Below, piece by piece: positions 1 to 64,000 of a stretch of DNA of 64,000 nt (positions are counted from its first letter, which is position 1; every line of letters begins with the position of its first letter). This DNA is from a virus (Duplodnaviria > Caudoviricetes). The stretch covers positions 32,001 to 96,000 of the IMG/VR virus record IMGVR_UViG_3300001528_000425, one strand, 5' to 3'. The notes under the pieces were generated by a model. The model was given only the letters and a program-made list of their open reading frames with translations. It did not search any database and was not told the DNA's origin. The translations under genes were made by a program, and so were the position numbers.

Positions 1-120
1 AAAAGCTTGACACATCTTCTCGATCTCTTCACAGTGGTGTTTCACTTTCTTGTGAAAGATATTGAAGTCTTGTTCATAAAGTTCCATAGCATAACCTACT
101 TTCTTTAAAAGTTGACGATC

Positions 121-152
121 AGGTACAGATAGGGTCATCCCTATCTGTACCT
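121..152 (-). terminator. Hairpin terminator (14-bp stem)
   Basis: aggtacagataggg-tcat-ccctatctgtacct at the stop of 151..477. Confidence 0.65.
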
Positions 153-477
153 ACGACTTAATTCGTTTACGTTTGATGAGATCGAATGTGTTCTTACTGA
201 AATCGATCCGATATCCCCATTCCTTACCTGAGGATAGATCCGTAAGAACATGTTCGAATACGGTGAGTTGATTGTTGTCTTTGTTGTAAGAAATTGTCAT
301 TTCACTTCCTTCCGGAGGGAGAGTAAAACCTAATCCATGACGTATGATAAACGTCGAGAATCGGTTATAACTCTTGATGATCTCCGGATGGAGGATAAGT
401 ACACGTTCGAACAACTCCTTAACGTGATTCATCTCCTGTACAGAGGAATCACATTGCAACACGAGTTGTTCTTCCAT
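151..477 (-). CDS. Hypothetical protein
   Basis: 108-aa ORF, ggag RBS within the upstream gene end, followed by a hairpin. Confidence 0.7.
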   Translation of the reverse strand: MEEQLVLQCDSSVQEMNHVKELFERVLILHPEIIKSYNRFSTFIIRHGLGFTLPPEGSEMTISYNKDNNQLTVFEHVLTDLSSGKEWGYRIDFSKNTFDLIKRKRIKS

Positions 478-478
478 A

Positions 479-934
479 TTACTTCTCCTGGTTGGCTTTG
501 TCTGACGAATGGAAGATATCGTTGACGAGCTTTCCGATATTCTGTCTGCTCACGAACTTCTCGTTCGGCTCCGGGTTATCCACTTCCAGCGCATGGAAAG
601 AGTTGGTCTTGAAATTGGCATCCCAGCCAACCGCTTTCATTTGATCAGAAGCAGTCCAGAGGATACGAATCTTGACCGGCACATCCTGTTCATCGACTTG
701 AATATCGATGTGACACGTTGCAATTTCCTGTCGCAACTGAGCAGTACCGACCACATCGTTGATCCACACCTTGTTACGTTTGTGTCGGCGATTGGCGGCA
801 GCGAGTTTCACCAGTTTCTTCGATGCTTTGAACGCCACATTGCACTCAAAGACTTTCGCCTGCATTGCGGCCATTTCTTCGTCATTGGTAATATCCTTGC
901 CGTTGTAGACATACCGAGCATTGATTTGAGCCAT
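479..934 (-). CDS. Hypothetical protein (early)
   Basis: 151-aa ORF, strong aggagg RBS, downstream of the TATATTAC promoter at 994-1001. Confidence 0.8.
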   Translation of the reverse strand: MAQINARYVYNGKDITNDEEMAAMQAKVFECNVAFKASKKLVKLAAANRRHKRNKVWINDVVGTAQLRQEIATCHIDIQVDEQDVPVKIRILWTASDQMKAVGWDANFKTNSFHALEVDNPEPNEKFVSRQNIGKLVNDIFHSSDKANQEK

Positions 935-993
935 AATAGAAACCTCCTTATTTATGTTAAATGATTTGTTTTGATGCTACGAACATCATAATG

Positions 994-1001
994 GTAATAT
1001 A
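994..1001 (-). promoter_or_regulatory. phiKZ-type early promoter core TATATTAC
   Basis: Minus strand TATATTAC-N5-TGAT; motif recurs about 13 times upstream of minus-strand genes. Confidence 0.7.
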
Positions 1002-1020
1002 TAAGCAAAAAATAACGATC

Positions 1021-1054
1021 GACAGGATGGAAGGGATTAACCTTCCATCCTGTT
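1021..1054 (-). terminator. Intrinsic terminator
   Basis: gacaggatggaagg/ccttccatcctgtt stem followed on the minus strand by a T-rich tract. Confidence 0.7.
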
Positions 1055-1062
1055 ATCGCAGC

Positions 1063-1215
1063 TTATTTCTCCAGCTTGGCTTTCTTCTTCCAATCCGCAT
1101 CATTGCTCTGAATAGAAGCAACATGGTTCTTGTCGACACATTTCTTTTCGATAAGTTTCCGAAGAAGAAACGCAACGACCTCGATGATTGTAGGTGGTTT
1201 ATGTTCTCGTACCAT
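1063..1215 (-). CDS. Small basic hypothetical protein (50 aa, MVREHKPPT...KAKLEK)
   Basis: Translated by hand; aggag RBS, ends just before a terminator; below the ORF-track cutoff. Confidence 0.55.
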   Translation of the reverse strand: MVREHKPPTIIEVVAFLLRKLIEKKCVDKNHVASIQSNDADWKKKAKLEK

Positions 1216-1334
1216 TTTCACTCCTTTTCTTATCAAGTTGTAAATAGGTGATTTTCACCAGGGAATTTCCATGGAAAAGTAAATCATTTGGCATCAAAAT
1301 CAGACGCTCAGTCCGACTACCTTGCTAAGGTGTT

Positions 1335-3161
1335 TTAACGCTGTTTGACTAGCTTTAACCATTCATCGACGGTTGTCACGAATACGTTGTATTTCATCGC
1401 TTGACGAACCTTATTACTCTGGTGTCCTTGCTCACTTACTACAAGGTAGTTCAACCCTCTGGTAACCTTATCAACAGGTCTCCAGTTATTGAGTCTCGCT
1501 ATCTTTTCATAGTAGTGACGTTCATGCGGCATCTTGCCAGTGAAACACACTGTCAGTAGATGCTCTTCATCTTCTTGTTGAGAAGGAATGATCCTTACTA
1601 CTCGCATCAAAGCGAGTAGCTCGTCTTTCTTCTCATCCAATCCTCGTACCAAGGCGTATGCTTTCTCGATGCCGATGCCTTGGATATCCATAAGATCGTC
1701 TTCCGAACACTCGAAGAGTTGTTCGATCGTCTTGTGACGACATAGCAACTTTGCGGTATTGATTCCCATGTGCTGGATGTTCATGGCAGCCAATACCCGA
1801 TAGTCGGCTACACCGCTAGCGATCCTTCTTAACTCTTGATAGAGATTGGTTGCAGACTTCACTTGAAATCCATCCAGCAGCATGATCTCTTCTTTGGTAA
1901 GTTGGAAGAAATCGATCAGGTGTGATACCTTCAGTCTTCGCATCATTTCTTGGATCGTTTTCTCTCCAAGACCTTGGATATCCATGATCTGAACTCCACA
2001 GAGCAATTGTCGCAGCAATAGTTCCTGACAGGACTTGTTGACACAATAAAGCTCTGGTCCTATCCTGGCAACTGGTTTACCACAGTAAGGACATTTCTTC
2101 AGAACGATGGGAGTTCGCTGCTCTCCAGGTTCGTTATCCACGACATACGGGATCACATCGCCAGAACGTTCAACAGTAAGAGTATCTCCTATCTGGATAT
2201 CGTTATCCTCGATGTTCTTGATGTTGTGCAAAGTAGCTCTGGAGATCGTTACCGAATCCAATCGGATCGGTTCCAAGATAGCTACAGGAGTCAAGACTCG
2301 TTTACCGAGTCCCCACTCTACACCGATGAGTTTGGTGGGGTATCGGATCGCTTCGAACTTGAATGCGATGGCACCACGTGGATGATGCGCTGTGGAACCT
2401 AGAGACTTCGCATAAGTCTCGTCTTCTAACTTTATCACGATACCATCCATGGGATAAGGCAAAGCTTCTATGTCTTTAACAACGTCCGACCAATTCGCTC
2501 GCAACTGCTTCAAAGTTACTTTGAATTGTATTCGATCATATGCCACCAACGTAAGCTTTACCCGATGCTGAAGGAATTCCCCAATATCCTTAGCGCCAAC
2601 GATACCAGCTATTGCGTTTCGTGGATTCTTATAGGGAGTCCCATCTTTCTTGGTGATACCAGGAAATACAGTCTCGAAGATATCCTTACGAATTAGAAGT
2701 TCCCCTAGAACTGGGAACTTCAATCGACCAGTATAGGTCTTGGTTTCTACTTCAATGAGAGGGAGTTTATCCGTGATGTTATCCCCGACATATCCATCAC
2801 CACGTGTGGCAAGTATGTTGTCTCGATACGATGCGGTCATGCCGTCGTATTTGGGTTCGATCACGAAGATCTCATCCTCCGATCTCTGCACTTTGTCAGC
2901 CCAGTCGATAACTTCCTCTAAAGTAAAAGCCTTGGCCAATGACAGTAGGGGAGTAACATGGGTGACCTTACCGAGACTATGTACTTCCGGTGCTTGTACA
3001 CTTGTCAGTAGGGGATGACTGGGATGACGTCTCCGGAGTTCCTGTTCCAGCTCACCGAATTCAGTATCCGTCAGTTCTGGATTATTATGCTTCCAGTAAG
3101 CAGCATTGTGATATGCAAATTGATCGATGAGTTCTTCATCGGTCATAGATTTCGTGTCCAT
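1335..3161 (-). CDS. ligA: NAD-dependent DNA ligase
   Basis: KYDG adenylation motif, ATRGDG, SLAKA, PRGAIAFKF, OB fold (ATLHN, RSGDVIP), CPYC..C..C zinc finger, HhH repeats, C-terminal BRCT (VCFTG). Confidence 0.96.
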   Translation of the reverse strand: MDTKSMTDEELIDQFAYHNAAYWKHNNPELTDTEFGELEQELRRRHPSHPLLTSVQAPEVHSLGKVTHVTPLLSLAKAFTLEEVIDWADKVQRSEDEIFVIEPKYDGMTASYRDNILATRGDGYVGDNITDKLPLIEVETKTYTGRLKFPVLGELLIRKDIFETVFPGITKKDGTPYKNPRNAIAGIVGAKDIGEFLQHRVKLTLVAYDRIQFKVTLKQLRANWSDVVKDIEALPYPMDGIVIKLEDETYAKSLGSTAHHPRGAIAFKFEAIRYPTKLIGVEWGLGKRVLTPVAILEPIRLDSVTISRATLHNIKNIEDNDIQIGDTLTVERSGDVIPYVVDNEPGEQRTPIVLKKCPYCGKPVARIGPELYCVNKSCQELLLRQLLCGVQIMDIQGLGEKTIQEMMRRLKVSHLIDFFQLTKEEIMLLDGFQVKSATNLYQELRRIASGVADYRVLAAMNIQHMGINTAKLLCRHKTIEQLFECSEDDLMDIQGIGIEKAYALVRGLDEKKDELLALMRVVRIIPSQQEDEEHLLTVCFTGKMPHERHYYEKIARLNNWRPVDKVTRGLNYLVVSEQGHQSNKVRQAMKYNVFVTTVDEWLKLVKQR

Positions 3162-3205
3162 ATTCAGTGCTCCTAGTTGACTTATTGCGATTGCTCTTCA
3201 TAATA

Positions 3206-3213
3206 GTAATATA
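3206..3213 (-). promoter_or_regulatory. Early promoter core TATATTAC
   Basis: GTATATATTAC-N5-TGAA upstream of the ligase. Confidence 0.7.
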
Positions 3214-3238
3214 TACTTCTGATACATTACAAAAAATA

Positions 3239-3268
3239 AACAGAGAGGTGGATCACCACCTCTCTGTT
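3239..3268 (-). terminator. Intrinsic terminator
   Basis: aacagagaggtgg/ccacctctctgtt stem plus T-tract, right after polymerase exon 2. Confidence 0.75.
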
Positions 3269-3281
3269 CTAGGAGTATCGC

Positions 3282-5399
3282 TTACGCTACGATCACTTGG
3301 TTGTCCACTCGAATTCTACCTTCAGCGATCAGTCGTTCACGGATCAAATCTTCCATCTGTCCGTAATCCGGAAGACCGAAGTATTGATTCTCCACGTAAA
3401 CAGCATTCTCGAATGCATAGATCGCGTTGACGAAGAACTCTTCCACTTCATAGGATCGAAACGATGTGGTAGGCATGCCAGTTTCGTCAAGGTGTCCGGT
3501 CTTGACTTCCTCGCATCTAATCGGTCCAACACGTCCACTATCGTCGATGGAGAGAGCTGTGGATAGTTTGGTTTCCTTACTACAGTTCAGCATCTGCATG
3601 AGTGAGGGGTACATTGCTTAAGAGAATACATTCTCTTCTTTGACTATATCTTCACCATCGATCTCGCGATCGGTCAGGTGTCTCTTGTTTGGGCTTGCGC
3701 CTACTCCCGTGTCCGGGATAGTCGATGAACCCGATCCTCCTTACGAAGGACCTCGGCTGCTGATTACACATTGTCACATGACCCTTAGCACCTGTTACCA
3801 GGCTTTTATTGCAGCATAGGTCGAGCTTTATGTTTCTTTCTGTCTTTCAACAACATTCACGCTTGCCGTTACCAGCTACGTTGTAGTACATTAAGCTACT
3901 AGTGTTTCCCAGCAATTAAAGAGATTTCGACTCATGGTTTCCCATGAGAAGAGGCCAATGTCTATTTTGACTAACCTAACATCCTCATCACACACGATCT
4001 TCTGCACGGAGGACAATTTATCGGACTCCTTTAGGATCGGTACACCCGTACCTCTGGCGTTCAACGGATCGAGTACCGCACCACCTTGGTTGATGATGTA
4101 CTGATCGGTATCCTTCACCAACGGTTCACCGATACTTGCCGGAACCTTACCTTGAGGCAACAACCATTCATAGAAGGTATTCTTCAGCTGAACGGTTTGT
4201 TTGGAGAAGTCTTCCAACCTGGAAGGTCCGATCAAGTTCATCAAGTTCCTGACGTCATTGTTCTTCCAATTCATCAGGTACAAGATGGCATTGTCAACGA
4301 TGTTGTATACGGTATAACCAACGAAGTCCTTCGTTTGCATATCGTAGTGGGTGCGGTTCTGACCGAAGTCTAGCTTACCTGCTCCTAGTTCCTTGGCTCC
4401 AATATAATCCAACTTGTAGTTGACATCTCTACCTTTCGCCTTACGGAGACGTCCGTATAACTGCATGGCGTCGATGAACTGCGTATAGCCAGATAACTGG
4501 AACCAATCCCAATGGTCGGTGATATGATCTCCTGGTTTCCCTTTATCCTTGTTGTACTTGCAGATCCTGAGTCTTTTTGGTACTTCAGGATGACACATCA
4601 CATCAGCGGGATCTTCTCCTAAGAAGGTGAGTCTCTCGATGATGCGCGGAATATCGTAGCCCATGTTCCAGATGACTACGAAGTCTGGTTTGCATTGATG
4701 GATCTGTTGAAAGATCCACTTGATCACTTCGACTTCATGATCTGACTCGAAGTAATGGATGTTCAGGGGATGATGATCGTAGAGTTCCTGGATCTTCGGT
4801 TTTAAGGCATCTCTGAATTGTTTGTTGACTCGAGTTTCGAATTTCTTCTTAACTGCTTCAATTCCCTCCCCTTCTCGGAAGAACGGTTTGAAGATCGAGC
4901 AATAACAATTCCCATCTCCATTGATGAACGAGATCAGAATGATCTCGTTGTTTCCAACAACCGAAGACTCAATGTCAAGGGTTCCTACGTTGTATCCAGG
5001 AGGGTTCCTCGGATTCATTTTACGGAACATGCCTTTGATACGAACACCGATATCGATATCCGCACCATAGACATAAGGAGAAGTCATCAGCTTACGCTGA
5101 TTGAAATACCCATTGCCATAACCGACATTCTGTCCAAGTGCTTTCGCCAGGGTACGACCGATCTCACAGTACTTCGTGTTGAACATGTCGAGCTCGTCCA
5201 TGGGAGCATACTCTTTCTTTTCAGAATAGTTACGCCTCCCAGGTTTGGTTACCCATACCTTGACAGTAGGATCTTCCACGATCATTAACTCGGATACACC
5301 CGTGTCTACATTTTTGATATTCGCCACATATGCATCGTGGTCTCTACCAAGAGGAACGTAGACACCGTGAACGAATTGATGTGTCTGATACACACTCAT
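3282..5399 (-). CDS. Family-B DNA polymerase subunit (3'-5' exonuclease + motif A; phiKZ-type split polB), spliced: join(5399..3974, 3616..3282), 586 aa
   Basis: ExoI LDIES, ExoII WNMGYDI, YKLDYI, ExoIII YNIVD, GGAVLDP; removing the intron gives DEDVR-S-MYPS (DxxSxYPS). Confidence 0.9.
3617..3973 (-). ncRNA. Group I self-splicing intron (IA2-like, ORF-less, 357 nt)
   Basis: P AATTGCTGGGAAAC, Q AATCAGCAG, R GTTCATCGACTA, S AAGATATAGTC; P1 with U-G at the 5' splice site, P10 CAUUG/CAAUG, P7.1/P7.2 hairpins, terminal G. Confidence 0.93.
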
Positions 5400-5431
5400 T
5401 TGTTGTTCCTTCTTGTTGCTAAATTCAATTG

Positions 5432-5440
5432 TATAAGATC
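5432..5440 (-). promoter_or_regulatory. Putative late/middle promoter motif ATC(C/T)TAT(G/A)
   Basis: Same motif upstream of several structural and replication genes (15910, 19544, 24853, 32602, 49610). Confidence 0.4.
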
Positions 5441-5468
5441 TTTCCCTTTCGTATTAAAAGATAAGTGC

Positions 5469-5504
5469 GGTAGAGCAAGGAGGGATATCCCTCCTTGCTC
5501 TACC
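5469..5504 (-). terminator. Perfect 36-bp palindrome / terminator
   Basis: ggtagagcaaggagggat|atccctccttgctctacc. Confidence 0.7.
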
Positions 5505-5542
5505 CATTCAGGAAGCCATCCATTAAGAGGAGGGTCGTTGCC

Positions 5543-6229
5543 TTACTGCTGGAGCACTGCTCGCAACAGTTCTGTTGAAGGCGAACCAAGCGGATCTCCA
5601 TTGGTGACATGACCGAAGCGATCCACGAACATCGGAACGAAGTTCTCAGGATCACTCAAGCGAACGGACGAATGAAGTCGTCCACCCTGAAGGATCTCGT
5701 ATAACCCTTCATCCGTCAACACCGGAGGTAACTTGTGGATGATAACCTGCCCCACGTCAAGCTTCTTGGAGATGATCCACTGCTGAGGACGATCGAATTC
5801 GATCGGCTGTCCGTGCTCATCTCGCTTGACGATCTTACGGGGCTGATAGTCAGGATCGATCCATTCGCGGACGAAGTCGTTGAATGTCACGATCTTTTTC
5901 CAGCCCGATCGCTCCATGGCGTTCAGGCACCAACCGGAGATCAGACTCTCGGCGGTATCAGAACGCAACGCTCTGTCTTCGTGGATACGATCGATCCTGG
6001 AGATGGAAACACTGTGATATCCGTTGAACTTCTTGCAGATCGAATACAGGTAGCCAAGTTGAGTATTCTCATCTTTGAGAGCCTCTTGGATGGCCAGCTC
6101 GTGTTTCACGAGTGCTTCTTTCAGTTCAAGATCTTGATCCGACATCGGAAGAGGATCTCCGGGTTTGTAATCAACAGCTGCTTCTTTTAGTAATTCTTCC
6201 ATAGTTGAGTCCTGTGTATGTTTTATCAC
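5543..6229 (-). CDS. Hypothetical protein
   Basis: 228-aa ORF overlapping the RuvC stop (ATGA coupling). Confidence 0.75.
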   Translation of the reverse strand: MIKHTQDSTMEELLKEAAVDYKPGDPLPMSDQDLELKEALVKHELAIQEALKDENTQLGYLYSICKKFNGYHSVSISRIDRIHEDRALRSDTAESLISGWCLNAMERSGWKKIVTFNDFVREWIDPDYQPRKIVKRDEHGQPIEFDRPQQWIISKKLDVGQVIIHKLPPVLTDEGLYEILQGGRLHSSVRLSDPENFVPMFVDRFGHVTNGDPLGSPSTELLRAVLQQ

Positions 6230-6843
6230 GCCACCTTAAGCACCACGATCGTGTCGTTGGTCTGTGCCGCTGCCAGCAAAGTCGGAAGATACGTCTGAAC
6301 GAACGCATATCCGATCGCGACACTGTCCGCACAGTGCTCGTTGAGCATGGGGATCAGTTTGTCGCTCTTGAAGGTGATCTTCGGGTTCTCAAGGATCGCT
6401 TGTTGGACATTGAGTTTCTTACTGTCACCTCTGCCAGAGATGGCCAGCTTCGCCGCTTTCGGTGCGATGGCTGTAATGGTTTTACCGTAATGGTCGTACA
6501 CGGTCAGCTTAGCAGTGCATTGCCACATGCACAGCGCTGCGTGCGCTTGTGGACGAGACGGATTGAAGAAGATATCTTCCATAACGATGTAATCCGGTTT
6601 AAACTCGTCTAAGAGTTGGATGATTGCAGCACGGAGTACCACTAAGGATATCACACGTTTGCTGAATTTCTCCACGTCCTCCCTACGATCCGCTCTTGAT
6701 GCGACAGCAGCCGGTTGAATGTTGCCGAGCCTGATCACTTGAAGTACGCCGCTCTCCAAGTCAAGTTCAGTAACAGACCAACCCGTCATCGTCAGTCCCG
6801 GGTCGAAGTTCAGGGTTCTGATCTTCTTGGGATGATTGCTCAT
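6226..6843 (-). CDS. ruvC: Holliday junction resolvase, RuvC family
   Basis: FDPGLTMTGWS, IVMEDIFF, K..ISGRG...K, H.ADSVAIG catalytic motifs. Confidence 0.9.
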   Translation of the reverse strand: MSNHPKKIRTLNFDPGLTMTGWSVTELDLESGVLQVIRLGNIQPAAVASRADRREDVEKFSKRVISLVVLRAAIIQLLDEFKPDYIVMEDIFFNPSRPQAHAALCMWQCTAKLTVYDHYGKTITAIAPKAAKLAISGRGDSKKLNVQQAILENPKITFKSDKLIPMLNEHCADSVAIGYAFVQTYLPTLLAAAQTNDTIVVLKVA

Positions 6844-6929
6844 TGCCTCTCCAGTTCAAATGAATGTATCTGAAGAGTAGGTGAGACTGGGGTTATTTAT
6901 AACATAGAGGTAATTGTTAAATTTTAAAG

Positions 6930-7275
6930 ACACAATTCAGTCCCAACATGATCACATAAGAGTGTAGAAAGTTTCACCATGATAACCACCATATAGGTTA
7001 ACAAGGATGACTTATCTAGATACTCTTACGTGTTTGATTTCGGTGGAACCAAAGTTCCGATGGGTTTGTGGAATCTGCCGAGCCAGAGCAGGAGCGTGTA
7101 CTCCATAAACTGGCGTCAAGCGTCTTACAAGTAAGTCAAATGTCGAAAGCTTCATAGTGAAGTCCTCCTAACCAACTCAGGGAACAGTAGGTGCTGGCGG
7201 CACCTACTGTTCCCGTCTATTAGTTTATTTGAAATACGAAGGTAATTGATGATTGTGCGACCGACTGAATTGTGT
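6930..7275 (+). ncRNA. Large structured ncRNA, copy A (unassigned family)
   Basis: 13-bp terminal stem acacaattcagtc/gactgaattgtgt; core homologous to 16617-17037 with covarying stems. Confidence 0.8.
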
Positions 7276-7286
7276 AGAACATCAAT

Positions 7287-7796
7287 TCATTTCAAATCCT
7301 CTCCGAAATACTTCTGATAGAACTCATCGACAGAAGGTCTCCCAATGGTATCTGGTAAGGAATCAAATGCTCCCGGGAATCTGGATACTTTCAACGGTAC
7401 GACGGGTTTAGGAGGCTTAATTCTATGATGCATGTGAACCGACGTCGGCTTCCGCTGTATCGGCTTCATCTCATATTTTTGGATAGCTTCCGAGACGCAG
7501 TAATCGTTCTTATGGTTGTTGAGTTTCATCCAGTCCTCTGGACTGATAGAACTTTCCATCATGAACGTTACCACCGTCTTACGTACTTTGTCGTAGATAA
7601 CAGGATACCAGATTCCCTTGAAGTATACGAATTTCTGAATCACACGTAGAGACTGACGTTCTACAACAACACTTAATACAGCACTCTGACAGTGTTTGGA
7701 TATCACTTCCAGATCCCTGGTTGTCAGTGCAAGTCCGTAACGCTCCAGTGCTCTACGTTTAGCATGATGAATTTCAGATTTCTTCTTTGAAGCCAT
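7287..7796 (-). CDS. Hypothetical protein, possible RelE/BECR-like fold at the N-terminus
   Basis: HAKRRALERYG helix followed by beta strands ending VIYDK..KTVVTF. Confidence 0.6.
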   Translation of the reverse strand: MASKKKSEIHHAKRRALERYGLALTTRDLEVISKHCQSAVLSVVVERQSLRVIQKFVYFKGIWYPVIYDKVRKTVVTFMMESSISPEDWMKLNNHKNDYCVSEAIQKYEMKPIQRKPTSVHMHHRIKPPKPVVPLKVSRFPGAFDSLPDTIGRPSVDEFYQKYFGEDLK

Positions 7797-7861
7797 CTTC
7801 GCGTCTCCAGTTCATACATAACCTCTCTTCCTTGTTAGATGAAAAAATAAAAGAAGAATCC

Positions 7862-7891
7862 GGGAGGGAGAGGGATATCCCTCTCCCTCCC
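7862..7891 (-). terminator. Perfect palindrome / terminator
   Basis: gggagggagagggat|atccctctccctccc plus T-tract on the minus strand. Confidence 0.75.
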
Positions 7892-7917
7892 TAGAGATTC
7901 ACTGAGCCGTTGGCGGA

Positions 7918-8376
7918 TTATTTCTTCTTGAATGCCGCTTCGATCTCAGCAGCGCACTGAGCCAGCAGGCCGCCTTCTTTCCGCAGTTCGCGGTTGAAGT
8001 TGCGGTTGATCGTGATGGAGGTCTGGCCGTACTTCACGCTGCGGTACTCTTTGCCGGTGCCGGGAGTCTTGCCTTCGCTGATCACTTCGCCCTTCATCTT
8101 GATTTCGGCGGAATCATTACCCTGGCCGAGCTTGGCGAGCTGCGGGACTTTGGTCTCGATGACTTTGTCTTTCATCAGCGGAAGGACCGCTGCGGAGACA
8201 GTGTCGACGGCGTCGATGACGACTTTGCGGACTTCTTTGGTGGCGCCGAGTTCGGCGAGCGCTTCGTCGTAGTCATTGCGAGACATGGTGAACTGGTTCT
8301 TGGCCGGATCATAAATGACCGGCTTTCCGAGAACGGTGAACTCCTGGGTTGCGACGGTTTCTTTGTCTTTGCTCAT
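7918..8376 (-). CDS. Hypothetical protein, probably highly expressed early
   Basis: 152 aa, strong codon bias, aaggag RBS, own early promoter and terminator. Confidence 0.85.
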   Translation of the reverse strand: MSKDKETVATQEFTVLGKPVIYDPAKNQFTMSRNDYDEALAELGATKEVRKVVIDAVDTVSAAVLPLMKDKVIETKVPQLAKLGQGNDSAEIKMKGEVISEGKTPGTGKEYRSVKYGQTSITINRNFNRELRKEGGLLAQCAAEIEAAFKKK

Positions 8377-8448
8377 TTTGGAACTCCTTTTGGTTTATTG
8401 GTGAGCGGACGAAAAAGTTAACCATTTCTTTCTTCGTCTTTCAATTTA

Positions 8449-8456
8449 GTAATATA
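8449..8456 (-). promoter_or_regulatory. Early promoter core TATATTAC
   Basis: TATATTAC-N5-TGAA. Confidence 0.7.
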
Positions 8457-8491
8457 TGCACGGAAGCTCTATGAGATTTTCCGTGTACGTA

Positions 8492-9055
8492 TTATTTTAC
8501 AAGGGTCGGATCTTTGGTTTCCACCACAGTTCCGTTAGCGTAGATCACTTCACGGAACGACCATCCGTGCGAGTAGTCTGTCTCAAACGGAGGAATGTCT
8601 TCCTCTCGTGTGGTAAGTATGAAGGTATCCAGGGCGTCGATGAACTCCAAGAAGAATTTATCGTAGATACATGTAGACGCATCCTCAGATTGATCCACTT
8701 CGAACAGATAACGCCAGATCAATTTCTCGCCAATCTGTTGGTCGTACTGACTGGTAAGTAGATCTACTTTCTCACCGTGAAGATAAACGGTTGGTTTTCC
8801 ATTTTCCCTGGCGAGCACACCATGGATCGTCTGATTTTCTGGAATGACCTGTACGGAGATAATCTCTGATCCGAATTTCTTACCGAAGAAATATAATGGG
8901 ATCAGGTGAGAGAAGAAACCACCATGCAGTACGATCGCTTCACCAATGATCAGTTCTCCGAATCTCACGAGAACCAATCTCGCGTTCTTGAAATGATATC
9001 GATCAATGAAGGTAATCTGAACGTCTGTAAGTCTTCCTAATTTATCGGTTGTCAT
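8492..9055 (-). CDS. Hypothetical protein
   Basis: 187-aa ORF, aggagg RBS. Confidence 0.75.
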   Translation of the reverse strand: MTTDKLGRLTDVQITFIDRYHFKNARLVLVRFGELIIGEAIVLHGGFFSHLIPLYFFGKKFGSEIISVQVIPENQTIHGVLARENGKPTVYLHGEKVDLLTSQYDQQIGEKLIWRYLFEVDQSEDASTCIYDKFFLEFIDALDTFILTTREEDIPPFETDYSHGWSFREVIYANGTVVETKDPTLVK

Positions 9056-9087
9056 TGGTTATCCTCCTTTCCTAGGAAAGGGCGTTG

Positions 9088-9726
9088 CTACTTACCTCCA
9101 GGTGTCCCTTGATAAGTAAGTTTGTTGTTTTTACGATTGAGATGGAACTTGCGTTCCGTTTTGTCGATGCGCCAGAAGCGTCGTTCATTCGCTGGCTTCG
9201 CATCGATTTCGGCTTGTCTGGCTTCGAGGTTGATCGGGTCGAGAATCAGTTCGAAGGCATCCCTACTGATCGTAAGGATCGGACGTCTGGATTCAGTCAA
9301 TTTCCCAGCCATATCCTTGTAGATTTTCCACAAGTACCATAACTTCTTAGAAACCCTTCTTCCGGGTCTTCCGTGATTTTGGAAATCTCTGACTAGCATA
9401 TCTGTCATGTATCCAGAGCAGATCATCGTTCCAGAGCGGAGATCCAAAGAAGCCCAATAGGCATCTGCACCTTTGGGATCTTTCAGGATCGCATGGATGG
9501 ACAAGAAGATCTTGTTATCATCCATCCCGATCGTCTGGGCGATCTCTTCCGGATTGGGAAGAAGATTTGCCAGTTGTACGGATGATGCCAAGAACTGCTC
9601 CCAGATGGCAAATGCCAGCCACCGAAGATCCTTCGGTACAACGTGCGCCACCCAAGAAGGAAATAACTGGATCAGTTGCTCCAGAGAAGGATGGAGCTCT
9701 TCAACATGTTCGTTGGTTTCACTCAT
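9088..9726 (-). CDS. Hypothetical protein
   Basis: 212-aa ORF, aggag RBS. Confidence 0.75.
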   Translation of the reverse strand: MSETNEHVEELHPSLEQLIQLFPSWVAHVVPKDLRWLAFAIWEQFLASSVQLANLLPNPEEIAQTIGMDDNKIFLSIHAILKDPKGADAYWASLDLRSGTMICSGYMTDMLVRDFQNHGRPGRRVSKKLWYLWKIYKDMAGKLTESRRPILTISRDAFELILDPINLEARQAEIDAKPANERRFWRIDKTERKFHLNRKNNKLTYQGTPGGK

Positions 9727-9794
9727 GTAGGTTCTCCTTATACTGCCTTTACATTGGTATGATATATTCTACTTCTGTAAAGAATAACTTGATT

Positions 9795-9902
9795 TTACTG
9801 AAGTTCTGGGAGTATGGAACGATACTCCTCGACATTCTTCAGGGTTTGTCCAACGGAAGCATTCAGATCAATGATCGTCACATCCGAATGTTCATGATTC
9901 AT
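9795..9902 (-). CDS. Small hypothetical peptide (35 aa, MNHEHSDVT...LPELQ)
   Basis: aggagg immediately upstream (spacing unusually short); first ORF after the early promoter at 9945. Confidence 0.35.
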   Translation of the reverse strand: MNHEHSDVTIIDLNASVGQTLKNVEEYRSILPELQ

Positions 9903-9944
9903 TCCTCCTTGAATTAAGTTAACATTTAGCTTGGGTTCATAGTT

Positions 9945-9952
9945 GTAATATA
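9945..9952 (-). promoter_or_regulatory. Early promoter core TATATTAC
   Basis: TATATTAC-N5-TGAA. Confidence 0.7.
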
Positions 9953-10031
9953 TGTGTTATTAAGTGTAGAAATTTAAGGATCAGTGGTATGATATGAGTT
10001 TAAAATACGAACAACTATCAAGGATACTAGC

Positions 10032-12611
10032 ATGCGATTCTTATCACTTGAACTGAAAGGTTATTTGCCTCTCAGTCATTGTGGGACTCATCATCTCACG
10101 GCAGGATTTGAAGATATTTGCACAGCATTCCTCGGGAACAATGGAACCGGGAAATCTTCTATCTTGAGGACATTGACTCCCTATCCGGAGACTAGAACAG
10201 ATTATTCCAAGAACGGATACTGTAAGAAAGTCATCGAGCACGAAGGTCATACCTACGAGTTGATCTCAGACTTCAAGAATGCCACCAAAGCTCATTCCTT
10301 CATCAAGGACGGAATAGAGCAGAACATATCCGGAGCCACTGAAACGCAAACAGAATTGTGTAACGAAGCATTTGGGTTCAGTCAGATGATCGAGACACTC
10401 ACATCTGGCGGGTACGATATGTGCAATATGAAGAGAGCAGAGCGGAAAGAGCTGTTGATGTCAACATATCCTTCCGATCTTTCATTCATTCTGGAATATC
10501 ACAGGAAAGTTCGATCCCAGATCAACATGCACAACAATAACCTGAAGATGCTACGGGAACGAGAGCACACCTTGAAAGGTAAGTTGTTGGACAACGATCA
10601 GTTACAGGATCTTTATAAGTTCCAGAAGGATCTTAACGTATTAGCGAACGACATCGATCGTTTTATTCTACTCATGGAGCAGGATAAGAAGAGATTTGAA
10701 TCCGACCCACAGTATTCTGAAGCTCTCAGAAAGTTCAGAAATGGAGAACTGATCGATGTGGATGATCTCGTCCGACAGTGCTACGATGTCCGGAATCGTG
10801 CTTGGGCTTGTCGCAGAGAGCATCCGGATATCTTTACCGATGCGGATTTCTTCACGGAATATCGAGTAAAAGCCCAGGAGACAACTCGTCTGGAGCAGGA
10901 TATCGCTGAGAATGAACAGAGTATCCACAAAACCAGAGAGGAACTGGAGGAGTACGAGAAATACAAAGATCTCAACATCGAACAAGAATTAGCCACTCTA
11001 ACCAACCGACAGGAGTGGTTACATAACGAAATCAATAAACTTCACGTCGACGAGAGTTGTCCGAAATGGTCCAGAGAAACCCTGGAACGTGCTGAAGTCG
11101 AGTTCCCTGTATTAAGGGATCTTTGCATCGAAATCCACGGGATGAACTGTACCGTCTGGAGTAGAGAAAAGCTTCATGAAGCGCAGACCGATATCCAGGT
11201 AAAAACCAGACAGATCCAAAACATCCGGCAAAATCTCGTGGCAGCAGAAACCAATCTGAGGAATCTCAAAGCCAGACAGCAGAATGAAAACAACTATACG
11301 ATTCCTCGTGGTTGTGTGATGACCTGTCAGCTGAAGAATTCTGTTCTTAAGATGCAACAGAGGACGCAGTCTGAACTCGACAAATGGTCGTCTGAAGTCA
11401 GTGATTTAACAGACGCAATTACATCTCTTGAATCTTCGTTAGAGGAGTCAAAACAGGCTATCCAAATGCCCAGCCTTGCTATGCCTAAAATCGAGATGAT
11501 TCAAGGTATTATACAAGGCTATAACGGGGGTAAAACGGTCTTAAATGATCTCGATGTAATCGACGTGTTAAATGAAGATCCGTTCAGTATCTCCAATAAC
11601 TTCCTTAAACTGATCAACGGCAATAAGGTGATGATCACTCGTCAGGAATATGAGAAAGAACTCATGATGACCCAGACGAAGATCAGCGCCTTAAAGACCG
11701 CACAATCAGCCGCTAAGGAGTTACAACTGATCTCCAAAACCATCTACGAGAAACAAACAGCGTTATCATTGTTGATCCAACAGTACGATGGACAGGTAAA
11801 ACATCTTGAAGTGATGAAGACGAAATGTCAAAAGCTGAAAGAGATGAGCGAACTTGTCGAGCGTATCACGATGCTAACCAAGAATTACCAGGAGTTCTCG
11901 AAGGCGAGTTGGGTTATCGCTCGTATTGATTTTGATAATGAGATCATTCGGGAGTATACTGCTATTAAGCAAGTGGTCTACGAGAAACTAAGAGAGATTG
12001 ATACAACCATTCAAGAACAGGAGAATTGGTTAACTCGTCTGAACGATGAGATCATGCCGAATATTCGTTCCATTGAAGCAGAAGTGAAAGACTGGATTGC
12101 CATTGAATCTGGTCTGTCTCCAAACTCAGGTATTCCTCACGTCTACATGGTTCGTTATATCAACCGATTGATCACTCGTGTGAACGAGTTTATCAAAGCT
12201 GTTTGGTACTACGACATGGAGTTGGTGTATCTGGATGAAGACAAACCTTTGGATTATGGTATCCAAGTCATGATCAACAAGAACAGCATCGTCAAAGATC
12301 TAAGTATCTTGTCATCCGGTCAGAAGGCAATGGTATCGCTAGCATTCACATTAGCGATCTGCATGGACCGAGGCTACGCTACCAAATATCCGATGAAGAT
12401 GGATGAAGTTGATCCGGCTCTCACTGAAAATCACCGAATTCGGCTAACGAATCTGATTTCTGATTGGATACAGAACAAACAGATCACGCAACTGTTCCTG
12501 GTAAATCACTTTGTGATCCATACAGGTATGACAGATTGTGGAGTGATTTGTTTATCTACGGAAGGAATCGTGGTTCCAGCTGAATACAACAAACATGTTA
12601 CAATCAAATAA
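10032..12611 (+). CDS. sbcC: SbcC/Rad50-like SMC ATPase
   Basis: Walker A GNNGTGKS, long coiled coil with central CxxxC hook, signature LSSGQ, Walker B MKMDE, H-loop LVNH. Confidence 0.9.
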   Translation: MRFLSLELKGYLPLSHCGTHHLTAGFEDICTAFLGNNGTGKSSILRTLTPYPETRTDYSKNGYCKKVIEHEGHTYELISDFKNATKAHSFIKDGIEQNISGATETQTELCNEAFGFSQMIETLTSGGYDMCNMKRAERKELLMSTYPSDLSFILEYHRKVRSQINMHNNNLKMLREREHTLKGKLLDNDQLQDLYKFQKDLNVLANDIDRFILLMEQDKKRFESDPQYSEALRKFRNGELIDVDDLVRQCYDVRNRAWACRREHPDIFTDADFFTEYRVKAQETTRLEQDIAENEQSIHKTREELEEYEKYKDLNIEQELATLTNRQEWLHNEINKLHVDESCPKWSRETLERAEVEFPVLRDLCIEIHGMNCTVWSREKLHEAQTDIQVKTRQIQNIRQNLVAAETNLRNLKARQQNENNYTIPRGCVMTCQLKNSVLKMQQRTQSELDKWSSEVSDLTDAITSLESSLEESKQAIQMPSLAMPKIEMIQGIIQGYNGGKTVLNDLDVIDVLNEDPFSISNNFLKLINGNKVMITRQEYEKELMMTQTKISALKTAQSAAKELQLISKTIYEKQTALSLLIQQYDGQVKHLEVMKTKCQKLKEMSELVERITMLTKNYQEFSKASWVIARIDFDNEIIREYTAIKQVVYEKLREIDTTIQEQENWLTRLNDEIMPNIRSIEAEVKDWIAIESGLSPNSGIPHVYMVRYINRLITRVNEFIKAVWYYDMELVYLDEDKPLDYGIQVMINKNSIVKDLSILSSGQKAMVSLAFTLAICMDRGYATKYPMKMDEVDPALTENHRIRLTNLISDWIQNKQITQLFLVNHFVIHTGMTDCGVICLSTEGIVVPAEYNKHVTIK

Positions 12612-12617
12612 ATAACG

Positions 12618-12657
12618 CTAACTAAGGTAGGGATCATCCGATCCCTACCTTAGTTAG
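12618..12657. terminator. Bidirectional terminator (18-bp stem)
   Basis: ctaactaaggtagggatc/gatccctaccttagttag between convergent genes. Confidence 0.75.
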
Positions 12658-12661
12658 TTCT

Positions 12662-13594
12662 TTATATGGAAAATGTGACGGAGTTCTTGTCGTACTGGTA
12701 AGCAACCGTACGACGTTTACCGTCTTTCGTGAATATCAATCCGTTCTCTCCGTATTGATCAACTTGAACAAATTCCGGAGTAGTGCTGTTTGAGTATCTC
12801 GGAGATTTCACGATATCGTACCGGTATCCCTCCATACTCATCGGGAGAGTAACCAGGAATCGAAACCCTCCTTGTTCATTGCGATTACCGCCACTTACTT
12901 CAATGACGCCAGTGCCGGTTTTTCGTATGCAGACGATTCGCATGCAATCGTTGATTTTAAATACAGCCAGTGCACATTGCTGGTCACTGAGGAAAATAAG
13001 TTTGGAGCAAACTAACTCCGAGTCGGTTTGCCCATCGATCACACCGGTAGGTTCGGTTGCAGCAAGGTACAGTGCGATCAGAGTGTCGATGCGTTCGGAC
13101 GTCGGCAATTCACCGATGGTTTCGAAGTTGCGATCGTGAACACATAGACCAACGAAATCGATCATAAAACGTCCTTGTTCCAGTGCAGAAAGAGTGACAA
13201 CAGAAAGATGTCGCAGATCTCCTCCTCGCATCACAGAACACAGTACTCTGTTTCGACCACACAAATGGAATACATATTCATTGGGGTCTGTTTCTGATAT
13301 CGGACCAGCGTACATACCAGATACCTGCGGCCGTAATCGATATTCGGTTTCTCCAAGATCAGAACCGATCTTGATCCGTGTGGCATTGGTATCGAGCCCT
13401 ATCTGCTCATTCGGTGTATAGAACTTCATAACGAAGTTTCGATCTTTGATCTTGAAATTGAAACACTGTTCGGCGTCTGTAATACGCTCTCGTGTTTCTT
13501 CCAATTCGAATTTGAGATGACCTGATTTGTCGAGCGCGCGGGATGCATGGCATCCCAACGCTACACCAGCGTAAAGCATAAGACGGTTGAACAT
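12662..13594 (-). CDS. Hypothetical protein
   Basis: 310-aa ORF with RBS. Confidence 0.75.
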   Translation of the reverse strand: MFNRLMLYAGVALGCHASRALDKSGHLKFELEETRERITDAEQCFNFKIKDRNFVMKFYTPNEQIGLDTNATRIKIGSDLGETEYRLRPQVSGMYAGPISETDPNEYVFHLCGRNRVLCSVMRGGDLRHLSVVTLSALEQGRFMIDFVGLCVHDRNFETIGELPTSERIDTLIALYLAATEPTGVIDGQTDSELVCSKLIFLSDQQCALAVFKINDCMRIVCIRKTGTGVIEVSGGNRNEQGGFRFLVTLPMSMEGYRYDIVKSPRYSNSTTPEFVQVDQYGENGLIFTKDGKRRTVAYQYDKNSVTFSI

Positions 13595-13716
13595 AATGAT
13601 CCCCTATGTAAGTTGTTGGAATAACCTCGAATAAGCAGACAAGATGCAATACTGCGGAAATTGCCTAGCATAATATGTTAAATTATTAAAGAATAACCAT
13701 GTGAAGGAGCCGAACC

Positions 13717-14532
13717 ATGCATTCAACATTAACTAACATTCTGGCTCGTGTAACTCACACGATTCACCCTGAACTTCTCAATCTGGGTATGCGGATAGCC
13801 CAACGTTATGGAGATCCTGTCAATAACACCACTGAGTTCGTTCTGAAGAAGATCCTCCGTGAACGAGTTCTTTTGGACTGTAACATCTCCGGAGGTCCTA
13901 TCAAATACATTGTTCTCAGACTGAAATGGAAAGAGAACGTGTTTCCGGAACTTACTCCATATGCCATGGATGATGGTGGATTCGATTTGTATCGTATTCC
14001 TCCGGAAGCCAGAGATAACCTGCCACTGACCCAAGTGATTCGGGTTTCTTATCCATACAGCACAGTCGGAGACGTTGCGACCGTATATGCCAACGAAGGA
14101 CAGTATAGCGTTTTGGCAGCAGCCAATAGCATGCTGGATTCGTTCACTCTTGCATCGGAAGCGAACCCTCCTCTCTGTTCTCTGCTGTCAGGCGATATCG
14201 TTAAGATATTCCCCAGTCAAAATTCCCATATCGATTGGGTGCTGACCTGTCGTACTTCTTATGATGAGAATTTCTCCAACTTGGATGTCAGTGCTGTACG
14301 CACCATCTGCAAATTGACTGAGCTGGCAGTCAAAGCCTACATCCATACGAATCTGTATATCTCGATCGATCGAGCTGCTCAGGAGTTTGGTGTGGACGTT
14401 AGCACGATCCGTCAGGCAGTGGAAGACTGTCGCGATGCCAACCAGATGTATGATGAGCAACTGAACCAATGGCAAGGAACTGCTCTCATGGACCCGGAAG
14501 CACGAGCGATCTACACCATGTTCAATCTGTAA
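13717..14532 (+). CDS. Putative virion structural protein (phiKZ-like conserved)
   Basis: 271 aa, aaggag RBS; resembles conserved jumbo-phage structural proteins (from memory, not searched). Confidence 0.55.
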   Translation: MHSTLTNILARVTHTIHPELLNLGMRIAQRYGDPVNNTTEFVLKKILRERVLLDCNISGGPIKYIVLRLKWKENVFPELTPYAMDDGGFDLYRIPPEARDNLPLTQVIRVSYPYSTVGDVATVYANEGQYSVLAAANSMLDSFTLASEANPPLCSLLSGDIVKIFPSQNSHIDWVLTCRTSYDENFSNLDVSAVRTICKLTELAVKAYIHTNLYISIDRAAQEFGVDVSTIRQAVEDCRDANQMYDEQLNQWQGTALMDPEARAIYTMFNL

Positions 14533-14552
14533 CAGAATTATGTACAAAATAA

Positions 14553-14591
14553 CAGTTAGGGTGTTGGGACTTAGTCCCAACACCCTAACTG
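14553..14591. terminator. Bidirectional terminator
   Basis: cagttagggtgttgggac/gtcccaacaccctaactg between convergent genes. Confidence 0.75.
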
Positions 14592-14607
14592 CCCTATAGG
14601 AAGGTCT

Positions 14608-15867
14608 TTAGTTGTTGTAATCAAAACTCAGCAAGATGATGTAGAGGATAAATGCGATCTTCAAAGACGCTTTCGTCGCAGGTCTTTCTGATACTTTCAA
14701 GGTCTCCACGAAATTGGCAACACTCTCCTTTACCAGCAGAACACCAGGATCGGTGATGCGGGAACTCCGATACAGATCTTTTGCTTTGTTGAGGATAGCG
14801 ATTCTTACTTTCATGTCCACTGTACCGGAGAGGATACACGCACGATATGTCTTCTGGATGATCGCATCGATCATAGCGGCATACCCGATGATGATCTTGC
14901 CATCTTTACTCATATCATTCTGCTTATGTTTCTGGTATTGAACCAGAGCCATAGAACTGAACCCGAGGAGTACTGTTCTCATTGCATCCGGACGAACATT
15001 CGGTACCATCTTGGTGATCATATTGATCAGAGTGTGCTTGACGAACTCGTTGGCGTTGAGAGATTTATTTGTGATATTGGAGATCATGACATCATACGTT
15101 GCCACGAGATCTTTCACAGTTTTCTCTTCTCCACGAGTATCGATCAATGTGGAGGTACCGATACGATTGTTCTTCTGTAGATTGTCGTAGTACTCATTGA
15201 TCACCAACCGGAGTTTGGTGCGGATACGAGTCTGGGCATCTGTAATGATGTAGAGAACTTTTTGATCCGGAGCGAAGGTGAACAAGCTGTTGTAATGGAT
15301 ACTCTGCTTATCGAAGATATCCTTACTACGCGCTTCGATGATCAGTTTCCAAGTATTCGTCTCAGGTTTGATGATGTCGAATTTCTTGGACATCTGATCG
15401 ATAGTAGCTTGCATGACTTCTAAGTTAGCTCCATACTTCAATCTGTGGTTCACGACTGAAGTAAAGAACTTGTAATGCATCATCTTGAAGAGGACCATCA
15501 AGATCTGTTGTTGCTGAGGAACACTTACTTTTACGGAGTGTAAAGTGCAATAAGCTGCCCATACTGTGAGTAAATTGTACAAGTCGGAGATAACCTTAAA
15601 GTCCTGGTTCACCGACTTGCACTGTTTGATCGTTTTGCTGAACTCATCTTTGTCCACTCCAAGGATATCGAACAAAGCATTAACGTCTTTGTTCAAGAAG
15701 TGAACCGGATGGATACCGATCAAAGGACTGTTGAAAGCTTCCGGGTTGTTGTCCCGGACTTCATAGGAAATACACCACTTAACCAGTGCGTCGTGAACAC
15801 GTTTGTTGATATCAAGATTGCACCGGCTAAGCAGCAATTCTTTCAGAGAAAGATTGACTGATGCCAT
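14608..15867 (-). CDS. Putative virion structural protein (phiKZ-like conserved)
   Basis: 419-aa helical protein preceded by the putative late motif catcctatg. Confidence 0.55.
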   Translation of the reverse strand: MASVNLSLKELLLSRCNLDINKRVHDALVKWCISYEVRDNNPEAFNSPLIGIHPVHFLNKDVNALFDILGVDKDEFSKTIKQCKSVNQDFKVISDLYNLLTVWAAYCTLHSVKVSVPQQQQILMVLFKMMHYKFFTSVVNHRLKYGANLEVMQATIDQMSKKFDIIKPETNTWKLIIEARSKDIFDKQSIHYNSLFTFAPDQKVLYIITDAQTRIRTKLRLVINEYYDNLQKNNRIGTSTLIDTRGEEKTVKDLVATYDVMISNITNKSLNANEFVKHTLINMITKMVPNVRPDAMRTVLLGFSSMALVQYQKHKQNDMSKDGKIIIGYAAMIDAIIQKTYRACILSGTVDMKVRIAILNKAKDLYRSSRITDPGVLLVKESVANFVETLKVSERPATKASLKIAFILYIILLSFDYNN

Positions 15868-15909
15868 AATGATAAATCCCTGTTGGAATAGTTGTTATAC
15901 GCTATAAGA

Positions 15910-15918
15910 CATAGGATG
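15910..15918 (-). promoter_or_regulatory. Putative late promoter CATCCTATG
   Basis: Ends in TATG, the phiKZ late consensus; motif repeated upstream of structural genes. Confidence 0.45.
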
Positions 15919-15958
15919 GTTCCACTACCGTAGAATGAACAAAAAATAAAAGAGGACG

Positions 15959-15994
15959 AGGGAGGGAGAGGAGCATATGCTCCTCTCCCTCCCT
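15959..15994 (-). terminator. Perfect palindrome / terminator
   Basis: agggagggagaggagcat|atgctcctctccctccct plus T-tract. Confidence 0.75.
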
Positions 15995-16001
15995 GTATCG
16001 A

Positions 16002-16313
16002 TTACTCGATCACGTCGGCGACTTCATCGGGGATCGCCGGAACTTCCGGGACACTGGTGTCGCCGCTCTGGCATTTCTTCACGATGAGTGCGATGGTTCC
16101 GACCACGGCAACGGCGCCGAGAGTCCACAGTCCGATCTTGACGAATTTGTTCATGGGTTTCTTCTCCTTGGGTTCGACCTGAATTTCCGGAACATCGACG
16201 ACGATTTCCGGTTTCTCTTCGGTGACGGTCTGCGCTTTGGCTTCCTGTTCCTTGACCGCAGCTTCGATGTCGATGCCCTGTCCGAATTCTTTCTTCTCTT
16301 CGTTCATTTTCAT
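16002..16313 (-). CDS. Small single-pass membrane protein
   Basis: TM segment IGLWTLGAVAVVGTIALIV; aggag RBS. Confidence 0.8.
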   Translation of the reverse strand: MKMNEEKKEFGQGIDIEAAVKEQEAKAQTVTEEKPEIVVDVPEIQVEPKEKKPMNKFVKIGLWTLGAVAVVGTIALIVKKCQSGDTSVPEVPAIPDEVADVIE

Positions 16314-16372
16314 TTCTCCTAGGTTTGGTGATGGTAAATTGTTGTTTGGTTGTTATTGGTTAATTGTTGAAA

Positions 16373-16510
16373 TTACTCAGCGTCTTCAGTCCCTTCCGGA
16401 CCGTTGAAGTTGTAAGACGTATCGATCCTGTGCGTCTCGTTGCCAGCAAGAGTACCGGCAACCAGAAGACCAAGACCGAGTCCGACCATGAAGTAGCAAA
16501 GCTTTTCCAT
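16373..16510 (-). CDS. Small membrane peptide (45 aa, MEKLCYFMVGLGLGLLVAGTLAG...)
   Basis: Translated by hand; aagga RBS; first gene after the early promoter at 16574. Confidence 0.6.
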   Translation of the reverse strand: MEKLCYFMVGLGLGLLVAGTLAGNETHRIDTSYNFNGPEGTEDAE

Positions 16511-16573
16511 AATAAACAATGTCCTTTCGATTCGATTGTTGTTTTAAGTTTCTTTTTGGTTAACTTCACGAAT

Positions 16574-16581
16574 GTAATGTA
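16574..16581 (-). promoter_or_regulatory. Early promoter variant TACATTAC
   Basis: GTATACATTAC-N5-TGAAGTTA. Confidence 0.65.
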
Positions 16582-16616
16582 TACGTGAGTTTAGTTGATT
16601 GACACTAATGTTGTAA

Positions 16617-17037
16617 TACGAGTTCGATCCGAATAGATGTGAGGTAAGTTATATCCGGATGAGAGTTAGAGCAGACGGTACGATCGTGAACTTACCTCTA
16701 CACGATCACCGAGTTCATTTTACTGTAAGTAAATAATTACATCCTCCTAGCCATTGTATAGGCTAAGATAGGAATGATCACTTACTTACAGTTACATGAA
16801 CTACTTTGTTGCAAGCAAAATTCTGCTCTGTGAGTAAGATCTGCCTTGCCACGGCAGGAGCGAAAGATCCGTACCGTGGTGTAAGCTGTCTTACAAGTTG
16901 ATTGAATGTGGAAACATGCATTGGCATTCTCCTATCTAGCTTAGATCCTCCTAGGGTGCCGCTAGCACCCTAGGAGGATCGCACTATTTACATTTAATCA
17001 TAGGTAATTGCTTTCAGGGCGACTGATCGAACTCGTA
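16617..17037 (+). ncRNA. Large structured ncRNA, copy B (unassigned family)
   Basis: 13-bp terminal stem tacgagttcgatc/gatcgaactcgta; paralog of 6930-7275 with an extra 5' domain. Confidence 0.8.
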
Positions 17038-17044
17038 GTGATTC

Positions 17045-17191
17045 TTAGTTCAGGTAAGCTTTCTTACCACGTTCGATTAATTTCTCAGCCTTGCGATAGG
17101 CAACGATGGTCACTCCTGCAACAACGATGACACCTACAAGACCAACCTTGAAGAGTGTCTTCGCATCTACTAGTATAGCCATGCCTGTCAT
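17045..17191 (-). CDS. Small membrane peptide (48 aa, MTGMAILVDAKTLFKVGLVGVIVVAGVTIVAYRK...)
   Basis: aggaggt RBS; one TM helix followed by a basic tail. Confidence 0.7.
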   Translation of the reverse strand: MTGMAILVDAKTLFKVGLVGVIVVAGVTIVAYRKAEKLIERGKKAYLN

Positions 17192-17301
17192 AGTCACACC
17201 TCCTTTGAATAAAGAAAGAGGTCATGATTCATGTGAACCTAACCAGAGGTACGCCAATACCCGGAAAACGTACACGATGAATCATGACCAAAATTAATTA
17301 T

Positions 17302-17330
17302 TGTACTAACTTCACCTAAGTAATGTATAC
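17302..17330 (-). promoter_or_regulatory. Early promoter; 29-nt exact repeat of 20117-20145
   Basis: tgtactaacttcacctaagtaatgtatac on + in both places. Confidence 0.75.
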
Positions 17331-17348
17331 TCGAAAAGAAATGAATGA

Positions 17349-17381
17349 CATCTAGACGGAGGGTATCCCTCCGTCTAGATG
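17349..17381 (-). terminator. Terminator after terminase
   Basis: catctagacggaggg/ccctccgtctagatg. Confidence 0.75.
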
Positions 17382-17386
17382 CTTGA

Positions 17387-19489
17387 TTAAATGACAGACA
17401 TGAGATGATGCGGTTCGTAAGTTCTCATTGCTCTGGCTTCTCCTATGATAGAAGCTTGAACTTGTTCGATACCCTGAACCTTATTCTCATCATCGGTGAT
17501 ATCCTCATCCAGATAAGCTTTGATTTGACTGAGCTCTCTCTGATAAGCATTTCTGACGATAGCATTTTGCGCATGTGCGATCATCTTAAGCAACTCCTTG
17601 CCACGAGCCCGCATCTTGGCCATGCGATGCTTCGTCTCGATATCCGTAGCTTCACCTGTATCGGTGATGTTACACATGAACTCATCTGGTCGAATACCGT
17701 ACATGTGGTGGTTACGACCGAAGAGGACGAACCAGCAACACATCAGGTAGGAGATCAACAAGTCATCGTGACCTTCTACAGTGTGGTCAATACGACCATT
17801 GCGTTTAGTCAATCCCTTGAATTCATTCACCAGATCGATATCGTACAGACGATCTGCATTCAGCTGCAATGCCGTTGTCAATACGTTGCTGTACAGGGTA
17901 TCACGCGTGTTCGCTCCAGTGGTAAAACCGAAGTGTTTTCTAACCGTACCGCTTGCTAAATCAAGCGTTCTGAAGTCTGGTGTACTTGCATCGTGTTCCT
18001 GACAATACGTGTTGAAGATACGAGTGAATGGATTGAAGTTGCGATCTGCCGCCAACATCACGATCAAGAAGTCGAGCATCATAGCTCCGTTCTTGTTACG
18101 TTCCGGAATGAAGATGGATCTCGGAAAATCACTCAAGAACTTCTTGATGCATTTCGTCACGAATGCCATGTTGGTGGAGTTGCACCGGAACGTGCATACT
18201 ACAGACAGATCGAATGGATCGATCATAATGAATGTCGTATAATCGCGACCTACGTTATCTGATGTATCGGATGCCATCAGGTAAGGCTTGTTAACCAGAG
18301 ATGGATCTGCCATGATCTGCTTGGGATCTTGATACCAACGGATCATCAGTGATTCGTAGAACGTGCTGGTAACAGGTTCCTTAACTGAATGCACGGCACG
18401 TTCTATCAGTTCCTTCGGGAACAAGTTACTACCAGATCCATGCAGCCATTGATTGAGATAGTCTTTAGCGATCTTCTTGGGATCTTTACCCGCAGTCTTT
18501 TCTTCGAACCACTCTTGAGTCTTACCCAACTGCAAATGACTGTATTCCAGGTAGAATAGACGATTGTCGGAGTTGGTACGAAGTAAGTTGTTTACCTCAT
18601 CCACATTCTTGAGATCGTAGATCTTTTCATGGAATCGAATAGCATCGCATACCATCTGGAACGCATAACGACCACGCGGATCGTCAATATCTCCAGCCGT
18701 GGACGTAATCAAGATCGCAGCAGGACATCCAGATGCGATACACTGACCTTTCGCGGCATCCATAGCCGAGGTTGCCGTAGGATACGAACGATCCACGTTA
18801 TCATAGTAGCAGATTTCGTCCCAGTGCTCCCAGGAGATACTCTGACCACGACCTTGGTCTTCAGCCGCGGCTTTATCTTTTTGTGCAGTAAAGGTAAGAT
18901 ACTTGGTTGCCAATGCAGTATAAGAGATACCCTCTTTGTTATTCTCATCCGAAATAGACAATTCCAGTAGATAAGGAGGAAGGTTGTCTCGCATATCCTT
19001 AAGACGAGCCACGTTTTCGTGGACAAGCTTAGCACCTTTGGCGAACAGAGCAAATGTGATGTGATTCCCTGCAAAGAAGATTACCCAGGAAGCAAGACCG
19101 ACTGATCCGATGGTTTTACCGATCTGTCGAGGCATCGTCAGGAAGGTATTCAAACAGTTGAACGCACACCAAGCCTGTGCCAAGTTGGCACGATTCAGAA
19201 TATACGGAATACCACCAGAACCTGCAGAGCCAACCCTCACTACTTCTCTTAAGTAATACCAAGGATTGATCTTGCATTCCAATCCGATCCTGAGTTGGAG
19301 TTCTGGTGATAAGTTCTTGCTATGGGGATCTACCCCTTTCAGTTCGGGTTGCGTAAGCGCTAAGAAGAACATATTGTTCTCCACACCCATACGCTTCAAC
19401 AGAACTGCCATTTTGATGAAGCTCATGTTCCGAGTATCATAATCAACGATGGCACGTTGTGTTGCAAAGTCTTCTTGAAACAATATCAT
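17387..19489 (-). CDS. Terminase large subunit
   Basis: Walker A PRQIGKT, GRG, Walker B HWDE, ITSTAG, nuclease SDTSDNVG...ERNKNG...HDDL; start moved to MILFQEDF (aggtg RBS). Confidence 0.93.
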   Translation of the reverse strand: MILFQEDFATQRAIVDYDTRNMSFIKMAVLLKRMGVENNMFFLALTQPELKGVDPHSKNLSPELQLRIGLECKINPWYYLREVVRVGSAGSGGIPYILNRANLAQAWCAFNCLNTFLTMPRQIGKTIGSVGLASWVIFFAGNHITFALFAKGAKLVHENVARLKDMRDNLPPYLLELSISDENNKEGISYTALATKYLTFTAQKDKAAAEDQGRGQSISWEHWDEICYYDNVDRSYPTATSAMDAAKGQCIASGCPAAILITSTAGDIDDPRGRYAFQMVCDAIRFHEKIYDLKNVDEVNNLLRTNSDNRLFYLEYSHLQLGKTQEWFEEKTAGKDPKKIAKDYLNQWLHGSGSNLFPKELIERAVHSVKEPVTSTFYESLMIRWYQDPKQIMADPSLVNKPYLMASDTSDNVGRDYTTFIMIDPFDLSVVCTFRCNSTNMAFVTKCIKKFLSDFPRSIFIPERNKNGAMMLDFLIVMLAADRNFNPFTRIFNTYCQEHDASTPDFRTLDLASGTVRKHFGFTTGANTRDTLYSNVLTTALQLNADRLYDIDLVNEFKGLTKRNGRIDHTVEGHDDLLISYLMCCWFVLFGRNHHMYGIRPDEFMCNITDTGEATDIETKHRMAKMRARGKELLKMIAHAQNAIVRNAYQRELSQIKAYLDEDITDDENKVQGIEQVQASIIGEARAMRTYEPHHLMSVI

Positions 19490-19543
19490 ACGTACACCTT
19501 GTGTGGTTATAGTTGTTAGACTACTTGACGAGCTAGTCAACAG

Positions 19544-19552
19544 CATAAGATG
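19544..19552 (-). promoter_or_regulatory. Putative late promoter CATCTTATG
   Basis: Upstream of terminase; matches the repeated motif. Confidence 0.45.
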
Positions 19553-19580
19553 ATAACGATGACAAAAAATAAACCAGAGA

Positions 19581-19613
19581 ACGGGGAGAGGGTGGTAGCC
19601 ACCCTCTCCCCGT
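19581..19613 (-). terminator. Intrinsic terminator
   Basis: acggggagagggtgg/ccaccctctccccgt plus T-tract. Confidence 0.75.
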
Positions 19614-19619
19614 GTTCGA

Positions 19620-19856
19620 TCATGCTGTGTGCATCTTCAGTTCAGCTTGTGTACTTTTCACACGCTCAAGCAACGTGTGTAGTCCAAGCGTACTCTTGAT
19701 GAGTTCTCGCTCGGAGGCGAGCGCCAGAAGAGTGTTGTCGATCATTTCGAGCTCCGCATCGGTGTTGTGCGGATTGGCACGCATTTCAATGAGACGCAAC
19801 GCTGCTTCTTTGTTCCATGTCAGCATGTCGAGAAGTTGGTCGGTATTAGCGTTCAT
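19620..19856 (-). CDS. Small hypothetical protein
   Basis: 78 aa, aggagg RBS. Confidence 0.75.
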   Translation of the reverse strand: MNANTDQLLDMLTWNKEAALRLIEMRANPHNTDAELEMIDNTLLALASERELIKSTLGLHTLLERVKSTQAELKMHTA

Positions 19857-19869
19857 AAGGAACCTCCTA

Positions 19870-20085
19870 TCAGTTGTTCTTGTATTTTTGCATGAGACGA
19901 TCCGTCTTGTATCTGTCTATCGTAGACATGATAGCAAGAGTAAGGATGAAGAGAGCCGGAGGAAGACCAGTAATGATCCACCAACGACTTCCACCTTCAT
20001 CCAGCATATACCTTCCGAAGATCGGTAGAAAGACAAAGACAGCAAAGAACAGGATGATACGAACAGAAGCGGTGAAGTATTTCAT
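19870..20085 (-). CDS. Small two-TM membrane protein
   Basis: Two hydrophobic segments; aggag RBS; first gene after an early promoter. Confidence 0.75.
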   Translation of the reverse strand: MKYFTASVRIILFFAVFVFLPIFGRYMLDEGGSRWWIITGLPPALFILTLAIMSTIDRYKTDRLMQKYKNN

Positions 20086-20116
20086 AATTAAATCTCCTTA
20101 AGGTTAAATTGTTTTA

Positions 20117-20145
20117 TGTACTAACTTCACCTAAGTAATGTATAC
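20117..20145 (-). promoter_or_regulatory. Early promoter; 29-nt exact repeat of 17302-17330
   Basis: Identical sequence, contains TACATTAC-N5-TGAA. Confidence 0.75.
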
Positions 20146-20183
20146 ATGAAATACCTCGATCGACATAAATAAAGAAAAGAAGA

Positions 20184-20221
20184 TAGGTACTCCAGGGGGA
20201 ACGCCACCCCTGGAGTACCTA
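20184..20221 (-). terminator. Intrinsic terminator
   Basis: taggtactccagggg/cccctggagtaccta. Confidence 0.7.
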
Positions 20222-20228
20222 GTCTTAA

Positions 20229-20984
20229 TTAGTTGGAGATAGAAGCTTGGTTGATCTGTTCAACTTTCGTTTGCAGATCTTTACCGAACAACGTCAGAAT
20301 AGAACGGTGCGTGTACATACCATCCATTTCTTCTGCTGTGAACAATCCACGACTCACGATGTAGTCGCGGAATTCACTCCAAGTTGTTTTCGCTTCATTG
20401 AGCGCGTTTTCGATATCGGCGGTGTTGCCGATGGCTCCAGAACAGAGTTGTTCGAGTCTGATCCATCCGATCTTCGAAATGGTAACTCGATCTCCCGTAA
20501 GCCACAAAGCCACGCGCGGCATGGAGCAAAGACTTCCAGCGTACGTTGTCAGGTGTGCTTTACACCGACAGCATGCGGAGAGAAGAGCCCGGTACGGAGT
20601 TGCTTGTACACCGATCGCCGTTTCAGCGTCGATCGTGATATGCACTGCATCCCGTTCCGTTGCAGCATCGAGGACTGCCACATATTTCGGGGTATGGATC
20701 ACGAACTGTCCAGTCAGGATGATCCTGATCAGGGAACTGCCGTCACTCCTGATATCTCGAGACATATAGCACGGACACGGCTGCTGTGGCTGTTGCTGGT
20801 TACCAGGATCGTTGTTGGAAGGGGTGCCGCCCATCTCAACTGATCCCCAGAACGCTTCCATAGCAGCAAGAGATGCATCAGCATCTCCTTGCAAGTCCGT
20901 TACATCCGTCAGTGCTGACAGCTCTCCACCGAAGAGGTCGATGTTCATCCCCTCTTCTTGGTTTTGTTTCTGTACATCACTCAC
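20229..20984 (-). CDS. ClpP-fold protein, probably catalytically inactive (ClpR-like)
   Basis: Aligns to the upstream ClpP (GSLCSMP...LWLTGDRVTISKIGWIRLEQ...GN); His replaced by Glu; acidic N-terminal propeptide ending AME. Confidence 0.65.
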   Translation of the reverse strand: MSDVQKQNQEEGMNIDLFGGELSALTDVTDLQGDADASLAAMEAFWGSVEMGGTPSNNDPGNQQQPQQPCPCYMSRDIRSDGSSLIRIILTGQFVIHTPKYVAVLDAATERDAVHITIDAETAIGVQATPYRALLSACCRCKAHLTTYAGSLCSMPRVALWLTGDRVTISKIGWIRLEQLCSGAIGNTADIENALNEAKTTWSEFRDYIVSRGLFTAEEMDGMYTHRSILTLFGKDLQTKVEQINQASISN

Positions 20985-20993
20985 GATTGTACC

Positions 20994-21998
20994 TCACTTC
21001 TTGGGCATGCATTCGAACTCAAGTTCGTTCGGATCGCAGCACCCTTCTTCTTCCTCGCGATAATATTCCTCTTCATCGGGGATGTCGAGATCGTCGTCAT
21101 CGTCATCCTCGTGATCATCATCGTCCGATTCGTTGGACGGATTCTGGATGGTTTTGATCTCCTTGCCGTTGTCCAACTTGGTGGTCTCGTCATCCTGGGT
21201 CGTACCGATCTTGGTTTGATCATCCGCGGCTTTCTCGGGTTCCGGTTTCGGAGCCTGCGGAGAATCCGCCGGGATCACAGGTTCGGCATTCGGTTTCACC
21301 GGAACTTCCTTGGTAGCCGGCTCCGTCGGAGTAGCTTCCGGTTCCGGGCAAGGAACGACTTCCGTGCCAGCTTCGTTGTAAACGTGGAAACCTTCAGTTG
21401 CTGCAACCACGCCCACGATACGCATACGCATCTGTTCGGCGGTGATGTAGCAGTCTTCTTTGTTGTCGGTGATCTGCTTGTATTCGGCATCGGTAAGGAT
21501 ACCGGCGGTCACCATTTCACTGAGTAATTGTTTCATGTATTCCACCATGTAAGTTGCTTCTTCTTTGATTCGATCACTGTTGCCTTGAGAACCATGAGAG
21601 GTTCCATGGAACATGAACTTGCCCCATTTACCGATACGACGTTCGTGTCCATGATACCAGAGGATCGTGCCAGCGCTTGCGCACATGCCAACTGCATCCG
21701 TGATAACATGACCTTGACAACGATCCATCGCATCGACGAGAAGCATAGCCGTAAAGACCATGCCACCGGGAGTATCGAGAGCCATCTCGATGACATCTCC
21801 TTTGCGAGCATAGAACAGTTCAGACAACAGTTCGATATAGCAGGAAAGAGGTCCGATGGGACCTGCGATCTGCACCGTCACGTGACGATGGTATTCTCCT
21901 TCTTTCTCACCAGGGATCTGCTTGACCGTAATCAAGGGACCTTTGGTGGGCCAAGGAGGAGCCATCCTCTCCGGTTTGGTTGTATCGAGATATGCCAT
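20994..21998 (-). CDS. ClpP-family serine protease with Pro-rich, acidic C-terminal tail
   Basis: IAGPIG, LDTPGG, GMCASAG (Ser), FMFH (His), KEDCYITAEQ (Asp); start MAYLDTTK with aggag RBS. Confidence 0.85.
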   Translation of the reverse strand: MAYLDTTKPERMAPPWPTKGPLITVKQIPGEKEGEYHRHVTVQIAGPIGPLSCYIELLSELFYARKGDVIEMALDTPGGMVFTAMLLVDAMDRCQGHVITDAVGMCASAGTILWYHGHERRIGKWGKFMFHGTSHGSQGNSDRIKEEATYMVEYMKQLLSEMVTAGILTDAEYKQITDNKEDCYITAEQMRMRIVGVVAATEGFHVYNEAGTEVVPCPEPEATPTEPATKEVPVKPNAEPVIPADSPQAPKPEPEKAADDQTKIGTTQDDETTKLDNGKEIKTIQNPSNESDDDDHEDDDDDDLDIPDEEEYYREEEEGCCDPNELEFECMPKK

Positions 21999-22009
21999 AG
22001 ATGAACTCC

Positions 22010-22831
22010 TTACTTGTTTCCGAAGCAAGAAGCGAACACCGATACCGGGCCCTGCGGTGTGATCAGAGCTTTGGTCTTGGGATCGTAGACTCCGTTGATC
22101 GTCTCTCGGATCTTGACGGAATTGGCTTGGAAGATATCCAGGATCTGCTGATCTCGCACAACCGATTCCATGCCAACTGATGCCATGTGTTCAAAGGCAG
22201 AACGGACATCCGCCTCATCGACAGATATGCTCATGCTCTCGGTTGCTGCTGATACAGAAGGATCGGCGTAGCGAGCATTGGTTTCTCGGTAACCAGGAGT
22301 TCCTTCAGCGTCGAACGTAACCACAGCAAGCATGGATTTATAGGTAATCGGGCCATCGGTACCAGTCACTCTGGCTGCCGAACGAATGGAGAACGAGACG
22401 TCACGTTTCGGATCTTCAAATCCTTCTTCCAAATACTTACCGTAAGGACCAAACGGCACGACATCTCCATAGATGATGATAAAGTCACCACTTGCAGATT
22501 TCTTACCGTAGATACCGCAGATGTAATGAGAGATCCTGGTTCTGTCGATGTACAGAAGACGTGCAATGTCTTCTTTTTTGGTGATGAGGGGATGTCCCCA
22601 CTCACCTTCCATGTTACCTTCCGCAACACCATTTCTGAATCGACCGGATACATTGGTGATGCACCGAATGACAGACTCCTGATCGTAAGAGATGTTGTTG
22701 CGTGAGGTAATGCCGAGCACGTTCAACGGAACTCCACGGAAAACACCGTTCTTGTCCGGTTTCATGCTGCGGAGTTCTCTTCCTTCCAGCTCAGGCTGAG
22801 TGGTGATGGAGAACAGAACGTTACTGTCCAT
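22010..22831 (-). CDS. Prohead (head maturation) protease, T4 gp21/phiKZ gp175 family
   Basis: GEWGHP, ISHYI, PFGPYG, FSIRS, TFD motifs; C-terminal ATE/GME autocleavage-type sites; start MDSNVLF. Confidence 0.9.
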   Translation of the reverse strand: MDSNVLFSITTQPELEGRELRSMKPDKNGVFRGVPLNVLGITSRNNISYDQESVIRCITNVSGRFRNGVAEGNMEGEWGHPLITKKEDIARLLYIDRTRISHYICGIYGKKSASGDFIIIYGDVVPFGPYGKYLEEGFEDPKRDVSFSIRSAARVTGTDGPITYKSMLAVVTFDAEGTPGYRETNARYADPSVSAATESMSISVDEADVRSAFEHMASVGMESVVRDQQILDIFQANSVKIRETINGVYDPKTKALITPQGPVSVFASCFGNK

Positions 22832-22855
22832 ATCAACTCCTTGCAGTTGCAAATG

Positions 22856-23545
22856 TTATTGTCTCAAGATATCCTCGATGGAGCTCGGAGCGAGGTTGTG
22901 GTTGTTCGCAGCCGCGTTCACACCATCCGTGTAGTACGCTCCGATTACACGACTGGTCGTTGAAGTAGCAGCGTGTGGAACGTCAGTGAGCGGAACTTGT
23001 TGGTAATCTCCCTTCATATCGGTATTCCGGAAAGGAGTCATGATGTCGTCAGCCTTGCGAGCAAGGTGAGCGAAGATCATTTCGTAGATCGCATGATCAA
23101 CTGGAAACTTAATTCCACCGAACTTCATGATGCGGTCGAACAAGAATGATAATTCTTCGTAAGGAATCGCCTTCAAGGTCCTACCCGATTTTACGTATTC
23201 CGTATAAACCGGGAAAGTGATGAGTTGGTTCTTAACAACTTCAGTTGTCTTCAGGAGTAAGTCATTCTTCTTCAGGTGCAGTTTTACATAAGGCTCCGCA
23301 TCGATCGTGACGTTCTCGATAGAAGAAGGAACGATTTCGACATGATTAGGTGCAAACATGCCAGAGATCATTCCATCCACTTCCATGTCGAATACGCCAA
23401 GCGTTTTAACCGTAGCCTGGATCGTAAGTGCTCCATAGGATTCGTACTTCCTCGGGATGAAGATATCACAAGACTCTCCAATGAAAACAACGGGACCATT
23501 CGGCGGAGTCACACGAAACTTTTGCAATATTTCAGGGTGAAGCAT
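22856..23545 (-). CDS. Conserved phiKZ-like protein adjacent to the protease
   Basis: 229 aa, synteny with the prohead protease. Confidence 0.6.
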   Translation of the reverse strand: MLHPEILQKFRVTPPNGPVVFIGESCDIFIPRKYESYGALTIQATVKTLGVFDMEVDGMISGMFAPNHVEIVPSSIENVTIDAEPYVKLHLKKNDLLLKTTEVVKNQLITFPVYTEYVKSGRTLKAIPYEELSFLFDRIMKFGGIKFPVDHAIYEMIFAHLARKADDIMTPFRNTDMKGDYQQVPLTDVPHAATSTTSRVIGAYYTDGVNAAANNHNLAPSSIEDILRQ

Positions 23546-23559
23546 AATCCGTCCTTGGT

Positions 23560-24828
23560 TTAGGTAACAGACCCGACCAAATCCAACAATACGAATTCAG
23601 GTAAATTACTGTAATTATACCCGTCGTACAGTTTCCAGATATGGTAAGTGAGACCGTAGTTTTGCATAAGATTGTCTGTCTCTTGGTGAAGTGGAGTCTT
23701 GATGGTAGCCAGATCAGGGAACCAAGCTACCATGTGGTTGGTATACTCCACTCTGGAATAATCCAGGAATGATCGAGTTGCACGTTCCAACAAAAGACCA
23801 CCTGCTCTTTTAGGGAATTTCAACTGTCCCTTTGAGATTCGGTAGTAAGGTGGAATCAAGCTCATCCTCATTCCTGGATCATTGATCAGGATAAAGAAGT
23901 TGTTACCAGTCTTCAAGCTGGTTGCTCTATTGTGAACTGCTGTATCCACGATAGAGGTGGTGTTCCTGTGGTATTCGTATTTCGAGAGTTTTCGGTCAAG
24001 ATACTGAAGCTCGCTTGGATATCTGGTCAGATCGATACCGGCTTTCCTGTTGTTGATCAGATAGAATTCACCTGGAAGATACCATCTCCCTTCGATGACC
24101 ATAATCACGAACTTTCCGGTAAATGATTTACCAGTAGGTAGTGTAATGTCACTGAATGAAGAACCAGTACATTCCTTGAAGTGAACGAACTCTGCCCCAC
24201 CCACAGTACTGAAATCGATCAGAAGATGACCTCTCCCTGTATCGTTGCGGTTCCGCGTAAGTGTAGCCGCGTCCAACGCATAGAGCCTGTTATCCTGGAT
24301 CAAAGGAAAGCAAGTGATACCATGCACGATAGGAAGTGTATTAGACAGATTGATATCCGTCTTAGACACATCGTAGATGACGTCTTTGGCGATCCGTCTG
24401 GTAGGATAGATGTTCTCGATATACAATTTCGAGTGATCACCGTAGTTGACTTTGATCCGACTTTCGTGATCTGCCGAGATAATATCGGGAGCAGCCAATC
24501 CTTTACTTCGGATAGGAGAATCCACCAAAGTGGTACCATCTGACATAAATCTTGGAACTGCCAGATACTTCATCCGGTATTTGTCAGTCATCTCCTCAGT
24601 CAATTTAGCGGTGATTTGGTCCCACGTTTTGGCTGCACTGAAGCCCTTTTCACGTGCTAAAATAGCAGTGAAGTCCACTGGCCTTATGTCACCTTCACTC
24701 TCGAGATCCACAAGAAGATAGAGCTGTGAAGGAGATGCGTTGCGCATCCACTGCACTGGAGTTTTATAACTCAAGGTGTAGCACCCTGAATAAACTCCTC
24801 GATGTTCTACAATAGCTTTAATCTTCAT
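23560..24828 (-). CDS. Putative virion structural protein
   Basis: Beta-rich ORF; start likely MKIKAIV (aagga RBS, late motif at 24853-24861). Confidence 0.6.
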   Translation of the reverse strand: MKIKAIVEHRGVYSGCYTLSYKTPVQWMRNASPSQLYLLVDLESEGDIRPVDFTAILAREKGFSAAKTWDQITAKLTEEMTDKYRMKYLAVPRFMSDGTTLVDSPIRSKGLAAPDIISADHESRIKVNYGDHSKLYIENIYPTRRIAKDVIYDVSKTDINLSNTLPIVHGITCFPLIQDNRLYALDAATLTRNRNDTGRGHLLIDFSTVGGAEFVHFKECTGSSFSDITLPTGKSFTGKFVIMVIEGRWYLPGEFYLINNRKAGIDLTRYPSELQYLDRKLSKYEYHRNTTSIVDTAVHNRATSLKTGNNFFILINDPGMRMSLIPPYYRISKGQLKFPKRAGGLLLERATRSFLDYSRVEYTNHMVAWFPDLATIKTPLHQETDNLMQNYGLTYHIWKLYDGYNYSNLPEFVLLDLVGSVT

Positions 24829-24903
24829 GGATAGATCCTTATTAGTTTTAAGCATAAGATGGTTCGGTGGTATGGGATTACCCATACCACCGAACGCATG
24901 ATA

Positions 24904-25359
24904 TCACATCTTTCTTCCAATAAATCCGAGATATCCAGCGATGTTGTCACCGGAATACGCATTCAGGATGCGATCAACACACTGTGTGGTTTTCTTCCGA
25001 TCATAAGGAACATTGGTCAAGAAGTCACGAGCTGCTGCTCTACGAAATTCTTCCTTCTCTTCAGGGAACAACCTCCTCTCACGTGGCATCATGGGCCAGT
25101 TGCCCGAATAGGCTTTATCGTGAACAGCAACGAACGCACCTTTCCAGGTGTAGTATTGCTCATACGAGAAGTTCTCCGAGATATATCGGATCTCAATTAA
25201 CCCCACGTATGCTGAACGTTCGAAGTCGTTCGAGAACATAGGGATCTGTACATTCTCATCCGTGACGTAAGTATAACCCTGACTGCCATTGGAACACCCA
25301 CTCCCGCAAAGCAGAACCAACATCGCGATACCGATCAGCAGTGTAACGACATGTTTCAT
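24904..25359 (-). CDS. Putative secreted/lipoprotein
   Basis: Signal peptide with lipobox-like LCGSGC. Confidence 0.65.
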   Translation of the reverse strand: MKHVVTLLIGIAMLVLLCGSGCSNGSQGYTYVTDENVQIPMFSNDFERSAYVGLIEIRYISENFSYEQYYTWKGAFVAVHDKAYSGNWPMMPRERRLFPEEKEEFRRAAARDFLTNVPYDRKKTTQCVDRILNAYSGDNIAGYLGFIGRKM

Positions 25360-25362
25360 GAG

Positions 25363-26394
25363 TTACTCCAGTTCTTTTGCAATCTTGTAAGTTTCTTTGT
25401 GGAACAGTTTGTACAGAGCACGCATGACCGTGAATAGGGTCTGGGCATTGAAAACGATGCTGTCGATGTATTGATTGAACCCGTAAGACGGATCGCTGTT
25501 CATCCAGTGGTATAAGGTATCCGGCCCTGATTTGATTTCTTTTACCACCATATCTCGATTCTTCTCCCAGACGGAAATACCAGCACGCAGAATATCGACA
25601 ATGGAATCCGTTTTGAAACCGAGTTCTGACAACGATCGATCTTCTTCTTGTTTGTAGAACCCATCGATTCTCAGTTTGTTGAAACTGATGCGATAAGTGC
25701 TTTCATTGAAAGTCAGTCCCATGGTGTCGAGATGATAATCTCGAGCGAGTATTCTCATCCGGCGGAAAGCTTCGGACGCCATGTCTCTGAGTTGAGCTTT
25801 CTGTTCTTCGGTTTGTTTGCTCTGGAACATCCATACTTCGAGTTTGATCCCGGCAGTGAGTTGTCCGATCTTAACCGAAAGTTGACCGAGCCGAGTGTAG
25901 TTCGAAATGAACTGTTTGTAGCTGGCAGCATTCATGTACCAGCCCTTGAGAACTTTGGTGTCAAGTTTCTCTTGAGAGATCACGATGGGCTGCTGGATGA
26001 TGCGTTCACAAATAGCCAGCTTGTCGGATTTGAACACATCGGTGATGTTGTTCTTGAACCGAACAACACGGTCTTTCAGATCAGTCAACCAGCTCTCAAG
26101 CGCAGCGTTGTAATCAGGTGTCAGTTCTCTGGTGAATTCCTTGATCAACATCAATCTCGTGGTATCATTCAACTCTTCAAAATGATCCAATTCATTCTTG
26201 TGATGTACTTCGAGTTTCTTGAAACAAGGTTCAGCTCTGAGTGTATTCACCAGAGTGAGAGCTTGTTCACCCGTGGTAACTGCTTCAAGTGCAGTGACAA
26301 CCCCGTAAACAGCCATAAGCTGTTCTACAGGTATCTGTGAATCAGTGGAATCAATAGGTTCCACCAATAAACTTTCCATGGTGTCAATGTCCAT
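25363..26394 (-). CDS. Putative internal head (ejection) protein
   Basis: Acidic N-terminal propeptide with TME, ALE and ALE/SW cleavage-type motifs. Confidence 0.65.
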   Translation of the reverse strand: MDIDTMESLLVEPIDSTDSQIPVEQLMAVYGVVTALEAVTTGEQALTLVNTLRAEPCFKKLEVHHKNELDHFEELNDTTRLMLIKEFTRELTPDYNAALESWLTDLKDRVVRFKNNITDVFKSDKLAICERIIQQPIVISQEKLDTKVLKGWYMNAASYKQFISNYTRLGQLSVKIGQLTAGIKLEVWMFQSKQTEEQKAQLRDMASEAFRRMRILARDYHLDTMGLTFNESTYRISFNKLRIDGFYKQEEDRSLSELGFKTDSIVDILRAGISVWEKNRDMVVKEIKSGPDTLYHWMNSDPSYGFNQYIDSIVFNAQTLFTVMRALYKLFHKETYKIAKELE

Positions 26395-26549
26395 AACGTC
26401 TCCTTTGACAAAAAAGAAAGGGAATTCTCAACTTATAAGAACCCACTTTAACGTAGACACAAACGTTTCACATTTGTGATATATAGCCAAAAATGTGATG
26501 AGCATAGAGACCTGTTAAGTACTCTATGCTCATCCGTTCGTATCGATAC

Positions 26550-28916
26550 TTATGCGCCACGGATCTCGACCGGAACACCATACAGGACAGAATAAACACC
26601 AGAGTTCTCCTGGAGGAATTCCATCAGCATGGTCCGTCCCACCCATTCATCCGGAGATACAACATACGAGATGTTGAACGGATCTTGGAAGGACAGAACA
26701 TCGATCAGCGTGTTGCCGTCCAACGATTCCTTCTTGTGGATCAAGATCGGAACCGTCATGTTCGTTCCTGTAGACACACTTCGCAGCACGAAATGCGTAG
26801 GAACCGGAGCTTCTGCATCCACAGCCGAGGTTCCAACCTGATACATCGGGGGCTGAGCGGCCGTGTAGAAATTCAACATGAACTTCTCAAGGGTATCAAA
26901 GATACTCTTATCGATGTAGTATTGCTGATTTGCAGCATTATACTTGATCATGGGACGCCGATAGGGTTCGGAGTTACTTCCGAACACCAAAACATCTCCG
27001 ACCTGAGTAGAAATCAACCACGGCTCTTTATTCGCATAATTGGCGTAGTTATTGAGCTGCATGGTGATCGTCTGCTTGAATTCTTCCGTATATCCGTCAG
27101 GTGTAGTCACCATCGTCGAAACCACGAACAGTTGATTCTGTCCGAACTTAGACGATCCTCCGGTGAAACTGTTCAGAACGATCTGAACGGCAGCATCTGG
27201 CAATACCGTACTCGGACGATGGTCCTTGGTGTACGGATAATACTGGAGCTTGTAAGCACCACTGGCGGAATCCCATACGGGAACAGGAGAAAGTTTTACC
27301 AAGTTGTGGTTGACGGCTGGGATGATCTTGACCGTCTTGGTACAGCTGAGCATTCCTTTGTCCGTGCGATTTCGAAGATCTGGGAAGAGGGTTTTGTTCC
27401 TCGCAGGGAAATACTTGAACAAGAGGTTGAACTCCATACCAACATGTTCCGTGAAGATCTCGTCGAATCCGTAGCAGAAGCAACAGATGTCATCGATTGA
27501 AACATACTGGACTGTTCCATCCTCATACACCAGTTTCGGTGTCATGGATAGGGTTTTCGGGTCCTGTCCTCTACGTAAGACCCAATCTTCCGGTTTGGTT
27601 ATCTGACCGTTCAAGTCAACTTCCAATCCAACGATCGCTACTGAGGAAATGTCGTTCTGCTGGATTGTGGTAGCTTCTCTGGCAAGAAGAGTGATCGTCA
27701 TTGTTTCGATGATACGAGGAGTGTTGAGATTGTCCAACATCTCTTCGAATACAATCATGCGGATGGTTTCCCCATCCGTAAGCTGCACATCATCGACAGC
27801 AATGCAATCTTCACCCTTTAAGACTACAGGAGAAGTCAATCCAAGTGAAACCCACATATCCGAATACGGTGCTTCCCACACTTGACGTTCCAGTGTCCTG
27901 TCAGTCAACGTGAAAGCAGTGATATTCAAATCACCTTCCGTAAATGGTACGGCGAATCCCGCTTGCCACATGCTCGCATAACCTGCATCAACCGTTGAGT
28001 TGATAACGCGGACTCCGTTCAGATAAGCCATGATACGATCATCGAATTTGGCAAATCGAATGGTGGTATCCTTGCCGATGTAGTCATCGCCCGGAATAGT
28101 CCAAGTGATATAGGCTGTACCACGGTTGATCCAGATGATGATCTGGTTGACCGTGCGATCGTAATAGACGCCGAAACGTCCGTTACGATCAGCACTGTGG
28201 AAGATCGCCGATGTAGTGGACGATGGTTCCGCGGTATTGATGTTGCTCTTCAAGTTGAACGAGATCGTGCTTTCCCAATCCCTATCACCGATACCCAGAG
28301 CTTGCTCCACAAATACGTTCCAATCCTTACGGATCGAAAACGTTTTCATGATATCTCTGTCCTTAGGATCGATGGGCATGATGGGAATAGCTGTTCCGAT
28401 CGTGTGATCTGTGCTGTTCTGTCTCCGACAGATGACGAATTCGTTGCCATTGGCATCTGTCTTCACCAGTCGATAGTAGGACATCCTGGTTCCGTAGAAC
28501 ACAAGCTTCCGATCGAGCTGCAGATAGATCGTTCCATCTTCTCGGATGTCGTAGAACAACATGTAAGTATCATTCCCGTATCCGACGATTCGATTCGGAG
28601 CATCGTCGTCTGTCATCACGAATTGAGGACGAACGAGATGGGTCTTCTTGCGCTCGTCCACATAATCTACGATCCAGAGTGTGTACAGACCTTCACCGAC
28701 CTTCTCTACCACCACAGATCTGGCTGCAGGGATGATCTTGCCTTTGGCATCCGGATTAAGTCCGTCTGTATCGGGATCGTAGATCTTTTCCATCGCGACA
28801 ACATCCGGAGCCAAGTCACCGAATACGACGAGTTTCTTCAACTCGTCGATATCCGTTGCTTTGAACAAAAGTCCGTTGCTGTTATCACTCATAGACTGTA
28901 TCCCTATATTGCGCAC
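26550..28916 (-). CDS. Virion structural protein (phiKZ gp26-like position) with an inserted beta-sandwich
   Basis: 788 aa; third gene of the block divergent from the sheath. Confidence 0.65.
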   Translation of the reverse strand: MRNIGIQSMSDNSNGLLFKATDIDELKKLVVFGDLAPDVVAMEKIYDPDTDGLNPDAKGKIIPAARSVVVEKVGEGLYTLWIVDYVDERKKTHLVRPQFVMTDDDAPNRIVGYGNDTYMLFYDIREDGTIYLQLDRKLVFYGTRMSYYRLVKTDANGNEFVICRRQNSTDHTIGTAIPIMPIDPKDRDIMKTFSIRKDWNVFVEQALGIGDRDWESTISFNLKSNINTAEPSSTTSAIFHSADRNGRFGVYYDRTVNQIIIWINRGTAYITWTIPGDDYIGKDTTIRFAKFDDRIMAYLNGVRVINSTVDAGYASMWQAGFAVPFTEGDLNITAFTLTDRTLERQVWEAPYSDMWVSLGLTSPVVLKGEDCIAVDDVQLTDGETIRMIVFEEMLDNLNTPRIIETMTITLLAREATTIQQNDISSVAIVGLEVDLNGQITKPEDWVLRRGQDPKTLSMTPKLVYEDGTVQYVSIDDICCFCYGFDEIFTEHVGMEFNLLFKYFPARNKTLFPDLRNRTDKGMLSCTKTVKIIPAVNHNLVKLSPVPVWDSASGAYKLQYYPYTKDHRPSTVLPDAAVQIVLNSFTGGSSKFGQNQLFVVSTMVTTPDGYTEEFKQTITMQLNNYANYANKEPWLISTQVGDVLVFGSNSEPYRRPMIKYNAANQQYYIDKSIFDTLEKFMLNFYTAAQPPMYQVGTSAVDAEAPVPTHFVLRSVSTGTNMTVPILIHKKESLDGNTLIDVLSFQDPFNISYVVSPDEWVGRTMLMEFLQENSGVYSVLYGVPVEIRGA

Positions 28917-31518
28917 CGTCTTTCGGTAATGCTGCCTTCATGAGGTGCTCCATGATGAGGTAGATGGATTTGTCGTCCACAGTAGTCCTGTGGAACATCG
29001 GGTAAATGTCCACATAGTCGAGATCGATGTCACCATAAGCAGTATCGTAACGTTTCAGCCAGGTGTATCCGTTAAACTGTTCCATGAAGATTTCGTCGTT
29101 AGGATTATCAGTCGCAACTAACGTCCCCTTCAGGATATCTCGGATGATCGAGTTCGTAAAGATAGAGAAGATCCGATGGGAGAACGGAATAACATCCAAA
29201 CCGCCAACGGGCGGCGTTTTCTCAACGAAGTAATCTCTCAACCGCAGGAGTCGTTCGGTATCGATGTCGTTCCGATATTTGTCCATAGCTGCGATAGCTC
29301 CAGCTGAAACCAGAGTTCTCATCAAATACGGAGAACCGTTACGATGACCAACAGAGCGAACAAAGATCTGTCCGAATACGCTTTCCAGTTGGACGATGGA
29401 TCGTCCATCCACGAACAGCATACTCAAGTTGTCGAACCAGAAAGGAGCCTCACCTGGTGCGGTGACTTCCCCTCCACTCACCCAACCAGTTGCAAGTCCC
29501 CTCATTTCCCCACGAACTCCGTAGATCTCGAGGTGGTTATCGGATTCTTGTAACCAACTGATATCTTGCAACACGATCTCTGTGAAGATCTCATTGTTGC
29601 CGACCTTGTTGACAACAACCTTGTAACCAAGATCCTTCGTCAACGCATGACCGTTGAAATACACGAGATACTCGATCTGTCCTGCAAGATTGATATCGTG
29701 TGGGATATCGACTTTCAGTGGACCACTCGTGATCAGTTCAAAATCTTCGAACGTCACATCAAAGGTTTTATCCACAAGCTTGTACATGCCGTTACCAGCA
29801 GTGATAGCTACCGGATGCGTGTATAACTCGGGACTCAACGTTAACGTCCACAACCCAGTCGTTTCATTCTGAATCAAATCGCCGAATTCAGTTACTCGTT
29901 CAGAGGCATACGTCTGGATCTGATTGCCGTTGATGTCTCTGACGTATCCGCTGTTGGTTTTCTTCCAGACGAAGATGTCGTCTGTAGACAGAGTCATGGT
30001 TGCATTCGCTTCCGTCACCTCATCGATGATGATATCGAACTTGGACGGATTCTCGAACAACTCAATGACGTATTCATCGCCTTTCTCACAGACGATGACT
30101 TCACCATTATCATCAACTACCTGGATATAGGCAGTCAATTCTGAGTTCATCACAATCTGGACATATTTGTCATTCACCTTCAATCCATTGCGATACACGA
30201 TAGCACGCAACGGAGCATCCAGAAACAACAAAGGAACGGAAACGTTCCAACACACACGCTGGTTATACCGATTGATGACAAATCGTTTCGTTCTGTCACA
30301 GATCAGTGCCAATGTGTTGTTATATCCAAGAACGTCGATGTAGTATCCGAGATCCTTAGGTCTGTAGATATCAGGAACATCGTACATCGCTTGTCCGTAC
30401 ACACTATCTTCCAGGTGATCTGCTGTCCAGAACTCGAAGTTAGCAGGTCCTTTTCCTTGGAAGAATTTGATGATAGTATCATCATCGTGCAGGTAGAGCA
30501 AGTCGATATAGTTGATATCTCGCACCACTCGATTGTTCTTGTTGTGAGAACGAATCAGAATGGTAATAGCCAAACCCGTATCACCGAAATATTCTCGGTA
30601 AGTATCGTAAATACGACTATCGATAGCGAAGTCGCTATGAGTTAATTGTTGGTATACCCACTTACGATCGAGTTTATGCATGAACATGCCAAGGTTATTG
30701 GCATTCGTGATATTCTTGGGTCTCACCAGAACATCGCATGTATTCCAGGTTATGAATTCCCCTTCAGGGTTCATTGCCTTGGGAATATGCACGATTGTTT
30801 TAGTGATATTCTCTTCTGTGGACAAGTACGTATGATGCATGTCCGGGTTGTCAAGGTCGATCAGGATCTTCCCCATCACGTTACCGTCACGAATCACCTC
30901 TACATAATCCCCGATCTTCAACTCCGTAGCAGCCGTGGGCTGTGCCCATCGTCCGTTCACAAAGATCGTAGTAGCGTTGGCGAATGATTCAAATGCAGTG
31001 TAACGTTGTGCTCCCGTGGTGATGTGGAAATATTTGGCAGACAGATCTTTGATTAAGTCGCTATCGTAATACTTCGTAACGAACATCTCCTTGAACTTGT
31101 CTGCCGATCCAACACACTTCAGAAGCATGGGACGACTGACAGCGATGAGGAACGAATTCCTCACAGCTCCTTGCCGGATGTATACACCTTCTCTCCAGAG
31201 CCAAATACCACGATAATCATAGATCTGGAAGTCAAGTAAGTGCTTGGCATTCCAATCTGAGAATTTCACCCAATCCGGACAATCGATGTTAAACGATGCG
31301 GTTTGCTCCAATGGCATTGAGTAAACGATAAATGGCTCTGTTGAATTCGGTAACGGGATCACATCGTAACGAGCACGATATGTCCCGGTTACCGCACGAG
31401 ACGTTTGAAGTCTCAGTCGAACGTTGGTTCGAAATTCACGGAAAGGTTCGTTCCAGATGTTCTGGAACAAGTACTGATTCAGAAATCCACAGATGCGTTG
31501 CTCTGTAGAAACACTCAT
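28885..31518 (-). CDS. Virion structural protein (phiKZ gp27-like)
   Basis: 877 aa, N-terminal NIWNEP motif, FWTADHLE.S.Y, synteny. Confidence 0.7.
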   Translation of the reverse strand: MSVSTEQRICGFLNQYLFQNIWNEPFREFRTNVRLRLQTSRAVTGTYRARYDVIPLPNSTEPFIVYSMPLEQTASFNIDCPDWVKFSDWNAKHLLDFQIYDYRGIWLWREGVYIRQGAVRNSFLIAVSRPMLLKCVGSADKFKEMFVTKYYDSDLIKDLSAKYFHITTGAQRYTAFESFANATTIFVNGRWAQPTAATELKIGDYVEVIRDGNVMGKILIDLDNPDMHHTYLSTEENITKTIVHIPKAMNPEGEFITWNTCDVLVRPKNITNANNLGMFMHKLDRKWVYQQLTHSDFAIDSRIYDTYREYFGDTGLAITILIRSHNKNNRVVRDINYIDLLYLHDDDTIIKFFQGKGPANFEFWTADHLEDSVYGQAMYDVPDIYRPKDLGYYIDVLGYNNTLALICDRTKRFVINRYNQRVCWNVSVPLLFLDAPLRAIVYRNGLKVNDKYVQIVMNSELTAYIQVVDDNGEVIVCEKGDEYVIELFENPSKFDIIIDEVTEANATMTLSTDDIFVWKKTNSGYVRDINGNQIQTYASERVTEFGDLIQNETTGLWTLTLSPELYTHPVAITAGNGMYKLVDKTFDVTFEDFELITSGPLKVDIPHDINLAGQIEYLVYFNGHALTKDLGYKVVVNKVGNNEIFTEIVLQDISWLQESDNHLEIYGVRGEMRGLATGWVSGGEVTAPGEAPFWFDNLSMLFVDGRSIVQLESVFGQIFVRSVGHRNGSPYLMRTLVSAGAIAAMDKYRNDIDTERLLRLRDYFVEKTPPVGGLDVIPFSHRIFSIFTNSIIRDILKGTLVATDNPNDEIFMEQFNGYTWLKRYDTAYGDIDLDYVDIYPMFHRTTVDDKSIYLIMEHLMKAALPKDGAQYRDTVYE

Positions 31519-32558
31519 TACCTTATCACCTTATTAATAAAGAGGCGGCTGGAAGCAAGATCGGTGCCGAATGCAATGATCTCGCGTTTCATGTCCGAGT
31601 TCTTGATCATATTGGCGAACATGGGATTCTTAGATCCCTGCAAACTGATCAGGATCTGATACACCCAATACGGTGGATAATCCAGAGCGATCAGCATGTT
31701 CTGACTATCACCAGGAGTCCTCGACATCGGAGTATAGATCTTGTCAGCATCGAGGGTCTTCATGCGAGCCGGACCAGCTTCTGCCAACATCTTGCAGCAA
31801 GTAGGAATCGAAAGGGCATCCGTACCGATCTTGTCACGCACTTCATCGAAGATCGCCAGACGATTGTTGATGTCGTTGAAATTCCCAAGGAAAGTACAAC
31901 GATTCAGAAGAGGCGGTACTCTCATCGGCGCATCGGCAGAACCGAGCAGTTGTGCGAAGTAAGCCGCGAACACCGTCTGTACCAACTTGTACTCATCCAG
32001 CTCGAGGTTATAATAACCACGAAGCAAAGTACCGATCATCGTGGCATACGATTTGATGATGAACACACAGTGTTGCGGAGAGAGCCACTGATCAGAATCA
32101 TTGTAGCTCATACACAGCATTCCCTTGGCAAAAGCCGCGGCACAAGCGGGCACATCTGTGACCCACAGGCCACTATTATATGCATCACGTTTAGATAATA
32201 TCGGTGTTATATTCAGCCATGCCGTCTGATATTCAACCGGAATCGACTTGGCGACATACTTGCCGTCAACGACAATGTCCGTGTTCGAAAACAGCTCAGG
32301 AACACCGGCTTTATAGTCGGTGAAATTCAATACGGTGAACAAAGACAACTTGTCCTCAGCAATGATGCGAACAAAGATGTCTGTCAGCAGAGTACGGGTG
32401 TGAACCTTGACGGAACGGATGGCATTCATGCCTTCGTCGTCGAGAATCAGTCCAGGCGAAGAAAGTCTTGCTTTAATTACTGAAGTCAGGGCTTCCTTCG
32501 CCAGTCTATTCACATCAAGGGCACTGCCGTACCACGTAGTTCCAATGGTGGGTTTCAT
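31518..32558 (-). CDS. Virion structural protein (phiKZ gp28-like)
   Basis: 346 aa, ALDYPPYW motif, divergent from the sheath. Confidence 0.65.
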   Translation of the reverse strand: MKPTIGTTWYGSALDVNRLAKEALTSVIKARLSSPGLILDDEGMNAIRSVKVHTRTLLTDIFVRIIAEDKLSLFTVLNFTDYKAGVPELFSNTDIVVDGKYVAKSIPVEYQTAWLNITPILSKRDAYNSGLWVTDVPACAAAFAKGMLCMSYNDSDQWLSPQHCVFIIKSYATMIGTLLRGYYNLELDEYKLVQTVFAAYFAQLLGSADAPMRVPPLLNRCTFLGNFNDINNRLAIFDEVRDKIGTDALSIPTCCKMLAEAGPARMKTLDADKIYTPMSRTPGDSQNMLIALDYPPYWVYQILISLQGSKNPMFANMIKNSDMKREIIAFGTDLASSRLFINKVIR

Positions 32559-32634
32559 GTAGCACCTTCAAATATTGTTGGATTTTGGTTTAATCAAGAT
32601 CTATAGGATTGTCCTTTAATTTAGGAGATAAAAC

Positions 32635-34824
32635 ATGTCAAACATTGCTCCTTATCCACACGTTGAGATCGACGTTGAGGATAGTTCGATCTATATCCCG
32701 ATCAAGGAGGATTCGCTCCCCCTTCATCGGCCGATCTACTTCATGCGAACTGAACGTGGACCGATTGGGATTCCGATCTGGCGCGACACGCAAACTGAAG
32801 CGAACGCGACCTTCGGTTCGGAAACTTTCAATCAGAGAAGCAAGTACTTCTCTCCGAGCGCCTACTTCCTGAAGAAGACGTTCCAGAACAATGGCGCGTT
32901 TATCGTCCGTGTGGCCGATACCGATGCTAAGAATGCTCGTATCGTCATCGAGCTTGCTGTCACCGAGAAGGCGATTCAGCAATACAAGCGCGATGAGAAC
33001 GGGAAGTTCATGCTCGACTCCAAGGATCAGAAGATTCCGATCAACAAGGATGGAGAAACCATCAGCGAGCTGCAGGCGATCTACGACGCCGAAACGAAGA
33101 AGATCGAAGACGGTGAAATGACCGACGAAGACCGCACGGTCCAACTGGAACAACTCCAGCCCAAGACCATGGACGGTTACGAGCTCAAGTGGCTTGGTCG
33201 AGCTATGCCGCAGGGCGCGACCGACGATGAAGACATCGATTTCTCGATGCTGACTCCGACGAAGGTCGTCAACGACGACAGCACCACGACCACCTTCTAT
33301 CCGATGTTCACATTCGTGGCTTCGAGCGGTGGTGAATGGGGCAACAGCATGGGCTTCAAGCTCTACTACGATCCCAAGAACAACCGCAACGACACGATCA
33401 CCAGAAACGGTGCGTGCTACTACACGCTTGCTCCGATCGAGCTGCCCGCTGGTTCCACCAGTGCCTCCGCGATCCGGAACAAATACTCGAACACCGAAGT
33501 CTCCTTCGTCGTCAAACCGAACGCCACCGACTCGATCACTGGTGTGGACATCAGCGCCGAACCGGTGCTCGAAGCGGCTTACAGTGACGGTTACGAACTC
33601 CCGGTCAAGATCCAGATCTTCCCCGAGAACTTCAATGCTGTCGGCAATCTCATCCTGCAGTCCGATCCGGAAGCCCGCGAACGGCTTTACATCGACTACA
33701 ACGATGACGATGTGAACGACTGGGCGGAATCCGAACAGGGTTACATGGTCAACCTGTTTTCGAACGTCGACATCGATGGCGTTCCGTTCAAGACGATCGA
33801 CCTTGTGGAGCCTGATGGCATCGAAACTGGCGTGATCGCCATGTCTTCCTCTGCCATCCACTACATGGTGTCCGGTTCTGACGGTGACATCAGCGATGCG
33901 GCGACTGAAGAATACATGCGGCTCCTGTTGGCGGATACCACCAACGAGTACCTGATCGACAAACCGCGGTTCCCCTTCAACTGCCTGTTCGACACTGGTT
34001 TCTCCATGGATACCAAGCGTGCCATGATCGCGTTCCTTGATGTCCGTGAGGACGTCAAAGTCGTGCTCGGATCGCAGATCTCCTGGAAGACCAAACAGGG
34101 CACCATCCCGGATGTCAATAACAAGTACACCGACGAATCTGTCGGTATGGCGCTTCGCGAAGAATGTCTCAGCATGCGCGAATCGATCGCCAAAGGTACC
34201 GGCTGCTGCCGGGCTATCGTCTTCACCCAGGCTGGCAAAACTGCTGACTGGGATCGTTGGCTGCCGACCACGCTGTGGCTTGCCATCAAGAAGTCGGAAT
34301 ACCTGAACCGCGATTTCATGAACCAGGAGCCGAAAGAGCTCCCGAACAGTGACGTCGACATCTGGAAAGAGATCAGCTGGACTGCGACCAGCGAGGACAC
34401 GAAGAACCGCGTCTGGAACTACGGCCTCAACTACATGCAGTACTACAACCGTACTTCGGTGCACTACGCCTCGCTGCGTTCGGTGTACAAGTACGACACC
34501 AGCGTATTGGTCGACGACAGTTTCGTCGATGCCGTGATCTTCGTCAAGCAGCTGACCTACACCGCGTGGGCTCGGTTCGCTGGTTCCACTGACAAAACCG
34601 CCTCGCTCCAGCAGCGTATCTACGATCACCTCATGGAGATCTATCAGTACATGCTGCACGGCAAGTTCGGTGTGGATGTGGAAGTCTACCAGACCGATGA
34701 AGATGTCAAGTTGGGATTCGTCCAGCACATCGATATTCACCTCTCCAGTCCCGGTCAGAACCGTGTCTGGCGTGTCAATATCATCTGCGAACGTGACGGA
34801 TACTCGAGCGAAAGTGAGGAGTAA
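32635..34824 (+). CDS. Tail sheath protein
   Basis: 729 aa; P..EIDVEDSS...LPLH.P...ERGP, FDTGFSMDTK; very strong codon bias; precedes the tube. Confidence 0.9.
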   Translation: MSNIAPYPHVEIDVEDSSIYIPIKEDSLPLHRPIYFMRTERGPIGIPIWRDTQTEANATFGSETFNQRSKYFSPSAYFLKKTFQNNGAFIVRVADTDAKNARIVIELAVTEKAIQQYKRDENGKFMLDSKDQKIPINKDGETISELQAIYDAETKKIEDGEMTDEDRTVQLEQLQPKTMDGYELKWLGRAMPQGATDDEDIDFSMLTPTKVVNDDSTTTTFYPMFTFVASSGGEWGNSMGFKLYYDPKNNRNDTITRNGACYYTLAPIELPAGSTSASAIRNKYSNTEVSFVVKPNATDSITGVDISAEPVLEAAYSDGYELPVKIQIFPENFNAVGNLILQSDPEARERLYIDYNDDDVNDWAESEQGYMVNLFSNVDIDGVPFKTIDLVEPDGIETGVIAMSSSAIHYMVSGSDGDISDAATEEYMRLLLADTTNEYLIDKPRFPFNCLFDTGFSMDTKRAMIAFLDVREDVKVVLGSQISWKTKQGTIPDVNNKYTDESVGMALREECLSMRESIAKGTGCCRAIVFTQAGKTADWDRWLPTTLWLAIKKSEYLNRDFMNQEPKELPNSDVDIWKEISWTATSEDTKNRVWNYGLNYMQYYNRTSVHYASLRSVYKYDTSVLVDDSFVDAVIFVKQLTYTAWARFAGSTDKTASLQQRIYDHLMEIYQYMLHGKFGVDVEVYQTDEDVKLGFVQHIDIHLSSPGQNRVWRVNIICERDGYSSESEE

Positions 34825-34830
34825 TAAATC

Positions 34831-35673
34831 ATGAAGCAATTCCTTAATAATGTCTCCGGGTTCGGCACTCCCGCAGGAGTTCCGGTTGCGAACCTGCTCG
34901 AGGGAAGCCAGCTCGGTATCGGTTTCCAGGCGAATGCCCTGGATGCTTCAACTCCGCTTGTGTTCCCTCCGGCGGCGATCGTGGTTCTGCAGACCCCGCA
35001 GATGTATGCCAACTTCCCTGACTTCGGCCGCATGATCAAGGTCATGATGGAATGCCACGCCAAGGAAGTTACCGGCATCGACTTCGGCTACACGCTGGAA
35101 ACCCAGTCGCAGCCTGTCGGTCATGACGGCCAGGAAATGGCAGTTCCCACGAAGGCGAAACGTTCGGCCGTTACGCCGACCTTCACCTATCCGGAACTCA
35201 CCGGTAACCTGATCTGGAACATCCATCGCAGGTGGATCTGGGATATCCAAAACCCGGATACCAACGCCTCCATGGAGTTCCTGGATGAACCGAATCCGTA
35301 CGCCCTGTCGGCTTACGCTGTATCGTTCCTTGCGATCCAGTTCGACCCGACTGCCCACCACAACCGCATCTCGGACTGCGCGTTCTACACGAACGTCTTC
35401 CCGCAGATGACGACTGAACTGGGCATCGAGCGTCGTATCGGTCAGTCCAAGATCATGGAACGTGCCATCACCTACAATGGTTACATCATCCACAACGAAC
35501 AGACTCGTGCGTTGGGTAAGACCATTGCGGAACAGATGAAGATCCGTCGGGCGAAATACCTGTACGCATCTCCGGGTGTCACCTCCATCGACGGCAAGAT
35601 CGCCGATGCTGGTCTCCAGAAGGACCTCGCTGCGATCCTTGCGCAGAATGGCGAGCGTACCTGGGGCGCCTAA
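34831..35673 (+). CDS. Tail tube protein
   Basis: 280 aa right after the sheath, same codon bias; ECHAKEVTGID, QFDPT, NVFP motifs. Confidence 0.85.
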   Translation: MKQFLNNVSGFGTPAGVPVANLLEGSQLGIGFQANALDASTPLVFPPAAIVVLQTPQMYANFPDFGRMIKVMMECHAKEVTGIDFGYTLETQSQPVGHDGQEMAVPTKAKRSAVTPTFTYPELTGNLIWNIHRRWIWDIQNPDTNASMEFLDEPNPYALSAYAVSFLAIQFDPTAHHNRISDCAFYTNVFPQMTTELGIERRIGQSKIMERAITYNGYIIHNEQTRALGKTIAEQMKIRRAKYLYASPGVTSIDGKIADAGLQKDLAAILAQNGERTWGA

Positions 35674-35689
35674 CCCTATCCAAGAATAC

Positions 35690-35723
35690 ACCATCTACTG
35701 GGACCAACATCCCAGTAGATGGT
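35690..35723 (+). terminator. Terminator of the sheath-tube operon
   Basis: accatctactggga/tcccagtagatggt followed by a T-rich tract. Confidence 0.85.
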
Positions 35724-35826
35724 TATTTCTTCTTCTTTTTCTTATTTAAGACAAAAAATAAAAGAGTGTAACTGATTAGCTACACTCTTGCTGTAAAATT
35801 ATACATGGCGTTCCACATTATATAGG

Positions 35827-36042
35827 TTAACGGAATGACACCCAAGGAGATGAAGTGTACCCGATCGCTTGTCTAGGAACCCATCCAGAGCATTCGAATC
35901 CGTAGCCAGTGACGCAGAGTTGGTCACCGGAGATCCCGGTCACCTTCCACATGCTTCTCTGGTGTTTGGACATATGACTCGGCAGCATATCAGAACGAAG
36001 TCCAACCTTGCTTCCGATTTTGATGTCTTGTTTCGTGTCCAT
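35827..36042 (-). CDS. Small SH3-like hypothetical protein
   Basis: MDTKQDIKIGSKV...WKVTGISGD...SGWV; aagga RBS; early promoter at 36163. Confidence 0.6.
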   Translation of the reverse strand: MDTKQDIKIGSKVGLRSDMLPSHMSKHQRSMWKVTGISGDQLCVTGYGFECSGWVPRQAIGYTSSPWVSFR

Positions 36043-36162
36043 GGTACTAAATCCTTTCATTTGTTTGTTGCTACTACACTTGGATCGTGACGTTAACTTA
36101 GATCGCTTCTGGTGCGCTAACACCAGAAGAGATCGACTTATTCAGCTAACTTCTTCACTTAA

Positions 36163-36170
36163 GTAATATA
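36163..36170 (-). promoter_or_regulatory. Early promoter core TATATTAC
   Basis: TTTCATGTATATATTAC-N5-TGAA. Confidence 0.75.
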
Positions 36171-36194
36171 TACATGAAATCAAAACGAATAGGA

Positions 36195-36232
36195 CATCTA
36201 GTGGTAGTGGGATATCCCACTACCACTAGATG
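36195..36232 (-). terminator. Perfect 38-bp palindrome / terminator
   Basis: catctagtggtagtgggat|atcccactaccactagatg. Confidence 0.75.
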
Positions 36233-36244
36233 CTATTTTGTCAG

Positions 36245-38731
36245 TTAGTAACCTAACCCACCAGCATTCTCTTCATCTCCACCAGGATTGGTGAGTTTGT
36301 CGAGAGACTTCATCTTCCTATCGAAGTTCTTCAGGAAGAGGGAAGTGTGTACAGCAGTGTCTAGGATCATCTCATCCGTATCCGGGATGTTCGCCAACTG
36401 GTGATAACCGAGGTTTTCCATATAATCCTTGATCATGTCACTCTGTAACGCACCACGCAATGCAGCGAGCTGTTTGCGTTCATCGTCACTCTGTGCCATC
36501 TCATCTGGATAGCGTTTCTGAACAATCTGCTCAACCGAATCCATGAAGGAACGGAGTTCTTCGTAATGCGCTTTACTCGTGGCCACATTCGGCTTCGGAA
36601 GATTGATTTCGAACCCAGCAATAAGCCTTCTGAGTTTGGCATCAACCGAGTCGTCTTTCCTGTCGATATCAGGAGCGAGATCGCTCTCTTTCACGTCCTC
36701 TGTATCCTTGTCTTGCCCAGTCAGAATTTCACGTAATTGTTTCAACAATCCCGCGTGATTCCTTACGTAATTTTGGATAAATTTGCAATTGATCGGATGC
36801 AGCTTGTTTTGCCACAAGCGAACTCTGTTCGAAAACGTGATGTTCGTTGTAGCGACAGAACGTGAGTATTCTGATTCGGACAGTTGGTTCAATTGACTCG
36901 GAGATACGAATAGACCGAGACCAACCCAGTTGTTCAGATTGTCCATCATCGTGGAGTCCGGTTGAGGTGCAGAGCCTCCTCTGGTCTCCGTGTTGACGTT
37001 CAGGTTGTCGTTGGTACCATTGACGTTCCTGGCTTTGATATGGATATGACTGTTCAAGATGCTTTCCGAAGCTTGCTGCAAATTCGTGGTGAATTTGGGA
37101 GCATACTTCAGGATAGCTTTGCGCCGCACCATATCCAGAGTCTGGATCGCATTCTGGTTCTTCTCATCCACGTCAACGTCGATGTGGATATGCTTGGTAG
37201 AGTTTTCGATGGCTGCCATAACGTTAGCTACCACAAAGGTAGTACGCAACGCCAGGATAAATTCGATATCTTCCAGGATGGACTTGCCAGTACCGTTATC
37301 ACGATAATCGAAAGCATAGTACATCATCAATGGTTCCGGAACGAAGATCAGTTTGATCTTGGATTTCCGAAGCAGGTTGTAGAAGATACTCTTACCGATC
37401 GCACTGTGTAAACTGACATCCAGTCCATGCAATCCCATCTTGTCGAGTTTGGACTCGAGGAGATGTTTGACAGCTACGGTAAATACCGTAGAAGTAGCAT
37501 TGAACTGACTCTCTTCCGAGAGCTTCATCATCTGAACAGTTTGAATCGTCTGTGAGCCGTAGGTAGCCTTCATGGCGTTGTACGCCAGTCGTTCTACACT
37601 TGCTGCCGGAGTGAACTGGGCATTCGGATCAGCCTTCAAGGGAAATCCGTCACTACCTGCGATCAAGTAACAACCGATACGCTCATGCGTTCCTGGAATC
37701 ACAGCGGGGATGATAGCTTCCGTTGGCCACTCCACAATAGAGGGCATGTCGTCTTCTTGTAGAAACTGATCCATGATGTCAGACATCGAGAAGATGGGTT
37801 CTCTCGGCCTAACACCAGCTTGATCTTCTCTCGGATCAACGGACGAGATGGATTGTTCCGCAGCTCTCATGATCTCCGTCATACGACGTCTGGTACCAGC
37901 AGTACCTCTTCGTATTTCAGAGATATCACGACTGACGAAGATGGCATCACCACTGTCTTTCAGCAGTTTCATGGAGGATTCTGCCAACCCACTGATCAAC
38001 TTAACACGATCCTTCTCTCCAAGGGCTTCCATGCCAGGAACGACCCCTTCCAGAGACATACTGGCATCACGAAGTAAATCGGTGAATTGCCAATTCTCAG
38101 TAGCAGGATCAAAGTCTGCGAGATCGAGTTGGAAGGATTCCAGTGCCGCATTCTTGGTCGGGTCCCATGCATCCACAACCGAGTTGAGCATACGGTTGGT
38201 GGCCTGTGGTAGGACGATCACGCCGATGGCACCTTTGTCAACCAGAGCAACCCCGATCCACTCCTGAAGTTTTTCTCCGAAGTGTAGTACGTCGTTGAAG
38301 TGATCTCCTACAAGCTGACAAACAGCCTGACGTGTTTCATCGTCGATTGTTTTATCCGTGTTACCGACAGCAACCAAGTCAGTCTGCATGTCGTTCGGAG
38401 AGATGATCGAACTCACCAAGATGAGCTTGGTGAGTGGAATCTCAGGAGACAATGTCCTGAAATTCTTGAGCTTCTCCACGATCGACGCTGTATTGGACGT
38501 GGTATCAAGTAAGGTGGAGTAAAGCGAATACTGATCCTGACGTTCACCAGGATCTTGAACAGCAAATCCAGGCATATTGCTGAGTTCTGCTTTGGAATAG
38601 GAACCGAGATGTTCCGTCAACACTTCAGGAGCTGAAGTGTTGGAAATATCCATCGGATACAGGATAGAAGCCATCTTCAAGAAACGGCTCTTGCTTCGAA
38701 CAACAATATTCGATCCTTGTTCATCTGCCAT
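36245..38731 (-). CDS. Portal protein (phiKZ gp129-like)
   Basis: ILVSSIISPNDM, AFDYRDNGTGKSILE motifs; ALE/SLE/GME processing sites; divergent from the next gene as in phiKZ. Confidence 0.75.
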   Translation of the reverse strand: MADEQGSNIVVRSKSRFLKMASILYPMDISNTSAPEVLTEHLGSYSKAELSNMPGFAVQDPGERQDQYSLYSTLLDTTSNTASIVEKLKNFRTLSPEIPLTKLILVSSIISPNDMQTDLVAVGNTDKTIDDETRQAVCQLVGDHFNDVLHFGEKLQEWIGVALVDKGAIGVIVLPQATNRMLNSVVDAWDPTKNAALESFQLDLADFDPATENWQFTDLLRDASMSLEGVVPGMEALGEKDRVKLISGLAESSMKLLKDSGDAIFVSRDISEIRRGTAGTRRRMTEIMRAAEQSISSVDPREDQAGVRPREPIFSMSDIMDQFLQEDDMPSIVEWPTEAIIPAVIPGTHERIGCYLIAGSDGFPLKADPNAQFTPAASVERLAYNAMKATYGSQTIQTVQMMKLSEESQFNATSTVFTVAVKHLLESKLDKMGLHGLDVSLHSAIGKSIFYNLLRKSKIKLIFVPEPLMMYYAFDYRDNGTGKSILEDIEFILALRTTFVVANVMAAIENSTKHIHIDVDVDEKNQNAIQTLDMVRRKAILKYAPKFTTNLQQASESILNSHIHIKARNVNGTNDNLNVNTETRGGSAPQPDSTMMDNLNNWVGLGLFVSPSQLNQLSESEYSRSVATTNITFSNRVRLWQNKLHPINCKFIQNYVRNHAGLLKQLREILTGQDKDTEDVKESDLAPDIDRKDDSVDAKLRRLIAGFEINLPKPNVATSKAHYEELRSFMDSVEQIVQKRYPDEMAQSDDERKQLAALRGALQSDMIKDYMENLGYHQLANIPDTDEMILDTAVHTSLFLKNFDRKMKSLDKLTNPGGDEENAGGLGY

Positions 38732-38780
38732 GATATGTTACCTTTAATGTGGTTAATTATCAACCAAGGAGCACCTTACG

Positions 38781-40991
38781 ATGCTACAAATGAATCTTGC
38801 GTTCAAGGAGTTAATCAACTTCTTGAATTCGACAACGATTAAGAATACCTATTTCGCTAACTACTTGTTAGCCAATCAGGTAGATTCGAGGTGTCGCTCC
38901 TTACTTCCTGAGCGGTACAATCCGTATTACAAACATATTCTCGGAGAATACATTCTTTCTGAGGATTATCACGGAGTAGGGAACGACCCAACGTTCATTT
39001 CTTCCTCTATCCAAATGAGTGACGGCTCTGTATGGTACAATAAGCACGTCTATACTCAGTTCGATGAAGTGATGATTATCACTTCGTTGGATACTGGAGA
39101 AGAAATTGCCTTTACCAAGGAAAACCTCCATGGGTCTGGCAACCATAAGAAGACCTTAGCAGCATATCGTTTACCGAGTCGTTACTATGAACTCCTCTGT
39201 GAGCGTTATCCTCTGCAGGTAGATCTTATTAAGGCTATAGTATATCCGGTTCCCTCTACTGAAATACAGATAGAGGAACTTTTGGAAGCTCCCAACTATA
39301 CGCTTCTCCAGTACGATGAATCCTTATTGAACGCCAATGAAAGAACTTCTCTGATCGCTCGTTTGCAGACGGCATTGGAAGTCATCAAGGTACGCTGGGA
39401 TGTTCCAGAATACGCATTCGAAGATGGATATCCCATTGCCTATTGGGGAGTGATTTGGAATGCCTTGTTGTTGCAGCTGCTAGCTCAGAGACAGCAGAAC
39501 ATTCGCACTCCGAAAGCTCACCCGGTACATATCTGGGAATACCTTCAGTCTAACGGACTGGAAGGTTATCGAGGCGTCTTGTCTTCTACTCAGGAGATGT
39601 GGCTGTACCGCAATCTTCGATATCTTAAGAAGAATCGCGGTAAGCATCACGTTCTCATCAAACTGATCGAGAATATCTTGAATGAAAGTGGAATTACTGC
39701 AACAACCAAAACTGCGGTTTTAAACACTGAGGATATCTTGGATCATGGCTATAAAGCCACTCCAGAGATCCTCACTGAACCACTGGACAGCGATCAGATC
39801 ATCAGTTTGCCGGCTACACAGGAATCCCTTGAAACTGTGATCTCGAAAGAACACAAAGAAGGTCTGGAACCTGTGTTCAATGAGGACGTGGTGGAAGAGC
39901 AACGAGATATCTTGACCCATATGGGATCAACTTATCTTCCCACCAAACTGATCGAATTGAGTAGGATCTTATTCAATACAAGGTACTACGACCTCTTCTG
40001 TTTGTTGGCTACTGACACCATCCTGGCTATGGTGTCTAGGTTGCAACAGAACAACGTCATCTATCGGTTCATGGTGAATACGGACGGGACTGAATTGGTT
40101 CTTGACATGGGAGAGATGGTTGCGTTATTGTACTATACGACTCTCTGTGAGATCGGAGATCCAAGAGCGATCGCAGATGATGGATCGCTGATCACGGATG
40201 TAACGATTCCGTCCAAGTCTTATCTGGACATTGTGTTCAACTTCCATAAGCCAGAGATACCGAAAACACTCACCTGGCATCCATGGCACCGCGGGCAACG
40301 TGCCGAAGACAAAGATATCGTATACACGTATCCTCTGGATCGGTTCATCGATGTGGACGACATGCTCCAAGATTACATCAATCTTGATAGAGTCGATCTT
40401 CCATCAGAAGTTGGATCATACATCCAGACTATGTTCTTGATGATGAAACGACATCAGACATATGCTTGTGGAGTTGGTGACTATCACACCAACAAAGCAG
40501 TTGATGTGGTTTACCAAGCTGTACTGCAACCTGGTTGGGTAGAGTTTGAGCTGGTTCCAGATGAGAAAACCTATACCGACTGGTTCGGTGTAAACAAGGA
40601 GCTCGGGAACTACATCAGAACACTCAAGATGCAAGAAGATTTTAAATCAGCGATTTCCAGTCTTGGAACTATGCTGATCGATCAGCTGTTGCAAGGGTGT
40701 GATCTGGCTTATGTCCGAGGGAACATCGATGATACCAAGTATCTTAAATTGAAGCAATTGGTCATCAAGCTGTGCAGCTACAACATTGCCTTCATGGATA
40801 CACAGTCTCAAACAAATACCTCCAGAACATCCGTTCCTATTGTCATGGGGACTCACAGTCGTGAAACCGAAGTCACCAGATATTTCTTCATGAATCGTCC
40901 TAATCAGAGGACTGTCAGGAAGGATACTGAAGTGACACGTAAACAAACGATGTCGCTGGTTGTCAATCGTGTTGTGGAAGAAACCAACTAA
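38781..40991 (+). CDS. Virion structural protein (phiKZ gp128-like, baseplate region)
   Basis: YYKHILGEY, HIWEYLQS.GL, WLYRNLRYL..NRGK, LCSYNI motifs. Confidence 0.7.
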   Translation: MLQMNLAFKELINFLNSTTIKNTYFANYLLANQVDSRCRSLLPERYNPYYKHILGEYILSEDYHGVGNDPTFISSSIQMSDGSVWYNKHVYTQFDEVMIITSLDTGEEIAFTKENLHGSGNHKKTLAAYRLPSRYYELLCERYPLQVDLIKAIVYPVPSTEIQIEELLEAPNYTLLQYDESLLNANERTSLIARLQTALEVIKVRWDVPEYAFEDGYPIAYWGVIWNALLLQLLAQRQQNIRTPKAHPVHIWEYLQSNGLEGYRGVLSSTQEMWLYRNLRYLKKNRGKHHVLIKLIENILNESGITATTKTAVLNTEDILDHGYKATPEILTEPLDSDQIISLPATQESLETVISKEHKEGLEPVFNEDVVEEQRDILTHMGSTYLPTKLIELSRILFNTRYYDLFCLLATDTILAMVSRLQQNNVIYRFMVNTDGTELVLDMGEMVALLYYTTLCEIGDPRAIADDGSLITDVTIPSKSYLDIVFNFHKPEIPKTLTWHPWHRGQRAEDKDIVYTYPLDRFIDVDDMLQDYINLDRVDLPSEVGSYIQTMFLMMKRHQTYACGVGDYHTNKAVDVVYQAVLQPGWVEFELVPDEKTYTDWFGVNKELGNYIRTLKMQEDFKSAISSLGTMLIDQLLQGCDLAYVRGNIDDTKYLKLKQLVIKLCSYNIAFMDTQSQTNTSRTSVPIVMGTHSRETEVTRYFFMNRPNQRTVRKDTEVTRKQTMSLVVNRVVEETN

Positions 40992-41009
40992 CTTTCAAAA
41001 GGAGAATAT

Positions 41010-41849
41010 ATGGCTAACGGATCTATCCTTCGTACGTCGAATACAGTGATCACTGGTTTCGGGGTATTGAATCAGTTCCATGGTGCGCTGGACGCTACCT
41101 ATGTGGTGCGTCTGGATACTACCATCAACTTCAAACGGAAATGCTTTCCGGATCTTCGTCCTACGAAGATTCCAGTTGTCCGGTATTTCGGGATCGGGAT
41201 CAACGGTTTCGTCAACACCGACGATGCCAACATGAGTGAACCGTATCTGCCTTCACCGCAGAACCTCGACCTTTACGAGCCGATTCCGTTCAGATGCATT
41301 CCGGTGGACGAAGATGAAGCATTCGCTGCGGAACGCGAAGCCAAAGGTTACCGCATGCGCGTCAAAGAAACCATCAATGGCCAGCAATACTGGTGTTACT
41401 ATCTGAAGAAGATCGAATGGGTCGATACTTCTCCGAAGTTCACCATGGTGGATGGCGATGACCACGAGATTCCGTATGAGATCGATTCAACTGCGAATCT
41501 CTCTCCGACTCCCTCTCGTCCCACTGACACCAGCATCATCAATGCTTCCACCAATCGAATCATTGTGTCGATGAACGGTATTATGACGATTCTCGGTTCG
41601 GAGGTTTCGGAAGTGGTCAATCTCAAATACGGCAACGCTCGCAGAGCTATGATCTCCGAAATCGGCACTTACACTGGTGAAGAGCGTCAGATCCGTCCGG
41701 AACAAGAAGGCGGTGATATCGAGTACATGGAAGCTGTCTATGTACAGTTGGCTTCTCACCGGTGCTGGAGAGGACAGGATATGAGTGATCCTTCCTACAA
41801 GCACGTAGAACGTCAGGTGTTCGAAAATGGCAGCTGCATTCTCGTTTAA
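41010..41849 (+). CDS. Virion structural protein (phiKZ gp127-like)
   Basis: YFGIGING, LYEPIPF, YYLKKI, ISEIG motifs. Confidence 0.7.
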   Translation: MANGSILRTSNTVITGFGVLNQFHGALDATYVVRLDTTINFKRKCFPDLRPTKIPVVRYFGIGINGFVNTDDANMSEPYLPSPQNLDLYEPIPFRCIPVDEDEAFAAEREAKGYRMRVKETINGQQYWCYYLKKIEWVDTSPKFTMVDGDDHEIPYEIDSTANLSPTPSRPTDTSIINASTNRIIVSMNGIMTILGSEVSEVVNLKYGNARRAMISEIGTYTGEERQIRPEQEGGDIEYMEAVYVQLASHRCWRGQDMSDPSYKHVERQVFENGSCILV

Positions 41850-41871
41850 CGATTAAAAACAAAAAGAGTAC

Positions 41872-41905
41872 GATCATGCCCCGGCCCTAGGGCCGGGGCA
41901 TGATC
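41872..41905. terminator. Perfect palindrome, bidirectional terminator
   Basis: gatcatgccccggccct|agggccggggcatgatc. Confidence 0.75.
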
Positions 41906-41926
41906 TATTTGATAGTGTTATTTGAG

Positions 41927-43576
41927 TTATACAGTACCGTACCAGGCGCGAGAATCCGCGGTAATTCCGAGACCCGCTTTCCAATCAATCGCACGATCGT
42001 GAACGATCAGATCGATGGATACGTTCTTGTGAGTCTTGGCAATCGGAGATTTCTCTCCGAACAGCTGGATCACAAAGAACGAGAGATTGAACGGTTGTTT
42101 CTGCAGGATCGTGGGAACCAGCGAACCGTTCTCTTTGAGTTTGAACATGGAATACGCCGGAAGGTCGGTCTCAACCGTCACCTTCTGTTCGAGATAAACC
42201 GTGTATTCCGATTCGAAACGCTTGACGGCGTTATCGAACTCGAGTTTGGCATTCTGAGCACCTTCCGTTGAAGTTCCAGTCGAACTAAGTTCTCTCTTCT
42301 TCAGATAGAGCGCCGCGAGGTCTTGTGTCGGGACAAAACTTCCGTCCGCCTTTTCAATAAACCGGGGGAGCAGTTTACTGTAGAGCAGACATTCGACGAA
42401 CTCTTTCGGAGAGATAACCAGCTGATCCAGGGTACGGAAGGTGTGTTGAAACTGATCAACACATGCATCATTCAATGCCTGGTTGAAGTTAAACACGACT
42501 GAATGCAGCTTCTTGATGGTTTCATCCTGAGTGCTTTCATCTCCCAGTTTGATGATACCATTCAAGTTTTCCACCTGCAACGACAGCGCCAGATGTTCCT
42601 TATCAGTCAGTCTTCCGTACGAGATGTAACGGTTGAATCGCTGAGTCAGGAACCGATCGAACGCATCCGCTGGGCCTCGTTTCTCGTTTTCCAGAGCACT
42701 GAGAACCACAGGGAGACATCCGAGCTTGGAGTCTCGTTTGGTAACATCCTCCATATTCCGTCGAATCGTTCTCGAGATCTCCAAGAACTTCTCCTTGGCG
42801 ATCGGAACCACGATAGGCGACACGAACGAATAGGTGATGAACTTGTGATGACCGCGAAGACAGGCCGGAATCGACATTACAGCGGAACGAATCTCATCGA
42901 TGCAGGAATACCTGATATCCGTACAGGTGATGGCGATGCAGTTGACCAGTTCCTCACCAGCTTGATACAGCGTAGAGGAGACTTTGAACCGCCCGTTCGG
43001 ATCTTCCACGAAGATCCCGTCTTCGATCGGAGTCGGATCGACATAGGACGGAGGAGCCTGTTGTGCAGGGATTGCTCCATTACTGGCTACAACAGTGTTG
43101 TTGGCCACGGGAGCTTGCTGCTGAGCAACCTGCTGCTGTTGAGGAGCAATTTGCTGTCTCTGACCACCACCACCCCACGGGTCCATCGTCGACCAGTCAC
43201 ACTGCGCCAGCTGCTGGAATCCCATCGGCTGCTGTACGCCATAACCGGCCCCTGGAGCTCCGAACATTGTGTTCTGTCCATATCCGATCATCATCTGCTG
43301 TGGCCGCTGTTGCTGCATCATGGACATGGCGATGTTCCTTGCTTTCGGAAGGAAATGCTGTTGCATGTCATATGTGATGTCCTGAGTCGTGATAGCACGT
43401 CCCACATGTCGTCCGATCATGAATCGAATATAGTTGCCTTTCTCGTGCGTCCAGATCTGAGAGACGAGCTGTGCCTCGATCTCCGACATACCGTGATACT
43501 GTTTCGCATAGGTCAACAGATCAGGAAGCGCCCGATCTGCGGCTGCAAGACAGCTTTGCATTTCTTCTTGTGTCAT
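41927..43576 (-). CDS. Hypothetical protein with a Q/G/M-rich low-complexity linker
   Basis: 549 aa, directly downstream of the RNAP beta fragment. Confidence 0.8.
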   Translation of the reverse strand: MTQEEMQSCLAAADRALPDLLTYAKQYHGMSEIEAQLVSQIWTHEKGNYIRFMIGRHVGRAITTQDITYDMQQHFLPKARNIAMSMMQQQRPQQMMIGYGQNTMFGAPGAGYGVQQPMGFQQLAQCDWSTMDPWGGGGQRQQIAPQQQQVAQQQAPVANNTVVASNGAIPAQQAPPSYVDPTPIEDGIFVEDPNGRFKVSSTLYQAGEELVNCIAITCTDIRYSCIDEIRSAVMSIPACLRGHHKFITYSFVSPIVVPIAKEKFLEISRTIRRNMEDVTKRDSKLGCLPVVLSALENEKRGPADAFDRFLTQRFNRYISYGRLTDKEHLALSLQVENLNGIIKLGDESTQDETIKKLHSVVFNFNQALNDACVDQFQHTFRTLDQLVISPKEFVECLLYSKLLPRFIEKADGSFVPTQDLAALYLKKRELSSTGTSTEGAQNAKLEFDNAVKRFESEYTVYLEQKVTVETDLPAYSMFKLKENGSLVPTILQKQPFNLSFFVIQLFGEKSPIAKTHKNVSIDLIVHDRAIDWKAGLGITADSRAWYGTV

Positions 43577-43619
43577 TTACTTTCTCCTGTTAGTGTATGA
43601 TTGGTGGTGAATGATAGTG

Positions 43620-45209
43620 TTATCTGTAGACGTCTTCGATCTCATCCGCATAATCAGGTTTGATGATATTTCCATCTGTATCGATTTGTACAAATGGATT
43701 CATCGATCCTGTTACGATCGGAGATGAGGAGGGAATGTCCAATACAGACGATACTGACAAATGACTTGGATGCGCCTTGATCAAGTTCGCTGCCACTTTG
43801 GTAGATTTCTTACCGGAGCGTCTCGCTTCGGTTTCGATACTCTCCAGTGATAGGAACCGTTTCAGTCCGATCCCGAGCAACCAGTTGTCATTGTACAGAG
43901 TTGGATTCGGTCGAAGAACTGTTGTCTTACCGATCCACGTCGCCTGCTGACTGGCAGACCGAACGAACTTCGTTACTGCCTTAGGAGTCAGTTCCTCCTG
44001 CTTGCTGTTGATGATCCGATACTGACGAATTGCAATATCACGTACCACCCAACTCATGATCTGGTCCAGTGAACCAAGTTTCTTGTCATACAAGTTGGTC
44101 GGATCGTACGTGACGAGCAGATCGTCGATGTTGTAGAACACCCAATACAGCAGATCGTAGATATCGTTGACATGGATATTTACGTTGGCGAGTTGTTTCT
44201 TTGCTACGGAATCGAGCAATGGGTCTGTCATACGCAGATGTTTCTCCGCGTTATTGTACAGAAGCATGTTGGTTCTCGAATCCGCAGCACCGATATACTT
44301 GCCGAGCGTCACCTTGTAATAAGAAGGATCGGATGACATCACATCCGATATCTTGAACACGGAGTTCTCGGCATAGAGTTTCAAAAGAGACAGGATGACT
44401 CGCCGTTTGTGCATGTCTTTCATGGAGGACTTCAACACGCTGAGATACAAACCATTCTTGAGCATGAAATATTCACGTTCAATGACTTGCACTCCGCTCT
44501 TCTGGAGTCTCTGTTTTTCCTTCTCATCCGGTGAAGGTGGCACCACTCCTGTGATTTCCACTTCTCCAGGGGCGAAGTGATACTTCGCCATCGTGACAGG
44601 GAATCCGTACTTACACAGATGATAGAGGATCAACGGAATCCGTTCCGCTTTCTTACCACCTTTGGTGCCCATGTAGATCTTAGCCGTCACGACGATATCC
44701 CAGTAAGGATTACCAGATATCGCTCGTACCTTACATTTATCCGACTCTCGCCTACCGAATGGCATGGGAACTCGCATCACCTTGACGATAACAGTACCAG
44801 AATCTGTTCGATTGATACCACCTTTCTCCACAATCGGAAACTGCGGATAATAGTCCGTGTTGTTGTATACAACACGATCGTGGAACAGATACGGAACTGC
44901 GTGATGCATGTAATAAGGCATCCCATCGAATTCGAATTCATAACGAAGGATCTTAACTTCGCTGTGACGAATCGGGATGCCTCCTCTGAGGATCGGATTT
45001 GAAACGATGTATTCGATTCGTTCTTCAGGTGTCAGTGCACGATACCCGACATATCGCATCTGATTTCCGAAGAACTCCATGGACTGCTTGAGCACACTGT
45101 CCAGATACAACTCGATATCATCCAGTTTTTCCTTTCGGAAATCGTAGATCATATAGTCGTTGAATTTGGGTAGTTGCTCCTGTAGCTTGCCCATCAGTTC
45201 ATTCCACAT
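43620..45209 (-). CDS. Non-virion RNA polymerase beta subunit, N-terminal part (phiKZ gp123-like)
   Basis: NLYDKKL and C-terminal HPS...GSMNPF matching the beta HxSxxG region; synteny. Confidence 0.75.
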   Translation of the reverse strand: MWNELMGKLQEQLPKFNDYMIYDFRKEKLDDIELYLDSVLKQSMEFFGNQMRYVGYRALTPEERIEYIVSNPILRGGIPIRHSEVKILRYEFEFDGMPYYMHHAVPYLFHDRVVYNNTDYYPQFPIVEKGGINRTDSGTVIVKVMRVPMPFGRRESDKCKVRAISGNPYWDIVVTAKIYMGTKGGKKAERIPLILYHLCKYGFPVTMAKYHFAPGEVEITGVVPPSPDEKEKQRLQKSGVQVIEREYFMLKNGLYLSVLKSSMKDMHKRRVILSLLKLYAENSVFKISDVMSSDPSYYKVTLGKYIGAADSRTNMLLYNNAEKHLRMTDPLLDSVAKKQLANVNIHVNDIYDLLYWVFYNIDDLLVTYDPTNLYDKKLGSLDQIMSWVVRDIAIRQYRIINSKQEELTPKAVTKFVRSASQQATWIGKTTVLRPNPTLYNDNWLLGIGLKRFLSLESIETEARRSGKKSTKVAANLIKAHPSHLSVSSVLDIPSSSPIVTGSMNPFVQIDTDGNIIKPDYADEIEDVYR

Positions 45210-45234
45210 AGTGTACTACTCCCCCGCTGCGGTA

Positions 45235-46407
45235 TCAAACCGCAGCTTTTACGGTTAACTTTTTCCCACTGAGGAATTTCGTTAAGACGAAGCTCAGGAT
45301 CGCAACTGCCGCTGTACCGATAATCTTAAGCCAGGTTCCTGTGGCTTTTGCTTTCTCGATACTTGCTGCAGCGCGTTCTTTCTCAACACGCGCATCTGCT
45401 TCTTGCAGGATCTTTCTGCTCTTATCGAATTCAATTTGAGCTTCATGGATCTGCTTCCAGGATTGAACCTGTGCTTCAGCAGCTTGTTTCGCTTGCATCT
45501 CTTCTTCCAACTTATTCTTCAGCTTCTTAACTTCAAGCGCATTCCTTTCTTTCTCCGCAGCCATCTCAGCTTTCGCTTGAGCAGAGGCTGCGTCGAGTCT
45601 CTGTTTCAAGTCGTCCACTTTGCGCTGGTGGAGTTCCATTGGAATGGCATTTACCCCATCTGTAAGTGCAGGTTCTCTGGTCCAATTGTCAGTGTCCACC
45701 GAGAGTTTATCGGAGAGTTCCTCTTTGGTTCTCGCCAGATAATACACGGCTCCATTTCGAAGCTGACACGGGACACCGGAATCCAATATAGAGAGATCAA
45801 GGTGGGATTCATTAATGATCTCACTCCCTTGTTTCACTACAATAAAGATTCCATCTTCCTGCCCAGAACAGTTCGTTACAGTCACCCTACAGAAAGCTCC
45901 ACCGATATACGCCCAGCATTCCCGCATTAAACCGGATCGGTCATTTGCAAATACTCGGACGGTAGGTACCAGTCTTGCATCCAACAAGTCATCCAATTCC
46001 GTGAAATCGGCAACTCGCTTGGCGTAGGTATATTCCGCAGAAGCTGGATGCTTTGCGGTGCTGGCATGGAACTTTGTGCAGAGAACCATATCGATCTCTT
46101 TGATAAAGACAGGACCATCTTTCAACAGTCGAACTGGAATCAAGATGGATTCACCGGGAACTTGTTTGTCTTGTTGTGACTTGAGATCATATCGTTCATC
46201 ACCGTTCGCTTCACGACGAATGATCTCGATTTTGGCCGAGTAACTCGGCGCTGATCCGATAGAACGAATTTCCGTTCTGTTGTTGAACCGATCAATCGCG
46301 AAGATCGCATCACAACAATCCGTTGTGATAATCATTTCCTTGTAGAGTCCAACCTGATAATAATCAATTGGACCCATCTTAAAACTGGTGCGCTTAATCT
46401 CGTCCAT
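45235..46407 (-). CDS. Coiled-coil, C-terminally membrane-anchored protein
   Basis: Coiled coil followed by TM WLKIIGTAAVAILSFVL; upstream of the nvRNAP gene. Confidence 0.75.
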   Translation of the reverse strand: MDEIKRTSFKMGPIDYYQVGLYKEMIITTDCCDAIFAIDRFNNRTEIRSIGSAPSYSAKIEIIRREANGDERYDLKSQQDKQVPGESILIPVRLLKDGPVFIKEIDMVLCTKFHASTAKHPASAEYTYAKRVADFTELDDLLDARLVPTVRVFANDRSGLMRECWAYIGGAFCRVTVTNCSGQEDGIFIVVKQGSEIINESHLDLSILDSGVPCQLRNGAVYYLARTKEELSDKLSVDTDNWTREPALTDGVNAIPMELHQRKVDDLKQRLDAASAQAKAEMAAEKERNALEVKKLKNKLEEEMQAKQAAEAQVQSWKQIHEAQIEFDKSRKILQEADARVEKERAAASIEKAKATGTWLKIIGTAAVAILSFVLTKFLSGKKLTVKAAV

Positions 46408-46446
46408 TTAAATTTCTCCTACGTATAGTTTTGTTCTTTCAAGTAA

Positions 46447-46454
46447 GTAATATA
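46447..46454 (-). promoter_or_regulatory. Early promoter driving the nvRNAP-containing operon
   Basis: TTTCAGGAATATATTAC-N5-TGAA. Confidence 0.75.
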
Positions 46455-46526
46455 TTCCTGAAATCATCATCACCATTCGCAAGGCAAATTAATACATATA
46501 GTAGGGGATGAAAATAATAAAATACA

Positions 46527-46558
46527 CACCAGTCTGGAGGTCATCCTCCAGACTGGTG
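46527..46558 (-). terminator. Intrinsic terminator
   Basis: caccagtctggagg/cctccagactggtg plus T-tract. Confidence 0.75.
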
Positions 46559-46569
46559 ATATGTGTGGA

Positions 46570-47907
46570 TTACAAGAATTTACTTGCTTCTGTTTTTCCA
46601 AGCTGAGACTCCAGCATCTTCCTGGTGAGGTCGTTCATATTGGCAGAATCAGCAGCAGCTTTACCTATCTTACTCAACTTCATGCTGAGTGCACTGGCTT
46701 GTTTCAGTCCATCCTGAATCTTGTTCATACTCTGACCCGCGATACCGCCGGCATTCTTTACTACGGAAGCCAGATCTCCAGTGGACAGACCATTGAAATT
46801 GACCGACTTCTTAAGATCGATAGCCGATTTCATTGTAGCGTATCCGAGAAAGTTGTCAGGAACTGAAGCCTGGATCAACTGCTTCCCATCAATACCGATC
46901 GATTTAGTGATCTTATCAAGACTTGCCACAGTACTGCTATTCGATACCAAACTGCTAGTCAGAGTATCGAACTGTCCCTTTGCAAGTCCTTTCATATCAC
47001 CATTGATGGCAGCATCGGTCAGCTGATTGAATAATGCCGCATTGCCGGATTGGGCAGTTTGTACCATAGTGGTAAGGTTACCTTCTACTGTGGAGATAAC
47101 TCCCATACCACCAAGCAGGAAATCCATTGGACTATCCGCATTCGCCAACCCCTGCATCGCCATCTCTCGCTTCTTACCCGGGCAATCGATGATCATGTCA
47201 GCTGCGGTTCCATTCCCACTATTTAGCGCATCACCGAGATGGTCATTCATGGAATCATTACCGAACAGTTTCTTGATAAGACCATCCGGAGACAGCTTCA
47301 TCCTTGAGAAGTTGCAGGCTGTGCATTCAAAGTAGGGTTTGGATTTACAGATCTCGTAAATACCATCGGCTACTTCGTTTTGATTTTTTATCAGATCTGT
47401 CCACCTCAGACTGGAGACGCGGTCGATAGCAGATGTGGCAAATCTCTTTGCCGCTTCCGATGCATCAAGAGCCAAATGCCTGGCAGCGGAGTGGTTCCAG
47501 TCGTCTTGCAGACGTTCCATCCAATCCATGTCGTAACGTTCAAGCTCACGGATCTCATCCATGAGATCTCCGTTCTTGGGATCAAACGGACCTGCTCCAG
47601 CATTTGCTCGAAGTTCTTTCTTCAACTCCTGGATTCGAGCTTTTCTTTCCTCCAGGGTATCAGGAATCTTACTGACAGTCTCAGCTGCCTTGGATTCGAT
47701 GGATTTCAACTGTTCCTTACTCATGGTAGTAACAGTTGTGAAGGTACCTTTCTCTACTTGATTCCCTCCGCTGGGTGCGGATTTGGGAACAAGCTTAGCT
47801 CCATACGTCACTTGATTTGGAGTATTGGAGTTTAAGGTACCGGTCATGCCGCCAGTCATGGCAGCGAAATCGATAGGCATGGTACCCTCCTTAGATGTTG
47901 TTTTCAA
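46570..47907 (-). CDS. Hypothetical protein (probable start MPIDFAA)
   Basis: About 435 aa, G/A/S-rich helical; aggagg RBS before the second Met. Confidence 0.75.
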   Translation of the reverse strand: MKTTSKEGTMPIDFAAMTGGMTGTLNSNTPNQVTYGAKLVPKSAPSGGNQVEKGTFTTVTTMSKEQLKSIESKAAETVSKIPDTLEERKARIQELKKELRANAGAGPFDPKNGDLMDEIRELERYDMDWMERLQDDWNHSAARHLALDASEAAKRFATSAIDRVSSLRWTDLIKNQNEVADGIYEICKSKPYFECTACNFSRMKLSPDGLIKKLFGNDSMNDHLGDALNSGNGTAADMIIDCPGKKREMAMQGLANADSPMDFLLGGMGVISTVEGNLTTMVQTAQSGNAALFNQLTDAAINGDMKGLAKGQFDTLTSSLVSNSSTVASLDKITKSIGIDGKQLIQASVPDNFLGYATMKSAIDLKKSVNFNGLSTGDLASVVKNAGGIAGQSMNKIQDGLKQASALSMKLSKIGKAAADSANMNDLTRKMLESQLGKTEASKFL

Positions 47908-49588
47908 GCAAGACGGATCGGAACAGTACTCCGGCGATCACGGAAGCTCTGCTTCTGGTGGAAGGATCGAGTTGATCGATAGCTACCTCTCCAGTCTCTT
48001 CCAACTGTCTCTTGAAATCCCCATAAGCGTTCAAGTCTCCACCACGTACCCGAACGAACTCTTCCAGCACTTTGGATAATCCTCGAGTATGAAGCGCACG
48101 CATCTCAACCGTAGAAATAGAACAAGCTTTGTCTGGACCAGTGACCTGTCCGGTCAACGCATCGATGTGCACGTCACTCTGAGGTACACTGAGTTTCTTG
48201 TCAACTTCCTGTTGAGCACGTCTGATCGGTATCTGCAGAACCATGTATTTCTCGTTAGTCAGGAACTTCCGTCCAGACACGGGATCTGGCAACCAGAGTT
48301 GATGCATGATCTTGTAGTCGGCTATCTTGGCCGCCTGGAAGATGTCATTCATCTTGAATGTCTTGACCATATTTGGCATAACAATATTCAGCTGGTATTT
48401 CTGTTCTTTCAGTAGATTCATGAACCTCGTGAACTCTTGGATAGACATGGGTTCGAGCATATCTCTGTAGCGCTTGCCGTTGTCTCCAGTTGGATCAAGT
48501 GTATCCATGATCTGAACGATCTTGTTGATGATCTTGGATTTCTTGAGTTCGGCTTTTTGAACCTGCATGGCTTCCATAGCGGGTTCAGCTTCATCGACTC
48601 GTACCGACAAAGCCTCCATTCCAGGAGCGACATCCTCTGGAAGATCATTTGTATCAAGAGCCTGCCGACTTTCCATGGAAGGATGTACAGACATAAACGA
48701 TTCGATCTTAGTCAAGAGACCTTGATACTTCGTCTTGTCCTTATTCATGTTCCAGCGACACCAGGAAGCCAGAGCTTCAAGTGATTCGACATGGAACGGA
48801 CAATTCTCAGTGATTGTCACTTCGGTGTGGTCGCACTTATCCATGAAATCAGATACCTGATCATTCCACAGAACCATGCAGAATCCTTCAGGTAAAATAG
48901 CTGCGTGTGTTCCAGGATAAAGCTGAGCATTTGGTACGGCACCGAACTCGATCACCTTATTCCAGAACAGATCTTCTCCTTTGATCAGGACATCCGCTCG
49001 ATAGACGACTGGAACGATGTTGTAGAACATCAGGGATGTTTCACCATGGAGAATGATCTTATCCCAATCTTCTCGATCGAAGTTCAATTCACACCATTCC
49101 GTCAATCGATCGTGATTGATGATACCTTTGTAAGTACCGAGAGAATTACGACAGTCAAACGGTAATTCCCTACAAATCTTTGGGAACCCGAGATCCGTCC
49201 CCCAATGATCGTAGTAGTACACATCCATCTTGATCATGTTAGGATGAGCCGGTACCGGCTCAGGACGATCTTTCCATATTCCCCATATCTTTCCGATATA
49301 AGGTGAAATGTTCATTTGCCGTGCGTGAATTCCCCAGAATCCGGCACGACACAAATAATGCGTGTACTTGTTGATATGTTCGGGTTGCGAGCAATACTCC
49401 ATCATGGCTTCCATCGTAAGGAAGCCGTATCGTTCTTCAGATGAAGCTGGATCGTACTTGACCGTACGAGTAGCCACTTCTCCAGGTGTAATGGGGATGA
49501 ACAATGGAATTCGACCCCCTGTCGCATCTGGATTCTCTTGCACGGAAACCTGAAAGCTTTCCAGCGCAATATCTTCTATATTAAACAT
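47891..49588 (-). CDS. Virion RNA polymerase beta C-terminal fragment (phiKZ gp149-like) with a long N-terminal extension
   Basis: C-terminal TGQVTG...SISTVEMRALHTRGL..VLEEF..RGGD resembles beta GEMEVWAL...LQE...SDD; multiple AxE/SxE/GxE sites. Confidence 0.75.
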   Translation of the reverse strand: MFNIEDIALESFQVSVQENPDATGGRIPLFIPITPGEVATRTVKYDPASSEERYGFLTMEAMMEYCSQPEHINKYTHYLCRAGFWGIHARQMNISPYIGKIWGIWKDRPEPVPAHPNMIKMDVYYYDHWGTDLGFPKICRELPFDCRNSLGTYKGIINHDRLTEWCELNFDREDWDKIILHGETSLMFYNIVPVVYRADVLIKGEDLFWNKVIEFGAVPNAQLYPGTHAAILPEGFCMVLWNDQVSDFMDKCDHTEVTITENCPFHVESLEALASWCRWNMNKDKTKYQGLLTKIESFMSVHPSMESRQALDTNDLPEDVAPGMEALSVRVDEAEPAMEAMQVQKAELKKSKIINKIVQIMDTLDPTGDNGKRYRDMLEPMSIQEFTRFMNLLKEQKYQLNIVMPNMVKTFKMNDIFQAAKIADYKIMHQLWLPDPVSGRKFLTNEKYMVLQIPIRRAQQEVDKKLSVPQSDVHIDALTGQVTGPDKACSISTVEMRALHTRGLSKVLEEFVRVRGGDLNAYGDFKRQLEETGEVAIDQLDPSTRSRASVIAGVLFRSVLLENNI

Positions 49589-49633
49589 AGTTGTTAACTC
49601 CTTAAATTGTATAAGATGGAGCCTATGTCAAAT

Positions 49634-50131
49634 TCAATCTACGAACTCACATACGGAGATTCCGGTATCATTCACCCATTTCCGATATTCATCCATCGAG
49701 CATCCTGCTTTTGGTGATCCGTTTAATTTCAGGATCTCAATCAACAGAGATTTGTCATTATGAATCATTTCGATGTACGACATCAATGAATCGTATATCT
49801 CTTCATATGATCCGTAAGGTCCGAGTAATCCCTGGAGTGGAGCATTCCCACAAGAATAAATGAACAACTCACCTTCCTGTTGAGCAATCAGTACAGTCAG
49901 GAGAGGTTGTACTTTAAAGTTGCCATTTAAGACACGAACCGCATATTCGGTGCACTCATAGTTGAGCATACGCAGAGCGATCTTTGCATAGGCCGTCTTC
50001 TCCCAGACGATTGCTTTCCTGGATTCTTCAAGTTGATTTGGTAATTGGAACTTGAACGAATCACCCTCCCAACCATTCGGAATGGATTGCAGATATCCTG
50101 TCAATTGATTCACGGATGCAAAGTCTTTCAT
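49634..50131 (-). CDS. Hypothetical protein
   Basis: 165 aa, ggag RBS. Confidence 0.7.
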   Translation of the reverse strand: MKDFASVNQLTGYLQSIPNGWEGDSFKFQLPNQLEESRKAIVWEKTAYAKIALRMLNYECTEYAVRVLNGNFKVQPLLTVLIAQQEGELFIYSCGNAPLQGLLGPYGSYEEIYDSLMSYIEMIHNDKSLLIEILKLNGSPKAGCSMDEYRKWVNDTGISVCEFVD

Positions 50132-50298
50132 AACATCTCCAGGTGTGTTTAAAGAGGTTGTGACCGGTTACGTTGCTATCCACAGAATAGGTGGTGTTTC
50201 AGAATAAATGCAAGCGTATACGGCCATTAAATCAGGCTAAATAGAGATAATAAAGAATCTCTATATAATCGTCTCTAAACAAAAAATAAAGAGAAAGG

Positions 50299-50332
50299 TA
50301 GGATAGAGAGCGATCATTCGCTCTCTATCCTA
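50299..50332 (-). terminator. Intrinsic terminator
   Basis: taggatagagagcga/tcgctctctatccta plus T-tract. Confidence 0.75.
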
Positions 50333-50338
50333 GTCGAT

Positions 50339-50635
50339 TCAATCATCGTCTTCTTCATCGTCCATCTCATCCGGAAGATCTTCATCTTCTTCAGATGGAT
50401 CGTCCTCAACTTCATCATCATCTTCGATCGAACCACACAGGTTCGCTTCAGCGATTCCGCGGGGAGTGAGTAAATTCACGGCAGGGCCGTTGATCCCATC
50501 ATCGGGTTCGCTGTCGTCGTCTACTCCCAAGAACAGACAATCAGGACAGATGTCCGTATGCCGGTCTTCCGGATCAGGGTATTCGACTTCGGGTTCGAAG
50601 TACTCCTGACATTTGTTACAGATAGCCATTGTCAT
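50339..50635 (-). CDS. Small zinc-finger protein with a highly acidic tail
   Basis: CNKC...CPDC, D/E-rich C-terminus; aggag RBS. Confidence 0.8.
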   Translation of the reverse strand: MTMAICNKCQEYFEPEVEYPDPEDRHTDICPDCLFLGVDDDSEPDDGINGPAVNLLTPRGIAEANLCGSIEDDDEVEDDPSEEDEDLPDEMDDEEDDD

Positions 50636-50737
50636 AGCTCCTTATATAAGTTGTTGTTTAACCTAAGTGTAGTATGGTGAGGGAGAAATTAAAAGTTACA
50701 CAGAAGGTAACGCTCTCTGGCGTTACCTTCTGGATTG

Positions 50738-50995
50738 TCATTTGGGAGATAATGGTGCAAGAAATGGCACATGAGTTGTTTTCGGGGCACAGTAATGCTT
50801 ATATCCACAACAACGACAGTATCTCCATTTTGGCCCACTGTCGTGATCACAATCCAAATGATTGATGATAAATACGGTGTATAACACCAGAATGATAAAC
50901 ATTAGAATAGCCGCGAAGAACCAATCTGCCACTCTCGTAGGAATTCGCGTACACGCGATCCTCCAAATTATCTTCCAAATATGTTTGATGTCCAT
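50738..50995 (-). CDS. Small membrane protein with a C-terminal Cys/His motif
   Basis: TM segment, CDH...YCRCCG; aggagg RBS. Confidence 0.65.
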   Translation of the reverse strand: MDIKHIWKIIWRIACTRIPTRVADWFFAAILMFIILVLYTVFIINHLDCDHDSGPKWRYCRCCGYKHYCAPKTTHVPFLAPLSPK

Positions 50996-51081
50996 GACAT
51001 GCCTCCTTATATACTTGAGAATTTCATTCTCTTACATATCATGGCGCGATTATAAGCTTATTTCTGAGCTTATCGTGGACA

Positions 51082-51627
51082 TCAAAACGAATCGATCGAT
51101 ACAACAACATCGCTGTTAGCAGGGACATTCACATCTCCATACAATTCGCATTCATGAAGAGGAACGCCAGCTTCTTCAAAAAGATCAACCGCCTTCTTAA
51201 GCAAGTTCCTCCAATCATTCTCTCCAACGTTAACTGGAGGTTTCTTACCGATCGGTTCCCTCAAATAGTAAACTTCAGATACACCAGCTTGGATCAGTGC
51301 TTTAGCACATTCCAAACATGGTTGGAGAGACACAAAGGCAATTGCGTCTTGTATCCTGACTCCCGATGCAGCCGCTGAAGCGATCGCGTTCATTTCGGCA
51401 TGAGCCGTAAAGAAGAGTTTCTCTTTACGTTCGTATCTATGCGGTACTATATTGGGATCATCTTCGATCCTTCTGGGAAATCCATTGAATCCTGTGCTGA
51501 GTACTCGATGACTGTCTCTTGACACCAGCACGCATCCGACTTTGGTTGTATCTTTGCTCTTGGACGCCGCCAACTTAGCCATGCGAAGGAAGTAGACGAT
51601 CCATTGTTGATTCGATTTAATGTTCAT
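51082..51627 (-). CDS. dCMP deaminase
   Basis: KVGCVLV, TGFNGFP, HAEMNAI, PCLECAKALIQAG. Confidence 0.93.
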   Translation of the reverse strand: MNIKSNQQWIVYFLRMAKLAASKSKDTTKVGCVLVSRDSHRVLSTGFNGFPRRIEDDPNIVPHRYERKEKLFFTAHAEMNAIASAAASGVRIQDAIAFVSLQPCLECAKALIQAGVSEVYYLREPIGKKPPVNVGENDWRNLLKKAVDLFEEAGVPLHECELYGDVNVPANSDVVVSIDSF

Positions 51628-51663
51628 GATAATTCCCTCCTTTATATTTAGTGGTTCGTAGTT

Positions 51664-51671
51664 GTAATATA
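51664..51671 (-). promoter_or_regulatory. Early promoter core TATATTAC
   Basis: GTATATATTAC-N5-CGAA upstream of dCMP deaminase. Confidence 0.65.
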
Positions 51672-51684
51672 TACTTCGAATACA

Positions 51685-52098
51685 CTAGAATTCCTGTACA
51701 TCCAGACTTAAATGAAGATTAAGCCAAGCTGCTACCAAATGTCGATGACAGAATGATCCTGGTTTCTCGTAGCACAGCAGTACCATATACGGAACATGAA
51801 ATCCTTGTAAGGTAGCCAATGCGTCCTTCGGATCTAGTTGATCCATAACCTCGAGTCTGAATCTTGCAGTGTACCGATCTTGGTTCCCTTTAAACACTGG
51901 ATCGTATTTGTATTCGTTTAAGATCGATTTGGAGGGAGCGAACATAGGAAGCGAGGTACCTTTAAAACCTTTGGGTGGTATTCGCATGATTCCAAACAGA
52001 TGTTGATCAGAGAATATCTCTCTGGTAATTGGATTGAATAATTCAGGTGATGTCTTGATTTTCTTAGCCAACGCCAAGTATGATGTGTAGATTTGCAT
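51685..52098 (-). CDS. DUF488-family protein
   Basis: IYTSY, APS, LLCYEKP..FCHRHLVA motifs. Confidence 0.8.
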   Translation of the reverse strand: MQIYTSYLALAKKIKTSPELFNPITREIFSDQHLFGIMRIPPKGFKGTSLPMFAPSKSILNEYKYDPVFKGNQDRYTARFRLEVMDQLDPKDALATLQGFHVPYMVLLCYEKPGSFCHRHLVAAWLNLHLSLDVQEF

Positions 52099-52151
52099 AG
52101 TAACTCCTTGTAGTCCACAAAGTATCTATAACAATTGTAAACAAATAAGAG

Positions 52152-52187
52152 GTACTAGGGAGTGGGTTGATACCCACTCCCTAGTAC
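52152..52187 (-). terminator. Intrinsic terminator
   Basis: gtactagggagtgggt/acccactccctagtac. Confidence 0.7.
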
Positions 52188-52188
52188 G

Positions 52189-54096
52189 CTAGCGTACGTC
52201 TTTGATCTTGATGCCGTATCGTTTCTCGAGATTTTCTACAAAGCCTTTCGGCACGACATGAAGATTCCCCATGCACAGTTTGTAGAATGCTCCGATTCCG
52301 ATATGAAGCAGCTTAGCAAGCTCTATAGATTTGATATTCTTGTTCAGTGCTGTGATCAACTTGAGAAGTTCACAGGAACCATTCTCGTCGATCACTGTAC
52401 GCACGATCGCAAGTTCTCGCTCTGATGGAATATTCTCAACCGGAACTGTCATCGAAGGTTCTGGCTGTTTCCGTTCCATCGGCTTTGTTACCGATTTGGT
52501 CGCAGTGACAGCAGATGAGCCTATCGTGAGGTTGAATTTCTGCTTAAGAATGCTAGTACATTTCTTAAGTGAAATCCCCTCACGCTTGTATTTAGCAAAG
52601 GTGCTGTAACTAACACCTGCCATCTCGCAGAATGGTCGAACTGGTATTCCAAGTTTGTCAATATAGTCGTATAATTCTTGACTCGTATTGAAGTGTTTGT
52701 TTTGAAACGAAGAGACGATAACCTCCTCACGTTTCTTCTGCAACTCTTTGGTAACTTTGAATCTACCCATGCAGAACAATTTACTGAATTCCCCTTCTTT
52801 CTTGTCAGTGGAAGAAGATTCTTTTACAGCAACCTTGACTCTACCTTTCTGCCAGGATGGAATATCCTGAATGGGAGGAAATCCCAGAAGTTCGTGGATA
52901 CGTACTCGAGATACATAGCACGGACTTTGTTTACGATGGATTTGAGCCATCGTGATATCTGGAAATCCGAAAGCCAGACTGGCTCCAGTGAGATTGACCT
53001 TCTCCTTCACCATCGCAGCCACAAGATCGTAGGCATCTTGAATCCCTCGTTCTGCCGCAAATTCCTTCAAACGAATAACGAACCATTTGGTGTAGTCATT
53101 GTTGAGGAAATTGTTACGGAACTTGGTAGTCATCGAGAAATCAGCCAACGTATACTGGCTATAATCAACACCGAGCTCACTTTTGGCTTTCACGCTATCG
53201 AGTTCTTCGACATGTAAAATTTCTAGCTTGGCATCCTCTATCGTACACATATCGCTGATGCGTCCGCCGTCTTTCACCTGTTTGATTTGCCAAGACGGGA
53301 CTTGAAGCATCAGCGACAGTTTGCTATAGGGAATCCCATGCTTGTCGATGAGGTCCGTAAATGCTTCTTGGAAGGTTTTGTATGACTTTCCTTTCATCCA
53401 TTCCTTGAAGGCTTCAAACGAAGCCGTGATGTTCTCTATAGCAACGCGACGTCTGAAGACTTGTTCCAGTGGCGTGCTTTTGGACTTACGTTCCTGTCTG
53501 ACTGCAGTCTTTCCGAATAGCCGTTCGATCTCAGCTTTACGACTTTCCTCTTCCTTATCGTATTCCGGGGAATAAGGATTTCCTTTACCGAAATACATAT
53601 TCCACTGTTTCATCAAGTATGGATAATCTTCTACGTGCTCGAGCTGCTGAACGTCAATGTCACTCCATTCGATCGCTCTGTACACTACGTGTCTGGAGAC
53701 ACCATTTGCAGCCAACATTCGTATCTTGTTGACTACGGATTCAGCGGCTGGATACTCGGCCAGGATGCGATTGGCCCAGATGAAGAACATTCTCTTACCA
53801 ACATCAACCTGTTTATCACCAGCCATCTTGATCTGGTAATTACGATATTGGATGTCGGTGTCATCTCTGATGATCTGAGAGATCTTATCGATCACTTTAG
53901 TGGTAGGTGTGTTCGTTGGAGGTTCTGGTTCTTGTTTAGTGCGAATAGATTCTTGTGGAGCTTCCGTGACGAACTTTCTTTGGATGACAGCAACTTCCTT
54001 GGTCTCGAACATCGTCTTAATCAAGTTCCTCAGGGCACCCAACATATCTAAGTCGTTAGACTTATCCTTCGTCTCGAATTCGATTCGTATTCTCAT
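52189..54096 (-). CDS. Multi-HTH DNA-binding protein
   Basis: Several XRE-like HTH units (IPYSKLSLMLQVP; IPVRPFCEMAGVSYSTF; IKSIELAKLLHIG). Confidence 0.65.
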   Translation of the reverse strand: MRIRIEFETKDKSNDLDMLGALRNLIKTMFETKEVAVIQRKFVTEAPQESIRTKQEPEPPTNTPTTKVIDKISQIIRDDTDIQYRNYQIKMAGDKQVDVGKRMFFIWANRILAEYPAAESVVNKIRMLAANGVSRHVVYRAIEWSDIDVQQLEHVEDYPYLMKQWNMYFGKGNPYSPEYDKEEESRKAEIERLFGKTAVRQERKSKSTPLEQVFRRRVAIENITASFEAFKEWMKGKSYKTFQEAFTDLIDKHGIPYSKLSLMLQVPSWQIKQVKDGGRISDMCTIEDAKLEILHVEELDSVKAKSELGVDYSQYTLADFSMTTKFRNNFLNNDYTKWFVIRLKEFAAERGIQDAYDLVAAMVKEKVNLTGASLAFGFPDITMAQIHRKQSPCYVSRVRIHELLGFPPIQDIPSWQKGRVKVAVKESSSTDKKEGEFSKLFCMGRFKVTKELQKKREEVIVSSFQNKHFNTSQELYDYIDKLGIPVRPFCEMAGVSYSTFAKYKREGISLKKCTSILKQKFNLTIGSSAVTATKSVTKPMERKQPEPSMTVPVENIPSERELAIVRTVIDENGSCELLKLITALNKNIKSIELAKLLHIGIGAFYKLCMGNLHVVPKGFVENLEKRYGIKIKDVR

Positions 54097-54275
54097 AACA
54101 GAGAGTCCTTCTGGTATGTGGTTAGCAATAATGCGGATAAAAAAAATAAAGAGGCACTAGGGAGGGCGCTGAAGCCACTCCCTAGTTGCCGAGACACAGT
54201 ATTGGCAAGAGAATCACGAAACTCGTGTTCTTCCTTGCACGTTATCTGCCCTGTGTTATGGCTTACTCACCAAAC

Positions 54276-54740
54276 TTAGGAGGTCTGGTAATTCCAACGA
54301 CCTTTGCCCAACTGAAGAAAGATCTTGTAAACGTAGGTGTTGAAAAGCTTCCGATTCCTTGGAATTAATTCGTGAGGAAAATTGGAAGTCAATATTTGGT
54401 TCAACTGATCGATTTTACCGTGAGGAATATGCTTGCAGTTACCAAGCATCGTCTTGAACTCCGCTTCCTCCCAATCATTGGCATACGACAAGAACATGAC
54501 GGCACGCAATGACTTGTTCGGCATCTCCTTGTTATCGAGTGCTTTCTCAAGAGCCGCGGCGACAACGATGTAGAGAGAGTCAGGATGTTCGTGGATGTCT
54601 CCCGTTGTCAACTCGCCAGTCGAAGTTGAGGCAACGTTCACGATGATTTGCGGCGCGCCAGCGTGACACCCGATCACAGTCACCACGAGATACAAGATGC
54701 CCGTTAGTAATAAGTAACGCACAATTGAGTTCCTTTTCAT
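54276..54740 (-). CDS. Putative secreted/lipoprotein
   Basis: Signal peptide with VIGC lipobox-like site. Confidence 0.65.
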   Translation of the reverse strand: MKRNSIVRYLLLTGILYLVVTVIGCHAGAPQIIVNVASTSTGELTTGDIHEHPDSLYIVVAAALEKALDNKEMPNKSLRAVMFLSYANDWEEAEFKTMLGNCKHIPHGKIDQLNQILTSNFPHELIPRNRKLFNTYVYKIFLQLGKGRWNYQTS

Positions 54741-54773
54741 TAATGAGCTATTTGGTATGTTGATTGATTTGTT

Positions 54774-54993
54774 ATTCTATTGCTTCCTGTTGACATTCAG
54801 TATTAACCATCCGGACTTCTTGGCAGCGTCAACGTTCCGGACTACCACCGGGAGACGATCGCTTAAATGAGCGTAAAGGATCGTCTGTATATGACAACTC
54901 TACATGTTACCATGTAGGTGGACTCTTTGTCATACCCGGTGGCACGCGTGAGAGAAGCAGGTAGGGCGCTCTCTCACATCGGAAGAGTAGAAT
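54774..54993 (-). ncRNA. Multi-branched structured RNA (~220 nt), unassigned
   Basis: At least six nested stems fill the whole intergenic gap; GUAA tetraloop on the minus strand. Confidence 0.65.
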
Positions 54994-55028
54994 CATAAGT
55001 TACATAAAATGTAGCTGCTTATAATTTC

Positions 55029-55793
55029 TTACAGATCCGATGTTTCGTCCTCTTCTTTGTGATCATCGGATAATTTCCTCGCTTCGCTGAATAGTTCGAA
55101 TGCGACATTCTCCAATTGAGAGATATACGGGGGAAGAACTTCCCAGTTGTTTTCTCTCAGGTTGAAATCGTATTTAGGTTCCTGACCTAAAACGAACTTA
55201 CCACGATCGAGTATCGTCATGTCGATCTCCCATTTCTTAGCAAGTGCCTCATGGAAGATCTGCGTAAGAGTCGGAGTTAGCAGATGGTTGGGTCCTCCGT
55301 TGAGTAAGAGAATGGCTATGTGCCAAATGATGGTACCGATGAAGAGTTTGTCATCGGCATCCAAATCACCTGTAACTTTCGTTACTTGCTTCACATACCA
55401 TTCATCCGCCTGTTGATCGAGATCCGTGATCACTTGAGATGTTCCAGCGATCTCTCGCTTTCGCATAAGCATGTACTCTCTCTTGACATCGAACGCCAAT
55501 CGATCGATGACATCGGACGTCAGCTGAACGATATCCGGAAATACTTCCATAACTTCGTTCAACTTGATCAGCATATCGCCATATTCGTTAGACGATATCA
55601 CTGGCTGCCAGCCAATGTCTTTACATTTGACATAGATACAAGATCTCATCGTTCCAAGTATCGTACGTCTGGCATGTTTTACCAATACGTAATCACCGTC
55701 ATTACATGTTTCATCGATCGTGAGTAAGTCCTTCAACTCATCGATCTCGTGTACATCCAACATCTTGGCGTTTTCCCATGGGAAATGTTTCAT
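55029..55793 (-). CDS. Hypothetical protein
   Basis: 254 aa, aggag RBS, early-like promoter at 55829-55836. Confidence 0.75.
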   Translation of the reverse strand: MKHFPWENAKMLDVHEIDELKDLLTIDETCNDGDYVLVKHARRTILGTMRSCIYVKCKDIGWQPVISSNEYGDMLIKLNEVMEVFPDIVQLTSDVIDRLAFDVKREYMLMRKREIAGTSQVITDLDQQADEWYVKQVTKVTGDLDADDKLFIGTIIWHIAILLLNGGPNHLLTPTLTQIFHEALAKKWEIDMTILDRGKFVLGQEPKYDFNLRENNWEVLPPYISQLENVAFELFSEARKLSDDHKEEDETSDL

Positions 55794-55847
55794 ATCAGTC
55801 TCCTTAGTTTGTGTATGGCATCACTATTGTAATCTATGTGTGAAAGA

Positions 55848-55882
55848 AGGAAGAGATGTGCTATTGTAGCACATCTCTTCCT
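55848..55882 (-). terminator. Intrinsic terminator
   Basis: aggaagagatgtgcta/tagcacatctcttcct. Confidence 0.7.
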
Positions 55883-55916
55883 GTAGGTGATTGTGATTCT
55901 ATCAGATCTCTTCGTC

Positions 55917-56498
55917 TTACTTCACTTGATAATCCTCATGAGGAAGCATGGAGAAAACCATTCCCTTAACGGGTATTTGAATGGGTTGGTGCTGATGCTT
56001 GGGAGGAATAACAGTGACATAGTAGATGATCGGACGGCGGTTGGTATGTTCCCATTTAGTAGCATGCTTGCCGGCATCATCCGTGGAGAGTTCAACCTGA
56101 ACATCTCCATAGTTCGGGAACACGACCTTAAACATGTATCGGATGCATCCGTTCTCATCGCGATCCCCGTAGCGACACTGATCCACTACATGAATGGGAT
56201 AGCTTTTGCCATTGAAAACAATGGTGTCGGTGGACAACTGATCAAATCCACGGAACACGGATCGATGTAATAACATGGACCCGAAATCCTGATGAGTACG
56301 GTAATTGCAACCATTCAGATAGTTCCTGATCTCAGGAACTTTCTTGAAGTTCTCGAGTGAATCGCGGATATTCTTCAGCAACAGATTCAGAACCATATTG
56401 CCGTATTCCTTGCGCTCGAGGTTAGCTTTGGTTACTTGGTTGATGGGTTTGGTGGTGGTTAAAATACGGTTGAAGAGAGATCTGATAGAAATTGCCAT
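55917..56498 (-). CDS. Hypothetical protein
   Basis: 193 aa, aggag RBS. Confidence 0.7.
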   Translation of the reverse strand: MAISIRSLFNRILTTTKPINQVTKANLERKEYGNMVLNLLLKNIRDSLENFKKVPEIRNYLNGCNYRTHQDFGSMLLHRSVFRGFDQLSTDTIVFNGKSYPIHVVDQCRYGDRDENGCIRYMFKVVFPNYGDVQVELSTDDAGKHATKWEHTNRRPIIYYVTVIPPKHQHQPIQIPVKGMVFSMLPHEDYQVK

Positions 56499-56527
56499 AC
56501 GCCCTGTTCGCTCCTATATTGGGCTGG

Positions 56528-56938
56528 TTAATGAAGTAAGACGAAACGACCACTTGGATCGTTCTGTAACGAATACCACCAAGATTGGATGACATGTTCC
56601 CAGATGTCATATCGATCGGCAAGTCCACTGCCGATCTTGGATACTAGAAACACAGTATCATCCGGAGAGTTCTTGACGAACTTCTCAAATTTTCTCACTT
56701 CAAGGTTGAAGATAGGCCAATACTCATCGACTTTGAAGGGATCTCGATCTTCACGTCGCGGTTGCTTCTTGGTAACAAATCCGTACGTGTTGGGGAGGTG
56801 TCTCAATGCGGCTGCCCCTCCGGTGCCTTTATGAAGAAGATTGTCTCCATACACGAAGATCCAATTAGGATGCTCTCGCAGAATTTCTTCCGTTACTTTC
56901 AGTGCACCGTTTGACAGCAATGCCAAAGTTTGATCCAT
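56528..56938 (-). CDS. Macro-domain-like protein
   Basis: FVYGDN...GTGGAA and SKIGSGLA glycine loops resemble macro ADP-ribose-binding loops. Confidence 0.55.
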   Translation of the reverse strand: MDQTLALLSNGALKVTEEILREHPNWIFVYGDNLLHKGTGGAAALRHLPNTYGFVTKKQPRREDRDPFKVDEYWPIFNLEVRKFEKFVKNSPDDTVFLVSKIGSGLADRYDIWEHVIQSWWYSLQNDPSGRFVLLH

Positions 56939-56977
56939 ATGGCATACACTCCTTGATAATAGAGATTGTGTGGATAG

Positions 56978-57011
56978 AACGATAGGAGCGATACGAGTCG
57001 CTCCTATCGTT
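56978..57011 (-). terminator. Terminator after the gyrA-like gene
   Basis: aacgataggagcga/tcgctcctatcgtt. Confidence 0.7.
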
Positions 57012-57016
57012 ATTTG

Positions 57017-59266
57017 TCATTTGCTCGGTGTCCAGATCTCGCTCCGTCTTGCGTACGGGACAAGTTCCTGATCGCCGATAAGTTTCCTGGTAAGCTGCAG
57101 TCTAAGGCAGTTCCCTGGTTTCACGAATTTGGTTACATCCGGAAGATAGACGTGTCTGACCGGACACCGACTCCTGACCAGATCTGGTACAGAGAACATG
57201 ATCGGTCGATTGGCATCATAGATACCGATTACCTTCCAAGTCCCAACCACGATCTTTGTCAATTTCCCAGCCTTACGGACACGATCGATCTTGATCGTAT
57301 TCATCTCAGCTGTATTACAGTGGATCACAACATAGTCGTCAACTTCCAAAGGATCAACGAAGCACACATCCTGGATGGCCATCCTGGAAACATTGGCTCC
57401 TTTGCGCACGATATCCGCGGTAACAGGGATACGTTCGACCGTCCCTTTCTTGTGAACCACAAGGAAATCGTTGACAACAGGGATGATCTCAGCATCATCA
57501 GATCCTCGCACTGCCAATCCTTCCAAAGCATAAATGCCGTTGTTCCGGAAAACTACAGTATTCTTTGCTTTGTGATTCAACCGATAGACACCAGTTGCCT
57601 TGAACTGCTTCGGATGCTCCACAGGCATATCCTCTTGGATACCATATTCGTTGGTAACATAAGTACGGTTGAGCGCCGTATAGAGATGGATGTCAACATT
57701 GTCAACACCGAATGCTTTAATGAGTTCGTCGAACTCACCCATCTCTTCCACTTGGGTATAACCGGTTCCTTTGTATCGTACATATCCCTTGTAGGAAGGT
57801 ATGATGCACTTGCGCGGGAACCTCGGACTATACTTGGCATCGATCGCCTTCACCTCTTCGATGATCTGTTCCGGGATCTTCAAGAACCTCTGCTGGAGTT
57901 CCTTGATATCAGCAGATACCTTCTTACTGCGCTCAACGAGTTTGTCCTTACCTTCACGGGTAAGTTGACCGAGCTGTAAGCTGACCAGGAACTGCGCCTG
58001 ATAAACTGTAAGAGCTTGATCTTTGAACGCTTTGCATAGACGAAGGATCGCTTCGTCGTCAGATTTAGAAGAGTTGATGATCTGGTAAACTTTATCAGAA
58101 TGTCCTGCAACAATGATCTTAGCCATCAGCTGACGATATTCCAGAACCAAGTTCACCTGTTTGATTTTCAGCTCTCCAAGGATCGCACTGTAACGTTCCG
58201 TGTACCAAATGTTCAGCAGATCAAAAGGATTTGCCTTAATCATCTTGTCATGTTTATCCATGAACAAAGGACAAGGTTTCCAGGCTTCAGAGAATCCACA
58301 TGCCTTCTTCAATTCAGCAAGTACATCGAACGGGTTCTCACCTCGACGTAATGTGAACACAAGATTCCCAATGGATTCTCCATGGGTCTTGCCCGCATGA
58401 TCATCGACAGAACTGAAATGCTTGGTAATAAATCCGTCTTTCTCTTTCTGAGCATTGCCCAGTTTCAAGAAGATCTTCATCAAGTCTTCACCTGGAGCAA
58501 CCGATTGGATGGAGATCGTCGTTGGGGTGATCTTCAAAGTACCATCCGTAACGATCTTACAATCAAATTCTCCTTTCCTGTAGGCGGATACCAATTCGTC
58601 TCGATTTCTGATCGTACAATACGACGGGAAATCTGGAACCAAATAAGGTACCAATGTGTGGAGCTTGGACTGCCAGTTGGAAGTCGAAGTTCTTAACTCC
58701 ACATACTTCCGCGTCAGTTGACAAAGAGAATGGATATCGAGTGCCGATATATCCGTCTTGTATCCGATACCGATACCGAAGGTACCGGCCATCAGGGCAT
58801 ACGGAATAACCGGGACGAAGTACAACGGTTCCTCTCCTTCATCTGTTTCACATCGAACATAGACGAGTGTTCGAAGGTTGATGTTATTGAAGAACACATC
58901 TCTGGCAAATTCAGCCGAATGAACGTCGACGTAACGTGCGGCACTCGGTGGTTCTCCAGAATAAGTTCCAACACCCGAATCCGAAAAGATCAGTGGAATG
59001 ATGTTGGAGAAGGGCTGACACATAGTGATGATAGCATCATTGATACTCTGATCGCCATGCGGATGGATAGCACCCACTTGACCACCAAGTTTCACCACCT
59101 TCATCTTGGATGTACCAGTCTTGGCCATCCACAAGATCCTTCGATGGATCGGTGTTAAGCCGTCGATCACCAAAGGTAGTCGACGTTTGATAATGAAGTT
59201 GGCAAACGAACTGATGTTATCTTCGATCGATTCGGATGTCGAAACTTCGCTCTTGTATTCGCTCAT
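57017..59266 (-). CDS. gyrA: Type IIA topoisomerase subunit A (GyrA/ParC-like)
   Basis: RRLP..IDGLTPIHRRIL, HPHGD, SAARY catalytic Tyr, GIGIGY.T, PDFP. Confidence 0.9.
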   Translation of the reverse strand: MSEYKSEVSTSESIEDNISSFANFIIKRRLPLVIDGLTPIHRRILWMAKTGTSKMKVVKLGGQVGAIHPHGDQSINDAIITMCQPFSNIIPLIFSDSGVGTYSGEPPSAARYVDVHSAEFARDVFFNNINLRTLVYVRCETDEGEEPLYFVPVIPYALMAGTFGIGIGYKTDISALDIHSLCQLTRKYVELRTSTSNWQSKLHTLVPYLVPDFPSYCTIRNRDELVSAYRKGEFDCKIVTDGTLKITPTTISIQSVAPGEDLMKIFLKLGNAQKEKDGFITKHFSSVDDHAGKTHGESIGNLVFTLRRGENPFDVLAELKKACGFSEAWKPCPLFMDKHDKMIKANPFDLLNIWYTERYSAILGELKIKQVNLVLEYRQLMAKIIVAGHSDKVYQIINSSKSDDEAILRLCKAFKDQALTVYQAQFLVSLQLGQLTREGKDKLVERSKKVSADIKELQQRFLKIPEQIIEEVKAIDAKYSPRFPRKCIIPSYKGYVRYKGTGYTQVEEMGEFDELIKAFGVDNVDIHLYTALNRTYVTNEYGIQEDMPVEHPKQFKATGVYRLNHKAKNTVVFRNNGIYALEGLAVRGSDDAEIIPVVNDFLVVHKKGTVERIPVTADIVRKGANVSRMAIQDVCFVDPLEVDDYVVIHCNTAEMNTIKIDRVRKAGKLTKIVVGTWKVIGIYDANRPIMFSVPDLVRSRCPVRHVYLPDVTKFVKPGNCLRLQLTRKLIGDQELVPYARRSEIWTPSK

Positions 59267-59465
59267 GAATCCTCCGGTTTGTCATGAAAATTTTACTGTA
59301 TTAAATAGTGTGATTATGTTTAATTTTACCACTATCAAGGTAACCCTACTGCAAAACAATATTTCATTCTATTTTGCACTAAGATGTAAGCTATACGCTA
59401 CTCAATTAGTGGGTTATTTACATTAACGTAATATATGTCCTTTTCTCACATGAAGTATAATAAGT

Positions 59466-59496
59466 CAACTCCACTGACAATAAGTCAGTGGAGTTG
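59466..59496 (-). terminator. Hairpin terminator
   Basis: caactccactgac/gtcagtggagttg. Confidence 0.65.
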
Positions 59497-59500
59497 GTAT

Positions 59501-59989
59501 TCATCGTTCAACGATCACTTCAGGTGAAAATCCGAGTATCTTATCTTCGAAGAGAGAAGAGAAGGAAGCTGCTGCAGGTGGTAATTTATCCAATAGATTG
59601 GTATCGATTCCCATTTGACTGAACATCAGGTGATAGGATACCACCTGACCAGACCCGAGATCATCTTCCCCATTCAACTGAGATGCATCTTCCACCACGA
59701 TCTCCAGTGCTCCAGATGCCGTCTTGACTTCGGAAGCGACTCCTACTTTGACATAGAGGAATAGCGTCTGATTAGGACCAAAGAAATCTTCCAGCATATC
59801 CTGGAATGTAAACTTAACTGGTTTCAATTTCGGATAACGGGCCATCAGAAGAGCTTCAACATCCTTGCGACCAAGATCGATTTCAGCTTCTTGGACGATA
59901 TCGATCAATTTACCAACCGATGAAGGAGAGATCCGTCTACCGTAGACAGGAAGGGATCTCTCTGGTGCACGATCTATAACGAATAGCAT
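59501..59989 (-). CDS. Hypothetical protein
   Basis: 162 aa, aggagg RBS. Confidence 0.75.
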   Translation of the reverse strand: MLFVIDRAPERSLPVYGRRISPSSVGKLIDIVQEAEIDLGRKDVEALLMARYPKLKPVKFTFQDMLEDFFGPNQTLFLYVKVGVASEVKTASGALEIVVEDASQLNGEDDLGSGQVVSYHLMFSQMGIDTNLLDKLPPAAASFSSLFEDKILGFSPEVIVER

Positions 59990-60047
59990 AACGACCTCCT
60001 ATTTGCTATAGCATGTAGAGATAAGCTAACAAAAAATAAAGAAAGGT

Positions 60048-60077
60048 GTACGTAGGGAGTGGCCACTCCCTACGTAC
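60048..60077 (-). terminator. Perfect palindrome / terminator
   Basis: gtacgtagggagtgg|ccactccctacgtac plus T-tract. Confidence 0.7.
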
Positions 60078-60100
60078 GTCATAAGCGCTTATGATGATTG

Positions 60101-60538
60101 TTATTTGTCGGGTTCTGATTGCTGAAAGGCCTCCATCAGAGAGAATGTCTCCTTCTTTCCTTGTTCATCAACCAACGTCACAACCACGTCTTCGAGACGA
60201 TACCCCAATACCTTAAGGGTTGCCTCTTCCGCTCGATTGATTGTGATGTTTCCCTTTTGCAATGCTCTTGTCAGGTTACTACCTGTTGAGTCGATTTTAG
60301 TGGAATGTTCGTTCAATACCTCCAAGGCGTATTTACGGCATCTTCCACTAAAGTACTCTCGAGTAATTCGCTTTCTAACAAATATCAAGCGCAAGATTCT
60401 GTCCAGAAAACTTCTGGACTCTCGAACATCGGCTTCGGTGAACAACGGAGTTCCGCTCGTTCTCAGAGCTTCATCCACATCCACCTTAGGACCAGCGAAC
60501 ATGTTCGAGAATGACTCGTCGATGCTTGGTATTCGCAT
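60101..60538 (-). CDS. Hypothetical protein
   Basis: 145 aa. Confidence 0.7.
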   Translation of the reverse strand: MRIPSIDESFSNMFAGPKVDVDEALRTSGTPLFTEADVRESRSFLDRILRLIFVRKRITREYFSGRCRKYALEVLNEHSTKIDSTGSNLTRALQKGNITINRAEEATLKVLGYRLEDVVVTLVDEQGKKETFSLMEAFQQSEPDK

Positions 60539-60582
60539 GGGATGTGTTCCTCGTGGGTATGAGGGTTGTTAGTGTTCTTCTC

Positions 60583-61407
60583 TCATTTTAATCTTTTCTT
60601 GCGATATCTCCCTGTTATCACGTTGTAAGTTGTGTCAAGTAAACTACTGATGGAAGGATGAACGCCAGAGCGTTCCACCTGGATCAACAGTACATACCAT
60701 GTCAGGAACTGAACTCGATCTCGAATAAGCTCGATCGGTTCCCCGGTATGCCATCGATAGACCCACTCCACCTGGGTATCAAACCATTCAAAGATCCCAT
60801 TCCTGTCGAGTAGGATCTCATTTGGTTTATCCATCCGTTCGTTTAACTTCGATCGGAAATACAGATCTCTGCATGCAGATAGAAGCTTAGCCTCCGTTGG
60901 GATAATTACCCCATCTCTGGTGGTCAACAATGCTACCAAGGATTTTATCCGCTTCAGCATGTTGAGAGTACCAAGCTCGTGCTTGATGTTCATCAATAAC
61001 TGATGCATGATCAAATCTTTCGGGATGGTGGTAAAGTCCAACACCTGGTCGATCAAATGATCGTCTCCTATCCGATCTTTCGGTTCACTTCGTAATATAT
61101 ACTCCAAGAGGATATGATACTGATGCAAACGTTCCGATAGGATCTTTCGAATGATTCGATGATCGGCAGCATAGACTACCGTAGCCGTGATTGCTTCCAG
61201 TAGTGGATATGGAGGACGACTGATTGAGGTATCATCTACCCAGACATAAACTTGCCTTGCATAGATCTGCTCAGCGGTGATTTGTTCTGCAAGTAGATGA
61301 TACGCTCTATGGTCGAGCTTCTCTGGTTCCATCTGTGAGGTATCTGCAGGTTTCTTGAGTTCTCCGATCAGGTCTTGTAATAGACCTCGTCGAAAGATCG
61401 CAGTCAT
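60583..61407 (-). CDS. Hypothetical protein
   Basis: 274 aa, translationally adjacent to gyrB. Confidence 0.75.
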   Translation of the reverse strand: MTAIFRRGLLQDLIGELKKPADTSQMEPEKLDHRAYHLLAEQITAEQIYARQVYVWVDDTSISRPPYPLLEAITATVVYAADHRIIRKILSERLHQYHILLEYILRSEPKDRIGDDHLIDQVLDFTTIPKDLIMHQLLMNIKHELGTLNMLKRIKSLVALLTTRDGVIIPTEAKLLSACRDLYFRSKLNERMDKPNEILLDRNGIFEWFDTQVEWVYRWHTGEPIELIRDRVQFLTWYVLLIQVERSGVHPSISSLLDTTYNVITGRYRKKRLK

Positions 61408-61409
61408 GA

Positions 61410-63890
61410 TTACACCTCCACTTTTGCGACGATTACCTCGTCTCCTCCATCCACGTACTTGGAGTTGACCAGTTTCTTACGAGCTCCACTATCGACACCC
61501 AACATGTCGTAGATCTTCTCAACCGAGCCGATCCCGAGTAACCGAGTAAAACATCTCGTCGCTGGATTCACACAAGTGTATTCCAACGAGGGTCGATCCA
61601 TTTCACCCAGGCCTTTATACCGTTCAGCTCTGAATAGAGAATCCACAGTAGAAAAATCTCTGAAGAGTTTCATCGGTGTTGTCGGGGAGTTGATATAGAG
61701 TTCCGAGTGTTTCGTGGTAACGAACAGTTCGATGCTTCTCCAGTGGATGGCTTCATACTCCGGAAGCACCCAAGCACGAAGTTCTCGTGTCAAGTGTTCC
61801 AGAGGAATCGACATCTCGATGTCATCTGCAACCAACACCAGGTTATTCGTGGATTTCTGATGGACAGCATTGTCCATGTGCAGAGTGTCACAGATCTCCT
61901 TGATGTGTTTATCCGGACGATCCAGATACTGCACGACGTGCAACAGCTGTTCCAGCATCAAAGGTTCCACGTTGGTGGTTTTGGAAACACTGTTCAGGAC
62001 ATTACCGATACGAATCACGCGCTGACAGAACGCCTTGAACGCATCTCCATGCAAGGGAGCTGATTTATCTCCGACAGCCAGTTCGATCTCGAACAACTCT
62101 CGATAGATGTTATCGATCCTCGCTTCATCCATCGCCGCTTGATCTCGCAGGAACACCTTCCGATCTCTGGTTACAATGCCATACAGCGGAGGATTGGCGA
62201 TGTAGACACGACCTTGTTCCAGGATCAACGGATTGATCCGATAGATCATGCCAACTACGAGAGCAGCAATGTGAGCGCCATCATGGTCGGCGTCAGTGGC
62301 AATGATGAGTTTAGAGAAGTTCATATTGTCCAATGTCTTGTCCTTGGGACCAACACCGATCAATCGAACGAGATCCTGATAGATCAAGTTCTCAAACAAC
62401 TTCTCCCTGCTTCCTTTAATTGCATTGAAAGGTTTTCCTTTCAGTTTGAAGATAGCTTGGAAGTTCTCATCTCTCACCGCTTTAATACGACCACCAGCTG
62501 AATCACCTTCAGCGATGAACAGTTCTGTGATCGTACGATCGGTGGACTCACAACTGGCATACGCCGTCACGTTATTCAACGTGAATCCGATACCTTTCAA
62601 GCCGTGACCGACCTTCAAGTTTCGATTGGCATATTTGTTGTATTTCTCGACCAGGTCGTCAGCGAACTGTTCGAACATGGTTTCCCAAATAGCTTCTGGT
62701 TGTTTTGCCAGTTGTCTGCGCAATGACGACCGAAATGCCACTTCGAATTCCGTATCCTTGAACTGTCGTTTGTCCTGTCCGATGAAGGAAGCTCGTCTCC
62801 ATCCCACTATGATCGCTCCGGATATCGGTAGTTCGTAGTGATTCTCGAAGAACAGGAGCATATCCTTATCCTCGATGAACGGAGACAGATTCTGCTTCAA
62901 CATCATCATGACAGTCTTCATGTGAGAGGAATCCGGTTTATCGATCGGAGTTCGATTGATAGCTGCCAACAGGCCATGCTTGCTGGTACTCTTCTCATCC
63001 ATGAAGAATTCGATCGAATAGCTCAGACGATCTTCTTTGCTTTCCGATCTCTGCAATTTCTCCAGAGGACCCATCGTCCAAGTGACAGTCTTATTAAGAC
63101 CGAACACTTCCTGGACGTACTGCTGAACTGTGCGATTCGGATCGCTCTGATAGATCACCTCTCCTTGAGGAGTAGCGAGCTGTTTCCAGATCTCGTGTTT
63201 GTCCTGTTTCCAGAAAGATTCCGGAATCAATCCTTGATGCTTCCTTACCACGATCGTGATATTCTTAGAGAAGGTATCGACGAACTTGATCAACTTGATG
63301 TGTTGTTCGATACCTCCTTGTTCCAGAAAGTGAGGAGTCATCAACAGTACCGTAGGATCGGGTTCTAAGAACACGATGGTTCCATTTGTCTGATTGCTGG
63401 TATCAACACGTTTCTTTCGAATGTAGAGATCGGCCTTTTTGCCTTTCTTCATTTCGAAGTAACCGAACCCATCCGGACGTTTGGTCATGGCAACGAAGCG
63501 ATTCGACAAAGCCGCTGTCACCTTGGAGCCAACGCCGTTCGTACCAACACTGATCTCATAGGAGCCGTCTTCGTACTTACCAGAAGTGAACAGTTTGCTG
63601 AACGCTGGTTCCAGTTTCTCCAGAGGAACGCCACGGCCGTAGTCGCGAGTCACTGCCTGATAACGATTCCCTTGAACGAAGAACGTGACTTCGATCAGAT
63701 ACTTGTGATCTCTGTCAAGAGCTTCATCCACGGAGTTATCAAGAGTTTCTTTGAGCTGCATCACGTTGCCCTGGATCTCATCCGGGACAAATCCGTACAT
63801 ACCTGGTCTTGCTCGAACGTGTTCGATGCCTTCCATAGTACGGATAGCTGATGCGTTATAATCGGATTTTATCATTGGTTCTCCATCCAA
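61410..63890 (-). CDS. gyrB: Type IIA topoisomerase subunit B (GyrB/ParE-like)
   Basis: EHVRARPGMY, ETLDNSVDE, DYGRG, GTNGVG, AEGDSAGG, LKGK, TDADHDG, PPLY, RYKGLGEM. Confidence 0.95.
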   Translation of the reverse strand: MDGEPMIKSDYNASAIRTMEGIEHVRARPGMYGFVPDEIQGNVMQLKETLDNSVDEALDRDHKYLIEVTFFVQGNRYQAVTRDYGRGVPLEKLEPAFSKLFTSGKYEDGSYEISVGTNGVGSKVTAALSNRFVAMTKRPDGFGYFEMKKGKKADLYIRKKRVDTSNQTNGTIVFLEPDPTVLLMTPHFLEQGGIEQHIKLIKFVDTFSKNITIVVRKHQGLIPESFWKQDKHEIWKQLATPQGEVIYQSDPNRTVQQYVQEVFGLNKTVTWTMGPLEKLQRSESKEDRLSYSIEFFMDEKSTSKHGLLAAINRTPIDKPDSSHMKTVMMMLKQNLSPFIEDKDMLLFFENHYELPISGAIIVGWRRASFIGQDKRQFKDTEFEVAFRSSLRRQLAKQPEAIWETMFEQFADDLVEKYNKYANRNLKVGHGLKGIGFTLNNVTAYASCESTDRTITELFIAEGDSAGGRIKAVRDENFQAIFKLKGKPFNAIKGSREKLFENLIYQDLVRLIGVGPKDKTLDNMNFSKLIIATDADHDGAHIAALVVGMIYRINPLILEQGRVYIANPPLYGIVTRDRKVFLRDQAAMDEARIDNIYRELFEIELAVGDKSAPLHGDAFKAFCQRVIRIGNVLNSVSKTTNVEPLMLEQLLHVVQYLDRPDKHIKEICDTLHMDNAVHQKSTNNLVLVADDIEMSIPLEHLTRELRAWVLPEYEAIHWRSIELFVTTKHSELYINSPTTPMKLFRDFSTVDSLFRAERYKGLGEMDRPSLEYTCVNPATRCFTRLLGIGSVEKIYDMLGVDSGARKKLVNSKYVDGGDEVIVAKVEV

Positions 63891-64000
63891 ATGTGATTAG
63901 AGCTTAAAAGAATATTGAATCGTATTTGATAGTGATTCGATATAAAGTTTCACGTGAGGGATGTTATCGATCCACTTGTAATCAAATCCGTCAGGGTGAT

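Follow-up and report, generated by a model that had tools for sequence, protein, structure and literature searches.

Stem-closed microprotein genes within a conserved RNA fold in a phiKZ-like jumbo phage

What lies between the closing stems of two apparently intergenic stretches, 10 kb apart, in a 64,000-nucleotide piece of viral DNA (IMG/VR record IMGVR_UViG_3300001528_000425, positions 32,001 to 96,000; hereafter the window)? A sequence-only reading had taken them for gene-free gaps holding two diverged copies of an undescribed non-coding RNA on the plus strand. Both stretches are present where that reading placed them (modules A and B in Table 1), the ends of each form a perfect 13-bp inverted repeat whose sequence differs between the two, and comparison of both copies bears out the shared blocks in the same order. 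The gaps are not free of genes, however: each contains a minus-strand ORF, missing from the list of open reading frames because it is shorter than 50 aa. Nor are there only two copies, the genome holding four paralogous modules (A, B, C and D). These modules are self-contained minus-strand genes of a phiKZ-like jumbo phage, each giving a domain of RNA some 350-420 nt long with paired ends. The proposal of an undescribed structured RNA in diverged copies is thus retained, while its plus-strand orientation, non-coding nature and copy number are not.

Table 1. Features of modules A and B and of their surroundings (window coordinates)
Feature	Position	Strand	Remarks
Module A, whole, 346 nt	6930..7275	-	bounded by closing stem P1
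A: P1 5' arm, 13 nt	7263..7275	-	
A: conserved 5' motif GTCGY ... CAATTACC	7241..7262	-	from alignments; mostly unpaired in predicted folds
A: hairpin L, 15 perfect bp + 5-nt loop	7180..7214	-	just upstream of ribosome-binding site
A: ORF, 47 aa + stop	7012..7155	-	AGGAGG at 7164-7169; protein basic, pI 11.7
A: hairpin S, apical CC-UAUANNNN-GG loop	6953..7032	-	spans last codons and stop codon
A: P1 3' arm	6930..6942	-	perfect complement to 5' arm
Early-promoter motif TATACATTAC	17320..17329	-	heads unit: 50-aa membrane ORF (17045-17197), then module B
Module B, whole, 421 nt	16617..17037	-	P1 arms 17025-17037 and 16617-16629
B: conserved 5' motif CCTGAAAGCAATTACC	17003..17018	-	from alignments
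B: hairpin L, 16-17 bp	16944..16980	-	
B: ORF, 49 aa from first ATG	16778..16927	-	
B: hairpin S, UAUA loop	16722..16792	-	spans stop codon
B: extra 3' domain	16630..16711	-	helices possibly pseudoknotted
Next early-promoter motif	16574..16583	-	34 nt after module B

The closing stem P1 measures 11-16 bp in all eight distinct modules of this phage and a related one, with a sequence unique to each copy. Perfect inverted repeats of at least 12 bp with a spacing of 150-520 nt number seven genome-wide, about what is expected from block shuffles (1, 1, 2, 4 and 13 such repeats); four of the seven bracket exactly the four microprotein ORFs, and this bracketing is not a matter of chance. The neighbouring genes are complete: upstream ORFs end 7-11 nt before P1, the stop codon of a 169-aa ORF being followed by 11 nt and then by the 5' arm of module A, and the flanking RuvC has 205 aa, the same length as in a relative, together with its own SD and ATG.

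An ORF of 47-49 codons with an SD site is found in every module copy; in module B the second ATG, at 16921, is the probable start, giving 47 aa and a better SD spacing. Invariant residues are spelled with varying synonymous codons, changes are roughly twice as frequent at third codon positions, and close module pairs show pN/pS values of 0.17-0.21, with 17 of 27 changes synonymous against 24% expected (p = 2e-5). These substitution patterns clearly indicate purifying selection on the microprotein ORF, and therefore that the protein matters. The ORF is also the most conserved part of the element, so that the label "non-coding" proves wrong, and the GAAA and GGAA "GNRA loops", like most of the "conserved blocks" reported earlier, turn out to be conserved codons read in reverse complement. 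The peptides are basic (pI 10-11.7, GRAVY -0.45 to 0.07, 5-8 Lys+Arg each), and AF2 predicts a single long helix without transmembrane character. An HMM search with the microprotein retrieved only 47-aa relatives, and out of 1.84 billion representatives no more than four protein clusters belong to the family; beyond these there were no detectable relatives and no fold match, and neither Pfam nor PHROG gave a match for the family. The encoded basic peptide would probably bind a nucleic acid or a nucleoprotein machine.

The strand of these ORFs is that of all flanking genes, and the transcription signals agree with it. A conserved, strand-specific, AT-rich early-promoter motif of about 10 nt, with its centre near -10, is a known class in phiKZ-like (two-RNAP) jumbo phages (PMC7598289); here the motif TATA(T/C)AT(T/C)AC matches 18 minus-strand sites and one plus-strand site. 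Five modules (C, E, G, H and I) have it 11-19 nt ahead of P1, H in the variant form TATATAATC, and none was found close upstream of modules A or D. Module B follows a membrane ORF in a unit headed by such a motif, and it ends that unit, because the next motif follows shortly after it (Table 1); intrinsic terminators stand after modules H and D. The virion RNA polymerase would transcribe the modules early, either from their own early promoter or within early operons.

The opposite view, of ornate non-coding RNAs made independently from the plus strand and antisense to the genes, can draw on a few helices of A and B with plus-strand G-U pairs, in the leader/codon helix, and on the fact that both strands of A and B fold far better than shuffles. 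The strong structure claimed for them was borne out (z -7 to -14), but the folding energy is 6-33 kcal/mol better on the coding strand in all 11 modules (module A, MFE -127.8 versus -121.8 kcal/mol; module B, -169.5 versus -162.8). Wobble pairs point the same way: P1 of module G contains four G-U pairs, wobbles in P1 of modules G and J would be A-C mismatches if read on the plus strand, and recent changes between G and M and between I and J are mostly G-C/G-U/A-U transitions in which pairing is kept only on the coding strand. At the A and B loci the plus strand showed no sigma-70-like promoter or terminator. With a selected ORF, promoter motifs, folding energy and wobbles all favouring the minus strand, the plus-strand assignment fails; the non-coding reading built on it is already largely refuted and is very improbable.

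On the coding strand, every module follows a fixed order of P1, a conserved single-stranded motif, hairpin L, a helix between the leader and codons 5-8, a hairpin at the ribosome-binding site, the ORF and hairpin S. The SD site and start codon sit in a small hairpin in all modules, helix positions relative to the ATG recur in 8 of 8, and the stability of the modules exceeds the genome background by 2-4 SD although their GC content is lower. The sequence CAATTACC is present in modules and has few sites elsewhere, the CC-UAUANNNN-GG loop motif of hairpin S is invariant in the module alignment, and the extra 3' domain of module B is missing in the short modules A and E. Compensatory stem changes between the diverged copies, described earlier for A and B, are upheld: hairpin L has 14-17 bp with at most one G-U across modules, and 11 of 14 aligned pairs carry double-sided compensatory changes, while the stem in module B is nearly identical to that in module E of the related phage.

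The Rfam search proposed earlier was run and gave no match in A or B on either strand: at the gathering threshold of Rfam 15 (including ROOL, GOLLD, HEARO, OLE, raiA, tmRNA and RNase P) there was none, and relaxing E to 10 brought up nothing but noise, the best score being 23.8 bits against a threshold of 50. Six further loci (modules C, D and H, and K, L and M from the related phage) gave none at E up to 0.01. As judged by sequence, the RNA family is undescribed, being without an Rfam match. A group I intron is rejected, RF00028 having no match in A or B; the earlier statement that intron hallmarks are absent is confirmed by this search and by the complete flanking genes. Elsewhere in the window, RF00028 detects an intron of the DNA polymerase gene at 3620-3990 on the minus strand (57 bits).

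Among known systems, ROOL, GOLLD, HEARO, OLE and raiA resemble the modules in being long, highly structured, found in phage genomes and strongly covarying, but they are non-coding, whereas here the ORF fills about 40% of the element; the comparison with ROOL/GOLLD-type RNAs does not hold as it was put forward, because the modules are minus-strand, coding and members of a four-member family. Dual-function RNAs encoding small proteins, such as RNAIII/delta-haemolysin of S. aureus, SR1/SR1P of B. subtilis and SgrS/SgrT of E. coli, likewise carry a conserved small ORF, inside an RNA of a few hundred nucleotides whose conserved fold is functionally constrained; in the modules, too, an ORF under selection lies within covarying helices. 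RNAIII, SR1 and SgrS, however, are not known to have the closed ends and the stop-codon hairpin of the modules, which also differ in their jumbo-phage setting and multiple copies. Phage "morons" and T4-type promoter-stem-loop cassettes are similar in that a small gene is accompanied by hairpins and a promoter, and in that the whole occurs or is missing as one block between conserved genes. The module hairpins differ in that together they build a single closed RNA domain whose internal architecture is conserved, and modules also occur inside operons without a promoter of their own.

The related phage, a jumbo phage of 238 kb, also carries four modules, and one copy there has decayed. Two module pairs are syntenic between the phages, the flanks of C and G and those of D and H being homologous, and TerL identity between the two is 63%. 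Modules A and B are missing at orthologous sites in relatives, and some copies are therefore dispensable or portable. Paralogs share 53-72% identity within the related phage, compared with 40-60% across phages.

Taken together, the modules are best explained as self-contained early mRNAs with paired ends that encode a basic helical microprotein, the fold probably providing stability and insulation; we place the probability of this reading at roughly 0.65. The closed fold may yield a nuclease-resistant mRNA that folds in the same way in any context, and such context independence would in turn allow reliable production of the microprotein at any genomic position.

Compatible with this explanation, and not exclusive of it, is a dual-function arrangement in which the folded RNA is the main product, as a scaffold, a decoy or an RNP partner of its own peptide, and the ORF a second function, as in RNAIII or SR1. 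Architecture outside the ORF (a motif, the UAUA loop, the placement of helices) is conserved no less strictly than the ORF itself, and the stability above genome background points in the same direction. Between modules I and L the UTRs show no point substitution (the 5' UTR differs by a loop inversion alone and the 3' UTR is unchanged) while the ORF has changed at 14 positions. Against it stand the strong purifying selection on the peptide and the failure to find a target, a partner or a site for pairing in trans, and an RNA-centred function is rather unlikely. Doubt is much greater for a DNA-level element, a portable cassette with palindromes that would serve in recombination, in replication or in forming cruciforms, the RNA fold being a by-product. 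In most copies, P1 and L form perfect Watson-Crick palindromes with hardly any G-U pairs, and the loop of hairpin L is exactly inverted between the near-identical modules I and L; both observations are also compatible with palindrome dynamics in DNA. The presence or absence of whole modules at orthologous sites speaks for this reading too, as does the greater likeness of paralogs within the related phage, which duplication or gene conversion could explain. Yet wobbles are tolerated on the coding strand only, the imperfect, bulged helices (P2, the hairpin at the ribosome-binding site and S) are sensible only in RNA, two module pairs have stayed syntenic despite the divergence of TerL, and the P1 arms differ in every copy, so that there is no sequence-specific transposase site.

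Similarly improbable is an mRNA locked by end pairing and SD sequestration, inert until processed and controlled by a plus-strand antisense RNA, as in hok. The hok mRNA is closed by tac/fbi fold-back of its 5' and 3' ends (PMC9841398), and the modules share with it and with other type I toxin mRNAs (e.g., AapA1 of Helicobacter pylori) a short reading frame (about 50 codons) on a transcript a few hundred nucleotides long, a long-distance closing stem and local hairpins around the ribosome-binding site (PMC9841398). In MFE folds the SD is paired with codons 3-5, and a competing local hairpin covers the 5' arm of module E. In the folding ensemble, however, the SD has an unpaired probability of 0.32 versus 0.40 for 80 ordinary control genes from this genome (p = 0.15), the ATG is more exposed than in these controls, and accessibility of the region -14..+3 is not distinguishable from theirs (p = 0.05). 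A translational lock of this kind is not supported, given an SD and a start codon that do not appear less accessible than in the controls, peptides that are basic rather than hydrophobic membrane toxins, and a plus strand without early-promoter or sigma-70-like promoter motif at either locus. Moreover, the modules are a putative phage early gene with four paralogs and no sequence relation to hok-type systems, and an antisense gene was not found.

Beyond the reading as self-contained early mRNAs, it is tempting, if speculative, to regard portable "stem-closed microprotein modules" as an unrecognised class in jumbo phages, in which an ornate RNA with paired ends cooperates with its own tiny protein. 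Such cooperation may take the form, for example, of a small RNP or of an excised, end-protected and possibly circularised mini-mRNA acting in early host takeover.

For RNA discovery these loci carry a caution: a covarying, structured "intergenic" element turned out to contain an unannotated microprotein gene on the opposite strand. The strict layout, together with the keeping of four paralogs in each of two lineages of the nucleus-forming type, argues for a real function in early infection. As an expression cassette, the module could be both portable and self-insulating. The microprotein is a candidate factor in host takeover, and closed-end mini-mRNAs could reveal how giant phages protect or insulate their early messages.

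Modules A and B, the two stretches for which a sequence-only reading had proposed plus-strand non-coding RNAs, are copies of a minus-strand, early-promoter-linked, closed and highly structured module that encodes a selected microprotein. Both stretches are present (see the table). A perfect 13-bp inverted repeat, different in sequence between the two, closes each of them, and an ordered set of conserved blocks is common to them. Reverse-complement six-frame translation reveals one ORF per element, each with an AGGAG-type Shine-Dalgarno site; the two ORFs were absent from the ORF list because of its 50-aa floor. The supposed GNRA loops and most of the conserved blocks are the complement of microprotein codons on the other strand, and the non-coding label is contradicted by minus-strand ORFs with Shine-Dalgarno sites and selected codons.

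The microproteins of A and B are 55% identical. Invariant residues use varying synonymous codons between copies, codon third positions change at about twice the frequency seen at the other two, and in the two closest module pairs pN/pS is 0.17-0.21, with 17 of 27 changes synonymous against 24% expected (binomial p = 2e-5). Synonymous codons, third-position excess and pN/pS are evidence that the predicted ORF is translated. The eight peptides are basic (pI 10-11.7) and 40-72% identical, and AF2 predicts a helix over residues 5-35 (mean pLDDT 84). No usable match was found in Pfam, PHROGs or the ESM Atlas, Foldseek against the PDB returned nothing at E <= 0.001, and tblastn of two microproteins against 50,697 GenBank phages gave no homolog; a profile search of 1.84 billion representative proteins matched four clusters and no more, all 47 aa long. 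A variant of module E (L015:9055-9195) lacks 1 nt immediately ahead of the stop codon, which makes its ORF a few codons longer; the C-terminal residues seem to tolerate change.

The same order of elements is found on the coding strand of all eight distinct modules (A-D of this genome; E, G, H and I of the lineage of a relative). The closing stem, P1, runs to 13 perfect base pairs in five modules; the remaining three have stems of 14 bp, 11 bp and 15 bp, the last including four G-U pairs, and no P1 sequence is common to two of the eight. Its 5' arm is followed by a 5' motif, GTCGY and then (TGAAAG)CAATTACC, by a helix in which the leader pairs with codons 5-8, and by hairpin L (14-17 bp, a 3-6-nt loop, at most one G-U), which ends ~20 nt before the ATG. 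Next come a conserved YTRAGCTRG stretch with the Shine-Dalgarno site, a small hairpin pairing this site with codons 3-5, and the ORF. Hairpin S covers the stop codon together with the codons just before it; its tip reads CC-UAUANNNN-GG in nearly all copies, and six modules carry an extra 3' domain ahead of the P1 3' arm. CAATTACC was also considered as a general promoter element and rejected, its occurrences outside modules being mostly within coding DNA.

Double-sided compensatory changes occur in 11 of the 14 pairs of the hairpin L alignment. RNAalifold on MAFFT alignments recovers P1 and L only, because the other helices, which rest on per-sequence folds, are out of register in the alignment. 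Both strands of both elements fold far better than dinucleotide shuffles (z -7.0 to -13.7), and the modules are 2-4 standard deviations more stable per nucleotide than random 400-nt genome windows, despite lower GC. Perfect inverted repeats of at least 12 bp spaced 150-520 nt number only seven in the genome, about the shuffle level, and four of these seven bracket exactly the four microprotein ORFs. Another perfect 13-bp long-range inverted repeat (G000:C1:99005-99226 of this genome), which falls beyond the window some 400 nt upstream of module C, encloses 222 nt without a convincing ORF and is possibly a further closed RNA element, of a kind distinct from the modules.

Promoter motif, folding energy and G-U wobbles all favour the minus (coding) strand and speak against the plus-strand RNA proposed earlier. 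An AT-rich 10-nt motif, TATA(T/C)AT(T/C)AC, has 18 minus-strand occurrences in the genome against one on the plus strand, invariably ahead of genes and often embedded in TTCATG...GTGAAG. It fits what has been published on the early promoters used by the virion RNAP of two-polymerase jumbo phages (~10 nt, AT-rich, centred near -10; PMC7598289; PMC8244752) and is likely the early promoter consensus of this phage. In modules C, E, G and I a copy of it precedes the 5' arm of P1 by 11-19 nt, and H has a variant in that position; on the plus strand of the A and B loci, no promoter-like or terminator-like site was found. The 16-bp hairpin between the terminase gene and the promoter at 17329 is likely a terminator dividing the late terminase gene from the early unit. 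In 11 of 11 modules the predicted fold of the coding strand is 6-33 kcal/mol more stable than that of its complement. P1 of module G contains four G-U pairs, and the recent substitutions seen in I/J and G/M consist mostly of transitions between G-C, G-U and A-U that keep pairing on the coding strand only.

Modules and associated features (window positions)
Feature	Position	Strand	Details
Module A	6930-7275	-	
ORF of module A	7012-7155	-	47 aa
Module B	16617-17037	-	
ORF of module B	16778-16927	-	49 aa; ATG at 16921 gives 47 aa with better Shine-Dalgarno spacing
Unit holding module B	promoter 17329; next promoter 16583	-	promoter, 50-aa membrane ORF, module B
Hairpin	17348-17382	-	16 bp; directly after terminase gene, followed by early promoter
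Promoter-like motif	1003, 3215, 16583, 17329, 20144, 26485, 36172, 51673, 61101	-	TATA(T/C)AT(T/C)AC
DNA polymerase exons	ORFs 3891-5399 and 3282-3614	-	gene interrupted by group I intron
Group I intron	3620-3990	-	RF00028, 57 bits; splits DNA polymerase gene

The virus record (235.6 kb with direct terminal repeats; the window is its bases 32001-96000) encodes a large terminase that shares ~33% identity with its Erwinia, Vibrio and Pseudomonas jumbo-phage counterparts. This similarity and the PhiKZ-type major capsid protein present in relatives mark the source virus as a distant phiKZ-like jumbo phage, with metagenomes as its only known source. Both copies recognised at the outset are real, but the genome holds two more, at ~98.4 kb and 151 kb (modules C and D), found by tblastn and profile search; the same searches gave four copies in G001, a related 238-kb phage in IMG/VR, and more on several metagenomic contigs. 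A degenerate codon pattern had led to G001 in IMG/VR and found nothing in JGI metagenomes. Within IMG/VR, an exact pattern of two conserved blocks gave only chance matches, in coding DNA, and a 14-mer of the 5' motif gave at least 117 chance matches, none with the microprotein ORF.

The two phages share homologous flanks around C and G/M and around D and H/N; with only 63% identity between their terminases, this places the origin of at least two of the four paralogs before the split. Typical intrinsic terminators follow modules H and D, which means that a single module can make up an entire transcription unit. In the relative, the position ahead of RuvC that is orthologous to the module A site has a 45-nt spacer in place of the module, and the conserved leader of RuvC picks up again within ~10 nt of the P1 arm position; by TerL-anchored synteny, module B is absent downstream of TerL in five relatives (L012, L013, L014, L016, L017). 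The 9-mer CAATTACCT of the 5' motif (7240-7248) has a direct-repeat partner at 6908-6916, immediately beyond the edge of module A and within the leader conserved for the RuvC-like gene; this repeat may be coincidental or a vestige of module A insertion. A deletion of 126 nt and a frameshift that extends the ORF to 163 codons mark copy N of G001 (L151:1460-1732) as a decaying copy or an assembly error.

Among known systems, type I toxin mRNAs and dual-function RNAs are the closest analogues by mode of action, and the module does not fit these families or fits them only in part. Nor is it a member of the ROOL/GOLLD-type non-coding RNAs, an assignment raised earlier and rejected here, or of the introns. 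Rfam 15, the check that the sequence-only reading had named, yields no match to the elements at the gathering threshold, and relaxing the cut-off to E 10 adds noise only; its sole true match in the window is the group I intron of the DNA polymerase gene. That the elements are not introns agrees with that reading. A hok-like "locked mRNA" (PMC9841398) is demoted, because partition-function folds show no significant loss of accessibility at the Shine-Dalgarno site and start codon relative to 80 ordinary genes of this genome, in which the ATG is in fact less exposed. In addition, the peptides lack hydrophobic character, and an antisense promoter was not seen at the loci.

DNA-level palindrome dynamics clearly occur. 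Two otherwise near-identical modules (L139:5893-6303 and L147:1339-1749) carry the 6-nt loop of hairpin L in opposite orientations, as exact reverse complements (TTACTG versus CAGTAA), which is a DNA-level flip between the hairpin arms. Such dynamics cannot explain everything, however, as they do not account for the strand-specific wobbles or the imperfect helices. The best inference is that the fold makes an end-protected mRNA that would behave in the same way in any context, P1 pairing being predicted to begin within a few nucleotides of the putative 5' end; given how strict the non-coding architecture is, the fold may also have a second role, at the RNA level.
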